Shown: piece by piece, positions 1-64,000 of the stretch | How the letters are laid out: every line of letters begins with the position of its first letter | Numbering within the stretch: position 1 is the stretch's first letter | Origin: Rhodocyclaceae bacterium | GTDB lineage: Bacteria; Pseudomonadota; Gammaproteobacteria; Burkholderiales; Rhodocyclaceae | Length of the DNA: 64,000 bases | Reading direction: 5' to 3' | Assembly: GCA_022072095.1 (NCBI GenBank) | Contig: JAJVIJ010000013.1 | Span: forward strand, 109,273 to 173,272 | Translations under genes and position numbers: made by a program | Notes under the pieces: model-generated | Seen by the model: the letters and a program-made list of their open reading frames with translations, nothing else | The model's database searches: none | Told to the model about the DNA's origin: nothing

Positions 1-567
1 CTCCTGCGCATGGGCCTGACCGCGTGTCGCCGCCAAGGTATAAGTCGGCAATGGCAAACCGCGCGCCTGCAGCCACTCCTGCAAGGCCGACTTGGCGTCC
101 TTGCCGGAACGGGTCGGATCCAGCGCCGCGATCGCATCGGCGAACAATCTGGAGATGACCTCGCGGGCCGGATCAAACCCACGGTCCACGAATATGGCCC
201 CGAACACGGCCTCGAGCGCATCGGCCAGGATCGAGGGGCGGCGTGTGCCTCCCGAACGCAACTCGCCGACACCCAGCAGGATGTTCTCGCCCAGCCTCAA
301 GCGTTCGGCGACGCGCACCAGCGTATCCTGCCTCACCAGGCTGGCCCTCAGACGCGACAACTGTCCCTCGCTCAGATCGGGAAAGCGTTCATACAGCAAG
401 GCTGCGACGATGCAATTCAGGACACCATCGCCCAGGAACTCCAGCCGCTCGTTGTGCGGCAAGCCATGGCTGCGGTGAGTCAGCGCATGGCGCAGCAGGT
501 CCTTTTGCTGGAACACATAGCCGATCTCATGCTCCAGCCGCGCCGCCCCCATCTGCACCCCAGTCAT
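1..567 (-). CDS. rnc: Ribonuclease III, 5' part (189 codons; 3' end lies beyond the left edge)
   Basis: Absent from the ORF track because it is truncated. Manual minus-strand translation from the ATG at 567 gives MTGVQMGAARLEHEIGYVFQQKDLLRHALTHRSH..NERLEFLGDGVLN..ADALEAVFGAIFVD, which contains the RNase III signature. It sits downstream of lepA-lepB as in the classical operon. Confidence 0.9.
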   Translation of the reverse strand, partial: MTGVQMGAARLEHEIGYVFQQKDLLRHALTHRSHGLPHNERLEFLGDGVLNCIVAALLYERFPDLSEGQLSRLRASLVRQDTLVRVAERLRLGENILLGVGELRSGGTRRPSILADALEAVFGAIFVDRGFDPAREVISRLFADAIAALDPTRSGKDAKSALQEWLQARGLPLPTYTLAATRGQAHAQE

Positions 568-579
568 CGGCATCCGGAA

Positions 580-942
580 TCAGTCCGATGAAAAGGTGTC
601 CTGGAAATCGAGCACCAAACTCGCGTTCGCGAACAAGGGGATGGTTCTCGAATAGGCGTAGGAAATCGTCACGCCGCGGCCCGATTTGAGAACTTCGAGA
701 TCCTTGCCCTCGACACTCTTGATGTCGTCGATCAGCGCACGTCGATCGTAAGCCTTGCGGATATCGACCACCGAGGCATCGCGTGTTTCCGGGCTCTTGA
801 TCACGGCGCGGACGTTCTTGGCGATCGTGTAGTACTCGATCACGGCCGGCAATACCTTCATGCCTATCACCGCCACTCCTGCAATCAGCGCCGCGATGAG
901 AATGAAACCGAACAAGCTGAGACCCGCTTCGTTACGTTTCAT
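580..942 (-). CDS. Small membrane protein, DUF4845-like
   Basis: Track ORF 580..1131 trimmed to the internal ATG at 942 (MKRNEAGLSLFGFILIAALIAGVAVIG..). It has one N-terminal TM helix followed by a soluble domain. The position between lepB and rnc matches the small conserved protein found there in beta/gamma-proteobacteria. Confidence 0.65.
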   Translation of the reverse strand: MKRNEAGLSLFGFILIAALIAGVAVIGMKVLPAVIEYYTIAKNVRAVIKSPETRDASVVDIRKAYDRRALIDDIKSVEGKDLEVLKSGRGVTISYAYSRTIPLFANASLVLDFQDTFSSD

Positions 943-1045
943 GGTTTGCCTTTGCCCTCGAGAACCATCCTGCATCCGGAACGTCGCCACCGGAGTCGAC
1001 GGGGGCGCCACGACCCCCCAAACCACGTAGCCAACCGGCTCAATC

Positions 1046-1849
1046 TCAATGAAATGGGCCGATACGCCCGAAATTCCAGAAATGCATCCAGATGAAGAAC
1101 GCCTTGCCGACGATGTTTCGTTCCGGGACAAACCCCCAAACGCGGCTGTCGCTGCTCGCGTCCCGATTGTCGCCCATCATGAAGTAATGTCCCGGCGGAA
1201 CCTGGCAAATGACGCCCGCGCTATTGTAGAGACATTTTTCGCGCATCGGAAAGTCGTGCACCTCGGGCAGATAGGGCGGCGCATCCCGATCATTGAGCAT
1301 TGCATGCTCCACGTCACCCAGTTTTTCGACGAAGCGGTTCGAGTAGTACATCCGCTCCACATGCAGGTACTCCCCGTCGGCGCGCACCGGCACGTCGACA
1401 CCGTTGATGGTCAGTCGCTTGTTCTGATACGCAACGCGATCGCCCGGCAGGCCGACGACGCGCTTGATGAAATCCTGAGACGGATTTTCAGGATAGCGAA
1501 ACACCACGACGTCACCACGCTTGGGCGCTTCGATCTCGACGATCTTGCGATTGATCACCGGCAAGCGGATGCCGTAGATGAATTTGTTCACCAGGATGTA
1601 ATCGCCGACGAGCAGGGTCGGGATCATCGACCCGGACGGAATCTTGAAGGGTTCGGCGACAAAACTGCGCAGGCCGAACACGACCAGAATCACCGGAAAG
1701 AAACTGGCTATCCACTCGACCCACCATGGTTCCTTGCCATCGGCTGCGCGCCGCTTGCGCGCCCAGAATCGATCGATCAGCCAGGCCACGCCGGTGACGA
1801 CGGTCAGGCACAACAGGATTTCCGCAAAACCGATGCCGAGCGCTTCCAT
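1046..1849 (-). CDS. lepB: Signal peptidase I
   Basis: 267 aa with SPase I motifs (IPSGSMIPTL, GDNRDASSDSR) and an N-terminal TM segment. It sits directly downstream of lepA. Confidence 0.95.
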   Translation of the reverse strand: MEALGIGFAEILLCLTVVTGVAWLIDRFWARKRRAADGKEPWWVEWIASFFPVILVVFGLRSFVAEPFKIPSGSMIPTLLVGDYILVNKFIYGIRLPVINRKIVEIEAPKRGDVVVFRYPENPSQDFIKRVVGLPGDRVAYQNKRLTINGVDVPVRADGEYLHVERMYYSNRFVEKLGDVEHAMLNDRDAPPYLPEVHDFPMREKCLYNSAGVICQVPPGHYFMMGDNRDASSDSRVWGFVPERNIVGKAFFIWMHFWNFGRIGPFH

Positions 1850-1890
1850 ATGTCGAGTCCCGACGACGCGCGACGGGCACTTTCCCCTGT

Positions 1891-3684
1891 CTAGTTGTCT
1901 TCGACGCGCAATACCGCCAGAAAGGCTTCCTGCGGCACTTCCACGTTACCGATCTGCTTCATGCGCTTTTTCCCGGCTTTCTGCTTTTCGAGCAACTTCT
2001 TTTTCCGGGAAATGTCACCACCATAGCACTTGGCCAGCACATTCTTGCGCATCGCCTTGACCGTTTCGCGGGCGATGATGTGTGATCCGATTGCCGCCTG
2101 GATGGCCACGTCGAACATCTGCCGCGGAATCAACTCGCGCATGCGAGTGACCAGACCCCGCCCCCGATACTGGCTACTGGCCCGATGAACGATGACCGAC
2201 AGGGCATCGACGCGGTCGCCGTTGATCAGCACGTCGAGCTTGACCACGTCCGCGGGGCGATATTCGAGGAACTCATAGTCGAGCGACGCATAACCCCGGC
2301 TGACCGATTTCAGGCGGTCGAAAAAGTCGATCACCACCTCGCTCATAGGGATGTCATAGACGAGCTGGACCTGTCGGCCATGGTAGGACATGTTGTGCTG
2401 GCTTCCTCGCTTCAGCTCGCACAGCGTGATCACCGCACCGACATAGTCCTGCGGCACAAAGACGGTCGCACGGATGATCGGCTCGCGGATTTCGTCGACT
2501 TTAGAGGGATCGGGCAATTTCGCCGGATTCTCCACGCGCACGACCGAGCCCTCGCGCAGCAATACCTCGTACACCACGGTCGGCGCCGTCGTGACCAGAT
2601 CCATGTCATATTCGCGCTCCAGCCGCTCCTGAACGATTTCCATGTGCAGCAAGCCCAGGAAACCGCAACGAAAGCCGAAGCCGAGCGCTTGGGACACCTC
2701 GGGCTCGAATCTGAGCGACGCATCGTTCAGGCGCAGTTTTTCGAGCGCATCGCGCAGGGCATCGTACTGATTGACCTCGGTCGGATAGAGCCCGGCAAAT
2801 ACCTGGGGCTTGATTTCCTTGAAGCCGGCGAGTGGCGTGGTGGCAGGCCGGTCCGCGAGCGTAACGGTGTCCCCCACCTTAGCCGATGCCAGTTCCTTGA
2901 TGCCGGAGATGATGAATCCGACCTCACCGGCGGAAAGCCGGTCACATGGAGCCGACTTCGGCGTAAACACGCCGACCTGTTCGCACAGATGCTGCGCGCC
3001 CGAGGACATCAGCAGTATCCTGTCCTTGGGACGCATGCTCCCGTCCATGACCCGCACGAGCATGACGACGCCGACGTAGTTGTCGAACCAGGAGTCGATG
3101 ATCAGCGCCTTGAGCGGCGCATTGGGGTCACCGACCGGCGACGGAATGCGCGCGATTACGGCTTCCAGAATGTCATCCACGCCCTCGCCGGTCTTGGCGC
3201 TGGCGAGAATCGCTGCCGACGCGTCGATACCGATCACGTCCTCGATCTCGGCACGTGCCCGATCAGGATCCGCCGACGGTAGATCGATTTTGTTCAGGAC
3301 CGGAACGACCTCGACCCCCTGCTCGATCGCGGTATAGCAGTTGGCCACCGTCTGCGCCTCGACGCCCTGCGATGCGTCGACCACTAGCAGTGCACCTTCA
3401 CAGGCTGCAAGCGAACGCGAGACCTCATACGAAAAATCGACATGGCCCGGCGTGTCGATCAAGTTCAACCGATACGTCTGTCCATCGCGCGCGTCGTATC
3501 TCAGTGCGGCCGTTTGCGCCTTGATGGTGATACCGCGCTCCCGTTCCAGATCCATCGAGTCCAGCACCTGCGACGACATTTCCCGCTCGGAGAGGCCACC
3601 GCAACGTTGAATGAGCCGATCGGCCAGGGTCGACTTGCCATGGTCGATGTGGGCGATGATGGAAAAATTACGGATGTACCGCAT
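1891..3684 (-). CDS. lepA: Elongation factor 4 (translational GTPase LepA)
   Basis: 597 aa starting [24 protein letters not shown]-domain motifs DTPGH and NKID are present, and the C-terminus is typical of LepA. Confidence 0.97.
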
Positions 3685-3790
3685 GGAGTGCTGGTCAGAC
3701 GTCGTGGTGGAGTCGGGAAATGTGCCCCGGCGCGCAGGGGCCCCTCATCCGAAGTGGCGCCTTTTCCGAAGGCGCCGGATTCTAACAGGC

Positions 3791-4066
3791 CTACGAATGA
3801 CCGGCCGGACAAGGTTCGTTCTTGCCCAGACGAACCCTGAGCCGCCCGATCGCTTCCGAGTCCAGGCGATGCCGACAAATCTCGTCATCGCCACAACAGA
3901 GCACCGGGACATGCTCACCATATCGCCCGGCCAACTCCAGGTCCCGGTCTATATCCACGTTTCTAAGCTCGAAGCCAAATTCGCTCGACAGCTGGGACAG
4001 CTGGTCGGCCATCTCGGCGCACAGATGACACCAAGCATGGCCGTAGAGCGTCAGCACGGGCATCAT
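3791..4066 (-). CDS. Glutaredoxin-like small thiol protein (DUF836-type)
   Basis: Track ORF 3791..4228 trimmed to the ATG-ATG at 4066 (MMPVLTLYGHAWCHLCAEM..) because the longer form would overlap the degP-like gene. It carries a CxxC motif in a thioredoxin-fold context. Confidence 0.65.
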   Translation of the reverse strand: MMPVLTLYGHAWCHLCAEMADQLSQLSSEFGFELRNVDIDRDLELAGRYGEHVPVLCCGDDEICRHRLDSEAIGRLRVRLGKNEPCPAGHS

Positions 4067-4070
4067 GCGT

Positions 4071-5501
4071 TCATCGGTCTTGCATGCCTCGAATCGTGAC
4101 GAAAGTCTGCATGTCGCCACGCCGAACGAGCAAGGTGATGTTGGCACTGCGATCGATGGTGGCGAGAATCTTGTTGAACTGTTCGACGGTCCTGATCTCG
4201 ATTTGCTGGCCTTTGACAATGGCATCAAGAATGACGTCGCCCGGCCGCAGGTCGGTACGCGCCGTCTGACCGCGCAGGTCTTCGACGATCAGGCCATGAT
4301 TGATCTTCAGTTCCCGCTTCTGCTCGGCACTGGGCTCGACCAGTACAAGACCCAAACGGTTGGCCTGCCCCTCCCCCGGTCGCGTCCGGCCGCGCGCGCG
4401 CTGCACCGGACGCTCATCGGGCACCTCACCGACCTGTACGGACAGATCGCGTGCCGAGCCCTGCCGCCACACCTGCAAGGCGATCTTGCTACCCGGCTTC
4501 GTCATGCCGACGATGCGCGGCAGATCCGACGACGACGCGATGAGCTTGCCGTCGAATTTCAGAATAATGTCGCCCGACTCGACCCCTGCCTTCTCTGCGG
4601 GACCACCTTTTTCTACCGCATTGACCAACGCGCCCATCGGGCGGGACAGGCCGAACGACTCGGCCAGTTCCTTGGTGACCTCTTGAATCACGACACCGAT
4701 GCGCCCTCGGCTCACACGCCCGTTCGCGCGCAACTGCGATTGGACCTCCATCGCGACATCGATCGGGATCGCGAACGAAAGCCCCATGAATCCGCCGGTG
4801 CGACTGAAAATCTGCGAGTTGATCCCGATCACCTCCCCCCGCAGATTGAACAACGGACCGCCCGAATTGCCGGGATTGATCGCGACGTCCGTCTGAATGA
4901 ACGGGACGTAGTTTTCCTGGGGCAAGGAACGCCCCTTGGCACTGACAATCCCCGCCGTGACGGTATTCTCGAAGCCGAACGGCGAGCCGATCGCCAGCAC
5001 CCACTCGCCCACCCTCAGCTTGCTCGGATCGCCCAGGCGCAGGGCAGGCAAGCCATTGGCTTCGATCTTGAGCAAGGCGACATCGGTGCGCTTGTCGGCA
5101 CCGACGACACGGGCCTTGAACTCGCGCTTGTCCGTGAGCTTGACGACGACATCGTCGGCCGCATCGACAACATGGGCATTGGTCAGGACATAGCCGTCCG
5201 GACTGATGATGAACCCCGAGCCGAGCGAGCGATTCTCATAGTCGCGCGGTACGCCGGGTTGACGCGGAATGAAGCGCCGGAAGAACTCCCACATCGGATC
5301 GTCTTCGTCGATACCCGGAAACTGCGGCAGTGCGCGTGTGCCGCGTACGATCTGTGTCGTGCTGATATTGACCACCGACGGGCCATTGCGCTCCACCAGA
5401 TCGGCAAAATCCGGCATGTCCGGACGCTGCGCAGATACCGGTGTAGCCACCACGACGAACGCCACCCATATGGTCGCGACACATCCCCGTATAAAGCTCA
5501 T
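4071..5501 (-). CDS. mucD: Periplasmic serine endoprotease, DegP/DegQ/MucD family
   Basis: Track ORF trimmed to MSFIRGCVATIWVAFVVVATPVSAQ (signal peptide). The trypsin-like triad context includes TNAHVV and GNSGGPL, and there are two PDZ-like C-terminal regions. It is the last gene of the rpoE-rseABC block. Confidence 0.9.
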   Translation of the reverse strand: MSFIRGCVATIWVAFVVVATPVSAQRPDMPDFADLVERNGPSVVNISTTQIVRGTRALPQFPGIDEDDPMWEFFRRFIPRQPGVPRDYENRSLGSGFIISPDGYVLTNAHVVDAADDVVVKLTDKREFKARVVGADKRTDVALLKIEANGLPALRLGDPSKLRVGEWVLAIGSPFGFENTVTAGIVSAKGRSLPQENYVPFIQTDVAINPGNSGGPLFNLRGEVIGINSQIFSRTGGFMGLSFAIPIDVAMEVQSQLRANGRVSRGRIGVVIQEVTKELAESFGLSRPMGALVNAVEKGGPAEKAGVESGDIILKFDGKLIASSSDLPRIVGMTKPGSKIALQVWRQGSARDLSVQVGEVPDERPVQRARGRTRPGEGQANRLGLVLVEPSAEQKRELKINHGLIVEDLRGQTARTDLRPGDVILDAIVKGQQIEIRTVEQFNKILATIDRSANITLLVRRGDMQTFVTIRGMQDR

Positions 5502-5527
5502 GTTGCCGAATCCTTTCCCTCGCCGTC

Positions 5528-5992
5528 CTAAAGCAGTTTTCCCATCGATTTGACAGCCTTGGGCAGGGCTTGCGCCGCTGCCGGCCCGCGGCCGTACCAC
5601 CACAACACCGCCAACCCAAACATCAGACCCGCCAGCGCGCCGAGAGCCGAACCCAAATCGGCCCGCCAAGTTTGCCCCATCTGCTCTCCAGCGCCATCCA
5701 CGTATGCGCCGACAAGAGCCCCCACGAGCAGCAGCACACAAGGCAGGCCGTACGCGAACCAAGCCGCCATAGCCACATTCGACGAACTTGATAGCTCCAC
5801 CTCCACTCGTTCCCCGGCCCTCATAGGCTCGTCCGCAGCGCACCGCAGTCGCCGGGCACGGCCGGCACTACATGCGTGTTCCGCACCACACAACACGCAG
5901 CCATCTCCTGTCCCGGATAGTTCGACCAAAGCCGATGAGCGGTCGCTCGAGCACACCCTCCCGAAGATTCTGTCCCGCGCCGCGCCACTCAT
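5528..5992 (-). CDS. rseC: SoxR-reducing/sigma-E regulator RseC/MucC family protein
   Basis: 154 aa with an N-terminal Cys-rich segment (CVLCGAEHACS) and two C-terminal TM helices. Its start overlaps the rseB stop by 4 nt, matching the position of mucC/rseC. Confidence 0.7.
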   Translation of the reverse strand: MSGAARDRIFGRVCSSDRSSALVELSGTGDGCVLCGAEHACSAGRARRLRCAADEPMRAGERVEVELSSSSNVAMAAWFAYGLPCVLLLVGALVGAYVDGAGEQMGQTWRADLGSALGALAGLMFGLAVLWWYGRGPAAAQALPKAVKSMGKLL

Positions 5993-6987
5993 TTCCGTAA
6001 CTCGACACCATCACCGATTCGTTGCAACGTGACCATGGGCGCCTCGCCCACCACGGTTACCAGATGATCGGCGACGACACGTTGATAGATCCGAATCGCC
6101 CCATACCTGAGCGCACCGCCGTCGCGCTCCGAGCGCGCACCTGCAGGCTCCACGAAAACCGACACTGCGGCCAGACCATCCGAAAAAACCGTTTGCAGCG
6201 CCCCCGGCCCATCCTTGTGGATATGCCTGCGTAAACCGGCCATTTGACGAAAACCCGGGACCACCGACGAAAACACCCACCTGTCATCCTCCGGGCGTGG
6301 CTCGGCGGCCTGCACGTGTTGCACCCGCCAACCGCTCGTCTTGCCGGAATACGCAGAGCGTACCGAACTCGGATCCGGCGCCTGGCCAAGCTGAATCTGG
6401 GTAAAGGCTACCGACTCAAGAATATTTTTTGCATCGCCCATGGTGCGCGCCTTGAGCAACAGTCCCGTCGTCATTTCAACCCAAAACTGGTAGCCATAGC
6501 GAAAGGCGTCCCGCGGCTCGAGAATGAGCTGTTGGCTCTCCAGCCCGGCGACTCGCCCGATCTCGCCCTTGCGCAGCGAATAGAACTCGGCGATCGACGC
6601 CATTGACTCCGGCAAGATTGCCGGAAACACGCCGGACGATACGCTTCGCTGCTTGATGAGAAGTTTTTCCTTGGGGAGATAACAGGTCAATTCATCGTTG
6701 GCCCGAATGATCTCGCGCGGGCTGCCTTCCAGCGACTCGATGCGCTCGACGACCCCTGTCGGTCCCGCGATGTGGGTTATCCGCGAAGTCTCCTCGCGAT
6801 CGTGGCTCCGATAGACGAACGTACCCGAATAGCTGAGGCGTTGTGTCGAAGACACCATGCGCTGCAACCAAGCTGTGGCGTCTAGGTTTGTCTGCGCATG
6901 GACCGCACCGGCCAGCACGCCGAACAACAAAATCGCCGCCAACCGCCTGTAGACCACGCCGGGCATGTCCGACAGCCTAGCGATCAT
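5989..6987 (-). CDS. rseB: Sigma-E regulatory protein RseB/MucB
   Basis: 332 aa with a signal peptide (..LAGAVHAQ). Length and position immediately after the anti-sigma gene fit RseB/MucB. Confidence 0.85.
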   Translation of the reverse strand: MIARLSDMPGVVYRRLAAILLFGVLAGAVHAQTNLDATAWLQRMVSSTQRLSYSGTFVYRSHDREETSRITHIAGPTGVVERIESLEGSPREIIRANDELTCYLPKEKLLIKQRSVSSGVFPAILPESMASIAEFYSLRKGEIGRVAGLESQQLILEPRDAFRYGYQFWVEMTTGLLLKARTMGDAKNILESVAFTQIQLGQAPDPSSVRSAYSGKTSGWRVQHVQAAEPRPEDDRWVFSSVVPGFRQMAGLRRHIHKDGPGALQTVFSDGLAAVSVFVEPAGARSERDGGALRYGAIRIYQRVVADHLVTVVGEAPMVTLQRIGDGVELRK

Positions 6988-7528
6988 CTTCGCCCTGACT
7001 TGAGGCGGCAGCTCCTTCTAGAGCCATAAGAGGCAGGGACCCTTGCAGCTTGCCAATCGGTGAAAACGCCTGATGTGCAACCAGATATGGCTGAATGGGG
7101 TCACGTACCGAGCCAACCGGGCCGGACAAAGACGACACCAGGTCGGTCTGATTGCCGACCTTGCTCGCCAAGGTACTCCCCTCGGTCTGTAGCGGACCAT
7201 CGATGCGCGCATCCCGCATCGTCAACGCCAGCCACCCCAGCGCGGAAACGGCCATCACCGATGCCGCCACAGCCAGCCAGTATTTCTGTGGCCACGGCTT
7301 TCGTCGCATCGGGGCAAGTACCGTCGGTTCGGTCTCGACGCGGCTCATGATCTGATCTGCCCGACCGAGATCGTGCGAAAGCTCCCCGCGCAAGGCATCG
7401 CCGATCAGATGAAACATTTCCCAGTGTGCCCGCGCATCCGCATCGGCACGCAGCCGGTCCAGCACGCGATCCGCCGCCATGCCGTCGATTTCACCATCAA
7501 CCAGTGCCGAAACATCACTGCCATCCAT
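6977..7528 (-). CDS. rseA: Anti-sigma-E factor RseA/MucA
   Basis: Track ORF 6977..7657 trimmed to the ATG at 7528 (MDGSDVSALVDGEIDG..HWEMFHLIGDALRGE), a typical RseA N-terminal anti-sigma domain. There is a central TM helix (YWLAVAASVMAVSALGWLAL). It sits directly downstream of rpoE. Confidence 0.78.
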   Translation of the reverse strand: MDGSDVSALVDGEIDGMAADRVLDRLRADADARAHWEMFHLIGDALRGELSHDLGRADQIMSRVETEPTVLAPMRRKPWPQKYWLAVAASVMAVSALGWLALTMRDARIDGPLQTEGSTLASKVGNQTDLVSSLSGPVGSVRDPIQPYLVAHQAFSPIGKLQGSLPLMALEGAAASSQGEDDR

Positions 7529-7554
7529 TGTGCATCCCTCGTCGCAATCAATCG

Positions 7555-8151
7555 TCACCACCGACGGTCCGGTGCCGTGCCCAGCAGCGGACGCAAACGC
7601 TCCGCGATGGCTTCGCGGGCACGAAATATCCTCGACCGCACCGTGCCGATGGGGCAATCCATCAGCTCTGCGATTTCCTCGTAGCTCAAACCTTCAATTT
7701 CCCGCAACGTGATCGCGGTACGCAACTCGACAGGCAGGCTTTCCATCGCTGCACTGACCGTCTCGCCGATCTGTCGGGAAAGCAGGACGCGGTCCGGTGT
7801 ATCGACATCGGCGCGCGTTACATCTTCGACCACATCACCATCTTCGTCCGCGATCGTGGGCGATATCTCGTTGCGTCGGCGCTGCTGTGCGAGATGGTTC
7901 TTGGCCGTGTTGACTGCAATCCTGTAAAGCCAGGTATAGAACGCGCTCTCGCCCCGAAACGATGGCAAGGCCCGATAGGCCTTTATGAAGGCTTCCTGGG
8001 CGACGTCCTCAAGCTCTGCCTGATTGCGTATCATGCGAGACAATAACCGATGCAGCTTCCGCTGGTATTTCGTGACCAGAAGACCAAATGCATGTTTGTC
8101 GCCATGCTGCGCGCGCTCCACAAGCCGTTGATCGGCTTCCCGTTCTCCCAT
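7555..8151 (-). CDS. rpoE: ECF RNA polymerase sigma factor sigma-E/AlgU
   Basis: Track ORF trimmed to MGEREADQRLVERAQHGDKHAFGLLVTKYQRKL.. (198 aa). Region 2 and region 4 motifs are present (..REIEGLSYEEIAELMDCPIGTVRSRIFRAR). It is divergent from nadB, as with algU in Pseudomonas. Confidence 0.93.
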   Translation of the reverse strand: MGEREADQRLVERAQHGDKHAFGLLVTKYQRKLHRLLSRMIRNQAELEDVAQEAFIKAYRALPSFRGESAFYTWLYRIAVNTAKNHLAQQRRRNEISPTIADEDGDVVEDVTRADVDTPDRVLLSRQIGETVSAAMESLPVELRTAITLREIEGLSYEEIAELMDCPIGTVRSRIFRAREAIAERLRPLLGTAPDRRW

Positions 8152-8249
8152 CGGTCTATTGGTGTTTTGGGGGTCCCACGCCAGTGATTCGAGCGCGGCG
8201 AAGTATAACGGAAGCCTGTTTTCGACCGACCGAAACATAGAAACCCTCA

Positions 8250-8277
8250 ATGGACCCCAGGCAAAAAAAATAGTTCA
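8250..8277 (-). promoter_or_regulatory. Candidate sigma-E (autoregulated) promoter of rpoE
   Basis: The minus strand reads GAACTA-N16-TCCAT, about 95 nt upstream of the rpoE ATG. This resembles the GAACTT-N16/17-TCnnA consensus of RpoE/AlgU promoters. Match made by eye only. Confidence 0.3.
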
Positions 8278-8300
8278 GCCCGCAACAGGGTTTTTCCGCA

Positions 8301-8330
8301 TGCACCGGGGTGCCGGGGTGCCGGGGTGCG
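8301..8330. repeat. G-rich 8-bp tandem repeat (TGCACCGGGG TGCCGGGG TGCCGGGG TGCG)
   Basis: Read directly in the rpoE-nadB divergent intergenic region, 32-61 nt upstream of the nadB ATG. Confidence 0.8.
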
Positions 8331-8361
8331 CTCAATAGACAATTCTTTCCGCCGATCCATC

Positions 8362-9960
8362 ATGTCCGATTTATCGTTCGACGTACTCATCATCGGCAGC
8401 GGCCTCGCCGGCCAAGCCACGGCACTGCATTTGGCCGACCACTGCCGGGTGGCGCTGGTCACCAAGCAAGGTCTGGACGATAGCGCCAGCGCTTGGGCCC
8501 AGGGTGGCATCGCCGCCGTCCTGGATCGTCGGGACTCGATCACGGCGCATGTCCGTGACACGCTCATCGCCGGGGCAGGTCTGTGCAACCGACCAGCAGT
8601 GAAATTCGTCGTCAGCCAGGGACGCGATGCCGTCGATTGGCTCATCGAGCAGGGTGTACCCTTCACGCAGGATGACAGCAGCGAACTCGGATACCACCTG
8701 ACCCGCGAAGGAGGACATAGCCATCGACGTGTGATTCATGTCGCCGATGCGACCGGGAGCGCGGTGCAACAGACGCTATCCGAACGCGTGCGCAGCCATC
8801 CTCACATACACATATTTGAAAAGCATATCGCGGTGGATTTGATCATAGGTGCCAAGCTGGGCCGCCCCGAATCAGGATGTCTCGGTGCCTATGTGCTCGA
8901 CAAGGAATTGGATCGCGTGCTCACCTTTTCGGCCGCCAATGTCGTACTAGCCACTGGCGGCGCCGGGAAAGTTTATCTCTACACCACCAACCCGGACACC
9001 GCGACCGGAGATGGGATCGCCATGGCCTGGCGTGCCGGCTGCCGGGTGGCGAACATGGAGTTCGTTCAGTTTCACCCCACCTGTCTCTATCATCCACATG
9101 CCAAATCCTTCCTTATATCGGAGGCGGTTCGTGGTGAAGGGGGAATCCTCGTGCGTCGGGACGGCACACGCTTCATGCAGGCTCATGATCCCCGTGCCGA
9201 GTTGGCACCTCGCGATATCGTGGCCCGCGCCATCGATTTCGAGATGAAGAAGCACGGCGACGATTACGTCTTCCTGGATATCCGCCACTTGCCGGCAGAG
9301 TTCATCGTGCGACACTTCCCCAACATCCATGCCCGCTGCCTGAGCTTGGGAATCGACATCACGCACGATCCCATTCCGGTCGTTCCAGCAGCCCATTACG
9401 GCTGCGGCGGCGTCGTAACCAATCACGCGGCGCGCAGCGACATCGGCGGCCTCTATGTGATGGGAGAGTCGGCGTGTACCGGGCTGCACGGTGCCAATCG
9501 GCTTGCCAGCAACTCGCTACTGGAGTGTCTGGTTTTCGCCGCGGCCGCGGCTCGGGACATCCTGACCGTGCGTCGCGTCACCTCGACGGACTTGCCGACT
9601 TGGGACGAGAGCCGGGTCACCGATGCGGACGAACAGATCGTCATTTCACACAACTGGGACGAGCTGCGGCGCTTCATGTGGGATTACGTCGGCATCGTCA
9701 GAACGACCAAACGACTGCAACGGGCCTCGCACCGGATCGAGCTGCTCGGGCGCGAAATCAACGAGTTCTATGCGAACTTTCGCATCAGCAACGACCTGAT
9801 CGAGCTACGCAATCTGGTCACGACCGCGCGACTGATCATCACCTGCGCAATGCGGCGCCGCGAAAGCCGCGGGCTGCATTACAGTCGTGATTTTCCGGAG
9901 ACCTCGGCGATCGCGCGCAACACGATTCTGCACCCAACCAGAAAGGGCTCGCGCGTCTGA
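8362..9960 (+). CDS. nadB: L-aspartate oxidase
   Basis: Track ORF trimmed to [18 protein letters not shown] (FAD dinucleotide fold). Family motifs such as AQGGIAA and RGEGG are present, and the length is about 532 aa. Confidence 0.93.
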
Positions 9961-9975
9961 CGCACCCTCATGGAA

Positions 9976-10479
9976 TTACGCTCGCTGACGGCGCCGCCGG
10001 CGTTCGAGCCAGACCGACATGCGCCGATAGGCATCCGGCGGCATCATCTCCGGCACGACTACGATATGCGCGCGACGACCCGCGGCGGCGCGAAGCGTCA
10101 ATGACCACAGTCGCCCCAGCCGTTCGGCCGACTCGAAAAAGCCCTCGAATACCGTGTCACCGCGCGCGTCGCAGCCACTGCACCGATCATCGCGGTCGAT
10201 TGCAAGGCGAGCGATGCGCCGATCGGACTGCGCGCCATAACGTCGATGGCACGAGCGGAGACCGATCACGACAACGGGTAGCAGAAGCACCGTAACCGAT
10301 ACCGGCAGAACTACCGCAGCACAGATCAGCGCTACGATATGCGTCGCCGATACTGCGCACAGAAAGCGGGGCGCAAAGCCAAGCTCGATCTCGACGCACG
10401 TCCCACCTCGCGACCGCTCAGGCCCCGATATAGCGGGTAAAGATGATGGTGCTGTTGGTACCGCCGAATCCGAATGCAT
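9976..10479 (-). CDS. YgfX/CptA-like (DUF1434) inner-membrane protein; start uncertain
   Basis: The C-terminal 140 aa align by eye with E. coli YgfX. There are two TM helices (FLCAVSATHIVALICAAVVLPVSVTVLLLPVVVIG) and a tail HIVVVPEMMPPDAYRRMSVWLERR comparable to HLWLAADSMDEAEWRDLRRILL. No ATG/GTG/TTG lies in frame between the fabF stop and TM1, so the nearest upstream ATG (10479) is inside fabF. The homologous region begins near 10395. Confidence 0.5.
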   Translation of the reverse strand: MHSDSAVPTAPSSLPAISGPERSRGGTCVEIELGFAPRFLCAVSATHIVALICAAVVLPVSVTVLLLPVVVIGLRSCHRRYGAQSDRRIARLAIDRDDRCSGCDARGDTVFEGFFESAERLGRLWSLTLRAAAGRRAHIVVVPEMMPPDAYRRMSVWLERRRRRQRA

Positions 10480-11665
10480 TCGACATGGCCACTGAAATGG
10501 ACATCCTGCGTGCTTCGTTGGGGATGTAGTCCAAGTCGCACTGTGGATCGCGTTCCCAGAGGTTGATGGTCGGCGGCGCGACCCGATCATGCACGGCCAT
10601 GACGGAGAACACGGCTTCCACGCCGCCGGCAGCGCCAAGCAAATGCCCGGTCATGGACTTGGTCGAGCTCATCGCCAGCTTCCTGGCATGCTCGCCAAAG
10701 CAGCGCTTGACCGCGATCGTCTCGGCAATGTCACCAAGCGGCGTCGACGTGCCATGCGCATTGATGTAATCGACCGCTTCCGGATTCAAGCGAGCATTGC
10801 GCAGCGCGCCTGCCATGCTCCGTGCGGCACCGGAGCCGTCATCGCAAGGCGCGGTGATGTGATTCGCGTCCGCGCTCAGGCCATATCCGGCAAGCTCCGC
10901 ATAAATGTGCGCGCTCCGCGCCCGTGCGTGCTCCAACTCCTCCAACACCAGTACACCCGCACCCTCGGCCAACACAAATCCATCCCTGCCCACATCCCAA
11001 GGGCGGCTCGCGCCGCCGGGGTCGTCATTGCGCGTAGACAAGGCCTTCATCGCCGCGAATCCGCCAACGCCCAGAGGTGACACGGTGGCCTCAGCCCCAC
11101 CCGCGACCATGACATCCGCATCGCCATACTCGATCAGACGCTGCGCCTCACCGATACTGTGATTACCGGTCGCACACGCACTCACCAGAGCCAGGTTCGG
11201 TCCCTTGAAACCAAAGTTGATCGACAGAATCCCGGAAACCATGTTGATGATCGTCCCCGGAACGAAGAACGGGCTGATCTTGCGTACGCCCCCCTCGAGG
11301 TAGGTCTTGCTATTGTCCTCGATGACAGGCAAGCCGCCGATTCCCGAACCGATGCAGACGCCGATCCTTTCGGCATCGGCAGTGCCGGCCGAAATACCGG
11401 CGTCACGCAAGGCATCGCTTGCAGCCGCCAGTCCATAGTGAATGAACAGGTCGTAGCGCCGGGCCTCCTTCGGTGAAAGGTACGCGGAAACGTCGAAGCC
11501 GCGCACCTCTCCTGCGATGCGCACCGGAAACCCGCTGGCGTCGAAGCGGGTGATCGCGCCAATGCCGGAACGGCCTGAGGTGATGTTGGCCCAGGCTTCC
11601 TTGACGGTGTTCCCGACTGGAGAAACGATGCCAAGGCCGGTTACGACGACGCGTCTGCGAGTCAC
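10418..11665 (-). CDS. fabF: 3-oxoacyl-ACP synthase II
   Basis: Track ORF trimmed to the GTG at 11665 (M/V-TRRRVVVTGLGIVSPVGN), because the longer form would overlap acpP. The active-site context includes ACATG and HGTSTPLGD. Confidence 0.93.
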   Translation of the reverse strand: MTRRRVVVTGLGIVSPVGNTVKEAWANITSGRSGIGAITRFDASGFPVRIAGEVRGFDVSAYLSPKEARRYDLFIHYGLAAASDALRDAGISAGTADAERIGVCIGSGIGGLPVIEDNSKTYLEGGVRKISPFFVPGTIINMVSGILSINFGFKGPNLALVSACATGNHSIGEAQRLIEYGDADVMVAGGAEATVSPLGVGGFAAMKALSTRNDDPGGASRPWDVGRDGFVLAEGAGVLVLEELEHARARSAHIYAELAGYGLSADANHITAPCDDGSGAARSMAGALRNARLNPEAVDYINAHGTSTPLGDIAETIAVKRCFGEHARKLAMSSTKSMTGHLLGAAGGVEAVFSVMAVHDRVAPPTINLWERDPQCDLDYIPNEARRMSISVAMSNAFGFGGTNSTIIFTRYIGA

Positions 11666-11682
11666 GATATCAATCCCGATGT

Positions 11683-11925
11683 TCAGGCGTTCTTGATCTG
11701 ACCACGCACGTAGTCGATGGCCTGCTGCACCGTGGTGATCTTTTCGGCGTCTTCGTCGGGAATTTCGCACTCGAACTCCTCTTCGAGTGCCATCACGAGT
11801 TCGACCGTATCCAGGGAATCTGCACCCAAGTCCTGGACGAACGACGATTCGTTCTTCACCTCGCCCTCGTTCACGCCCAACTGCTCGGCGACGATCTTCT
11901 TGACGCGTTGTTCTATGTTCTCCAT
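11683..11925 (-). CDS. acpP: Acyl carrier protein
   Basis: [18 protein letters not shown]...[19 protein letters not shown], containing the phosphopantetheine-attachment DSL motif. Trimmed from track ORF 11683..11982. Confidence 0.96.
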
Positions 11926-12026
11926 GTTACGACTCCTTCCCTTATGCGGACGACCGCGAAATTGGCGGCGCAAGTTTAGCAAAACTACCCTTCATTCCCG
12001 ATGCGCATCGCGCGCCCTGCGCTAAC

Positions 12027-12776
12027 CTAACTCATGTACATGCCACCATTCACATGCAGAGTGGTGCCGGTGATGTAACCGGCGGAGCGCGATGCCAGAA
12101 AACAGACCGCCGCCGCCACCTCGCCGGCGTCGCCCAGACGACCGAGCGGAATCCTGGCGAGCAACGCCTCTTTCTGCGCCTCCGGCAAGCTACGCGTCAT
12201 GTCGGTGTCAATGAATCCCGGCGCAACACAATTCACCGTCACGCCACGAGCACCCAGTTCCTGCGCAAGCACGCGTGTCATGCCGGCGACGCCCGCTTTC
12301 GCGGCGGCATAGTTGGCCTGTCCCGGGTTGCCGGCCGCGCCGACGACGGAAGTGATGTTCACGATACGGCCATAGCGGGCTTTCATCATGCCCTTCATCG
12401 CCGCCTTAGACAAGCGGAACACGGCCTTCAGATTGGTGTCGATCACCGCATCCCAGTCACTATCCTTGAGGCGCAGCGCAAGCGCGTCACGCGTGATCCC
12501 GGCATTATTCACGAGGATGCGCAACGGCCCCTCCCGGGCTTCGATCTCGCCGATGACAGCGTCGATGGCCGCGGTGTCGGTGACGTCCATGACCACACCG
12601 CGACCGGTCAAGCCTTCGGCAAGCATGGCAGCTTCGAGCGCCGAGGCACCTTCGGCGGAGGTCGAGGTGCCGATCACGCGCGCGCCCTGACGCGCCAACC
12701 CGAACGCGATGGCCCGCCCGATGCCCCGGCTTGCCCCGGTGACCAGCGTCACATCGTTCTGCTCGAACTGATTCAT
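12027..12776 (-). CDS. fabG: 3-oxoacyl-ACP reductase
   Basis: 249 aa SDR with TGASRGIG and YAAAKAG motifs. A 4-nt overlap joins it to the fabD stop. Confidence 0.95.
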   Translation of the reverse strand: MNQFEQNDVTLVTGASRGIGRAIAFGLARQGARVIGTSTSAEGASALEAAMLAEGLTGRGVVMDVTDTAAIDAVIGEIEAREGPLRILVNNAGITRDALALRLKDSDWDAVIDTNLKAVFRLSKAAMKGMMKARYGRIVNITSVVGAAGNPGQANYAAAKAGVAGMTRVLAQELGARGVTVNCVAPGFIDTDMTRSLPEAQKEALLARIPLGRLGDAGEVAAAVCFLASRSAGYITGTTLHVNGGMYMS

Positions 12777-13729
12777 GACACCCCCAGTTCGGTCCGCAGC
12801 TTGCTCAATGCCGCCCTATCAGACAATGTCATGCCGATCACGCCGGCATCGATGCGCTTGGTGAGCGCGCCCAGCACCTTGCCCGGGCCGCACTCCACGA
12901 CATGGGTCGCGCCGGCACGCACGAGCGTCTGCACGACTTCGATCCAGCGCACCGGCGCACAGACCTGGCGAACCAGCGCATCGCGTATTCGCTCCGGCTC
13001 GTTTTCCATCATCACATCGACATTATTGACCACCGGAATCCGCGGTGGACTGAGCTGAACCCCGGCGATCAGGCCGCGCAAGGTCGTCGCCGCCGGTGCC
13101 ATCAGCGCGCAGTGAAACGGCGCACTCACCGGGAGCAGCACCGCTTTCTTGGCACCCCGCGGGCGCGCAAGCTCGACGGCCCGGCGAACGGCTTCGGCCT
13201 GTCCGGCAATCACCGTTTGCCCCGGCGCATTGAGATTGGCAGGTGACACGACCTGGCCCTGCGCGGCTTCGGCACAGACGGCCTCGACGCCGTCCAGATC
13301 GAGGCCCAGCAACGCCGCCATCGCGCCCACTCCGGCCGGAACCGCTTGCTGCATGGCCTGTCCGCGCCGTTCCACGAGCCGTATGGCATCGCCGAAGCGA
13401 AGTACGTCTGCGACCACGAGTGCCGAAAATTCGCCCAGGCTGTGGCCGGCGAGCAACTGAGGCTCGACTCCACCCATATCCCGCCAAAGCCGGTAAACCG
13501 CGACGCCGGCCGCAAGCATGATCGGCTGCGTATTGACCGTCCGACTGAGCTCTTCCTCGCTGCCCTCTTCTGAGAGAGCCCAGAGATCGCGCCCCAAGGC
13601 CTCCGAAGCCTCCACGAATGTCGCGCGCACCAGCGCCGGCGCGACGCCGTCACCATATGCCCTCATCATCGCCGTCGACTGCGACCCCTGTCCCGGGAAG
13701 ACCATCGCCAGTTTGATCTGTTGATTCAT
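12773..13729 (-). CDS. fabD: Malonyl-CoA:ACP transacylase
   Basis: Track ORF trimmed to MNQQIKLAMVFPGQGSQS. The GHSLGE active-site motif is present. Confidence 0.93.
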   Translation of the reverse strand: MNQQIKLAMVFPGQGSQSTAMMRAYGDGVAPALVRATFVEASEALGRDLWALSEEGSEEELSRTVNTQPIMLAAGVAVYRLWRDMGGVEPQLLAGHSLGEFSALVVADVLRFGDAIRLVERRGQAMQQAVPAGVGAMAALLGLDLDGVEAVCAEAAQGQVVSPANLNAPGQTVIAGQAEAVRRAVELARPRGAKKAVLLPVSAPFHCALMAPAATTLRGLIAGVQLSPPRIPVVNNVDVMMENEPERIRDALVRQVCAPVRWIEVVQTLVRAGATHVVECGPGKVLGALTKRIDAGVIGMTLSDRAALSKLRTELGVS

Positions 13730-13742
13730 TGACTGATTCCCG

Positions 13743-14705
13743 TCACATCCGAAGAAGAATGGATCCCCAGGTAAACCCTCCCCCGACGCCCTGCAACAGC
13801 ACATGATGACCGGAGCGGACGCGCCCGTCCCGGATGGCCAGATCGAGCGCGAGGGGCACCGACGCCGCCGAAGTATTGCCGTGGTGACCGACCGTCGTTA
13901 CGAGCCGCTCCATAGGCAAGCCCAGCCGTTTTGCGGTTGCCTGCAAGATACGGATATTGGCCTGATGAGGGATCAACCAGTCGAGCTCATCAACCCTCAA
14001 ACCGGCGCGATCGAGAGTCGATTGAGCACTTTCGCCCAACACCTTGACGGCAAGTTTGAAGACCGCCTGGCCATCCATCTGCAAATAGGGAGAACCGACC
14101 ACCGAGCCGCCGCAGATCTGACCCGGCGTCGACAGGATGTGGCGATAGGAGCCGTCCGCATGCAGATCGCTGGCAAGCACCCCCGGCGCATCGGATGACG
14201 CCAGCACCACCGCGCCAGCGCCGTCGCCGAACAACACGCAGGTGGTTCGATCCTGCCAATCGAGAATTCTGGAAAAAATCTCGGTGCCGACCACCAGCGC
14301 GCAACGATGGCTACCCGAGCGCATGAATTTCTCAGCGATCGTCACGCCGTAGACGAAGCCGCTGCAAACCGCTTGGACATCGAACGCCGCGGCACCACGA
14401 TTACCCAGCTTGTCCTGGACGATGCACGCGGTGCTGGGGAAGACCCAGTCCGGCGTGCTGGTGGCGACTATGATCAGGTCGAGATCATCGACATGCTTGC
14501 CGGCGGCAGCGAGTGCGGCGCGCGCCGCCGGCACCGCCAGATCGCTGGCCTGCTCGCCCGCGGCGGCGAAATGTCGGAAGCGGATACCCGTCCGCTCGAT
14601 GATCCAGGCGTCGGAAGTATCGATGCCACGAGCAACGAGATCATCGTTGCTGACAGGATTGCCAGGTAAATGGCTGCCGGTACCCAGAATGCGGGCAAAG
14701 GTCAT
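13743..14705 (-). CDS. fabH: 3-oxoacyl-ACP synthase III
   Basis: Track ORF trimmed to [23 protein letters not shown] (320 aa). Its ATG overlaps the plsX TGA. The family motifs ACSGF and HQAN are present. Confidence 0.93.
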
Positions 14706-15748
14706 CACGCTGATCCTCCGACGAACTTGACGGGCTCTTGCGACTCGGCGAACGAGGCGATGCGCTGGCCGATGCGATCGATGACGCGCGTCGCAACCGC
14801 TTCGTAAGCGCGGTGCAACGCGCACTCGAACGCAAAGGCATCGGCGGAGCCGTGACTCTTCACCGCCACGGCACGCAGCCCGACCAGAGCGGCGCCGTTG
14901 TAGCGGCGGTGGTCGACGCGCTCCTTGAACGCCTTCAGCGCCGGATACGCCAGCAGGGCCAGCATTTTTCGGGACCATGAGCGCGAAAATTCGTCGCGCA
15001 GATAGGTCGCAAGCATCTGCGCCAGCCCCTCAGAAGTCTTCAATGCGATGTTGCCGACAAAGCCATCGCAGACGACGACGTCGGTCGTACCCTTGTAAAT
15101 GTCATCGCCCTCGACGTTGCCGCGGAAATTGAGGCCACTCGCGCGCAACAACTCGCCCGCTCGACGAACCGTCTCATTGCCCTTGATTTCCTCGATGCCG
15201 ATGTTCAACAAGCCGACACTCGGCTCGGGCTTGTTCTCGAGCGCGGCAACGAGCATCGCTCCCATGATGCCGAACTGCAACAGATCCTCCGCGCCACAGT
15301 CGACGTTCGCCCCCAGGTCAAGCACATAGGTATGACCCTTCAAAGTCGGCAGGATGGTCGCGATCGCCGGCCGATCGATGCCCGGGAGCGTCTTCAACAC
15401 GAAGCGCGCGATACCCATCAACGCACCGGTGTTGCCCGCGGAGACGATCGCGTCGGCCTTCCCTTCCTTGACCAGATTGATGGCGACTCGTAGCGACGAG
15501 TCTTTCTTTCCCCGCAGAGCAGACGCGACCGATTCGTCCATCGACACGACCTCTGACGCAGGGAAGGTGCTCAGGCGCGGCCCGAATTCGTCGCCCGCCC
15601 TGTGCGTCAGTTCCGCAAGTGCATCGGGAAGGCCTACCGCAATCACCGAGGCTGCAACCTGCTTGCGCAGGAACGCACAGACGGCAGGCGACACCACCGG
15701 CGGGCCATGGTCCCCACCCATCAAATCTACGGCCAGCGTGACGGGCAT
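14705..15748 (-). CDS. plsX: Phosphate acyltransferase PlsX
   Basis: 347 aa starting [16 protein letters not shown], between rpmF and fabH as in the canonical operon. Confidence 0.95.
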
Positions 15749-15827
15749 AGGCTTATGAGAACAGCGAACGCGACGGCGGCAACAGTCACGCTAACAGCGC
15801 AAGCAGACCGCGCCACTCCGCCGGCAC

Positions 15828-16007
15828 TCAGTCTTCCTTGCTGGCAACGACCTTCTTGCCCCGGTAGTAGCCGTTGGGCGAAATATGATGGCGCAGATGA
15901 ATCTCACCCGTCGTTGCCTCGACGGCAATCGGCTGACCCTTCAGAAAGTCATGGGCGCGATGCATGCCCCGCTTGGAGGGCGATTTCTTGTTTTGCTGAA
16001 CTGCCAT
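15828..16007 (-). CDS. rpmF: 50S ribosomal protein L32
   Basis: Not in the ORF track (59 aa). Manual translation gives [59 protein letters not shown]. It lies between yceD and plsX. Confidence 0.92.
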
Positions 16008-16024
16008 GTGAAGACCCTTTCAAA

Positions 16025-16549
16025 TCAATACAACTCGGACGTTCGCACCGACCGCAACGCCGCCAGCTCCGAAAACGGGGAGGACCCTGGCCCTTGATGC
16101 GCCCGCCCGGGCAGTGTGCAGAACTCATGCCTGGGCGATATCGGTAGCGACAACAGCAGCTCGTCCTCCAATACCCGAGAAAATTCGGCGATCTCGGTGA
16201 CATCCACCCGCTCTTCGTCATCGTTCTCGTCGACCAGGATCAGCTCGGGGTCATCCGCCAACTGCAACCTCAAGCGGACATTCGCGACCGCGCGGAACAG
16301 GAACGGGCTCAAACAACGCTGACAACCCAAGACCAAGCTCGCCCCTGCGCGCAAACTCAAGAACATCGCCCCGTGCCCGTCGCACTCGCCGACCAAATCG
16401 AAGTCGACACCGCAATCAGCTCGCAACGACCCGAACGGCCCGGACGCGGCCGCCAGGCGCGGCAAATCGTCCAGCGACAGCACGCCGCGAATCGATCCTC
16501 CGTTATGCGCCAATGCGACTGGATCGACCGGATCAATAATTTTGATCAA
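16025..16549 (-). CDS. yceD: YceD (DUF177) family 23S rRNA accumulation protein
   Basis: 174 aa acidic protein with a C-x2-C motif (LGCQRC) immediately upstream of rpmF. The first codon of the ORF is TTG, so the exact start is uncertain. Confidence 0.8.
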   Translation of the reverse strand: MIKIIDPVDPVALAHNGGSIRGVLSLDDLPRLAAASGPFGSLRADCGVDFDLVGECDGHGAMFLSLRAGASLVLGCQRCLSPFLFRAVANVRLRLQLADDPELILVDENDDEERVDVTEIAEFSRVLEDELLLSLPISPRHEFCTLPGRAHQGPGSSPFSELAALRSVRTSELY

Positions 16550-16718
16550 ACCACCAATCCCGACAAAGGCGCGGATGATATTATTTTTGCGATTCGCCTG
16601 TCAAAGTGCCGTCAAGGAGCCAGGCTCGACAAGGCTCCCGAAGAGCTCAAGCTTGACGAAGTCGGCTTCGATAACACAGACGGCTCACCCCAAGCCATCG
16701 TTGCACCCCATCGTGTCC

Positions 16719-17330
16719 ATGACCGCACCGCTGTTTGCATATTCCGTCCCCACCCAGCCTTTGATTCTGGCTTCGACATCGCCTTTCCGCAAAGCACTGC
16801 TCGATCGACTAGGGCTGCCATTCGATATCGTCGCGCCCGACATAGACGAGTCGGCACAAGCCGACGAATCCCCCTCCATGCAGGCCTCGCGTCTCGCGCG
16901 CACGAAAGCCGCTGCGGTTTCTCTGCGGCATCCGACCGCCTGCGTGATCGGCAGCGACCAGGTTGCACACAGCGGAGGGCGGCGGTATGGAAAGCCGGGG
17001 TCTCTCTCGCGCGCCATCGAGCAATTGCTGGAACTGTCCGGCCGCGAGGTCATGTTCGAGACGGCCGTGTGTCTTGCCTTCGGACAACATGGCCCGAAAC
17101 ATGAAGCTCTCGTCCCCACGACACTCAAATTTCGGCAGCTCTCATTGGCCGAGATCGAGCGCTATGTCGATCGCGACGATCCCATTGGCTGCGCCGGCGC
17201 AGCCAAGTCGGAAAGTCTAGGGATCGCGTTGCTCGAATGGGTACGCAGCGATGATCCGACAGCGCTGATCGGGCTGCCGCTGATCGCCCTTTCAACCATG
17301 CTTCGCCAGGCAGGTTATGTACTGCCCTGA
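16719..17330 (+). CDS. maf: Maf-like nucleoside triphosphate pyrophosphatase (YceF subfamily)
   Basis: Track ORF trimmed to [35 protein letters not shown] (203 aa). It is divergent from yceD-rpmF, as yceF is in E. coli. Confidence 0.85.
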
Positions 17331-20236
17331 GCCCGCCCCTGACGCCGCCCATGAGCAGAGCTCTCGGTCCCACGCGCCTCGACGGGGTTCGCGCCACGCC
17401 GACCGCGTTGACCGACTTGACGTCCGAGCATGGCGGCCAGGTACTTGCCGGTATAGCCGACTGTAGTGGCGGCGACCGTCTCCGGTGTACCCGCCGCAAC
17501 GATCGTGCCGCCGCCGTCACCGCCGTCCGGGCCAAGGTCGATGATCCAGTCCGCCGTTTTGATCACGTCCAGATTGTGCTCGATCACCACGACCGTGTTG
17601 CCATGGTCGCGCAAGCGGTGCAGTACGGTCAGCAATAGTTCGACATCGTGAAAATGCAGCCCGGTGGTGGGCTCGTCGAGAACATACAGTGTGCGACCGG
17701 TGTCGCGTTTCGCCAGTTCGAGCGCCAGCTTGACACGTTGGGCCTCCCCCCCGGAAAGCGTGGTCGCACTTTGACCGAGACTGATGTAGCCCAGGCCGAC
17801 GTCCAGAAGGGTTTGCAGGCGGCGCGCGACGGCAGGGATGGACTCGAAGAAATCCAGCGCCTGCTCGACCGTCATTTCGAGCACCTCGTGGATCGTCTTG
17901 CCCTTGTAGCGCACCTCCAGCGTTTCGCGGTTGTAACGCTTGCCCTTGCAGACATCACATGGCACGAAGATGTCGGGCAGAAAATGCATCTCGACCTTGA
18001 TCAGCCCGTCCCCCTGACAGGCCTCACAGCGTCCACCCTTGACGTTGAAGGAAAACCGCCCCGGGCCATAGCCGCGCGTGCGCGCTTCCGGTACACCGGC
18101 AAACAATTCCCTCACCGGCGTCAACAGCCCGGTATAGGTCGCCGGATTGGAACGGGGCGTGCGGCCGATCGGCGACTGGTCCACATTGATCACCTTGTCG
18201 AACAAGTCCAGGCCCTCGATGGCTTCATAGGGCGCCGGTTCGGTGGTTGCGCCGTGCAAGGCGCGCGCGACCGCCCGATACAAGGTGTCGTTGATCAATG
18301 TCGACTTGCCCGAACCGGAGACGCCCGTCACGCAGACCAACAGGCCGGCGGGCAGATCCAGCGTCACATCGCGCAGATTGTTCCCGTGCACCCCGATCAA
18401 CCGCAGCATGCGCGACGGGTCGGGGGGCCGTCGCGTCGCCGGAATGGCAATGCTACGGCGGCCGGACAGATAGGCACCGGTGAGCGATTCGGGATGGGCG
18501 GCAATCTCGGCCGGCGGACCCTGAGCGACGACGTGCCCACCATGGACCCCCGCACCAGGCCCCATGTCGACGACGTGATCGGCCTCCTCGATCGCTTCCT
18601 GATCGTGTTCGACGACGATGACGGTATTGCCCAGATCCCGCAATTGCTTGAGGGTCGCCAGCAGTCGCGAGTTGTCGCGCTGATGCAGGCCGATCGAAGG
18701 CTCGTCCAGGACATACATCACTCCGGTCAACCCTGATCCGATTTGCGAGGCAAGCCGGATACGCTGCGCCTCACCCCCCGACAGCGTCTCCGCCGACCGC
18801 GACAGCGTCAGGTAGTCCAGACCGACATTGATCAGAAACCCAAGTCGGCTCGTTATCTCTTGAACGATGCGCTCGGCAATCTGCGCCTTGTGGCCGGGCA
18901 ATACCAGCGCATCGAAATAGCGCTTGCTCGCCGACAAAGGCAAGCCGCTGATCGCGGGCAGGCTGTGCCCACCGACGCGGACATGACGCGCCTCAGGCCT
19001 CAAGCGCGTGCCCGCACACGCCGGGCAGGCCTTGCTCGCCTGCAACTTGCCCAGCTCCTCGCGCACGGCCATCGAATCCGTCTCGCGATGGCGCCGCTCC
19101 AGATTCGGAATGATGCCTTCGAAGCTGTGTTCGCGCACCACCAGCCGTCCGCCCTCGCCGAGATAACGAAAGGGCAGGCGCTCCTTGCCCGAACCATAGA
19201 GAACGATGGCCCGTATGGGTTCCGGCAAGGACCGGAACGGCAGCGTGATGTCGAAGCCGTAATGCGCGGCCAGGCTCGTGAGCAGCTGAAAGTAGAACTG
19301 ATTCCGCTGATCCCAGCCTCGGATGGCGCCACTGGCGAGCGACAGGTCCGGGTGCGCGACGACGCGTTCAGGATCGAAGAAAATCACCTGGCCGAGGCCG
19401 TCACACTCCGGACAGGCCCCCGCGGGATTGTTGAACGAAAACAGACGCGGCTCGAGTTCGGCCACGGAAAACCCGCACGCCGGGCAGGCATAACGCGCCG
19501 AAAACAGGTACTCCTCGCCGGTATCCATGACGACCGCACAAGCACGGCCGTCGGCATGGGCCAGGGCCGTTTCAAAGGACTCGGCGAGGCGCTGACGCTC
19601 ACCGGGCCGCACGCGCAGGCGATCGATGACCACATCGATATCGTGCTTGCTGTTCTTGGCCAGCCGAGGCACCGCATCGATTTCGCAAACCGTGCCATCG
19701 ACGCGCAGTCTGACGAAGCCCTTGGCGCGCAATTCGTCGATCAGATCGGTCTGCTCGCCCTTGCGCCCTGACACCACCGGCGCCAGAATCATCAGGCGGG
19801 TTTCCTCGGGCAGCGCGAGCACTTGGTCGACCATTTGCGAGACGCTCTGAGATTCGAGCGGCAACTCGTGGTCGGGGCAATGCGGCGTGCCCGCACGGGC
19901 AAACAACAGGCGCAGGTAATCGTGGATTTCGGTGACCGTACCGACCGTCGAACGTGGATTGTGGCTGCTGGCCTTCTGTTCGATCGCGATCGCCGGCGAC
20001 AAGCCTTCTATCAGGTCGACGTCCGGCTTCTCCATCAGCTGCAGAAACTGGCGCGCATAAGCGGACAACGACTCGACGTAGCGCCGCTGCCCTTCGGCAT
20101 AGAGGGTATCGAAGGCAAGCGAGGACTTGCCCGATCCTGACAGCCCCGTGATCACGGTGAGCCGCTGACGTGGCAGGTCGAGATGAATGTTCTTCAGATT
20201 GTGCGTACGCGCACCACGTATCCGCAAAAATTCCAT
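17315..20236 (-). CDS. uvrA: Excinuclease ABC subunit A
   Basis: 973 aa starting [17 protein letters not shown]. It has two ABC ATPase modules (GLSGSGKSS and GVSGSGKST) and zinc-finger cysteines. A basic C-terminal tail overlaps the maf 3' end by 16 nt (convergent). Confidence 0.97.
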
Positions 20237-20266
20237 TGCTGCACCGCAGAAGCGGCCCCTGGCAAA

Positions 20267-20282
20267 CTGGTAATATTACCGG
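20267..20282. promoter_or_regulatory. AT-rich palindromic operator candidate (CTGGTAATATTACCGG)
   Basis: A perfect 12-bp palindrome GGTAATATTACC lies in the 120-bp uvrA / MFS-ssb divergent region, 31 nt upstream of the uvrA ATG. It has CTGN-N8-NCNG spacing like a degenerate SOS box. Confidence 0.3.
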
Positions 20283-20355
20283 CGTTGCCGCCACCCCGAG
20301 ATCATCAGGATACGATGCAGTCCAGCCAGCCATACGCCCGGATGCTCGCGCAACC

Positions 20356-21717
20356 ATGAACCCGACGGAATTACGTACCGGTTTGTCGTTGGCGGCGACC
20401 TACGCATTGCGCATGCTCGGCCTGTTCCTGATACTGCCGGTATTCACGCTATATGCGCCGTCGCTGGCGGGCGGCGATGACTTGTCTCTGGTCGGGCTCG
20501 CGCTCGGCATCTATGGACTGACCCAGGGAATTCTGCAGATCCCGTTCGGTATCGCCTCGGACCGGTATGGCCGCAAGCCGGTGATCGCCTTGGGCTTGAT
20601 TCTGTTCGCGGCCGGCAGTTTTCTGGCGGCCGCGGCCAGCACGATAGCAATGATGATCGCGGGGCGCGCGCTGCAAGGAGCCGGAGCGATTTCGTCGGCG
20701 GTGACGGCCTTGGCCGCCGATCTCACCCGTGAAGAACATCGCACGAAAGTCATGGCCATGATCGGCGCCTCGATCGGCCTGATGTTTGCGCTGTCGCTCA
20801 TCATCGCGCCCGGTTTGTACGCCATCATCGGCATGCCCGGTTTGTTCGTGATGACCGGTGTGCTTGCTCTCGCCAACATCGCCCTGATTCGCTGGGGCGT
20901 GCCCGCCCCGCCCGCAGTACCCGCCACCGGCACGGAACCGGTAGCTCAGCCCGTCCCGTTCCGTTCGGTGCTGATGAACCGGGAACTCGCACGCCTGAAC
21001 CTGGGCATCTTTTCCTTGCACCTGGTGCTGATGGCCCTGTTCGTCGTCGTTCCCGGAATCCTTCGTGATACCGGGAATATCCCGCCCCCGGAACACTGGA
21101 AAATCTACCTGCCGGTGCTGATCGTTAGCTTCGCGTTCATGGTCCCGGCCATCGTTGCGGCCGAGCGGCGCGGCGCGATGAAAGCCGTTTTCCTGTCGGC
21201 GATCGCCTTGCTCGCCGTCACCGAAATCGGGCTGATGGTGGCGTCGGCCCACATCGTCGCCGTCGTCGCGTTGCTCGCCGTGTTCTTCGTTGCATTCAAT
21301 GTGCTGGAGGCGACCCTCCCCTCGCTCATCTCGCGTGTCGCACCGGCCAGTGCCAAGGGTGCCGCGATGGGCATCTACAATACGACCCAATCGCTGGGGC
21401 TGGCGCTGGGTGGCTGGCTGGGCGGACTGTTTGCACACCACGGGGGCGTCGATGGCGTGTTTGCCTTCGGTGTCGTGGTGTGCCTGCTTTGGCTGTGGGT
21501 GGCTTGGAGCATGACGGTGCCCACCGTTCTGGCCACACGCGAGTTGCCGATCCCGAGTGGTGTCATCGACCTGGACGGCCTGCGTGCCCAACTGCTCGAA
21601 ATCCCGGGCGTGCGCGAAGCCGTGGTGCTGCCGGATCGGCGCATTGCCTGCCTGAAACTACAACTCGGCCGCTGCGACGAACGGCGATTGCATGAGACTC
21701 TACAAGGAGGAAGGTAA
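20356..21717 (+). CDS. MFS transporter, YajR-like, with a soluble C-terminal (YAM-like) domain
   Basis: Track ORF trimmed to [30 protein letters not shown] (453 aa). MFS motif A is present ([17 protein letters not shown]). About 65 hydrophilic residues follow the last TM helix. Its stop codon shares one base with the ssb ATG. Confidence 0.8.
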
Positions 21718-22196
21718 TGGCCTCGATCAACAAAGTCATACTGGTGGGCAATCTGGGGCGCGACCCCGAAACGCGCTACACCCCGGACGGGGCGGCGATC
21801 ACCAACATCTCCGTCGCCACAACCGACAAATGGAAGGACAAGCAGTCCGGAGAATCCAGAGAGGCGACCGAGTGGCACCGTGTGGCCTTCTTCGGCAAGC
21901 TCGCCGAAATTGCCGGCCAGTACTTGAAGAAGGGCTCGCAGGTCTATATAGAAGGTCGCCTCAGAACGCGCAAGTGGCAGGACAAGGACGGGCGCGAGCG
22001 CTACACCACCGAGATCATCGCCGACCAGATGCAGATGCTGGGCGGGCGCCAGGGCATGGGCGAGGCCCCGCCGGACGACGGCGGCGCGGCCTACCCTGCT
22101 GCCAGCAGGTCAGGAGGCCGTCCGGCGGATAGGCCGGCAACGAGCCCGTCTGCGCCCAATCCCTTTGCGGACATGGATGACGACGTGCCGTTTTAA
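21717..22196 (+). CDS. ssb: Single-stranded DNA-binding protein
   Basis: [50 protein letters not shown], with a Gly/Pro-rich linker and the acidic tail DMDDDVPF. Confidence 0.96.
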
Positions 22197-22298
22197 CGGG
22201 CTGTCAGGTTGGCGTTCGGGGACGGGCTCGGGGCACACCGAGCCTGATCGACAGTCCGCCTACCGCAGTAACTCACCTCTGCTGACTCCCCACCATTC

Positions 22299-23621
22299 AT
22301 GAAAATCACCGTTATCGGTACGGGCTACGTCGGCCTGGTCAGCGGCGCTTGTCTGGCCGAGATGGGCAATGATGTGCTCTGCCTGGACGTCGACGCCGCC
22401 AAGATCCAGGCATTGGAAGCCGGGCGTATCCCCATCCACGAGCCCGGCCTGGATCAGCTCGTGCATCGTAACGCAGCGAGCGGCCGCCTGCATTTCACCA
22501 CCGATGTCGAACGCTCGGTGCATTTCGGCACGATACAGCTCATCGCCGTCGGCACCCCGCCGGACGAGGATGGTTCGGCCGATCTCGGCCACGTGCTCGC
22601 GGCTGCCCGCCACATCGGTCACCACATGACCGACTACAAGCTCATCGTCGACAAGAGCACGGTGCCGGTCGGCACCGCCGATCGGGTGGACGCGGCGATT
22701 GCCGATGCACTGGCCGGGCGTGGCGTAACGATTCCGTATGCGGTCGTCTCCAATCCCGAATTTCTGAAGGAAGGCGCCGCCGTCGACGATTTCATGCGCC
22801 CCGACCGGATCATCGTCGGTGCAGAGGACGAGCGTGCGATCCTGATGATGAAGGCGCTGTACGCGCCGTTTCAGCGCAACCGCGAAAAGCTGCTGATCAT
22901 GGATCGCCGAAGCGCGGAGCTGACCAAGTATGCAGCCAACGCGATGCTGGCGACGCGCATCAGCTTCATGAACGAACTCGCGCTGCTCGCCGAAAAACTG
23001 GGCGCCGATATCGAGCATGTGCGCCAGGGCATCGGCGCCGACCCACGCATCGGTTATCACTTCCTGTATGCAGGCTGTGGCTATGGCGGCTCCTGTTTTC
23101 CCAAGGATGTGCGCGCGCTGATTCGAACCGGTGCCGAACATGAGCAACCGTTGCGGATACTGCGTTCCGTGGAAGAGACGAATGCGGTCCAGAAAACCGT
23201 GCTCATCGACAAGCTGGCTGCACGCTTCGACAACAAGCTCTCGGGTCTCAACATCGCGCTCTGGGGGCTCGCGTTCAAGCCCGACACCGACGACATGCGC
23301 GAGGCACCCAGCCTTTCGATCATCGAAGAACTGTTCAGGCGCGGAGCCTCTGTCACCGCCTACGACCCTGCGGCGATGAATGAGGCGCGGCGCATTTTTC
23401 GCGACGACCCCCGACTTCGTTACGCGGACCGACCGATGCAGGCGCTCGCGGGGGCCGACGCACTGGTGATCGTCACCGAGTGGAAGGAATTCCGCAGCCC
23501 TGATTTCGACGCCATCCGTTCATTGCTCAAGCACCCGGTGATCATCGATGGCCGGAACATGTACGAGCCCGAATTGCCGCGCAGCGCCGGCCTGGAATAC
23601 CACGGCATCGGCCGCAGGTAA
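22299..23621 (+). CDS. ugd: UDP-glucose 6-dehydrogenase
   Basis: 440 aa starting [26 protein letters not shown] (NAD fold). The catalytic context GGSCFPKD is present. Confidence 0.93.
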
Positions 23622-23673
23622 GGCCTCCGGCCCCGTCGCCACCCGAAGACGCTGAATATGTTTCCGGTCGGCT

Positions 23674-23701
23674 CTTGAAATATCCCGGGATCGCCCGTAT
23701 G
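23674..23701 (+). promoter_or_regulatory. Sigma-32-type heat-shock promoter candidate for groESL
   Basis: CTTGAAA (23674-23680), a 13-nt spacer, then CCCGTATG. The consensus is CTTGAAA-N13-15-CCCCATnT. It sits immediately upstream of the CIRCE element. Confidence 0.45.
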
Positions 23702-23705
23702 ATTG

Positions 23706-23732
23706 TTAGCACTCTCGTCGGTCGAGTGCCAA
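23706..23732. promoter_or_regulatory. CIRCE operator (HrcA binding site)
   Basis: TTAGCACTC-N9-GAGTGCCAA, one mismatch to the consensus TTAGCACTC-N9-GAGTGCTAA, located 94 nt upstream of the groES ATG. Confidence 0.8.
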
Positions 23733-23825
23733 CAACAGATGGTGCTCCCGGCAGCGAAGAGTGCTCACAGCGCCCCGGTGGTTGAGGGGATTGAACGTCG
23801 TTGATTTTCACGAGGAGAGTCATTC

Positions 23826-24116
23826 ATGAAAATCCGCCCTTTGCACGATCGAGTGATCGTCAAGCGCATGGAAGAAGAACGCAAGACCGCATCCGGGATC
23901 GTCATCCCGGACAATGCCGCCGAGAAACCCGACCAAGGTGAAATCCTCGCGGTCGGCAACGGCAAGATCCTTGAAGATGGCAAGGTCCGCCCGCTGGCGG
24001 TCAAAGTCGGCGACCGCATCCTGTTCGGCAAGTATTCCGGACAGACCGTCAAGGTCGAGGGCGAAGAGCTCTTGGTCATGCGTGAAGAAGACATCATGGG
24101 TGTGATCGAGGGCTGA
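23826..24116 (+). CDS. groES: Co-chaperonin GroES
   Basis: 96 aa starting [29 protein letters not shown]. The Shine-Dalgarno sequence GAGGAG lies upstream. Confidence 0.97.
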
Positions 24117-24145
24117 GCCCCGATCTGGCCGAACCTACCTGTTAG

Positions 24146-25819
<1,674 letters not shown>

Positions 25820-25889
25820 GACCGGGCGACCTTGCACGCTGTGCAAGGTTTGCCGGTCGGGGCTGTCCTAGCCGACCACTGCTATCCAG

Positions 25890-25927
25890 AACCCCGCGTG
25901 CTGCCTGGCCCGCGGGGTTTTTCTTTT
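25890..25927 (+). terminator. Rho-independent terminator after groEL
   Basis: The stem AACCCCGCG / CGCGGGGTT has a 12-nt loop and is followed by TTTTTCTTTT. Confidence 0.72.
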
Positions 25928-26018
25928 GGCTGCTATTGCCCTCACCGACCGCCCTTAACTTTCGGCATCCGACCCGCGTTCGGCCGGACTGCAAACCGGG
26001 CGCATCGAGCACCCCCCT

Positions 26019-26900
26019 ATGTCGTGGGCTCTATTCACTGTTATCGCCGCTGCCGCGCAGACCCTGCGGAATGCGCTGCAGCGCGATCTGACCACCCGCC
26101 TGGGCGTCGGTAGCGCGACCTATGTGCGCTTCCTGTTCGGCTTTCCGTTCGCGCTGATATTTCTCGCGCTGATGCGGGCCATGACCGGCGAAGCCCTGCC
26201 GGCGCTCGCTCCGTCCGTTTGGCCGCCCGTGGTCATCGCCGCGCTGACCCAGATCGGCGCGACCGGTCTGATGCTGCAGGCGATGCGCTCCAGGTCCTTC
26301 GTCGTGACCACCGCCTACATCAAGACCGAGCCTGTCCTTGCGGCCCTGTTCGGTCTGATCTTTCTCGGCGAAACCTTGTCCGTGCCGATGGCCATTGCCA
26401 TCCTGGTCGCGACAGGTGGCGTGGTGATGACTGCCTGGCCGAAATCGGGCCTTCCGGGCGGCGGGCTGGCGGCACTGGTATCGGGCCTGTCGTCGGCAGC
26501 GCTGTTTGCAGTATCGGCCGTCTTCTTCCGCGCCGCCATCCACGCACTCCCCGCCGGCTGCTTTGGCATACGCGCCAGTACCATCCTGGCTCTCGGACTT
26601 TTCTTCCAGTCCGTGGCCTTGACGCTCTACCTTGCCCTCTTCGACCGACCCGGCCTCTGCGCGATCCTGCGCCTCTGGCGTCCTTCACTATCCGCCGGCT
26701 TCATGGGCGCGGCCGCTTCGCAATTCTGGTTCCTCGGATTTGCGCTGGCGACTGCCGGCCAGGTGCGAACGTTGGCACTGATCGAAGTATTCTTCGCGCG
26801 CATCGTCTCCGGCAAGATGTTTTCGGAAAAACCGGCGCCGCGTGAGGCGTTCGGGCTGGTACTCATCGTGCTCGGCGTTGCGCTGCTATTCAATTCATAG
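26019..26900 (+). CDS. DMT superfamily (EamA-like) transporter
   Basis: 293 aa with about 10 predicted TM helices in two repeated EamA-like halves. Confidence 0.78.
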   Translation: MSWALFTVIAAAAQTLRNALQRDLTTRLGVGSATYVRFLFGFPFALIFLALMRAMTGEALPALAPSVWPPVVIAALTQIGATGLMLQAMRSRSFVVTTAYIKTEPVLAALFGLIFLGETLSVPMAIAILVATGGVVMTAWPKSGLPGGGLAALVSGLSSAALFAVSAVFFRAAIHALPAGCFGIRASTILALGLFFQSVALTLYLALFDRPGLCAILRLWRPSLSAGFMGAAASQFWFLGFALATAGQVRTLALIEVFFARIVSGKMFSEKPAPREAFGLVLIVLGVALLFNS

Positions 26901-27063
26901 AGGCAGGCAACGCCATCACGCGACTGACAAGCAAGACAAAGACGCCGTTGCAACACGATCACGTACGATCGTTCATCTCACCGCTCGACCCCGACCGAGG
27001 TTCCGTATCGCATAGGGGCCCGCCCCCGAACCGACTTGGCACGCCCCGCTATAATCACCGGTT

Positions 27064-29706
27064 TTGAATCCGGCAAAAACGATGGAATCGAGCGACCACT
27101 CCCAGCATGCGCCAAGACGCGATTCGGCGAAATACGACCCCATCCGGATCGAGCAGGCTGCGCAACGTCATTGGGATACAAGCGGAACATTCCGCGCGCG
27201 CGAGGCCAAGGATCGCCCCAAGTACTATTGCCTGTCGATGTTCCCTTACCCGTCGGGCAAGCTGCATATGGGGCACGTGCGCAACTACACCATCGGTGAT
27301 GTACTCGCCCGGCATTACCGCATGAAGGGCCATGACGTGCTCCAGCCGATGGGCTGGGATGCATTCGGCCTGCCCGCCGAAAACGCCGCGATGGCGAATG
27401 GCGTACCGCCGGCGCGCTGGACCTACGACAACATTGCCTACATGCGCAAGCAGTTGAAGGCGCTCGGCTTCGCCATCGACTGGGAGCGCGAACTCGCCAC
27501 CTGTGAACCGACCTATTACAAATGGAACCAATGGTTGTTCCTGCGCATGCTGGAACGCGGCTTGGCCTACAAGAAATCCGGAACGGTGAACTGGGATCCG
27601 GTCGATCAGACCGTGCTTGCCAATGAGCAGGTGATCGAGGGTCGGGGCTGGCGCACCGGAGCCCCGGTCGAGAAGCGCGACATCCCAATGTACTATCTCG
27701 CGATCACCCGCTACGCCGAGGAGCTGCTTGCGGACCTGGACAAGCTGCCGGGCTGGCCTGAGCGCGTGAAGACAATGCAGGCCAACTGGATTGGAAAGTC
27801 GTTCGGCGTGCGTTTTGCATTTCCCTACGAGCTGGATGGCCAGTCCGACAGACTCTGGGTGTTCACCACGCGCGCCGACACGATCATGGGCGTAACCTTC
27901 TGTGCCCTCGCTGCCGAGCACCCGCTCGCCGAGCGCGCTGCCCGCGACAACCCTTCCCTCTCGGCATTCATCGAGGAGTGCAAGCACGGCAGCGTCATGG
28001 AAGCCGACCTGGCGACGATGGAAAAAAAGGGGATGCCGACCGGATTTTCGGTTCGCCATCCACTGACCGGGGAAACAATTCCGGTCTGGGTCGCCAATTA
28101 CGTGCTCATGAGCTATGGCGACGGCGCCGTGATGGCCGTTCCGGCCCACGATGAGCGCGACTTTCATTTCGCGCGCTCGCACCAGCTGCCGATCAAGCCG
28201 GTAATTGCCATCGACGGTGTGCCGTTTTCCGACCAGGTCTGGCAGGATGAATACGCCGACAAGCTACATGGTCGCTGTGTCAATTCCGGCAAATATGATG
28301 GCCTGGCCTTTGCCGAGGCGGTGGACGCGGTCGCCAAGGATCTGGAGGCGCTCGGGCTAGGCGAAAAGCGTGTGCAATGGCGACTACGCGATTGGGGCAT
28401 ATCGCGCCAGCGCTATTGGGGTTGTCCGATCCCTATCATCCACTGCCCGAAGTGTGGGGACGTGCCGGTACCGGAGAAGGATCTACCCGTAGTCCTGCCT
28501 GAGGACTGCGTCCCGGACGGTTCCGGCAACCCGCTCGCGAAGCGTGCGGATTTCGTGCACTGCGCGTGTCCGAAGTGTGGGCAGGCGGCGCGGCGCGAGA
28601 CCGACACGATGGACACCTTCGTGGACTCCTCGTGGTATTACGCACGCTATGCCTGCCCGGATCTGGCCGCAGCCATGGTCGACTGGCGGGCGCAGCACTG
28701 GCTGCCGGTCGACCAGTACATCGGCGGTATCGAACACGCGATCCTGCACCTGCTCTATTCGCGCTTCTGGACCAAGGTCATGCGCGACCTGGGTCTGGTC
28801 ACATGCAGCGAACCCTTCACACGCCTGCTGACCCAGGGCATGGTGTTGAACCACATCTTTTCCCGGCGCAACGCGCGCGGCGGCAACGAATACTTCTCTC
28901 CCGACGAAGTGGACCTCACGCATGATGCCCACGGCAAGATAACCGGCGCTGTCGCCCGATCAGATGGCCGGCCCGTACTCTACGAGGGGGTGGGCACGAT
29001 GTCGAAGTCCAAGCGCAACGGCGTCGACCCGCAGGCACTGATCGATCGCTACGGTGCGGACACGGCGCGTTTTTTCATGATCTTCGCGAGCCACCCCGAG
29101 CAGACGCTGGAATGGTCTGACAGCGGCGTGGACGGTGCGCACCGGTTTCTGAAACGTTTATGGGCGTATGGCCTGCGCCATGTCGAGTTGGCTACGCTAG
29201 CCGTAGCGCCGGAGACGTCTGCCGACCGAAGCGCACGGCGCGAGTTGCACAAGCTCTTGAAGCAGGCGAACTACGACTTCGAACGCGTGCAGTTCAACAC
29301 CGTCGCCGCGGCCTGCATGAAAATGCTGAATCTGCTCGAAGAGCATCCACATACGCTCGAAACACGCCCCTTCACCGATGAAGCGCTATCGATCCTGCTG
29401 CGCCTGCTGTCCCCGATCTGCCCGCATGTCTGCCACGAACTGTGGCGGCTCGCAGGCTTCGGGGAGGATATCGTCGACGCCCCATGGCCGCTGCACGATG
29501 ACTCGGCATTGCTTGCAGACGAGATCGAACTCGTGTTGCAGATCAACGGCAAGCTGCGCGGCAGTCTGCGCGTCTCGGCCAACGCCGACCGCGCGAGCAT
29601 CGAAGCCTGTGCGCTGGCCAGTGACCCGGCACAGCGTCATCTCGCCGGCCGCGCCCCAAAGAAGGTCATCGTGGTCCCCGGCCGGCTGGTCAATGTGGTG
29701 GCCTGA
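27064..29706 (+). CDS. leuS: Leucine--tRNA ligase
   Basis: 880 aa with HIGH-type ([15 protein letters not shown]) and KMSKS (TMSKSKRN) motifs. An alternative start at 27082 (MESSD..) cannot be excluded. Confidence 0.95.
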
Positions 29707-29707
29707 C

Positions 29708-30211
29708 ATGAGTCGTCTGGCTGCCCATGCGCTCGCGTTGATCGTCGTCCCGCTGCTGCTTGCCGGTTGCGGCTTCCATCTGCGCAGCCCGCAACCCCTG
29801 CCATTCGCAACGCTCTATGTGGCGGCGCCGGAAACGTCCGAATTCGCCATCCAGCTGAAGCGCCAGCTGCGCACGCTGGGCTCTACCCGCGTCGTCGATC
29901 GCGCGCCGGAGGCCGAGGCGACATTGAGTCTGGTTTCGGAGGCCCGCGAGAAGATCATCCTCAGCGTCAATGCCGAGGGGCTGGTACGGGAGTTCCGTCT
30001 GGGACAAAGGGTGACGCTGCGGCTGACCGATGCCAAAGGCAACGAGTTGATGCCCGCAATCCCGCTCCAGGTCACCCGGGATATCAGTTTCAACGACTCA
30101 CAGGTGCTAGCCAAGGATCAGGAAGAGCAGCTGCTGTTTCGCGACATGCAAAACGACCTGATCCAGCAGTCCTTGCGTCGGCTGGCTGCCGTGCGCGCCG
30201 GCGCGCGTTGA
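29708..30211 (+). CDS. lptE: LPS-assembly lipoprotein LptE
   Basis: Track ORF trimmed to MSRLAAHALALIVVPLLLAGCGFHLRS (lipobox LAGC). Its position fits the conserved leuS-lptE-holA order. Confidence 0.82.
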   Translation: MSRLAAHALALIVVPLLLAGCGFHLRSPQPLPFATLYVAAPETSEFAIQLKRQLRTLGSTRVVDRAPEAEATLSLVSEAREKIILSVNAEGLVREFRLGQRVTLRLTDAKGNELMPAIPLQVTRDISFNDSQVLAKDQEEQLLFRDMQNDLIQQSLRRLAAVRAGAR

Positions 30212-30220
30212 TCGATCGCG

Positions 30221-31240
30221 ATGCCGGCCCTACGCGCCGCAGCGCTAGCCGGGCAGCTCGCGCGCGAGTTGGCACCCCTGTATGTGTTGCATGGGGCAGC
30301 GGCACTGCTCATCGTCGAAGCGGGGGACGCGATTCGCGCCGCCGCGCGCGCAGCCGGATTCACCGAGCGCGAGGTTCTGGTCGCAGGCGCTCATTTCGAC
30401 TGGGGCCGGCTTGAGGAAGCCTGCGCGAATCTTTCGCTGTTTGGCGGCGACAAGCTGGTCGAACTGCGCATCCCCACCGGCAAGCCCGGACGGGATGGCG
30501 CAGCCAGACTTTCAGCCTTTGCAGCCACGCTGCCACGCGGTGTCGTCGTGCTCATCGAACTGCCGGAGCTGGACTGGTCGACACAGAAATCCGCCTGGTT
30601 CCAGGCGCTGGTCGCAATGGGCATGGTCGTTGAATGTTCGAACCCGGCCCCGTCAGCGCTCCCCGACTGGATCGCGGAACGCGCCGCGCGCAACAGGCAA
30701 GTGCTGTCCGCCGAAGCACTGCAATTCATCGCCGAACGCATCGAAGGCAATCTGCTCGCAGCGCATCAGGAAGTCGAAAAACTTGCGCTGATTTACCCGG
30801 CGGGCGCGCTGGGACTGGCCGAGGTTCGCGCGGCGGTGGCCGACCTTGCACGTTACGATGCGGACGATCTGCGTGCGGCCTGGCTCGCCCGCGATAGCGG
30901 CCGCTGCCTGCGTCTGCTCGACGCCCTGCGTGCCGGCGGCGAAGCATTGCCTTACCTGCTGTGGGCGCTGACGCAGGAGCTGACCATCCTGGCGCAAGCA
31001 CGCGAGGCCATGGACCACGGACAAGGTGCCGACGAGGTACTTGCTCGCAACAGGGTGTTCGGTTCGCGGCAAAATGTCTATCGCTCGGCTCTGCGACACT
31101 ACAACACCACGCTGCTGTACCGCGCCTTGGCGCAGGCCGCGCAGATCGACCGTATGATCAAGGGCGTCGCCGACGGCGACGCCTGGCTTGCGCTGCAACG
31201 ATTGAGTCTGGCATTGTGTACCGTCGGAGAATCCCGATGA
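30221..31240 (+). CDS. holA: DNA polymerase III subunit delta
   Basis: 339 aa. The call rests on position after lptE, the length, and N-terminal similarity to the family (..LYVLHG...[11 protein letters not shown]). Confidence 0.85.
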
Positions 31241-32559
31241 CTGCCCAACACCCGCTTTCTTCATCCCGCATCGCTGGCGACGAACTCGCGCAGCGCATGC
31301 GCACGCTTGGCGCCGCAGCGCGTGCCGCGTCGGCGGAGCTTGCACGGGCCTCGACGCGCGTGAAAAACCACGCCTTGCTGGCGATCGCCGCGTCGCTGCG
31401 CGCACGCGGCGGCGAACTGCTCACCGAGAATGCGCGCGACCTCGACGCTGCCCGCTCGACCGGGCTCGAAGAGCCCATGATCGACCGACTGCGCCTCAGC
31501 GAAAAGTCGATCGAGGCCATGGCCGATGGGCTCGAGCAGGTGGCCGCGCTGCCCGACCCGGTGGGCGAGATCAGCGACTGCAAGCGCCGCGAAAGCGGCA
31601 TCGTCGTCGGCCGCATGCGTGTACCGCTGGGCGTGGTTGGCATCATTTACGAATCGCGACCGAACGTGACCGCCGATGCCGCCGCTCTGTGCCTCAAGTC
31701 CGGCAACGCCTGCATCCTGCGCGGTGGTTCGGAGGCGCTGCACAGCAATCAGGCCATCGCCATCAGCGTGCGCGCCGGGCTGGCCGAAGCCGGGCTGCCA
31801 GCCGCGGCGGTACAGGTGCTCGCGACCACCGACCGCGCAGCGGTCGGTCACCTAGTGGCCATGCCGGAATACGTGGACGTGATCGTCCCGCGCGGAGGCA
31901 AGGGCCTGATCGAGCGCATCAGCCGCGAGGCGCGCGTGCCGGTGATCAAGCATCTGGACGGCAATTGTCATGTGTACCTGGACGACAGCGCGGATGCGAC
32001 ACGCGCCCTCGCCATCGTGCTCAACGCCAAGACGCAACGTTACGGTGTCTGCAACGCGGCCGAATCCCTGCTCGTCGCCCGATCGGCCGCTGGCCGGCTG
32101 CTGCCCGACATCGCCCGACAGCTCGCCGGGATGGGCGTCGAATTGCGTTGTTGCGCCGATACACTGGAGCTGCTGCGACAATCGGCGGTCGACGCCCGCC
32201 TGCTGAAACCGGCCACCGAGGCCGATTGGTATGAGGAATATCTGGCGCCGATCCTGGCGGTCCGGATCGTAGACGGCATCGACCAGGCGATCGCCCACAT
32301 CAATCACTACTCGTCACACCATACCGATGCCATTGTCACCGACTCGCACGAGCACGCAATGCGCTTTCTGCGCGAGGTGGATTCCAGCTCGGTGATGATC
32401 AACGCCTCGACCCGCTTCGCCGATGGGTTCGAATATGGACTGGGCGCCGAAATCGGCATCTCGACCGACAAGTTCCACGCGCGCGGTCCCGTCGGCCTTG
32501 AAGGACTGACCAGCCAGAAGTGGGTCGTGTTCGGTAATGGCGAGGTGCGCGGAGGCTGA
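31237..32559 (+). CDS. proA: Glutamate-5-semialdehyde dehydrogenase
   Basis: Track ORF trimmed to the ATG at 31237, which overlaps the holA stop as ATGA. Aldehyde dehydrogenase-type motifs are present, including [10 protein letters not shown]. Confidence 0.94.
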
Positions 32560-32566
32560 GCCGGTC

Positions 32567-33688
32567 TCAGTCTTCGCCAACCGAAAACAGCCGGCGATGC
32601 TCGCGGATGGCGTAGCGGTCTGTCATGCCGGCGATGTAATCAGCCACCGCGCGGGGAGTATCCCGGAGCGCCCGCGCCTGATACTGCGGCGGTAGCAGAC
32701 GCGGCTCGGCACTGAAGGCCTGGAACAGATCGGTAACGATACGACGGGCCTTCGCGGTCATGCGCAGCACCTGGTAGTGTCGGTACAGGTTGTCGCGCAG
32801 AAAGCGCTTCAAGGCCCGGCTTTGCGTGCCGATGGCCATGCTGAAACCCGGGAGTGGTGATCCGCCACGGACATCATCCACGGACTGCGGAGCCAGATCA
32901 TCCAGCCACCGTCGGGTTTCTCCGATCAGATCGGTGACCAAGGTATCGATCATGCGCCGTATCGTCTCGTGGATCAGTCTCCGACCGGACAAACCGGGGT
33001 GGCGCACACACACCATCTCGGCATGGACCGCATACAGTTCGATACCTTCCAGCTGTTCCAGCGTCAGCAAACCGGAGCGCAGACCATCGTCGACATCATG
33101 ATTGTTGTACGCGATCTCGTCGGCGATATTGCATAACTGCGCCTCGAGTGACGGCTGTGTGGCGTCGACAAAACGCCGCCCGACGTCGCCTAGCGTCCGC
33201 GCCGTCGCGATCGCGCAGTGTTTGAGTATGCCTTCACGGGTCTCGAAACAAAGATTCAGGCCGTCGAACTCTGCATACCGTTCTTCCAGCAGGTCTACGG
33301 TTCGTAACGATTGCAGGTTGTGCTCGAAACCGCCATGCGCGCGCATGCAGTCGTCCAGCGCGTCCTGGCCGGCATGACCGAACGGCGTGTGCCCGAGGTC
33401 GTGCGCAAGCGCGATAGCCTCGACCAGATCCTCGTTCAGCGACAGCGCACGTGCCAGCGAACGCGCGATCTGCGCCACCTCCAGACTGTGCGTGAGCCGC
33501 GTGCGGAAAAGGTCGCCTTCATGATTGACGAACACCTGGGTTTTGTACTCGAGCCGCCGAAACGCCGTCGAGTGCACGATGCGATCGCGGTCACGCTGGA
33601 ACTCGCTGCGCAGCCGCGGAGCCGGTTCCTGAAACAGGCGCCCACGGGAATAGTCTGCGCTGACGGCGTAACAAGCCAGCTCAGCCAT
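32567..33688 (-). CDS. dgt: dGTP triphosphohydrolase-like HD-domain protein
   Basis: Track ORF trimmed to [46 protein letters not shown]...[10 protein letters not shown]. Confidence 0.9.
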
Positions 33689-34769
33689 CGCCACCACACG
33701 CAGCGATCGCGGCGCCGATCTCCGATACCGGGACATCCGCGGTGACAAACGCACGGCCGATTGCCTCGAGCAGGATCAGTCGCAGACGTCCATCGGCGAC
33801 CTTTTTGTCAGCGGACATCAGATCGAGGTAACGCTCGACACCCAGTGCCGGCACCGTGACGGGCAACTCCGCTCGTGACAGCAGCTCACGGATGCGCCCG
33901 ACGGAATGCTGATCCAACAAGCCCAGACGCCGGGACAGCTCGGTCGCGATCATGATGCCGCCCGCGACGGCTTCGCCATGCAGCCAGTTTCCATAGCCGT
34001 GGCCGGCTTCGATGGCATGGCCGAAGGTGTGTCCGAGGTTGAGCAGCATGCGCACGCCGGACTCCGTCTCGTCCTCGGCGACGATGTCCGCCTTGTTGCG
34101 GCATGAGCGCTCGATCGCATGAGCAAGCACCTCTGCCTCGCCCGCGAGCAATGCCGGCATGGCTTCTTCGAGCCAGTCGAAGAATGCGGCATCACGGATC
34201 AATCCATATTTGATCACTTCGGCGAGGCCGGCATGCAGTTCGCGCGCCGGCAGCGTGGCAAGCGTATCGGTATCGGCCAGCACCAGCCGCGGCTGATAAA
34301 AGGCTCCGATCATGTTCTTGCCACGCGGATGATTGATACCGGTCTTGCCACCAACAGACGAATCGACCTGGGCGAGCAGCGTCGTCGGAATCTGGATGAA
34401 CGGAACACCGCGTTGATAGGTCGCGGCCGCAAACCCGGTCAAATCGCCGATCACGCCCCCGCCCAGCGCGATCAACGTCGTCGTGCGCTCGGCACGCGCC
34501 GCGATCAGCTCATCGAAAATACGATTCAGCGTTTCCCAGTTTTTGTAGGCCTCGCCATCATCTATGATAATAGCATGAATATCGATGGACACCTCGCGCA
34601 GACCTGCTTCGAGGCGTGCAAGATAGAGGGGAGCGATGGTGGTGTTGGTCACGATCGCGGCGCGCCGGCTCGGTAGATGTGCCGCCACCAAGGCAGGCTG
34701 ATACAAAAGTCCGGGCGCAATCAGTATCGGATAGCTGCGCGTGCCCAGATTTACGTCGAGGCGGCGCAT
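33681..34769 (-). CDS. aroB: 3-dehydroquinate synthase
   Basis: 362 aa with family motifs ([28 protein letters not shown]). It follows aroK. Confidence 0.95.
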
Positions 34770-35284
34770 CGCGTGCGGATCTCCTGCTCAAGCTGACGCG
34801 CGAGCAGCGAGACCGTACCCTGCCCGCTGTCGATCGTAATGTCGGCGACGTCGTTGTATAAAGGCTCGCGCAATGCAAGCAGTTCGCGAATACGGGCACG
34901 CGGATCGGAAACGCGCAACAGAGGTCGGGAGGCATCATGCCGCGTACGCGCGTACAAGAGCTCCGGCGTTGCTCGCAGATAGACGGTGAGTCCGGACTGG
35001 CGCAGCAGCGCACGATTGTCTGGATCGATCACGATGCCGCCACCGGTGGACACGACCACGCCCGACAAACCGGCCAGCTCGCGCAGCAGATTGGCTTCAC
35101 GTTGTCGAAAGCCGGCCTCGCCCTCGATTTCGAAAATCATCGGGATGCTCACGCCGGTTCGGGCCACGATTTCATGGTCACAATCGATGAAACGCAGGCC
35201 CAGACGGCGGGCAATCTGACGGCCCAGCGTCGTCTTGCCGGCGCCCATCATGCCAACAAGAAAAATTCGGGCACAGTTCGACAC
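34751..35284 (-). CDS. aroK: Shikimate kinase
   Basis: 177 aa with the P-loop GMMGAGKTT. It sits downstream of pilQ as in the conserved pilMNOPQ-aroK-aroB arrangement. Confidence 0.93.
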
Positions 35285-35383
35285 GGCCGAATTGTATCAG
35301 CCGGCCAGCGCATGCCAGCACGCGGAAATGCCCACGGCAGGCGCTTCGGTAATACCAAGCCGACGCCATGCAGGGCGCGACGC

Positions 35384-37537
35384 TCAGCGCAGGCTCAAGG
35401 TGTCATTGGCAATGCGTGGCGTGACGAAGATCAGCAACTCGCTACGGTTGTCGCGGCTCTCGGTATTGCGGAACAGGAAGCCGACGTACGGCAAGTCGCC
35501 GAGGAACGGCACACGCGCCTGTGTACGCTGCTCGTTCTGGGTATAGATCCCGCCGATCACGACCGTACCGCCGTTCTCGACGAGCACATCGGTCTTGACA
35601 TGCTTGGTGTCGATCGCAACGCCTGCGCCCGTGGCGATCTGCGTATTCGGCGAGTCCTTATTGATGTCCAGCGCCATCTGCACGCGCCCATCCGGGGTAA
35701 TCTGAGGCGTGACCTTGAGTGACAGGTTCGCCTTCCTGAACGAGATGCTGGTCGCCCCGGAACTCGTCGCCTGCTGATAGGGAATCTCGACACCCTGCTC
35801 GATCAGCGCCTCCCGCTGGTCGGCGGTCATGACCCTGGGACTCGAAATAACCTTGCCCTTGCCATCCTGCTCCAGAGCGCTAACCTCGAGCTGCAGGAAA
35901 CGGGTTGCGGCGCTGTTGAACAGACTGAACGAGAACGCGCCCGTCTGCCTGCCGGCGATCGCCGAAGCGGGCAGGTTGACCGCGAGCCCTTCGGTCTGAT
36001 ATTTCGGCACCGGATCGGCCAGCACGCCGGAATTGTAGGCAGTGCCCTCCAGACGGCTGCCGAGGTTGATCCGGGCGACATCGAGCAGCGGATTGCCGGA
36101 CCCGCCAAACCGCGGCGCGTTGAAATCGAAGAAGCCGAGTCGAGCACCCAGGTTTTTGGCGAAATCGTCATTCGCCTCGACGATGCGCGCTTCGATCAGG
36201 ACCTGACGCGATGCGATATCTATTTCGCCGATGAAACGCCGGACGTTGTCCAGCCGGTCGGCCGTATCGGTCACAAACAGCTTGTTGGACTTGGCATCGA
36301 AGATCGCCGTGCCACGCTTGGACAACAGCGTTGCCGCCTTGTCCTTCAGCAGCGTCGCCACTGCCTCGGCGCGCTGGTAATTCAATTGAAAACTCTCTGT
36401 CCGGGTGGGTTCGAGTTCGCCAATCTGCTGACGTGCTTCCAGCTCGAGCTTTTCCTTGGCCGCCAATTCGTCACGGGGCGCGATCCAGATCACGTTGCCG
36501 TTCTTGCGCTTGTCCAGTCCCTTGGCATCGAGGATGATGTCCAGCGCCTGGTCCCACGGCACATCCTTGAGCCGGAGTGTGAGCGCTCCACCGACGGAAT
36601 CGCTGGTGATGATGTTGTTGTTGGTGAAATCGGCGATCACCTGCAAGACCGCGCGCACATCGATGTTCTGAAAATTGAGCGACAACTTCTCGCCCTGATA
36701 GCCCGGTTTGCTGCCCTGAACCAGCTTGTTCGGATCCTCCTTGACCTGACGGACCTCGACGATGAACTGATTGTCGCTCTGGTAGGCGTTGTGCTCCCAC
36801 AGACCCTTGGGCGTGACGACGATACGCGCATTCTGGCCCACTTGGGACGCCTCATAACCGGATACCGGCGTCGCAAAATCCTGCACGTCATAGCGACGCT
36901 GCATGTCCTTGGGCAGGCTTGTTTTCAGGAAATCGACGATCAGCCGCGAACCCTGCTGGCGGATGTCGATACCGGTATCGGCATCCGAGAGATCCACGAC
37001 AATACGACCTTCGCCATCCTTCCCGCGACGGAAATTGAGTCGCTTGATGTCGTGTGGCGCATCTTTCGCCTGCGGCACTGCAAAATGGGTGGTCTGGGCC
37101 GCTACCGCCTCGGAGGTCGGCTGCGCCAACGAGATCATCACCGTACGGCCATCCATGCGAGTCTCATAGCTCGAAAGACGGTTCAGATTGAACACCACAC
37201 GTGTGCGATCGCCCACCTCGACGATATTCACGCTGCGCAAATGTCCCTCGTTGAGCGATTGCGCCGATTTGCCCAGCGCGTTGCTCGCTCCCTGAAAGTC
37301 GAATACCAGCCGTGCGGGATTGGCAACCGTGAAGCTGCCAGGTGGCTGCGCCAACGGATGACGCAACGTGATCTTGACGAGCACCTGCCCGGCCTGCTGG
37401 CCCGTTTCGATGTTCTCGATCGCATTGGTGCCCGCGACCGGGGTCGGTTGCGTCTGAGCCGACACGGAAGGCATGACGATCTGGGCCAGCGCCAACATGC
37501 CGCCCAGCGCCCATGCGCGCAAAAAAATTGTCCTCAT
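35384..37537 (-). CDS. pilQ: Type IV pilus secretin PilQ
   Basis: Track ORF trimmed to MRTIFLRAWALGGMLALAQIV (signal peptide), whose ATG overlaps the pilP TGA. The C-terminal secretin domain includes VPFLGDLPYVGFLF. Confidence 0.93.
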   Translation of the reverse strand: MRTIFLRAWALGGMLALAQIVMPSVSAQTQPTPVAGTNAIENIETGQQAGQVLVKITLRHPLAQPPGSFTVANPARLVFDFQGASNALGKSAQSLNEGHLRSVNIVEVGDRTRVVFNLNRLSSYETRMDGRTVMISLAQPTSEAVAAQTTHFAVPQAKDAPHDIKRLNFRRGKDGEGRIVVDLSDADTGIDIRQQGSRLIVDFLKTSLPKDMQRRYDVQDFATPVSGYEASQVGQNARIVVTPKGLWEHNAYQSDNQFIVEVRQVKEDPNKLVQGSKPGYQGEKLSLNFQNIDVRAVLQVIADFTNNNIITSDSVGGALTLRLKDVPWDQALDIILDAKGLDKRKNGNVIWIAPRDELAAKEKLELEARQQIGELEPTRTESFQLNYQRAEAVATLLKDKAATLLSKRGTAIFDAKSNKLFVTDTADRLDNVRRFIGEIDIASRQVLIEARIVEANDDFAKNLGARLGFFDFNAPRFGGSGNPLLDVARINLGSRLEGTAYNSGVLADPVPKYQTEGLAVNLPASAIAGRQTGAFSFSLFNSAATRFLQLEVSALEQDGKGKVISSPRVMTADQREALIEQGVEIPYQQATSSGATSISFRKANLSLKVTPQITPDGRVQMALDINKDSPNTQIATGAGVAIDTKHVKTDVLVENGGTVVIGGIYTQNEQRTQARVPFLGDLPYVGFLFRNTESRDNRSELLIFVTPRIANDTLSLR

Positions 37538-38049
37538 TTCTTGGCCTCCTGCTCCTGCAACAGCAGCGAGCTCGTGCGCTCGACCCAATCTCCGGCCGAA
37601 TCTTGAACCAGCTCCTTCAACGTGACCTCGTTTTCGGAGATGGCGGTGATGACTCCGAAATTCTGGCCTATGTAATTGCCAACCCTGGATTGATAAATGG
37701 ATTTGTCTGCCTGGATCAGCGCATATAGATTCTTGCCGCGCTGCAGGGCTCCGACCATTTTCAAAGACTCGAGGGGAAAGGCTTCCAGCGGCTCCTTCGG
37801 GCGGTTCAGGTCGGGGCGCAAGCCGCCTCCCCCACCTGGCTTGCGCGCGGTTTCAATCTTCGCCGGACCGAAGGGATCAGGCAGATTTCCCGCACCGTAG
37901 GTGACAACAGCGGTCGGCTTCATTTCCGAAATGGGCGGAACCCGCCCGACCATGTCGCGCGTGGACTCCTGGATCCACTTTTCCAAATCTTCATGTCGAT
38001 CGCCACAGCCACCGATGAGGAGCAGCGACAACATGCACCACCACCTCAT
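37534..38049 (-). CDS. pilP: Type IV pilus assembly lipoprotein PilP
   Basis: 171 aa with the lipobox LLIGGC, between pilO and pilQ. Confidence 0.85.
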   Translation of the reverse strand: MRWWCMLSLLLIGGCGDRHEDLEKWIQESTRDMVGRVPPISEMKPTAVVTYGAGNLPDPFGPAKIETARKPGGGGGLRPDLNRPKEPLEAFPLESLKMVGALQRGKNLYALIQADKSIYQSRVGNYIGQNFGVITAISENEVTLKELVQDSAGDWVERTSSLLLQEQEAKK

Positions 38050-38729
38050 TTTTTCGCCCCCTTCTTGGCCTTCTCGGCCTTTTCACGACGCTGGCGAGCG
38101 ATCTCTTCGTCATCCAGGTAGCGATAGGTCCGAGCCACGCCGTCCAGTCGCAAGACACCGGCGTCCTTGCTGGCCTCGATCGTGAGATCACTCACCGTAA
38201 CAATCCGCGAGAGTTGGGCGACATCGCTGACGAACGCTCCCAGGTCATGATATCCACCCGTCACGCGAATCTGAATCGGCAACTCGGCATAGAAATCCTG
38301 CAAGGTGTCGACGCCCGGTTTGAACAACTCGAACTTGAGCCCCCGCCCCAGTCCTGCCTGATTGATATCGACGATCAACGCATCCATCTCGGCCTTGTTC
38401 GGAAGTTGTTTCAACAAGGCGCCGAAGGCGCGATCGATCTCGCCAAGCTGCTTGCGGTACTCGGCAAGATTCACGGCCTGGCGCTTCTTGGCAAGAAACT
38501 CGTCCTTGAGCTTCAGTTCCTGCTGTTCCTTTTGCCTCAGCGAATCGATCTGCTCGCGCCAATCAAACCACCAAGCCGCGAGCACGCACAGCACAAAGAC
38601 CAACACCAACACGGTCACTCTCGGCACGAATGGCCATCCGCCCACATCTTGCGGATCCAGGGACTTGAAGTCCGCCAGTACTGCGCCGAGATCCAAAGAA
38701 CGAACTCCGGCGAGACTAGGCATCTTCAT
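38046..38729 (-). CDS. pilO: Type IV pilus assembly protein PilO
   Basis: 227 aa with a single TM helix followed by a coiled coil (QKEQQELKLKDEFLAKK). A 4-nt overlap joins it to pilN. Confidence 0.88.
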   Translation of the reverse strand: MKMPSLAGVRSLDLGAVLADFKSLDPQDVGGWPFVPRVTVLVLVFVLCVLAAWWFDWREQIDSLRQKEQQELKLKDEFLAKKRQAVNLAEYRKQLGEIDRAFGALLKQLPNKAEMDALIVDINQAGLGRGLKFELFKPGVDTLQDFYAELPIQIRVTGGYHDLGAFVSDVAQLSRIVTVSDLTIEASKDAGVLRLDGVARTYRYLDDEEIARQRREKAEKAKKGAKK

Positions 38730-39325
38730 GTCTTGGCCCCTCCCGTCGTGGCTCCCGCCGGCATTGTCTTGAGCGCATCCTCCTTGGCCCGCGTGATCGT
38801 CACGCTCAAACTGAACTCGGAAACGCTTCGTTTATCGACCGTTGCCGCCTTGATTTCGACTAGATCCGGTTTTTCCAACAGCGGCGAAGCCTCGAGATTG
38901 CGCATGAGCGTGGAGACCCGCGCGGAGGATTGGGCGTATCCCGCCAAGGCGACCTTCGATCCGGTCTGCTTGACAGACTTCAGGTAAACCCCTTCGGGGG
39001 TTTGCTTGGCGAGTTCATCCATCAATCCGACCGCCTCGAACCGATTGCCCTGCAAGGATTCGATCACACGCTTGCGTGATGACAGGGCATCCATCTGTTC
39101 GCGGAGGCGCTTGATCTCGTCGATCTCCCGATCCAGTTCGGCAATCTTCTTGGTGAGAAACGCGTTCTTGTCCTCTTGAGCATCGACATAGCCGGCGATC
39201 ACGCCGTGCACGAGACCCCAGACGACCACGCCACCGACGGCGGCCCCAACCGCTGCGACGTAGAACTGAGTTCGTCGCTGCTTGCGCTTTTCCTCGCGAT
39301 GCGGCAGCAGATTGATCCGGATCAC
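38726..39325 (-). CDS. pilN: Type IV pilus assembly protein PilN
   Basis: Track ORF trimmed to the GTG at 39325 (V/M-IRINLLPHREEKRKQRR, the conserved PilN N-terminus). GTGA overlaps the pilM stop. Confidence 0.88.
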   Translation of the reverse strand: MIRINLLPHREEKRKQRRTQFYVAAVGAAVGGVVVWGLVHGVIAGYVDAQEDKNAFLTKKIAELDREIDEIKRLREQMDALSSRKRVIESLQGNRFEAVGLMDELAKQTPEGVYLKSVKQTGSKVALAGYAQSSARVSTLMRNLEASPLLEKPDLVEIKAATVDKRSVSEFSLSVTITRAKEDALKTMPAGATTGGAKT

Positions 39326-40404
39326 GGGTCGAACCTCCTCAACGCCAGGCCGCAGGCGACCAACAATGCCGGAGCATCGGACGCCAGGCTTTTCGGACGC
39401 ACCCGATCGGACAACTGCATCTCGGCGAAAGGATTGGCGACAACAGTCGAGACTTGGGTGCGGCTCGCCACCACCTCGTCCAGCCCCGCGATCGCCGCAC
39501 ACCCCCCGGCAAGAACGATCTGATCGACCTGGTTATATTGCGTGGAAGTAAAGAAAAACTGCAATGCCCGTGAAATTTCCAGCGCAACGGTATCCATGAA
39601 GGGCCGCAACAGATCGGACTCGAAGTTTTCCGGCAAGCCATTGCTGCGCTTGGCGGATTCGGCTTCGTCGTAGTTCATGCCATACTGGCGCACGATGTCC
39701 TGCGTCAGTTGGCTGCCGCCGAATGCCTGCTCCCGAGAGTAAACCGACTGATCGTTGCGCAAAACCAACACGTTCGTCACCTGGGCTCCGATATCGACCA
39801 TGGCGACGACTTTGTTCTTGCCCCGGGTGGGCAACGAGCCCTCGATCAAATTGAAGGCAGCCTGCGCGGCGTAGGACTCGACATCCATCACGACTGGCTT
39901 CAGGCCGGCCGCCTCGGCGACCGCGACGCGGTCCTGGACCTTCTCCTTCCGCGAGGCTGCGATCAGGACCTCGACCTCGTCCGGGCTTCCGGGTGCCGGA
40001 CCCAGAAGCTGGAAGTCCAGATTGACCTCGTCGAGCTGAAACGGAATGTACTGATTGGCCTCCGACTCGACCAGAGCTTCGAGCTCCTGCTCGCGCTGAC
40101 CGGCCGGCACGATGATCCTCTTGGTAATGACCGCGGCAGACGGCAATGCCATGGCCACGAGGCGAGTACTGGTCTGCATGCGCCGCCACGCGCGTCTGAC
40201 CGACTCGGCCACCGCATCGAGATTGGCGATATTGCCATCGGTCACGGCATCACGCGGGAGGGATTCCAAGGCATAGCGCTCGACACGGTACTTGCCCTTG
40301 CTCGGCTCGGACAACTCGACCAGCTTGGCCGCCGAGGAGGACAAGTCCAAACCGATCAACGGTCGAGACTGGCTTGACAACAGCGAGAACATCGATAAGT
40401 TCAC
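39322..40404 (-). CDS. pilM: Type IV pilus assembly ATPase-like protein PilM
   Basis: 360 aa with an actin-like fold pattern (IGLDLSSSAAKLVEL..). It is the first gene of the pilMNOPQ block and is divergent from mrcA. Confidence 0.93.
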   Translation of the reverse strand: MNLSMFSLLSSQSRPLIGLDLSSSAAKLVELSEPSKGKYRVERYALESLPRDAVTDGNIANLDAVAESVRRAWRRMQTSTRLVAMALPSAAVITKRIIVPAGQREQELEALVESEANQYIPFQLDEVNLDFQLLGPAPGSPDEVEVLIAASRKEKVQDRVAVAEAAGLKPVVMDVESYAAQAAFNLIEGSLPTRGKNKVVAMVDIGAQVTNVLVLRNDQSVYSREQAFGGSQLTQDIVRQYGMNYDEAESAKRSNGLPENFESDLLRPFMDTVALEISRALQFFFTSTQYNQVDQIVLAGGCAAIAGLDEVVASRTQVSTVVANPFAEMQLSDRVRPKSLASDAPALLVACGLALRRFDP

Positions 40405-40568
40405 GCGCGCTTTTCCTTTAAATCCTTATAGATCATAATCTTGCACGATCTACGTATAAATTACGTTAGATGCTAACAGCAAGCCCAAAAGCTGTAAAGC
40501 GAAATTGCCGTCGGACAGGTGAGAGATGATCATCGCTGCGCGCCGATCCAGCGAGATGAAGCCCTATA

Positions 40569-42866
40569 ATGCCCGTCCGATTGACTCCGCCCACGACATT
40601 GTCCCCCGTCATCCGCCGCACCCTACTGGCCCTGCTCATACTGGCCGGCCTGCTTCTCTCAGGCCTGGCGCTTGTCGCCACCGTCACCATCATCATCTAC
40701 CCGCAGCTACCGTCTCTGGCGGTGCTGACGGACTATCGGCCAAAAATCCCGTTGCGCATCTACAGCGCCGACGGCGCACTGATCGGCGAGTTCGGCGAGG
40801 AACGACGCTCTATTGCCCCGATCGCGACCGTTCCCCCGGTCCTCAAGCTAGCCATTCTCGCAGCGGAAGATGAGCGCTTTTATCAGCACCCCGGTGTCGA
40901 CACGCTGGGCTTGATGCGTGCGGCCGTCGCCAACCTCACCAGCGGAGGCAGACAGCAAGGTGCTAGCACCATCACCATGCAGGTCGCCCGCAACTTCTTC
41001 CTCTCCAGCGAAAAAACACTGACACGCAAAGTCTATGAGGTGTTGCTGGCTTTCAAAATCGAAAACAACCTGACCAAAGACCGCATACTCGAGCTATATA
41101 TCAATCAAATCTATCTAGGACAACGGGCGTACGGCTTTGCTGCGGCCGCGCAGATCTACTTCGGCAAAGAGTTGCGCAGCCTTACGCTCGCCGAGGCGGC
41201 GATGCTTGCCGGACTGCCGAAGGCGCCATCCAGTTACAACCCGATCGCCAACCCGAAACGCGCGCGACTGCGACAGCACTATGTATTGCGGCGCATGCAT
41301 GAGCTCGGCTGGATCGACGATGCGACACAGAAATCAGCCCAGCAGGAAACGCTGCGACTGCACAGCAATCCGAATGAATTCGCCGTCAACGGGGAATACA
41401 TCGCCGAGATGGCGCGCCAAATAGCTTATGAGCGCTTCAAGGAAGCCACCTACACCAGCGGCTTGCGCGTCATCACCACCATCCGGCAGGCCGACCAGGC
41501 CGCTGCCGTTGCCGCCGTCATGCGCGGCGTGCTGGACTACGATCGGCGCCACGGCTATCGCGGAGCGGAGGGTTATATCGATCTACCGAAAGGGGATAAC
41601 CGCGAAGAAGCCATCGAGGACGCGCTTCAACCTTACGCGGAGATACCCGGTCTGCCCGTCGCCGTCATCCTGGAAGCCAGGCCCACCCTGATCAAGGCCT
41701 ATGTGCGAGGCGGCAATCAGATCGATATCCCGACTGACGGCCTGAAGTTCGCGCGCGCGATGCTCGATGACAAGTCGCCGACCGACAAGCGCTTGCGGAC
41801 GGGTGCCGTGATCCGAGTGGCGCATGACGCACGTGGTACCTGGCAGGTCGTGCAACTGCCGCAGGTCGAGGCCGCTTTCATTTCGGCCGACCCAAGGGAT
41901 GGTGCCGTGCGCGCGCTCGTGGGCGGCTTCGACTTTGGTCGGAACCAGTTCAATCATGCCACGCAGGCCTGGAGGCAACCTGGTTCGAGTTTCAAGCCGT
42001 TCATATATTCCGCTGCGCTGGAGAAGGGCTTTCATCCAGGTAGCGTGATCGAGGATGCCCCGTTCGTCGTCCCGGCCTCCGAGACCGGGAGTACCGCGTG
42101 GGCACCACAGAACTACGACGGAAAATATGAAGGCCCGATGACCTTGCGCATGGCGCTGGCGAAATCAAAAAACATGGTGTCGATACGACTGCTTTCCGCG
42201 ATCGGTCCGCGCTACGCTCAGGAGTATGCGACGCGATTCGGGTTCGATGCCGACAAGCACCCGCCCTACCTGACCATGGCGCTTGGTGCCGGCGCGGTGA
42301 CGCCTTGGCAAATGCTGCGTGCGTATTCGACCATTGCCAACGGTGGCTATCGCGTCGAGCCCTACCTCGTTGCCGAAATTCGCGACCAGAAGGATCGCGT
42401 GTTGGCTCGGTTCAACCCTCGCACCGCAGGTGACGAGGCATTGCGTGCTATCGACGCCCGCAATGCTTACGTGATGGACAGCCTGATGCAGGAGGTCGTC
42501 CGGCGGGGCACCGCCGCCAAGGCCATGGTGCTTCAGCGCAGCGACTTGGCCGGCAAGACCGGGACCACGAACGATTTCATGGACGCCTGGTTTTGCGGCT
42601 ACCAGCCAGCGCTGGTCGCGATCGCCTGGGTCGGATTCGATCAGCCGCGCAGCCTGGGTCAGGGCGAAACCGGTGGGGCGGTCGCGCTGCCGATCTGGAT
42701 CGGCTATATGTCCAAGGCCCTGCAGGGAATCCCAGAGACAAGGCTGCCACAGCCGGAAGGTCTGATTACCGCTTCGCCACCAGCGATCGACCCGCACGTG
42801 CGCGATTACCTATATCGCGAACACATGCCACCCGTGGATCCTTTCTCCGGCTCCACCTCGCCATGA
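40569..42866 (+). CDS. mrcA: Penicillin-binding protein 1A (bifunctional transglycosylase/transpeptidase)
   Basis: 765 aa with the GT51 motifs EDERFYQH and GASTITMQ, and the transpeptidase motifs SSFKP and KTGTT. Confidence 0.93.
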   Translation: MPVRLTPPTTLSPVIRRTLLALLILAGLLLSGLALVATVTIIIYPQLPSLAVLTDYRPKIPLRIYSADGALIGEFGEERRSIAPIATVPPVLKLAILAAEDERFYQHPGVDTLGLMRAAVANLTSGGRQQGASTITMQVARNFFLSSEKTLTRKVYEVLLAFKIENNLTKDRILELYINQIYLGQRAYGFAAAAQIYFGKELRSLTLAEAAMLAGLPKAPSSYNPIANPKRARLRQHYVLRRMHELGWIDDATQKSAQQETLRLHSNPNEFAVNGEYIAEMARQIAYERFKEATYTSGLRVITTIRQADQAAAVAAVMRGVLDYDRRHGYRGAEGYIDLPKGDNREEAIEDALQPYAEIPGLPVAVILEARPTLIKAYVRGGNQIDIPTDGLKFARAMLDDKSPTDKRLRTGAVIRVAHDARGTWQVVQLPQVEAAFISADPRDGAVRALVGGFDFGRNQFNHATQAWRQPGSSFKPFIYSAALEKGFHPGSVIEDAPFVVPASETGSTAWAPQNYDGKYEGPMTLRMALAKSKNMVSIRLLSAIGPRYAQEYATRFGFDADKHPPYLTMALGAGAVTPWQMLRAYSTIANGGYRVEPYLVAEIRDQKDRVLARFNPRTAGDEALRAIDARNAYVMDSLMQEVVRRGTAAKAMVLQRSDLAGKTGTTNDFMDAWFCGYQPALVAIAWVGFDQPRSLGQGETGGAVALPIWIGYMSKALQGIPETRLPQPEGLITASPPAIDPHVRDYLYREHMPPVDPFSGSTSP

Positions 42867-42905
42867 AGAAACGCCATGGGCCGACAGCCGGGCCGCATGC
42901 TCAGG

Positions 42906-43214
42906 TCAAGGTCCCGCCTGAGCAAGCGGATCGCCGAGCAGGCGGCGTATGGTAGCGATCAACTCCTCACCGTTCCGGGTATCGACCCAGCGATCCGCAT
43001 CGAAGCGGAAATGCCAGCCCCCGCTCGGCGCAGCGACCCATATTTCCCTGGCCGCAACATGTCTGTTGATAATGATGCGCGACGCATCCTCGCACACGAC
43101 CTCGAGGATGCCGCCAGGCTTGCTGTCCACGTCCAGGCCATCGATCCCGTCCAACATCTCTTGCAAGGACGCCAGCATCGCGTAAGCACGATCCAGAAAA
43201 GACTGCTCGTCCAT
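42906..43214 (-). CDS. cyaY: Iron donor protein CyaY (frataxin homologue)
   Basis: 102 aa starting MDEQSFLDRAYAMLASLQEMLD... and containing NRHVAAREIWVAAPSGGWHF. Confidence 0.9.
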   Translation of the reverse strand: MDEQSFLDRAYAMLASLQEMLDGIDGLDVDSKPGGILEVVCEDASRIIINRHVAAREIWVAAPSGGWHFRFDADRWVDTRNGEELIATIRRLLGDPLAQAGP

Positions 43215-43235
43215 GCTACGCTCGGTCCTCTGCTT

Positions 43236-43296
43236 GATTCGTTTCCAATCGACTCATTCCCAATTGACGCATTCCCAATTGATTCGTCCCAGAATT
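43236..43296. repeat. Four imperfect 15-bp tandem repeats (consensus GAyTCrTTCCCAATT)
   Basis: Read directly: gattcgtttccaatc / gactcattcccaatt / gacgcattcccaatt / gattcgtcccagaat. They lie in the cyaY / lptM-lysA divergent intergenic region. Confidence 0.85.
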
Positions 43297-43323
43297 CGTC
43301 CCCGCTCGCACGCCGCCATCCGC

Positions 43324-43494
43324 TTGGTCGCGGCAGCCGGGTCATCGCTGGTCATCGCCACACTTTGCGGTTGCGGCACCAAAGGTCCTTTGGAAATGCC
43401 GCCCCCACGCGGCACCTCTGCGGAGTCTAACCCGCACACTCCGTCAGCGCCCTCGCAGACGCTGGACGCCAGCAAACCCTCGACTGAGCGATGA
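43324..43494 (+). CDS. lptM: LptM(YifL)/LppL-like small lipoprotein
   Basis: In-frame TTG at 43324 gives (M)VAAAGSSLVIATLCGCGTKGPLEMPPP.., with a lipobox followed by the CG-x-KGPL hallmark. Its stop overlaps the lysA ATG as ATGA. There is no ATG close to the signal peptide, so the start is tentative. Confidence 0.55.
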   Translation: MVAAAGSSLVIATLCGCGTKGPLEMPPPRGTSAESNPHTPSAPSQTLDASKPSTER

Positions 43495-44738
43495 CAGCCT
43501 TCCATTACCACCGAGGCACCCTGTTCGTCGAAGGCGTCGACGTCCATTCGATCGCCGAGCAATATGGTACGCCCTGTTACGTGTATTCACGCGCAGCATT
43601 GATCGCGGCTTATGATGGCTATCGCGCAGCCTTGGCTGATCGCGACGCACTGATTTGCTACGCAGTGAAGGCGAATGCCAATCTCGCCATACTGAGCCTG
43701 TTTGCCAGACTGGGAAGTGGTTTCGACATCGTCTCCGGCGGCGAACTCGCGCGCGTCTTGGCGGCCGGCGGACAACCTGGAACAGTCGTGTTTTCCGGGG
43801 TCGGCAAGCGGGTTGAGGAAATTCGCGCTGCACTGACAGCGGGCATCTATTGCTTCAACGTCGAGTCCGAAGCCGAGCTCGCACGCATCGAGGACATCGC
43901 GCATGCGCTGAACGCGCGCGCCCCGATCGCGATCCGAGTCAACCCCGATATCGATGCGGGCACGCACCCCTATATTTCCACGGGCCTGAAGCGCAACAAG
44001 TTCGGCATTCCGCTGCCACAGGCCGAGGCACTGTATCGACGTATCCATAGTTCACCCCACTTGGAAATCAAGGGGATCGCTTGCCATATCGGTTCCCAGT
44101 TGCTTGACCCGGCCCCGGCTGCCGAGGCCGCTGCCCGCATCGCCGATCTGGCCAACCGCTTGTGCGCCGCCGGAATACGCCTGCAGCACCTTGACCTCGG
44201 TGGTGGACTTGGCATCAGCTATCGTGACGAACACGCCCCGAGCCCGGTCGAATTCATGCGACCGATCCTGGCGGCGATCGCCGGGCGCACGGAAAAACTG
44301 CTGATCGAGCCGGGCCGCTCCCTGGTGGGCGCGGCAGGCATGCTGTTGTCGCGTGTGGAATACCTGAAGTTCGGCGCTGAGCGCGACTTCGCCATCGTCG
44401 ACGCGGCCATGAACGACCTCATGCGCCCGGCGCTCTACGATGCCTACCACGACATCATTCCGGGCCACCGGCGCAGCGATCCGGCACGCGAGTTCGATAT
44501 CGTCGGTCCGGTATGCGAGAGTGGCGATTTCCTCGGTTTGGCACGACCCTTGGCCATCGCGGCAGGCGACCTGCTGGCGGTGACATCGGCCGGCGCATAC
44601 GGCATGGCCATGAGCTCCAACTACAATTCGCGTCCCCGAGCTGCCGAAGTAATGGTCGACGGATCCCTCACCCATCTGGTCCGGGAACGTGAAACGATTG
44701 CGCAGCTGTTTGCCAATGAGCATTCGCTGCCGTATTGA
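43491..44738 (+). CDS. lysA: Diaminopimelate decarboxylase
   Basis: 415 aa with the PLP-lysine context (YAVKAN) and typical motifs (GGGLGI, EPGRSLV, CESGD). Confidence 0.95.
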   Translation: MTAFHYHRGTLFVEGVDVHSIAEQYGTPCYVYSRAALIAAYDGYRAALADRDALICYAVKANANLAILSLFARLGSGFDIVSGGELARVLAAGGQPGTVVFSGVGKRVEEIRAALTAGIYCFNVESEAELARIEDIAHALNARAPIAIRVNPDIDAGTHPYISTGLKRNKFGIPLPQAEALYRRIHSSPHLEIKGIACHIGSQLLDPAPAAEAAARIADLANRLCAAGIRLQHLDLGGGLGISYRDEHAPSPVEFMRPILAAIAGRTEKLLIEPGRSLVGAAGMLLSRVEYLKFGAERDFAIVDAAMNDLMRPALYDAYHDIIPGHRRSDPAREFDIVGPVCESGDFLGLARPLAIAAGDLLAVTSAGAYGMAMSSNYNSRPRAAEVMVDGSLTHLVRERETIAQLFANEHSLPY

Positions 44739-44821
44739 GACCACCGTAAGACCACCGCGACCTACGCGGATCGACGCCGGACAGTCGAAATGTCCGAAGT
44801 AGCATATTGCATCGCAGCGCC

Positions 44822-44850
44822 TTGAAGCATCGTCGCCTTGCCGGTATATT
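44822..44850 (+). promoter_or_regulatory. Sigma-70-like promoter candidate (TTGAAG-N17-TATATT)
   Basis: Read directly. The spacer is exactly 17 nt. The element lies 84 nt downstream of the lysA stop and 47 nt upstream of a terminator hairpin. Confidence 0.35.
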
Positions 44851-44896
44851 CCCGACTTCGTCCCCGCATTCGACCACCGGGGTACTGAACTAACCC

Positions 44897-44930
44897 AAAA
44901 GCCGGTGCGCCTAGCGAGCCGGCTTTTTTT
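44897..44930 (+). terminator. Rho-independent terminator-like hairpin in the lysA-gltB spacer
   Basis: The stem AAAGCCGG / CCGGCTTT has a 13-nt loop and is followed by a T7 run. It ends 58 nt upstream of the gltB ATG. Confidence 0.55.
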
Positions 44931-44987
44931 CCGGTTTTCGGCCCCGTTCACGCCGTGCCGCGAGCGTTTTCACGAGGAACAAACAGT

Positions 44988-47900
44988 ATGGGTCTGCAGT
45001 CGCGCCAGGGTCTTTATGACCCTCGCCTGGAACATGACGCCTGCGGTGTCGGTTTCGTCGCGAACATCAAGAACGTCAAGAGCCATGGGATCGTTCGCCA
45101 GGGCCTCCAAATCCTCGAAAACCTGACCCATCGAGGCGCGACCGGCTACGACCCATTGCTTGGCGATGGCGCCGGCATCCTAATCCAAACCCCCGATGCC
45201 TTTTTGCGCGCTGAAGCCGGCGTATTGGGTATCTCGCTCCCACCCATCGGCCGATATGGAACCGGCATCGTCTTCCTGCCTCGGTCGGCGAATGGACGCC
45301 TGGCCTGCGAATCGGTCGTCGCGCGCATCGTCGATCAGGAAGGCCAGCGGTTCCTGGGGTGGCGCGACATCCCTAGAGACAATAGCGGTCTAGCCAAGGC
45401 GGCGCGGGCGATCGAGCCGGCGATGCGCCAGGTTTTCATCGGCATGGGGGACGATGTCGACTCGCAGGATGCCTTCGAGCGCAAGCTGTTCGTCATCCGG
45501 AAACGGGCCGAACACGCCGTCAAGGCCTTGGCGCTAGGCGATGGCGATCAGTTCTACATGCCGTCGTTGTCGTCGCGTACACTGGTCTATAAGGGCATGC
45601 TGCTCGCGCACCAAGTCGGCGAATACTATCTCGACCTGCAAGACAGTCGTCTGGTATCGGCGCTGGCGCTCGTACACCAGCGATTTTCGACCAATACCTT
45701 CCCCACCTGGGATCTTGCGCACCCTTTCAGAATGATCGCGCACAACGGCGAGATCAATACGCTGCGTGGCAATATCAACTGGATGGCCGCTCGCCAAAAG
45801 ACGATGGCGTCCGCTCTGCTGGGCGCCGATCTCGACAAGCTTTGGCCCTTGATCGTCGAAGGGCAATCGGATTCGGCCTGTTTCGACAATGCGCTGGAAT
45901 TGCTGGTGATGGGCGGTTACTCGCTCGCGCACGCCATGATGTTGCTCATCCCGGAAGCGTGGGCCGGCAACCCGCTCATGGACGAGGAGCGGCGCGCCTA
46001 TTACGAGTATCACGCAGCGCTGATGGAGCCCTGGGACGGACCGGCCGCCGTGGCATTCACAGATGGACGTCAGATCGGCGCCACGCTCGACCGCAATGGA
46101 CTCCGCCCAGCACGCTACCTGGTGACTTCCGACGACATGGTGATGATGGCCTCGGAAATGGGTGTGCTGCCCGTTCCGGAAGAGAAAATCGTCAAAAAAT
46201 GGCGTCTGCAACCCGGCAAGATGTTCCTGATCGACCTGGAGTCAGGTCGCATCATCGACGATACCGAAATCAAGCAGCAACTGTCGAATGCACAGCCCTA
46301 CCGCGACTGGATCGAGCGCTCGCGCATCCTCGTTGCCGAACTACAGACTGCGACGCTCGCGCCCGGTGCCCCACCCCCTTTGCTGGATACGCAACAGGCG
46401 TTCGGCTATACGCAGGAGGACGTCAAATTCATCCTCGTGCCAATGGCCTCGGCCGGCGAGGAGGCGGTCGGGTCGATGGGAAACGACGCCACGCTGGCCG
46501 TGCTGTCCAACCGGACACGATCGCTCTACGACTATTTCAAGCAGCTCTTCGCTCAGGTGACGAACCCGCCGATCGACCCGATCCGCGAAGAAATCGTCAT
46601 GTCGCTGACCTCGTTCATAGGCCCAAGGCCCAACCTCCTCGGCATCGATGAATCCGATCCGCCACCGCGACTGGAAATCGATCAGCCGATACTCGGCCCA
46701 GACGAACTTGCGAAGCTGATCGAGATCGACGCCCTCACGGGGGGGCGCTTCCGCTCCCTCGTGCTGGACATCACCTATCCCTGTTCCGATGGCACGGCGG
46801 GCATGGAGACGGCCCTTGCGCGACTGGCGAAAGCGGCCGAGGACTCGGTCAGCCAGCACTACAACATCGTCATTCTCTCGGATCGCGCGGTCGCGCGGGA
46901 CCGCATAGCGATTCCCGCACTGCTGGCCTGCTCGACGGTGCACCACCACTTGGTCAAGACGGGCCTACGCACCAGTACCGGTCTGGTCGTCGATACCGGC
47001 AGCGCACGTGAGACGCACCACTTCGCGCTGCTGGCCGGCTACGGCGCCGAGGCCGTCTGCCCATGGCTCGCCTACGCGTCGATCGAGGAACACCTGGATC
47101 AGTTGCCTCAAGGCGTGTCTGCCAAGGAAGCGCGCAAGCGCTATGTCAAAGCGATCTGCAAGGGTTTGCTCAAGGTCATGTCCAAGATGGGCATATCCAC
47201 CTACCAGTCCTATTGTGGCGCGCAAATCTTCGAAGCCATCGGCCTGAACAGCGAGTTTGTAGATCGCTATTTCCGCGGTACGCCGACTAATGTCGAAGGC
47301 ATTGGACTGGAGGAGATCGCGAGAGAAACCTTGCTGATACACGAAGCTGCTTTCGGGGACGATCCGGTTCTCGCGATACAACTGGATGCGGGCGGACAGT
47401 ACGCCTTCAGGATTCGCGGCGAGGCCCACATGTGGACGCCCGATTCGATCGCGAAACTTCAGCACGCGACGCGCTCGGGCCGCTTCGATACCTACCAGGA
47501 ATATGCCCAGCTGATCAATGATCAGAGTGCGCGGCTGATGACGCTGCGCGGCCTGTTCGAGATACTCCCGGCCGGTCCGCCGATTCCGATCGAAGAGGTG
47601 GAACCAGCGGTCGATATCGTCAGGCGATTCTCCACCGGCGCGATGTCCCTGGGCTCGATCTCGACGGAGGCGCATGTCACGCTGGCGATCGCGATGAACC
47701 GCATCGGGGGCAAATCGAATACCGGCGAGGGGGGTGAAGACCCGGTACGCTATGCCGCCGTCGAAGAGACCACCTCATTGTCCAGGCTGATCGGAAACTC
47801 GCGCATCGAGGCCGACATCCAGGTACGCAAGGGCGACTCGCTGCGCTCCCGCATCAAGCAGGTGGCCTCGGGGCGTTTCGGCGTCACTGCGGATTACCTC

Positions 47901-49655
47901 GCTTCCGCCGACCAGATCCAGATCAAGATGGCGCAGGGAGCGAAACCTGGGGAAGGCGGCCAGCTCCCTGGGCACAAGGTTTCCGAGTACATCGGCTTTC
48001 TGCGCCACTCGGTGCCCGGTGTCGGCCTGATTTCGCCACCGCCGCATCACGACATCTATTCGATCGAGGATCTGGCCCAGCTCATTCACGACCTCAAGAA
48101 TGCCAACCCGGAAGCGTCCATCTCGGTCAAGCTGGTATCCGAAGTCGGTGTCGGCACGGTTGCGGCGGGCGTTGCCAAGGCCAAAGCCGACCATGTGACG
48201 ATCGCCGGTCATGACGGTGGCACCGGTGCTTCGCCGATCTCATCCATCAAGCACGCCGGTACCCCCTGGGAAATCGGCCTCGCGGAGACGCAGCAGACAC
48301 TGGTGCTGAACGGCTTGCGTGGACGCATCGCGGTGCAGGTGGACGGCCAACTCAAGACGGGCCGAGACGTGCTGATCGGAGCGCTGCTCGGGGCCGATGA
48401 GTTCGGCTTTGCGACCGCGCCACTGGTCGTCGCCGGCTGCATCATGATGCGCAAGTGTCATCTGAATACCTGCCCGGTCGGTGTAGCGACACAGGACCCC
48501 GTTCTGCGTCGCCGCTTCACCGGCCAGCCTGAGCACGTGGTCAACTACTTTTTCTTCGTCGCGGAAGAAGTCCGGGCCCTGATGGCGCAAATGGGCATAC
48601 GCCACTTCGAAGAGCTGATCGGACGTTCCGACCTGCTGAGCAAACGTGCAGCCATCGACCACTGGAAAGCGCGTGGCCTCGATTTTTCGCGCGTTTTCTA
48701 TATGCCGCCGGTCGGCGACCAGGTCGCACGCCGCCACCTGGAAACCCAGGATCACGGCCTGGCGCGCGCGCTCGACCATGAAATCATCGCGCGTGCGCGG
48801 CCCGCGTTGGAGCAGGCGCAGCATACGACTGTCGAGTTGCCGATTCGCAACGCCAACCGCACCGTCGGCGCGATGCTGTCTCACGAGATCGTCAAACGCC
48901 ATGGCCCGGCGGGCCTCCCGGACGGCACGCTCACCGTCAAGTTGTCGGGTACGGCCGGACAAAGTTTCGGCGCCTTCCTCGCGCACGGGGTAACGCTGGA
49001 GCTCGATGGCGAAGCCAATGATTATGTCGGCAAGGGCCTTTCCGGCGGCCGCATCGTCATTCGGCCGGCGCGCGGCTTTCGTGGCCGTCCCGAGGAAAAC
49101 ATCATCGTCGGCAACACGGTGCTGTACGGCGCCATTGCCGGAGAGGCCTTCTTCCGGGGCGTGGCGGGTGAGCGGTTTGCGGTGCGAAACTCCGGTACCG
49201 TGGCGGTGGTCGAGGGCACCGGCGACCATGGCTGCGAATACATGACCGGTGGCGCGGTCGTGGTACTGGGCAAGACCGGCCGCAACTTCGCGGCCGGCAT
49301 GTCAGGCGGAGTCGCTTATGTGCTCGACGAAGACGGCACGTTTGCGTCGCGCTGCAACCTTTCGATGGTCGCGCTCGAACCGGTGCCGGAAGAGGCCGAG
49401 GCAGCCGAGACCGGTGAAGTCGAAGCGCATGGCAAGGTCGACGTCAACCCGCTCGGCCTGGCCGATGAGGTGCTGCTGAAAAACATGATCGGCCAGCATC
49501 TGCACTACACCGGCTCCGACCGCGCCCGCATGATTCTTTCCGACTGGAGCACTTATCGCATACGCTTCGTCAAGGTCATGCCCCACGAATACCGGCGCGC
49601 CTTGCGCGAAATGGCCGACAAGCAGGCGCCCACCGGCGCCATGCGCGCCGCTTAG
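44988..49655 (+). CDS. gltB: Glutamate synthase (NADPH) large subunit
   Basis: Track ORF trimmed to the ATG at 44988 ([23 protein letters not shown], containing the N-terminal Cys of the amidotransferase domain). GAGGA lies 9 nt upstream. The product is about 1555 aa. Confidence 0.97.
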
Positions 49656-49663
49656 GACACACC

Positions 49664-51130
49664 ATGGGAAAACCGACCGGTTTCATCGAGTATCAGCGTC
49701 TGAACGAAGCCTACGCCCCCGCCGCCGAGCGCATTCGGCACTATCGCGAATTCGCGTTGCGGCTGGATGACCGTCAGGCCTCGTTGCAGGGTGCGCGCTG
49801 CATGGACTGTGGCATTCCGTTCTGCACGCATGGCTGCCCGGTGAACAACATCATTCCGGACTGGAACGACCTCGTATACAGGAATCGATGGCGCGCGGCG
49901 ATCGACGTTCTTCATTCCACGAACAATTTTCCGGAACTCACCGGGCGCATTTGTCCGGCACCGTGCGAAGCCGCATGTACGCTGAACATCAATAGCGAGG
50001 CGGTCGCCATCAAGTCGATCGAACGCTCGATCATCGACCACGCCTGGGAGCAAGGCTGGGTCGTGCCGCAGCCCGCGTCCGTCAAGACCGGAAAGAAAAT
50101 CGCCATCGTCGGCTCCGGCCCGGCCGGGTTGGCTTGCGCGCAGCAACTCGCCCGCGCCGGACACGCGGTCACCGTGATTGAAAAGAACGATCGCGCGGGT
50201 GGCCTGCTCCGCTATGGCATCCCGGATTTCAAGCTGGAGAAGGTCCAGATCGATCGCCGCATCGAGCAGATGCGCGCCGAAGGGGTCGAGTTCATGACCA
50301 GCACGCTGGTTGGCGCGCTGCCCGCGGGCAGTGTCGTCACCAATCTCGCGACCCGGCGACTCGATCCCGAGACCCTGCTGGGCGAGTTCGACGCACTTGT
50401 GCTGGCGGGTGGTGCCGAGCAGCCGCGTGACCTGCCGATTCCCGGCCGTGAGCTGGACGGAATCCATTTCGCGATGGAGTTCCTGCCGCAACAGAACCGT
50501 GTCAACGCCGGCGATGCGCTCACTGGCCAGCTCCGCGCCGACGGCAAGCATGTCGTGGTCATCGGTGGTGGCGACACTGGCTCGGACTGTGTCGGCACGT
50601 CGATCAGACAGGGCGCCGCCTCCGTCAGCCAGTTCGAGTTGCTGGCGCAACCCCCGGAACAGGAAGACAAGGCGCTGGTCTGGCCGTATTGGCCGATCAA
50701 GCTGAGGACATCCAGTTCTCACGAGGAAGGATGCCGGCGTGACTGGGCCGTCACCACCAAGGCGTTCCTTGGCGAGAATGGCCGGATCAAACGCTTGCTG
50801 GCAGCGCGTGTGCGTTGGGAGAACGGCAGAATGTCCGAGATTCCGGGCAGCGAATTCGAGATGCCGGCCGATATGGTCTTGTTGGCCATGGGGTTTGTGG
50901 GCCCGGTAGCCAGCGTCCTGGACACCTTCGGCGTCGAGAAGGATGCACGCGGCAATGCCCGCGCCGGCACCGAAGGCCCGGGCTGCTACGCCACCAACGT
51001 GCCCAAGGTTTTTGCGGCCGGCGACATGCGCCGTGGCCAGTCGCTCGTCGTCTGGGCGATACGCGAAGGCCGGCAGTGCGCGCGCGAGGTCGATGCCTTT
51101 CTCATGGGCCGGTCTGATCTGCCGCGTTAG
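49664..51130 (+). CDS. gltD: Glutamate synthase (NADPH) small subunit
   Basis: 488 aa starting [12 protein letters not shown]. Fe-S cysteine clusters are present along with two dinucleotide folds ([10 protein letters not shown] and VIGGGDTG). Confidence 0.97.
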
Positions 51131-51938
51131 GCGCAGGCGGGCCTGGCGCCGGTGGGCCGCGGCGCTGCTGCCGAGCGCGCTGCTGCTGGGCGTCGGTTTG
51201 GCGCTGGCCACCTCGCCTGCCAATCAGGGGTTGTTCATGCTCGGCAATGCCTGGAGCCGAACCCTGCCCGATGCGTTCTGGTCCGCCCTGACATTGCTGG
51301 GGACCGCGGCCGGTGCCTTCGCGCTGTTCGGCCTGCTGCTCAGGGCCCGTCCCCAGTACTTTGCTGCCGGCATGCTTGCCGCCCTTCCCGGCAGCCTTTA
51401 CTCCTATGGCCTGAAGCGCATCATGGACTTGCCCAGACCGGCCGCCGCGCTCGCATCCGGGCAGTTCCACCAGATCGGCGAGGTGCTGCGACACCACGCC
51501 TTTCCTTCGGGTCATGCACTCACCGCCTTCGCCTTCGCCGGCATCGTCCTGTGGCTGCCACCACGCCGGCGGGTGGTGCCCATCGCGCTCGCGGTCGCAC
51601 TGGCTGCGGCCGTGGCGGTGAGCCGCATCGCGGTGGGAGCACATTGGCCGGCAGACCTGCTCGCCGGTGCCGCGGGAGGCTGGCTGGCGGCCGCGATCGG
51701 CGTCGCGTGGAGCGAACATTGGCGCTTCTGGGAGTGCCGCCGCGGCGTCGTGGTCATGGCCACCGTCCTGGCGGGCATGGGTGTCTACCTGTGCTATCAG
51801 GATCTCGGCTACCCGCTCGCCGGCGAATTCCAGTATGGGCTGGCCGCTCTGGCATTCATCGGTTGTGTCGCCGCCCTGCTGCCATCGCGGCCGGAGGCCG
51901 CCCGGCCACCAGCGCATCCTGTTCGGCAACAGGAATGA
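51093..51938 (+). CDS. PAP2-superfamily membrane phosphatase (start uncertain)
   Basis: The tripartite PAP2 motif is visible: [14 protein letters not shown] and [14 protein letters not shown]. There are several TM helices. The only ATG upstream of the first helix (51093) lies 38 nt inside gltD. The alternatives are an in-frame TTG near 51197 or the ATG at 51236. Confidence 0.72.
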
Positions 51939-52188
51939 TCCTAGAAACCTCAGTTGATTGCTCCATGCCGTTGCGGACATCAGCATGCACGCTGACTTTT
52001 CTGCCCTTGCTCGCCTTCACCTGTTGGGCGAGATCGCTACGTACCCGCTGGCACGCCTGCTCACGCGCCTGCCTTTGTCGCGCCTCCTTGCAGGCCCCGG
52101 CCTGCGGCGTCGTTGCTTCGTGGCAGGCACGCGATCAGACGCACCATCGGGCGCGTCCAACTGCGGCTTCTAGGATGATCGAAACAAC

Positions 52189-53151
52189 ATGATCCGACGC
52201 ATCGGCACGGTCGCGCTCACCCTCGCGCTCGTGCTCTGGGTGCTGGCACAAAGCTCGCCCGGAAATTTCGAAACATTGCTCGCGCGCGCCGGCTGGTCGG
52301 CGATGCTGCCGGCCGTGCTCGGGCTGTTCGCGAGCTATGCGCTGCGTGCGCTGCGCATCTGGGACGAGTTCCGCCACGACACCGCATTGAGCTATCTGGA
52401 CTGCTTGCGTCTGATGCTGATTCATAACGCGTTCGTGAACCTGTTGCCATTGCGCAGCGGCGAGCTGGCGTTCCCGGTACTGCTCAAGCGTCACGCCGGG
52501 ATTGGCTACGCGCGCTCGACCGGTTCCCTCCTCTGGTGGCGACTCCAGGACATCAGCGTGCTCCTGGGCATCGCCGCGCTGGCCTGGCCGGAACTGCCCC
52601 CCGCCATGCGAGTGCTGGTGCTGGCGGGCTGGTTTGCGCTGATATTCGCCGGTACTGGCTACGCACACCGCTATGAGTCCCGGCTGGACACTCTGTTCGC
52701 TTCCAGCCCCGGGATGCCGACGACGGGCCTGTTCGGCAAGCTGCTCGTCGCGTTCGCTCAGGCGACGCGCGCGTCGAGACGCGGCTGGCTATGGACCATC
52801 GCGAACTGGAGCGTCAAACTCGTCGCCCAATCGATACTGTTGGCAGCCCTGTTGCCCGGTGAATTGCGCGTCGCGGCAGTGGGTGTGCTCGGCGCGGAAG
52901 CGGCCGCCGTGCTGCCCGTACAAGGTGTGGCCGGCTTCGGCAGTTTCGAGGCGGGCGCCGCGGCCGCGCTTGCCACCCAGAGCTATGCGTTTTCCGACGG
53001 GCTAAGGGTCGCGCTGCTGCTGCATCTGTTCGTTCTCGCCTGTGCCGTGCTGGCTTCCTTCCCGGCCTGGCTACTCCAGCGATCTTCGACTGCATCGCTG
53101 TTAAGCTCAACCGAAAAAGCCGGACGATCCGGAGACACACCGACACCATGA
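52189..53151 (+). CDS. Lysylphosphatidylglycerol-synthase TM-region-like (UPF0104, flippase-like) membrane protein
   Basis: 320 aa polytopic protein. The N-terminal pattern ..ALTLALVLWVL..W..L..A..L....Y.LRALRW/IW.. resembles the MprF flippase-region family. No C-terminal synthase domain is present. Assignment by recognition only. Confidence 0.65.
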   Translation: MIRRIGTVALTLALVLWVLAQSSPGNFETLLARAGWSAMLPAVLGLFASYALRALRIWDEFRHDTALSYLDCLRLMLIHNAFVNLLPLRSGELAFPVLLKRHAGIGYARSTGSLLWWRLQDISVLLGIAALAWPELPPAMRVLVLAGWFALIFAGTGYAHRYESRLDTLFASSPGMPTTGLFGKLLVAFAQATRASRRGWLWTIANWSVKLVAQSILLAALLPGELRVAAVGVLGAEAAAVLPVQGVAGFGSFEAGAAAALATQSYAFSDGLRVALLLHLFVLACAVLASFPAWLLQRSSTASLLSSTEKAGRSGDTPTP

Positions 53152-54188
53152 ACACTGCTACCGGCCCCGCGACGCCCGGCCAATCAACCGCTCCCGCTCA
53201 CCGCCTTTCCGTTGTCATCCCGATGTACAACGAAGTGGACAACTGCGCGCCGCTGCTCGAACGCATGCATGCCGCGCTCGCGTCCTACCCCCACCCCTGG
53301 GAACTGATTCTGGTCGATGACGGCAGTACCGACGGTACGGTCGAGGCACTGTCCTTCCTGTCGGCCGAATACGGTCCCCATGTCCGGGTGATCCCGCTGG
53401 TGCGCAACTACAAGCAGACCGCAGCCATGCAGGCCGGACTCGATGCCGCACGCGGTGACGTCATCGTGACGATGGATGGCGATCTTCAGAACGACCCGGA
53501 AGATATTCCGCGCATGGTCGCGCGACTGCTGAACGAACAACTGGACCTGGTCGCCGGCTGGCGCAAGGACCGCAAGGACAACTGGCTGCTTCGTCGTCTG
53601 CCCTCGCAGCTGGCCAACCGGCTGATCGCACGCGCAACCGGTGTCAGGCTGCACGACTATGGTTGCAGCCTGAAAGCGTTCCGCGCGAGCACCATCAAGC
53701 GAGTGAAGCTCTACGGCGAAATGCACCGCTTCATTCCTGCGTGGCTCACGACGGTGACGCGACCTGGACGCATCGCCGAGGAGGTGGTCAATCACCATCC
53801 GCGCATACTGGGCCAGTCCAAGTACGGGCTCTCGCGCACCTTCCGCGTCGTGCTCGATCTGGTATCGGTCTATTTTTTCATGCGTTACCGCAGCCGGCCG
53901 GGCCATTTCTTCGGCGGCATCGGGATCGCGCTCGGGCTGATCGGCGGCGCCATTCTGTCCTATCTGATGGCGCTCAAGCTGATCTATGCCGAATCCATCG
54001 GCACGCGACCACTGTTCTTCCTTGGATTTTTCCTGGTCATCGCGGCACTGCAGATGGTCACCACCGGCGTGCTCGCGGAGATCGTCGCACGCGTGTACTT
54101 CGAGTCTGGGGCCAGCCAGCTCTACCTGGCCCATGATGAGGACAATCTCCCGGACGAACAGGCCGGCTGGCATCAGCCCAATCCATGA
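53148..54188 (+). CDS. GT2 polyprenyl-phosphate glycosyltransferase (ArnC/GtrB/DPM1-like)
   Basis: 346 aa with LSVVIPMYNE, ILVDDGSTDGT and MDGDLQNDPEDI motifs plus two C-terminal TM helices, the ArnC/GtrB-type architecture. ATGA overlaps join it to both neighbours. Confidence 0.88.
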   Translation: MNTATGPATPGQSTAPAHRLSVVIPMYNEVDNCAPLLERMHAALASYPHPWELILVDDGSTDGTVEALSFLSAEYGPHVRVIPLVRNYKQTAAMQAGLDAARGDVIVTMDGDLQNDPEDIPRMVARLLNEQLDLVAGWRKDRKDNWLLRRLPSQLANRLIARATGVRLHDYGCSLKAFRASTIKRVKLYGEMHRFIPAWLTTVTRPGRIAEEVVNHHPRILGQSKYGLSRTFRVVLDLVSVYFFMRYRSRPGHFFGGIGIALGLIGGAILSYLMALKLIYAESIGTRPLFFLGFFLVIAALQMVTTGVLAEIVARVYFESGASQLYLAHDEDNLPDEQAGWHQPNP

Positions 54189-55726
54189 GCGCACGCGGTG
54201 GGCTGTGGCACTGGCTGGTGTTGGTCTTGCCGCTGGCAAGTTTTCTGCCATGGCTCGGCACGCCGCCGCTGTTCGACGTCGATGAAGGCGCGTTCGCGGA
54301 AGCCACGCGCGAGATGTTCGAGCGCGGCGACTTCCTGTTCACCTATCTGAACGGCTCGCCGCGCTTTGACAAGCCTATCCTGAGCTACTGGCTCCAAGCC
54401 TTGTTCGTTGCGCTGCTGGGTCCCAACGAATGGGCCTTCCGCATGCCGTCCGCGCTCGCGGCTTGCGCGTGGTCCTGGGCGGTCTGGCAATTCGCCAAGA
54501 CGTATTTTTCCGAAGACACCGCGAATCTGGCACTGGCCATCACGGCGACCGCGATCGGCCCCTTCCTGATCGGTCGCGCGGCGACCGCCGACGCCTTGCT
54601 CAATCTCTGGCTCGCGCTCGCCTGCTTCGATGCCTGGCGTCATGTCAATGGTGGCGGCAAGGCACCGCTGCGGCGCTGTTACCTCTGGGTCGGCCTCGGG
54701 TTGCTGACCAAGGGCCCGGTGGCCGCGCTCATCCCGATCGCCGTCACGCTGATGTACGCGCTGAGCACGCGGACGAGCGCCTCCATCAAGATCTGGCTTG
54801 CCGCGATCCGTGACCCCGTGGGTTGGCTGATCCTGCTCGCCGTCGCCGCCCCCTGGTATGGGTTCGCCTGGCAGCGTCATGGCATGGATTTCATCCGCGG
54901 ATTCCTGCTGCATCACAACCTGTCGCGCTTTTCCGGCCCGCTCGAAGGCCATGGTGGCGGCCTGTTCTACTACCTGATCGTGATTCCGCTGCTGCTCATG
55001 CCCTGGAGCGGGTTGTTGGTCCCCATGCTAGCCCGTTTGCGACATGATCTGCGCGATGCGCTCACCCGCTTTCTGTGGCTATGGGTCGGCTTCGTATTCG
55101 TGTTTTTCACGCTGTCCGGAACGAAGCTGCCGCACTACGCACTGTACGGGACGACACCCTTGTTCCTGCTGCTCGCCCGACGGACGAACGCGCACCATGG
55201 CCTGTGGTCGCTCGTGACGCTCGCGCTGCCGGCGCTCTGGCTGCTGGTGCTGGCCTTGCTGCCGTCGATCATCACCGTGCTGACAGCGCAGGTTTCCGGC
55301 TACTACCAAGCCCAGTTCGCGCGGGCCGCCCATCAGCTCGCGCCTGGCTACTACCCAATGACACTGGGCGCCCTCGCCGTCTATTTCGTGATCGCCAACC
55401 GCAAGGCCTGGCCGATCGGTCGCAGGCTTGCAGGCGGAGCGGCTTTATCCTCCCTCACGCTGGCGGCAGTCGTCGCACCATGGATCGGCGATGTGCTGCA
55501 GGGCCCGGTCAAGACGGCCGGACTCCGGGCGCGCTTGCAGCCCGCCGTGCTTTGGAACTTCGGCGCGCCCAGCTTCAGCGTATACCGTCAAGCGGTAACG
55601 CCCGTGCGTCCGCCACAGCCCGGCGAACTCGCACTGACTCGTAGCGATCGCCTCGATGCCGAAGCCTTGCGGCAAGTCGAGATCGTCTATCAGGCCGGCG
55701 GTGTGGTGTTGGTCAGACGTCGATGA
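54185..55726 (+). CDS. GT-C glycosyltransferase, ArnT-like (family 83/39)
   Basis: 513 aa polytopic protein. The N-terminal loop PLFDVDEGAFAEATREMFERGDF..RFDKPILSYW aligns by eye with the ArnT loop PLFQTDEARYAEIPREM..GDW..YFEKP..YW. Confidence 0.85.
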   Translation: MSARGGLWHWLVLVLPLASFLPWLGTPPLFDVDEGAFAEATREMFERGDFLFTYLNGSPRFDKPILSYWLQALFVALLGPNEWAFRMPSALAACAWSWAVWQFAKTYFSEDTANLALAITATAIGPFLIGRAATADALLNLWLALACFDAWRHVNGGGKAPLRRCYLWVGLGLLTKGPVAALIPIAVTLMYALSTRTSASIKIWLAAIRDPVGWLILLAVAAPWYGFAWQRHGMDFIRGFLLHHNLSRFSGPLEGHGGGLFYYLIVIPLLLMPWSGLLVPMLARLRHDLRDALTRFLWLWVGFVFVFFTLSGTKLPHYALYGTTPLFLLLARRTNAHHGLWSLVTLALPALWLLVLALLPSIITVLTAQVSGYYQAQFARAAHQLAPGYYPMTLGALAVYFVIANRKAWPIGRRLAGGAALSSLTLAAVVAPWIGDVLQGPVKTAGLRARLQPAVLWNFGAPSFSVYRQAVTPVRPPQPGELALTRSDRLDAEALRQVEIVYQAGGVVLVRRR

Positions 55727-57165
55727 GCCGGCGTACGGCCTGGGCGCTGCTCATGTCATTCGCAGCGGCCGTGACCCTGTACCGGATCTGGCTGGTCGGG
55801 CATCTGGGCATCGATCTTTACGTCGACGAAGCCTACTACTGGTCCTGGTCGAAGGCGCTGGACTGGGGCTATTACTCCAAGCCGCCCGCCATCGCCGCGG
55901 CCATCGCGATGTCGACCGCTCTGTTCGGCGACACCGCACTCGCAGTCAAGGCTCCCGCGTTCCTGCTCTACCCGGCCACCGCACTGGTGCTGGCCGGGAT
56001 CGCACAAAGCCTGTTTGGCCACCGGGCGGCGCTGGCGGCCGGCGTGATGTTCCTGTCGCTGCCGATCGTTGGCGCGCTCGCGCTGTTCGTCTCGACCGAC
56101 GCGCTGCTGATGTTCTTCTGGGCCGCGGCCATGGCCTGCTTTCTGCATGCGCTCGCACACGGCCGCTGGTCGTCATGGCTGGCAACCGGCGTACTGGTCG
56201 GCCTGGGCCTGCTCAGCAAGTACACGATGGCGATCTTTCTGCCGTCGGCACTGCTCGGCATGCTCTGGGTCCCGGCCTACCGCCGTCAGCTGGCGACGTG
56301 CAAGCCATGGCTGGCGGCATTGGTCGCCATCGCGTTGCTTGCCCCCAATCTCCATTGGAATGCCCGGCATGGCTTTCCAACCTTTGCCCACACCGCCGAC
56401 ATCACGCATCTGGGCCAGCCCGGCGGTGCGGGCAGCGCTCCGCTCAGGTATGTCCTTGAGCAATGGCTCGCGTTCGGGCCGCTGCTCGCGCCCTTGCTGG
56501 TCTGGGCGCTGCTGCGCAATCGACCGATCTGGGCGGACCCGCGCATTCGGATGCTGGTTGCCATGTCATTGCCGCTGCTCGGTCTCGTCGCCGTGCAGGC
56601 GCTGCGCGCCGAAGTCAACGGCAATTGGGCCGCCCCCGCCCTGCTGGCGCTCGTCGTCATCGCGGCGGGACGCATTCCGGGACGTTGGCTCGCCCCGGCG
56701 ATCGCGCTCAATCTCATGGCTGCGGCCGCGCTCCATCACTGGCCGGATCTGGCCCCGGCTCTCGGCAGACCTCTCGACGCGCACAACGACCCGTACAAGC
56801 GCGCACGTGGCTGGCGGGATTTCGGCGAGGCCGTGGCGCATTACCTGCGCGCCCATCCGCAAGCCACCGTGCTCGCCAGCGACCGTGAACTGCTGGCGGA
56901 AACCTTGTTCTACGCCCGCCCGCAGGCGATCGCCGCCTGGCGCCCGCAGGCGCACTCCGCCGATCACTACCAGCTGGTCGCCGCACTCGATGCTCCGCGC
57001 ACCGGCGATTTCCTGCTCTTGGCGCGCGGTCCTGACAACGATGCGATCACCCGTCACTTCCGCAGCAGTCAGTCGCTCGCTCAGGTCCGCATCCGCGTTC
57101 ATGCGGATCTCGAACGCACGGCGCATATCTTTCTGTTGCGCGACTTCAAAGGCTATTCGCCATGA
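55723..57165 (+). CDS. GT-C glycosyltransferase, PMT_2/family 39-like (second, divergent paralogue)
   Basis: 480 aa polytopic protein with the motif DLYVDEAYYWSWSKALDWGYYSKPP, typical of the bacterial PMT_2/ArnT-related family. The C-terminal soluble region is about 130 aa. It is clearly different in sequence from the 54185 protein. Confidence 0.8.
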   Translation: MSRRTAWALLMSFAAAVTLYRIWLVGHLGIDLYVDEAYYWSWSKALDWGYYSKPPAIAAAIAMSTALFGDTALAVKAPAFLLYPATALVLAGIAQSLFGHRAALAAGVMFLSLPIVGALALFVSTDALLMFFWAAAMACFLHALAHGRWSSWLATGVLVGLGLLSKYTMAIFLPSALLGMLWVPAYRRQLATCKPWLAALVAIALLAPNLHWNARHGFPTFAHTADITHLGQPGGAGSAPLRYVLEQWLAFGPLLAPLLVWALLRNRPIWADPRIRMLVAMSLPLLGLVAVQALRAEVNGNWAAPALLALVVIAAGRIPGRWLAPAIALNLMAAAALHHWPDLAPALGRPLDAHNDPYKRARGWRDFGEAVAHYLRAHPQATVLASDRELLAETLFYARPQAIAAWRPQAHSADHYQLVAALDAPRTGDFLLLARGPDNDAITRHFRSSQSLAQVRIRVHADLERTAHIFLLRDFKGYSP

Positions 57166-57833
57166 ACATCGAGAGGATCGTGTTGATCGCGGCCGTTGCG
57201 GCCGGCCTGCTGTTCACGCTGCTGCCACAAATCGACCTCGCGCTGACCAGCCTGTTCTTCACCCCTGGACGTGGCTTTCCGGCAAACGACTCGTCCTGGG
57301 TCATCGCGATCTATCGCGGCGTGCCGATCGCGACGCGCGTCCTCGTCGTGGGTCTCGCCATCGGACTGATCGCGAGCCTGATCACGAGCCTGGTCCGGCG
57401 CTCGGCGGCAACCCGGACACGATGCGTACAGCTCGCGTTTCTGCTCACCGCGATCGCGCTCGGACCGGGACTCATCATCGACGCCGGCCTGAAAGATCAC
57501 TGGGGGCGTGCCCGCCCGGCTCAGGTGCAGGAGTTCGGCGGCGCACGCCGGTTCACACCGGCATTGCAGCCGGCAAACGAGTGTCCCGACAATTGTTCCT
57601 TCGTCAGCGGGCACGCGGCCTTCGGCTATCAGCTGATCGCGCTGGCCTATCTGGGCGATGCGCGTCGGCGCCGCCGCTGGCTGCTCATCGCATTGCTGGC
57701 CGGATCCTCGCTGGGCCTGCTGCGCATTGCGCAAGGCGCGCATTTCCTGTCCGACATCGTGTTCAGCTTCTTCTTCACCTGGCTGGGAAGCTGGACTGCC
57801 TATCTGATCTGGCGGCGCGCTCTCGTCAAATGA
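57162..57833 (+). CDS. PAP2-superfamily membrane phosphatase (LpxE-like candidate)
   Basis: 223 aa with LKDHWGRARP, CSFVSGH and LRIAQGAHFLSD motifs. It is the last gene of the overlapping chain. Confidence 0.8.
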   Translation: MNIERIVLIAAVAAGLLFTLLPQIDLALTSLFFTPGRGFPANDSSWVIAIYRGVPIATRVLVVGLAIGLIASLITSLVRRSAATRTRCVQLAFLLTAIALGPGLIIDAGLKDHWGRARPAQVQEFGGARRFTPALQPANECPDNCSFVSGHAAFGYQLIALAYLGDARRRRRWLLIALLAGSSLGLLRIAQGAHFLSDIVFSFFFTWLGSWTAYLIWRRALVK

Positions 57834-58716
57834 ACACGCCGGACGAATCACGCCGGCCGCGCGCGGAAAAAAACTCGATCAGGTGCCGATTCACCTGTTC
57901 GGGCTGCTCGAACGCGACCCAATGGCTGGCGTCCGGCACGATATGGCAATCCAGACGCGGCGCGTTGGCCCTGAGGTAGGCCGCCCGCGCCGCGGCATCG
58001 GGCTGGGGCAAGGGGTCGCGTTCGCCCAGCACGGCCAGTACCGGACAGCGCGTCTCGCGCAGACTCGGCGCCAGCGTGTCGCGATAGCCGAGAAAGCGCG
58101 ACTTGAAGCGCGTCAGGCTGTGATTGCGACGCTGCATCGCGACCGTCAACGCGTCGATGCGGCGCGGGTCACCCACCATCATCAACTCAAGATTACGGCG
58201 ATGCACCGCATTCTCCTCATCGTCGGAGGCCCCCTTCGGGACGGACTTCAGTGCCGGTCGCGCCCAGCTTCCGGGAGAGAAGCCACCGGGACCGAGCAGG
58301 CCGATGCCGGACACACGCTCGGGCCACTGCGCTGCCAGCCAGGCGGTCACCACCGCACCGAAGGAAAAACCGGCCACCATGAACGGCTCGTCCACTGCTA
58401 GCAGCCCCCCCTCCAGAGCCGCAAGCAGATAGCGACCGTAGCCGTCGAGATCGATATCCAGCGGCACGTCCAGCGACTCGCCCATGCCGGGCAAGTCGGG
58501 CACGACCAGGCGGAAGTGGCGTGCCAGCGCATCGATGTTGCGCACCCAGTGCGTCCATGAGCCGGTTCCTCCGTGCAACAGCAGCAGGGTCGGCCCGCGA
58601 CCCATTTCACGCGCGATGACGCCGGCAGCATGTCGCGTCTCGATCGCGAGACCGGGAAACAAAGTGCGGGGCTCGATAGCGGGGAGCGGTTCAGGCAAGG
58701 GCGTATGCGGGTTCAT
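57826..58716 (-). CDS. Alpha/beta-fold hydrolase
   Basis: 296 aa with the HGG oxyanion motif (LLLLHGGTGSW), the nucleophile elbow GFSFG and a C-terminal His context (DASHW). No signal peptide is visible. Confidence 0.8.
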   Translation of the reverse strand: MNPHTPLPEPLPAIEPRTLFPGLAIETRHAAGVIAREMGRGPTLLLLHGGTGSWTHWVRNIDALARHFRLVVPDLPGMGESLDVPLDIDLDGYGRYLLAALEGGLLAVDEPFMVAGFSFGAVVTAWLAAQWPERVSGIGLLGPGGFSPGSWARPALKSVPKGASDDEENAVHRRNLELMMVGDPRRIDALTVAMQRRNHSLTRFKSRFLGYRDTLAPSLRETRCPVLAVLGERDPLPQPDAAARAAYLRANAPRLDCHIVPDASHWVAFEQPEQVNRHLIEFFSARGRRDSSGVFI

Positions 58717-58788
58717 GGCGGCACTCGGAAACGCAGAAAGAACGAGATCGTCCGTGGATGCGCAGTCGTGAACTTTCGGCGCAGGCGA

Positions 58789-59565
58789 TTAGGCATTGCG
58801 AAAATTCGGCGGTCGCTTCTCCAGAAACGCGGCCATGCCCTCCTGCTTGTCGGCGAGGCCGAACGCGGCATGAAAACTGCGTCGCTCGAACAGCAAGCCC
58901 TCGGCCAGCGGAACCTCGAAGGCACGCTGGATCGATTCCTTGATCATCATGACGACGGGCAGCGAAAACCCGGCCATCGTCCGTGCCGCGGACAGCGCTT
59001 CATCGAGCAGGCGCTCGCGAGGGATGACCCTGGACACCAGCCCGGCCCGCTCCGCCTCCTGCGCGTCCATCATGCGCGCGGTCAGACACATGTCCATCGC
59101 TTTCGCCTTGCCGACGGCTCGCGGCAGGCGCTGGGTGCCGCCCGCCCCGGGCAATATTCCCAACTTCACCTCCGGCTGCCCGAACTGGGCATTGTCGGCG
59201 GCAAAGATCATGTCGCACATCATCGCCAGTTCGCAGCCCCCACCCAGTGCGAAGCCCGCCACCGCGGCGATCAGCGGCTTGCGGAACTCGCGCACGCGGT
59301 CCCAGTTGCGGCTGATCAGGTTGCCCTGGTAGGCGTCCATCCAGCCCAGGTCCTTCATGCCGGCAATATCGGCTCCGGCCGCGAACGCCTTGTCCGATCC
59401 GGTCAGCACCACAGCGCCGATACCGGCATCCCGGTCGAACGCGGTCAGCGCTTCGGCCAGCTCATCCATCAACACATCGGACAGCGCATTCAGCTGTTTC
59501 GGTCGATTCAGCGTGATGAGACCCACTTTGTCGCGGGTCTCGACGATCAGGCAGGTGAAGTTCAT
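58789..59565 (-). CDS. Enoyl-CoA hydratase (crotonase family)
   Basis: 258 aa with [16 protein letters not shown] and [15 protein letters not shown] motifs. Its ATG overlaps the lptA stop. Confidence 0.92.
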
Positions 59566-60191
59566 GGCTGCGCTCCAGGCGTGACGGGGGAAGCGAGTTC
59601 TCGGGATGGCTTGAGCTGCCCGCCGGCCGGTGCCGCTGTCGGCGCGATCGGGCCGTCCTTGCGTTTGGGCTGGATCAGCGCACGCACCCGGTTTCCCGCG
59701 CCGGCGCGCGGAACCGTGGTCGCATTCGGCCCGTTGGTGACGACGTAGTTTTCGGTGATGCCGTCATACTCGATGTATTGACCCCGCACTTCGTCGTCGC
59801 CGTTCCGCACCCAGGCGCGGTCGAAAAAGCGCGCAAGCTCGGTCTTGGCATCGTGCTCGATGCGCTCGGCTTCGCCTTCGAACCAGATGTCCTTGCCCTC
59901 GCGCTTCTGGCGAAAGCGCGCGAGACTGTTCGCACTGCCGTAGGCGACTCCGCGCTGGTAACCCTCGGCGTCCTGGGTGATGACGATCTTGTCGCCACGT
60001 ATCGTCAGTGTGCCCTGGGTCATGGTCACCCGTCCCTCGAATACCTGGATCTTGTTGCGGTCGTCGACCGTCACCTTGTCGGCCTCCAGATTGACGGGCT
60101 TGTCGCGATCCGCGCGCTCGGCGAAGGCCGTGACCGCAAACCCCAGACACAGCATTCCCAGACAGCCTTTCAGTACGATTCGATCGATCAT
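59562..60191 (-). CDS. lptA: LPS transport periplasmic protein LptA
   Basis: 209 aa with a signal peptide and OstA-like repeats (PVNLEADKVTVDDRNKIQVFEGRVTMTQGTLTIRGDKIVI). It follows lptC with a 4-nt overlap. Confidence 0.87.
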   Translation of the reverse strand: MIDRIVLKGCLGMLCLGFAVTAFAERADRDKPVNLEADKVTVDDRNKIQVFEGRVTMTQGTLTIRGDKIVITQDAEGYQRGVAYGSANSLARFRQKREGKDIWFEGEAERIEHDAKTELARFFDRAWVRNGDDEVRGQYIEYDGITENYVVTNGPNATTVPRAGAGNRVRALIQPKRKDGPIAPTAAPAGGQLKPSRELASPVTPGAQP

Positions 60192-60769
60192 GACTTCTTG
60201 CGCTCTATGGTTGCCTGCACGTTATTCAGAAAACGAAATTCGCCTTTCAGATTGTCTGCGACCATACCCTCGGCCGAACCATGCGAGTTGCCTTCGACAA
60301 AACGGACCGGCGCATCGGTGCGTGCGAGCTCATCATCGGGAAACACGGTCAGCCGCTCGGTCGTGAGGCGGAACTCGGCACGCTCGCCCCTGGCTTCACG
60401 GACGACGAGCACATCGCCGTGCAAACGGACCTCGACACCGTCAGCCGAGACCCAGGCCGCGCGCGCGCTGATGCGTGTGGGCCGATCCGGACGCACATAG
60501 CGCAACTGAGGCGATTCCAACTCGGTGCTGTCGTCGTCCGGGAAATGCGTCATGGCCCGGGCGTTGAGCCGATAGCGCAGCGCCCCGGATTGGTCATAGC
60601 GTTCGAGCATCATATTCTTCGCGATGAAGTCCGGGTCGTGCCGGTGTGCCCCCTTGCTGGCGACGCCATCGAAGTCGACGACCTTTTGCAGCCAGTAAGT
60701 CGCCAGCGCCAGAACCCCGACGATCAGCAAGGGGAACAGGCCGGAGGCCGATGCCCTCACTCGAGCCAT
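60188..60769 (-). CDS. lptC: LPS export system protein LptC
   Basis: Track ORF trimmed to MARVRASASGLFPLLIVGVLALATYWL (TM anchor), followed by a beta-jellyroll-type sequence. It lies between kdsC and lptA. Confidence 0.82.
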   Translation of the reverse strand: MARVRASASGLFPLLIVGVLALATYWLQKVVDFDGVASKGAHRHDPDFIAKNMMLERYDQSGALRYRLNARAMTHFPDDDSTELESPQLRYVRPDRPTRISARAAWVSADGVEVRLHGDVLVVREARGERAEFRLTTERLTVFPDDELARTDAPVRFVEGNSHGSAEGMVADNLKGEFRFLNNVQATIERKKS

Positions 60770-61281
60770 GGTGCCAGCACCGCGTCGAGGCGTCCTTGCG
60801 CCAGTAATATGGCTTCGCAGATCTCGCGTACCGCACCGCGCCCACCCGAACGGTTGGCGACCATGCCGGCGCGCGCGCGCACGAGTGGATGGGCATCGGC
60901 CGGACATGCACAGAACCCGCAGGCCCGCATGACGGGAAGGTCGACCACATCGTCACCCATATAGCCACACTCCCGCAAGCTCACGCCCGCCTCTTCGGCC
61001 AGCTCGGCCAGCGCACGAACCTTGTCGGCCACACCTTGACGCACAAACCTGATGCCCAGTTCGTCGGCGCGAATGCGCACGGCTTCCGAGACCCGTCCGG
61101 TCACGATCGCCACCTCGATGCCACCCGCGCCGAGCAGCTTGAGGCCGTGGCCATCCAGCGTATGGAATGCCTTGTAGGTGTCGCCGGCGGGTCCGAACCA
61201 CAACGTGCCATCCGTCAGCACGCCGTCCACATCGAACGCCATCAGGCGCACCGCATCCATGCCGGCAAGCTTGCCGCTCAA
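60757..61281 (-). CDS. kdsC: 3-deoxy-D-manno-octulosonate 8-phosphate phosphatase
   Basis: 174 aa HAD protein (LMAFDVDGVLTDG .. GDDVVDLP), upstream of lptC. Confidence 0.9.
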   Translation of the reverse strand: MSGKLAGMDAVRLMAFDVDGVLTDGTLWFGPAGDTYKAFHTLDGHGLKLLGAGGIEVAIVTGRVSEAVRIRADELGIRFVRQGVADKVRALAELAEEAGVSLRECGYMGDDVVDLPVMRACGFCACPADAHPLVRARAGMVANRSGGRGAVREICEAILLAQGRLDAVLAPWLE

Positions 61282-61437
61282 CGCTCGCGCCCACTCGATT
61301 CGAGCCGCAGCACGGGCGATGTGTGACCGCGATCCAGTCCGGCAAAGGTCTTGTGCAAGGGCTCTGCAAAGCCAGATTTACGAACGGTTATCATCGGCAA
61401 CGAGTGTAGCAGAGCCCCAGACGCCGCCCCCAGTGCC

Positions 61438-63414
61438 ATGACCGACGCCATCACGCAAATCCTGCTCCTCCTGCTCGCGGCGGTCATCTCGGTCGGCTAT
61501 CTCCATCGGCTCGGCATGCCACCGATACTCGGCTACCTCTTCCTGGGGGTCGTCCTCGGCCCCCACGCCCTCGCGCTGATGGCCGACTCGCCCGCCGCCC
61601 ACTATGCGGCGGAGGTCGGCATCGTCTTTCTGATGTTCTCGATCGGGCTGGAATTCTCGCTGCCCAAACTCTATGCGATGCGGCGCCTGGTGTTCGGCCT
61701 GGGGCTCGCCCAGGTCGTGCTGACGCTGGCCGGCGCCACACTGAGCGCACTGATGATCGGGCTGGACTGGCGCACCGCGGTCACGATCGGCGCCGTGCTG
61801 TCGATGAGCTCGACCGCGGTGCTGTCCAAGCTGCTCGCGGAACGGACCGAGCTGGACGCACCGCATGGTCGCGCAGTCATGGGCGTGTTGCTGTTTCAGG
61901 ATCTGGCAGTCGTCCCCATGCTCGTCCTGATTCCGTCCATGGGCCTGAGTGCCGAGCGCCTGGTGCTCGAACTGCTGGCGGCGGGGCTCAAGGCGGGCAT
62001 CGCACTGATCATCATCTTGTATCTCGGCCCGAAGCTGATGCAACGCTGGTTTTTTCTGGTCGCCAGACGTCGCTCGGCGGAGCTCTTCATGCTCAATGTC
62101 CTGCTCGTGGTGCTGGGCCTGTCCTGGGTGACCGAACGAGCCGGCCTGTCTCTGGCGCTGGGCGCCTTCCTGGCCGGCATGCTGTTGTCCGAAACCGATT
62201 ACCGCTACCGCGTAGAGGAAGACATCAAGCCGTTTCGGGACGTCTTGATGGGCCTGTTCTTCGTCACCGTCGGCATGCGGCTCGACTTGCGTCTGGTGGT
62301 TGCGGAACTGCCGGCCGTCCTGGGCACGCTGATCGCTCTGCTCGTCGGAAAATTCCTGCTGATCACCGGCCTGTCCAAAGTGTTCGGCGAAACGGGGGGC
62401 ACCGCGATCCGTACCGGAGTCTGGCTGGCGGCGGGCGGCGAATTCGGCTTCGTGCTGCTGTCGCTTGCCGGGCAGGCCGAATTGCTGCCACCAGCGATCA
62501 TGCAGGTCGTGCTGACCGCGCTGATCCTGTCGCTGTTGATGGCACCGATCCTCGCCCAGTATGCCGACCATATCGCCTTGCGTCTGCTGCCCTCGGAGTG
62601 GCTGATGCGCTCGATGCAACTGACCTCGATCGCGGCGGGGTCGATGGATATCGATCGCCATGCGATCCTGTGCGGCTTCGGACGCAATGGCCAGTACCTC
62701 GGACGGCTGCTGGAGCAGGAAGGCATACGCTACATCGCGCTCGACCTCGATCCGGACAGGGTGCGCGAGGCCGCCGCCGCTGGCGAGACGGTCGTCTATG
62801 GCGATGCCGCGAAGCGCGCAGCCTTGATCGCAGCCGGCATCCATCGCGCCGCCGTCGTCGTCGTCACCTACGCCGACACCACCTCCGCGCTGCGTGTGCT
62901 GCATCAGGTGCATGAACTGCGGCCGGAGGTCCCGGTCATCGTGCGCCTGCGCGATGAACGCGACATGGATCGCATCCTGCAGGCCGGCGCGGCCGAAGCG
63001 GTGCCCGAAGCGATCGAGTCCTCCATGATGCTGGCCTCCCATGCGCTGCTGCTCTCCGGGCTACCGTTAAGCCGCGTGGTGCGCCGCATACAGCAGGTCC
63101 GCGGCATGCGCTATCACCTGTTGCGTGGCATCTACCAAGGCGCGGAACAACTGCTGGAAGAAGCACTGGGACAACATCAGCACAAGCGACTGCACTCGGT
63201 CCCGCTGAACGAACACGCGCAAGCGGTCGATCATTGCCTCTCGGCGTTCGAGTTGGGCGCCATCGATGTCGAAGTGACGGCGATCCGGCGAGGCAAGGTC
63301 CGCATCATGGCTCCGGGCGCGGATTTTCGCCTGGGTGCGGGTGATGTCGTCGTCCTGCTCGGTGAGCCGGCGGAGCTGGCTGTTGCCGAGGCCCGGCTGC
63401 TGCGCGGTCTGTGA
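61438..63414 (+). CDS. CPA2-family monovalent cation:proton antiporter with RCK (TrkA-N/TrkA-C) domains, KefB/YbaL-like
   Basis: Track ORF trimmed to MTDAITQILLLLLAAVISVGYLHRLGMPPILGYLFLGVVLGP. It has about 12 TM helices, then a Rossmann-type segment ILCGFGRNGQYLG, then a TrkA-C-like end. Confidence 0.88.
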   Translation: MTDAITQILLLLLAAVISVGYLHRLGMPPILGYLFLGVVLGPHALALMADSPAAHYAAEVGIVFLMFSIGLEFSLPKLYAMRRLVFGLGLAQVVLTLAGATLSALMIGLDWRTAVTIGAVLSMSSTAVLSKLLAERTELDAPHGRAVMGVLLFQDLAVVPMLVLIPSMGLSAERLVLELLAAGLKAGIALIIILYLGPKLMQRWFFLVARRRSAELFMLNVLLVVLGLSWVTERAGLSLALGAFLAGMLLSETDYRYRVEEDIKPFRDVLMGLFFVTVGMRLDLRLVVAELPAVLGTLIALLVGKFLLITGLSKVFGETGGTAIRTGVWLAAGGEFGFVLLSLAGQAELLPPAIMQVVLTALILSLLMAPILAQYADHIALRLLPSEWLMRSMQLTSIAAGSMDIDRHAILCGFGRNGQYLGRLLEQEGIRYIALDLDPDRVREAAAAGETVVYGDAAKRAALIAAGIHRAAVVVVTYADTTSALRVLHQVHELRPEVPVIVRLRDERDMDRILQAGAAEAVPEAIESSMMLASHALLLSGLPLSRVVRRIQQVRGMRYHLLRGIYQGAEQLLEEALGQHQHKRLHSVPLNEHAQAVDHCLSAFELGAIDVEVTAIRRGKVRIMAPGADFRLGAGDVVVLLGEPAELAVAEARLLRGL

Positions 63415-63643
63415 CGGGTCCACGCTGAATCGGTCCGCGGCACGAAAACAGGCTCGACAGCCGCTCCGCGATGTTTGTTGAACCAACCGACTTTTTTCGC
63501 TACCCTGCACGCCCGCGACGCAATGTCTGGACATGGCCCGTTTTCTTGAGCACGCTTGCGCCGCCTAGCTCGCTTTCAACCCCGGCACCGGGCCGAGTGA
63601 TCGCTGGGGAATGAATGCGTTTTTTCAGTACAAGGAGAACTGG

Positions 63644-64000
63644 ATGCGCTTCCTACGCCTGGCGGTGGCAGCCGTATTGTGCACTTGCGGACCGATTTCA
63701 ATCCAGAATGCATTTTCGGACACTTATCCGAGCAAACCGATCAAAATGATCGTGCCGCAGGGGGCAGGGGGCAGCACCGACATCCTCGCCCGCCTGGTTG
63801 CGCAAAAGCTGGGTGAAGCACTGGGTCAGTCCGTCGTCGTCGAGAACCGCCCCGGCGCCGGAGGCATCGTGGGCGTAGACGCCGCGGCGAAGTCCGCGCC
63901 GGATGGCTACACGATCCTGTTCGGCTCGAGCACGACCATGGCTGCGAACGTCAGTCTTTACAGCAAGATTCCGTTCGACCCGGTCAAGGATTTCGCGCCG
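63644..64000 (+). CDS. Bug-family (TctC-like) tripartite tricarboxylate transporter substrate-binding protein, 5' part
   Basis: Not in the track because it is truncated at the window edge. Manual translation gives MRFLRLAVAAVLCTCGPISIQNAFSDTYPSKPIKMIVPQGAGGSTDILARLVAQKLGEALGQSVVVENRPGAGG.., the Bug-family N-terminal signature. The Shine-Dalgarno sequence AAGGAGA lies 6 nt upstream. Confidence 0.85.
   Translation, partial: MRFLRLAVAAVLCTCGPISIQNAFSDTYPSKPIKMIVPQGAGGSTDILARLVAQKLGEALGQSVVVENRPGAGGIVGVDAAAKSAPDGYTILFGSSTTMAANVSLYSKIPFDPVKDFAP

Follow-up and report, generated by a model that had tools for sequence, protein, structure and literature searches.

The locus analysed here lies in a 64-kb stretch of a Rhodocyclaceae genome (the window), in which an ORF check located six open reading frames for membrane proteins, all on the + strand. 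It begins with PAP2a (51093..51938, 281 aa), an integral-membrane PAP2 phosphatase whose proposed ATG at 51093 overlaps the 3' end of gltD by 38 nt (gltD stop at 51128-51130). A non-coding spacer of 250 bp (51939..52188, no strand), which contains a weak hairpin resembling a terminator (51980-51995) and has no match in Rfam, leaves PAP2a outside the chain of the five other genes. These encode a PF03706/UPF0104 membrane protein homologous to the MprF flippase domain (52189..53151, 320 aa), a GT2 polyprenyl-phosphate glycosyltransferase of the ArnC/GtrB/DPMS type (53148..54188, 346 aa), an ArnT-family transferase named GT-C A (54185..55726, 513 aa), a second ArnT-fold transferase named GT-C B (55723..57165, 480 aa) and an LpxF-like PAP2 phosphatase named PAP2b (57162..57833, 223 aa). 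The sequence-only reading had described six same-strand genes, the last five chained by stop/start overlaps; re-reading of all ORFs recovered ATGA at each of the four junctions (53148, 54185, 55723 and 57162), which implies co-translation. Its domain calls were likewise matched by HMM searches (PF01569 twice, PF03706, PF00535, PF13231 twice), all six Pfam assignments lying above curated cut-offs. No protein of the cluster reaches any equivalog cut-off of the NCBIfam family models.

The GT2 protein (PF00535 Glycos_transf_2, E = 1.6e-34) is an ArnC-type polyprenyl-phosphate glycosyltransferase predicted to make a lipid-linked donor. ArnC is its best relative among solved structures (172 bits, against 108 bits for GtrB) and the E. 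coli enzyme is 34% identical. Its DGDLQN motif (residues 110-115) matches DADLQN of ArnC, and R139, R142, R149 and S153 are the counterparts of ArnC R128, R131, R137 and S141 (reference residues from PMC12690121). Of 72 orthologues, 71 retain both sets, which together with two hydrophobic C-terminal transmembrane helices bear out the proposed ArnC/GtrB/DPM1 layout. The gene directly upstream, in the window as in every related locus, encodes the PF03706 protein (LPG_synthase_TM, E = 6.5e-18, residues 7-287), predicted here to be the flippase for the polyprenyl-phosphate sugar, and members of this family have been predicted before as flippases of glycosylation pathways (PMC5898192).

GT-C A belongs to PMT_2 (PF13231, E = 6e-18) and aligns with ArnT of C. 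metallidurans (5EZM, 2.8e-19); the ArnT model NF009784 covers residues 10-430 with 132 bits, below its cut-off of 567. Its residues D33, K63, D136, R248 and Y318 fall at ArnT D55, K85, D158, R270 and Y345, while D62 occupies the position of E84, and all six are invariant among 85 orthologues. GT-C B is also a PMT_2 protein (PF13231, E = 2.8e-32), with D35/E36, S52/K53 and D126 unchanged across 50 orthologues. The best PDB fold match of its AlphaFold model (pLDDT 88.5) is ArnT (1.5e-9, versus 2e-5 for Pmt4). The two transferases had been said to differ from each other, and they are indeed unrelated in sequence, with no detectable mutual similarity (BLASTP E = 0.1). By family models and structure matches both are nearest to ArnT and not to protein O-mannosyltransferases.

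The resemblance to the Arn pathway (ArnC, ArnE/F, ArnT; L-Ara4N on lipid A phosphates) covers the GT2 identity to ArnC and the alignment of GT-C A with ArnT, key residues included. However, the scores are far under the equivalog cut-offs (190 versus 529; 132 and 46 versus 567), ArnE/F is replaced by the PF03706 protein, and PAP2 genes, which Arn does not need, are present. The reported lack of ArnA/B/D genes holds beyond the window and also extends to ArnE/F, since no homologue of ArnA, B, D, E or F was found in the 64 kb or in about 90 related loci.

Both flanking proteins are PF01569 members (E = 2.7e-19 for PAP2a and 1.4e-19 for PAP2b), and the complete PAP2 motifs attributed to them (Kx6RP, SGH, Rx5Hx3D) could be located residue by residue. 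They are K108/R115/P116, S139-H141 and R178/H184/D188 in PAP2a, invariant in 49 orthologues, and K111/R118/P119, S149-H151 and R188/H194/D198 in PAP2b, invariant in 22. Arginine clusters flank the transmembrane hairpin bearing motifs C2 and C3, which places both active sites on the periplasmic face, as had been expected. PAP2b is a candidate lipid A 4'-phosphatase of the LpxF type: the LpxF model NF045633 matches it with 136 bits over positions 10-215 of 217, the runner-up family reaches 50 bits, and the orthologues score 125-137 bits. PAP2a is weakly LpxE-like and may be either a lipid A 1-phosphatase or an undecaprenyl-diphosphate/lipid phosphatase. Its closest solved structure is Aquifex LpxE (6EBU, 35 bits, residues 43-208) with PgpB nearly equal, and NCBIfam yields only weak PgpB, SepP and UppP matches.

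About 80 Rhodocyclales genomes have the genes of the locus in this order, with every catalytic residue invariant, which rejects chance juxtaposition as the origin of the arrangement. In annotated orthologous loci the PAP2a and PF03706 genes overlap, unlike in the window with its spacer, and in Tepidimonas a lone PAP2a/GT-C A pair shares a 4-nt overlap. The proposal of a self-contained six-gene kit did not survive this comparison: an obligate kit is rejected by its completeness in only 6 of 67 related loci, and the constant core is flippase-GT2-GT-C A, kept in that order across Rhodocyclales genera. One carrier of the complete cluster is the cultured species Niveibacterium umoris. GT-C A is the constant transferase of the module and GT-C B an optional member. 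Neither phosphatase is essential to the locus: PAP2a is absent from 26 and PAP2b from 51 of the 67 loci, and 20 carry GT-C gene(s) without any PAP2. GT-C B and PAP2b usually occur apart (39 loci with GT-C B alone of the two, 10 with PAP2b alone) and are, if anything, negatively associated, since PAP2b accompanies GT-C B in 6 of 45 loci and is found in 10 of the 22 without it. As for the kdsC-lptC-lptA genes, whose closeness had been pointed out, they do lie nearby here, but this is peculiar to the present genome and such flanks occur in no related locus.

A link of GT-C B with LPS is supported by independent genomic context. Its orthologues in three other Rhodocyclales members, Thauera sinica, Azoarcus olearius and Azoarcus sp. 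L1K30, head operons of GT-C B, a PTP-like phosphatase, MsbA and core genes. The MsbA is bona fide (TIGR02203, 708 bits, cut-off 602), the phosphatase is of the CX5R, PTP type and unrelated to PAP2, and the operons also carry HldE, a GT9 heptosyltransferase, GT4s and a Wzy_C ligase-type protein. In Azoarcus sp. L1K30 the GT-C B and phosphatase genes overlap, and in T. sinica the GT-C B/phosphatase/MsbA stretch is interrupted by HldE. Judged by this context, an acceptor in the inner core is as plausible as one in lipid A. Besides, PAP2b homologues at 35-37% identity have GT39 genes resembling GT-C B as neighbours on plasmids of Martelella and Rhizobium, within about 1 kb in Rhizobium tumorigenes. 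The Martelella sp. NC18 operon (LpxF-like PAP2/polyprenol-P GT2/GtrA/GT39), itself uncharacterised, is an independent analogue with the same logic of phosphatase, donor synthase, flippase and transferase; identity is 37.5% between its PAP2 and PAP2b and 29% between its GT39 and GT-C B. It differs by GtrA in the slot of PF03706, a GT2 of another subfamily, a single transferase and a single phosphatase with SGE instead of SGH as C2 motif, and an adjoining two-component system.

With a probability of roughly 0.55, we read the locus as a system for periplasmic remodelling of lipid A-proximal LPS, made up of lipid A phosphatases and a module of three components for lipid-linked glycosylation. The analysis shows to which families the genes belong, that their catalytic residues are intact, how the operon is built and conserved, and that genomic links to MsbA and the LPS core exist; we infer the flippase activity, lipid A as acceptor, the position served by each enzyme and the sugar. 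On the cytoplasmic face, the GT2 would use a housekeeping nucleotide sugar to glycosylate undecaprenyl phosphate, and the PF03706 protein would flip this product to the other side of the membrane. Once lipid A-core has been flipped by MsbA, PAP2b would take off one lipid A phosphate on the periplasmic face and PAP2a would probably remove another, and each of the two GT-C enzymes would use the lipid-carried sugar to glycosylate a different acceptor site. Modelled on the rhizobial LpxE/RgtF and LpxF/RgtD pairs, the favoured pairing would have PAP2a and GT-C A act at one lipid A position and PAP2b and GT-C B at the other, so that both phosphates might be replaced. Weighing against this reading are the frequent absence of the phosphatases, the negative association of GT-C B with PAP2b, the lack of any match at equivalog level and the equal fit of the GT-C B context to the inner core. 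The literature searched contained no lipid A structure of any Rhodocyclales member.

The closest described precedent is galacturonic acid addition to lipid A by rgtE-lpxE-rgtF and LpxF-RgtD. In rhizobia and Aquifex, RgtE synthesizes polyprenyl-P-GalA, LpxE and RgtF serve position 1, and LpxF and RgtD position 4'; rgtE-lpxE-rgtF are clustered in Oligotropha carboxidovorans, Mesorhizobium, Azorhizobium and Aquifex (PMC7663294, PMC9393093). The concept of such a cluster is thus not new, since a polyprenyl-P-GalA synthase, LpxE and a GalA transferase have been described together in Oligotropha, Mesorhizobium and Aquifex (PMC7663294). Both systems have an ArnC-like GT2, a PAP2 phosphatase and an ArnT-fold GT-C side by side and, by analogy, would share periplasmic dephosphorylation followed by glycosylation from a lipid-linked donor, with two phosphatases and two transferases for two sites. 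Here, however, the host belongs to the Betaproteobacteria (Rhodocyclales), all components lie in one operon, a PF03706 flippase gene is added, and the phosphatases and second transferase are optional among relatives. The locus is most likely an uncharacterised betaproteobacterial variant of the system known in rhizobia rather than new biology.

ArnT, FlmK and LgmB add sugars onto lipid A phosphates, and GT-C A, which retains the ArnT residues binding undecaprenyl phosphate and sugar (D33, K63, D136, R248, Y318), could similarly decorate a phosphate instead of replacing it. In such a scheme one or both GT-C enzymes would act in this way and the PAP2 proteins would have separate jobs, either supplying Und-PP/Und-P for the GT2 or removing a phosphate and leaving the site bare. 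The 20 loci with GT-C gene(s) and no PAP2 agree with this, the 10 with PAP2b and no GT-C B are consistent with simple 4'-dephosphorylation, and PAP2a resembles Und-PP phosphatases and PgpB about as well as LpxE, which counts against the main reading. Yet phosphatases of two unrelated folds, PAP2 and PTP-like, repeatedly abut or overlap GT-C genes in unrelated lineages. Phosphates are usually decorated in order to introduce cationic sugars, whereas amino-sugar tailoring genes occur near no locus examined, and we hold decoration without replacement to be rather unlikely. To a similar degree we doubt that the targets are mixed, with GT-C A acting on lipid A, GT-C B on Kdo or heptose of the inner core, as RgtA-C do in Rhizobium, and PAP2b as an independent 4'-phosphatase. 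The core genes around GT-C B in three genomes and its usual separation from PAP2b favour such a division; against it stand the position of GT-C B immediately upstream of phosphatase and MsbA (apart from the HldE of T. sinica), its ATGA overlap with PAP2b in the window, and the pairing of GT-C B-like with LpxF-like genes on alphaproteobacterial plasmids.

An acceptor outside LPS (periplasmic or outer-membrane proteins, glucan, exopolysaccharide), or glycolipid export by the GT2 and flippase in the manner of HexSDF and GpgSDF, is very improbable. In its favour, PMT_2 is a broad family and glycolipid synthases are known to be partnered by PF03706 flippases (PMC10128005, PMC12713373). However, the GT2 bears the full polyprenyl-phosphate glycosyltransferase signature and not the fold of a diacylglycerol/PG glycosyltransferase, HexS being annotated as a monogalactosyldiacylglycerol synthase (PMC10128005) and GpgS being a GT4 (PMC12713373). 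The nearness of both GT-C proteins to ArnT, the LpxF-like character of PAP2b and the link of GT-C B to MsbA and core genes also speak against it. 

The triad of PF03706, polyprenyl-P GT2 and GT-C is shared with archaea, where the PF03706/UPF0104 family is fused to a Dol-P-sugar synthase in AglD and adjoins PMT/STT3-like GT-C genes (arCOG00899/AglD-like GT2/PMT-STT3-like GT-C; PMC5898192). Protein N-glycosylation is the role assigned to the archaeal system (PMC5898192), whereas the Gram-negative bacterium studied here has the triad joined to homologues of lipid A phosphatases.

The cluster very likely constitutes a three-component lipid-linked glycosylation module. Its six open reading frames, all on the + strand, lie exactly where the sequence-only reading had placed them, and the Pfam family proposed for each is supported by a match above the curated cut-off: PAP2a (51093-51938; PAP2, PF01569, E = 2.7e-19), the PF03706 protein (52189-53151; LPG_synthase_TM, E = 6.5e-18), GT2 (53148-54188; Glycos_transf_2, PF00535, E = 1.6e-34), GT-C A (54185-55726; PMT_2, PF13231, E = 6e-18), GT-C B (55723-57165; PMT_2, PF13231, E = 2.8e-32) and PAP2b (57162-57833; PAP2, PF01569, E = 1.4e-19). 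The last five genes, from the PF03706 protein to PAP2b, are joined by ATGA at all four junctions, and PAP2a is set apart from this chain by a 250-bp non-coding spacer on its 3' side (51939-52188), which carries a weak terminator-like hairpin at 51980-51995. Since the PAP2a and PF03706 genes overlap in N. umoris, A. toluclasticum and N. mangrovi, unlike in the window, PAP2a may be transcribed separately here. Between 50.5 and 58.9 kb, no match to Rfam and no sigma-70 promoter was found, and terminator-like hairpins were not in excess (7 versus 5.0 ± 2.2 in shuffles). None of the six proteins reaches the threshold of an NCBIfam equivalog model, and the catalytic residues named below are invariant or nearly so across 22 to 85 orthologues. 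A Rhodocyclaceae metagenome-assembled genome on record encodes identical proteins, and both GT-C genes were automatically named 'ArnT' in it; exact-sequence look-ups with GT-C A of the window and several homologues matched no record.

GT2 is a polyprenyl-phosphate glycosyltransferase of the ArnC/GtrB/DPMS type, both features that define this class being present. Its closest solved relatives are the ArnC structures (172 bits), followed by GtrB (108 bits), and it shares 34% identity with E. coli ArnC. The DADLQN motif of ArnC and its acceptor-phosphate set R128, R131, R137 and S141 have been described (PMC12690121), in a work that combines UDP-bound and apo structures with simulations and contains no structure of ArnC holding the full sugar donor. 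In GT2, the corresponding DxDLQ metal/nucleotide motif of the GT-A catalytic domain is DGDLQN (residues 110-115), kept in 71 of 72 orthologues, while R139, R142, R149 and S153 align with the acceptor-phosphate set and are conserved in orthologues; two C-terminal hydrophobic helices follow at 253-281 and 283-314. GT2 was rejected as ArnC proper, the Und-P Ara4FN transferase (NF007986), with 190 bits against a cut-off of 529 and no ArnA/B/D at the locus. More broadly, homologues of ArnA, ArnB, ArnD, ArnE and ArnF are absent from the window and from ±10 kb of any related locus, and a sugar-nucleotide gene was discarded as a recurrent flank member because none recurs in the flanks of related loci. 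This double absence fits a housekeeping donor, with a hexose and a uronic acid as the two options. A tailored sugar, such as Ara4N, may be the donor instead, the search for Arn genes having covered the window and ±10 kb of related loci.

The PF03706 protein scores 65.7 bits against a gathering score of 33.4, its residues 7-287 aligning on positions 4-299 of the 302 in the model; a PDB sequence search with it returned no solved structure. PF03706, also called UPF0104, is the flippase domain of MprF. The domain is fused to a Dol-P-sugar synthase in archaeal AglD and adjoins PMT/STT3-like GT-C genes, and a flippase role in glycosylation pathways has been predicted for the family as a whole (PMC5898192; see also 10.1101/2022.03.11.483950). 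In bacteria, HexF and GpgF are examples associated with glycolipid synthases (PMC10128005, PMC12713373). Given the AglD fusion, the GT-C neighbours and the HexF/GpgF precedents, the view of this protein as a candidate flippase, put forward by the sequence-only reading, accords with existing predictions for the family.

Both GT-C proteins belong to the ArnT-family GT-C enzymes (GT83), the mapping of GT-C B covering the D/E/K positions only. GT-C A aligns with C. metallidurans ArnT (E = 2.8e-19), and its D33, K63, D136, R248 and Y318, all invariant, occupy the positions of ArnT D55, K85, D158, R270 and Y345, a set made up of periplasmic-loop acidic residues and of the Lys, Arg and Tyr by which undecaprenyl phosphate is bound. 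D62, also invariant in orthologues, stands at the position of ArnT E84, and the Zn ligand H267 of ArnT is replaced by Asn. In GT-C B, D35/E36, S52/K53 and D126 are the counterparts of the ArnT periplasmic-loop/Lys set. The two proteins show no BLASTP similarity to each other, and a PDB sequence search with GT-C B returned nothing. Its AlphaFold model is confident (pLDDT 88.5), with ArnT as best fold match (E = 1.5e-9) and protein O-mannosyltransferase at 2e-5. As ArnT outscores protein O-mannosyltransferase in the fold match of GT-C B and is nearest for both proteins, neither leans towards the PMT clade, a grouping that would have spoken against the remodelling proposal. Both were nevertheless turned down as ArnT proper, the Ara4N transferase: against the model NF009784 (cut-off 567), GT-C A reaches 132 bits over residues 10-430 and GT-C B 46 bits.

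The two PAP2 proteins carry the complete C1 Kx6RP, C2 SGH and C3 (S)Rx5Hx3D motifs, invariant in orthologues. Their arginine clusters (RRRR at the N terminus, PPRRR/DARRRRR in the short loop that joins the C2 and C3 helices) would, by the positive-inside rule alone, place both active sites on the periplasmic face, which is the orientation that lipid A remodelling had been expected to need. PAP2b matches NF045633, the model of the lipid A 4'-phosphatase LpxF, over its full length with 136 bits (cut-off 400), the next PAP2 family following at 50 bits, and its orthologues score likewise; a PDB sequence search with it gave nothing. PAP2a appears less specific in its family assignment than PAP2b: its best solved relative, the lipid A 1-phosphatase LpxE of Aquifex (6EBU, 35 bits), is nearly tied with PgpB (33 bits), its NCBIfam matches are limited to weak ones to PgpB and Und-PP phosphatase, and the H. 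pylori LpxE model gives 22 bits with one of its orthologues. No PAP2a homologue was found on plasmids.

With one genome per species and GT-C A orthologues as anchor, 80 loci were recovered at 50-57% identity, nearly all from Rhodocyclales (Zoogloea, Azoarcus, Aromatoleum, Thauera, Denitromonas, Uliginosibacterium, Niveibacterium and others) and a few from Burkholderiales, e.g. Tepidimonas and Azohydromonas. The six proteins were mapped onto the 67 loci with sufficient flanking DNA. PAP2a/flippase/GT2/GT-C A/GT-C B is the most frequent arrangement (22/67), followed by flippase/GT2/GT-C A/GT-C B (16/67) and PAP2a/flippase/GT2/GT-C A/PAP2b (7/67). All six genes are found at six of the 67 loci, in Niveibacterium and relatives, as confirmed by the called genes of N. 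umoris; the six-gene architecture described from the window is thus a real and recurrent order, although a minority form. The other arrangements are PAP2a/GT-C A only, with a 4-nt overlap, in Tepidimonas (4/67), flippase/GT2/GT-C A in Thauera (4/67), flippase/GT2/GT-C A/PAP2b (3/67), PAP2a/flippase/GT2/GT-C A (2/67), GT-C A alone (2/67) and GT-C A/GT-C B (1/67). The constant core is flippase/GT2/GT-C A. Cultured carriers exist of several of these forms: besides N. umoris with the complete set, Zoogloea oleivorans and Denitromonas lack PAP2b, Azoarcus indigens, Aromatoleum toluclasticum and Parazoarcus communis lack GT-C B, and Thauera sinica combines the core with a GT-C B gene located at msbA. 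GT-C B and PAP2b usually occur apart from each other at the locus, PAP2b being present at 6 of the 45 loci with GT-C B versus 10 of the 22 without it.

In some genomes, GT-C B is missing beside GT-C A, and an orthologue of equal similarity is encoded at another site. Such is the case in Thauera sinica, Azoarcus olearius and Azoarcus sp. L1K30, where this gene heads an operon and the gene of a PTP/DSP-type phosphatase of ~220 aa, with the CX5R signature HCKSGADR, stands between it and msbA (L085:10965-11630, L086:9515-10177 and L091:9452-10153, the last locus being that of strain L1K30). The Thauera sinica and Azoarcus olearius versions of this phosphatase share 66% identity. The MsbA of these operons exceeds its equivalog cut-off (708 versus 602 bits), and core genes accompany it: a GT9 heptosyltransferase, GT4 enzymes, a Wzy_C ligase-type protein and, in Thauera sinica only, HldE. 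In Caulobacter, the PTP homologue CtpA, which adjoins the msbA operon, is required for lipid A phosphate loss before the addition of galacturonic acid and has been proposed as a stand-in for LpxF (PMC9393093). The Rhodocyclales phosphatase may be likened to CtpA by its class and its adjacency to msbA. A PTP-like phosphatase and MsbA beside GT-C B were also considered for Zoogloea-type loci devoid of PAP2b and are absent there within ±10 kb. In Azoarcus sp. L1K30, an Acetyltransf_5/FeeM-like gene, an acyltransferase gene and a metallophosphatase gene lie upstream of the operon (L091:5348-7779); they may be further envelope-lipid genes, the first two possibly forming an OlsB/OlsA-like ornithine-lipid pair.

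Besides Caulobacter, alphaproteobacterial plasmids offer a second, independent parallel. The Martelella sp. NC18 plasmid NZ_CP054859.1 bears a PAP2/polyprenol-P GT2/GtrA/GT39 operon (L089:6965-10467), adjoined by a histidine kinase/response regulator pair. Its PAP2 is LpxF-like and shares 37.5% identity with PAP2b, the GT39 sharing 29% with GT-C B; the operon is an analogue of the window module in which GtrA takes the slot held there by the PF03706 protein. On Rhizobium tumorigenes plasmids, an LpxF-like PAP2 gene is found ~1 kb from a GT-C B-like GT39 gene. The C2 motif of the Martelella and R. tumorigenes PAP2 proteins is SGE rather than SGH. Across the window, the msbA operons and the plasmids, GT-C B-type transferases therefore stand beside a phosphatase in three settings, the phosphatases being of two unrelated folds.

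In the mechanism that we propose, GT2 would load a sugar onto undecaprenyl phosphate, the PF03706 protein would flip the resulting undecaprenyl-phosphate sugar, PAP2b and probably also PAP2a would dephosphorylate lipid A at the periplasmic face, and the two GT-C enzymes would glycosylate two sites. That the acceptor is lipid A or the inner core is probable, and we lean slightly towards the replacement of at least one lipid A phosphate by a sugar. Replacement of both is a bolder proposition and stays doubtful. For the complete reading, in which Rhodocyclales lipid A would have both phosphates exchanged for neutral or acidic sugars by one self-contained operon with the PF03706 protein as Und-P-sugar flippase, we would give a probability of roughly 0.3. 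Its main rivals are a decoration of the phosphates in the manner of ArnT, which GT-C A, with its equivalents of key ArnT residues, could also perform, and an inner-core target for GT-C B, whose orthologues at msbA share operons with core genes. The mosaic presence of phosphatases keeps both alive; on the other side stand the LpxF-like profile of PAP2b and the recurrence of a phosphatase next to GT-C B-type transferases.

The nearest described system is the galacturonosylation of lipid A in rhizobia and Aquifex, where RgtE acts before LpxE and RgtF on the one hand and LpxF and RgtD on the other, rgtE-lpxE-rgtF being clustered in Oligotropha, Mesorhizobium, Azorhizobium and Aquifex (PMC7663294). 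The likeness lies in gene-class composition and adjacency only. The window locus differs by its lineage, by having its two phosphatase/transferase sets translationally coupled within a single operon, by the addition of the PF03706 gene and by the optional nature of half of its parts among relatives. The system would look plausible rather than surprising to a lipid A specialist, and its value resides in an uncharted, environmentally important bacterial group and a ready-made comparative test. Rhodocyclales such as Zoogloea, Thauera, Azoarcus and Aromatoleum are dominant in wastewater flocs and in endophytic niches of plants, and removal or replacement of lipid A phosphates alters outer-membrane charge, resistance to polymyxin and cationic peptides, and TLR4 recognition. 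A literature search on the lipid A of Azoarcus, Thauera, Zoogloea, Rhodocyclus and Aromatoleum returned nothing relevant and no structure. If the model holds, a single compact operon would account for an unusual lipid A, would contain the first bacterial PF03706 protein acting as a polyprenyl-phosphate sugar flippase and would provide a portable kit for lipid A engineering. On the complete reading, it would also be the first system in Betaproteobacteria to replace both phosphates. The relatives would then form a natural deletion series (core only, with PAP2b, with GT-C B, with GT-C B moved to a CtpA-like PTP/MsbA setting), which would reveal which of the two phosphatase-transferase pairs serves position 1 and which 4', and from which it would follow that lipid A phosphatases of the PAP2 and PTP types can stand in for each other. 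As architecture varies among cultured relatives, a comparison of their lipid A by mass spectrometry would put the model to a direct test.

The surroundings of the cluster deserve a separate comment. On one side lies gltBD; on the other follow genes for a hydrolase and an enoyl-CoA hydratase, then lptA-lptC-kdsC. The first 38 nt of PAP2a, counted from its proposed ATG, coincide with the end of gltD (51093-51130), and the stop ends of PAP2b and of the convergent alpha/beta-hydrolase gene have 8 nt in common (57826-57833). These flanks are shared by none of the related loci, where purL, an M23 peptidase, bactofilin and ppsA are usually found next to the module, so that lptA/lptC/kdsC and gltBD were ruled out as conserved neighbours. 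The lpt genes to which the sequence-only reading had drawn attention are genuine, but their neighbourhood is not conserved and their closeness is incidental. A cluster wedged between unrelated genes here and adjoining purL in relatives suggests relocation of the whole module. The lptC frame (60188-60907) is 239 aa long by mechanical calling, and a 190-aa product with its start near 60760, just 3' of the kdsC stop, agrees with the LptC domain; the longer N-terminal extension is probably not translated. Finally, AT skew is strongly negative across 51000-57500 (-0.12 to -0.27) with flanks near zero, and G+C is slightly raised in the cluster (0.65-0.69 versus 0.61-0.63 upstream), shifts that are probably due to the T-rich codons used for hydrophobic membrane proteins and not to a foreign origin.
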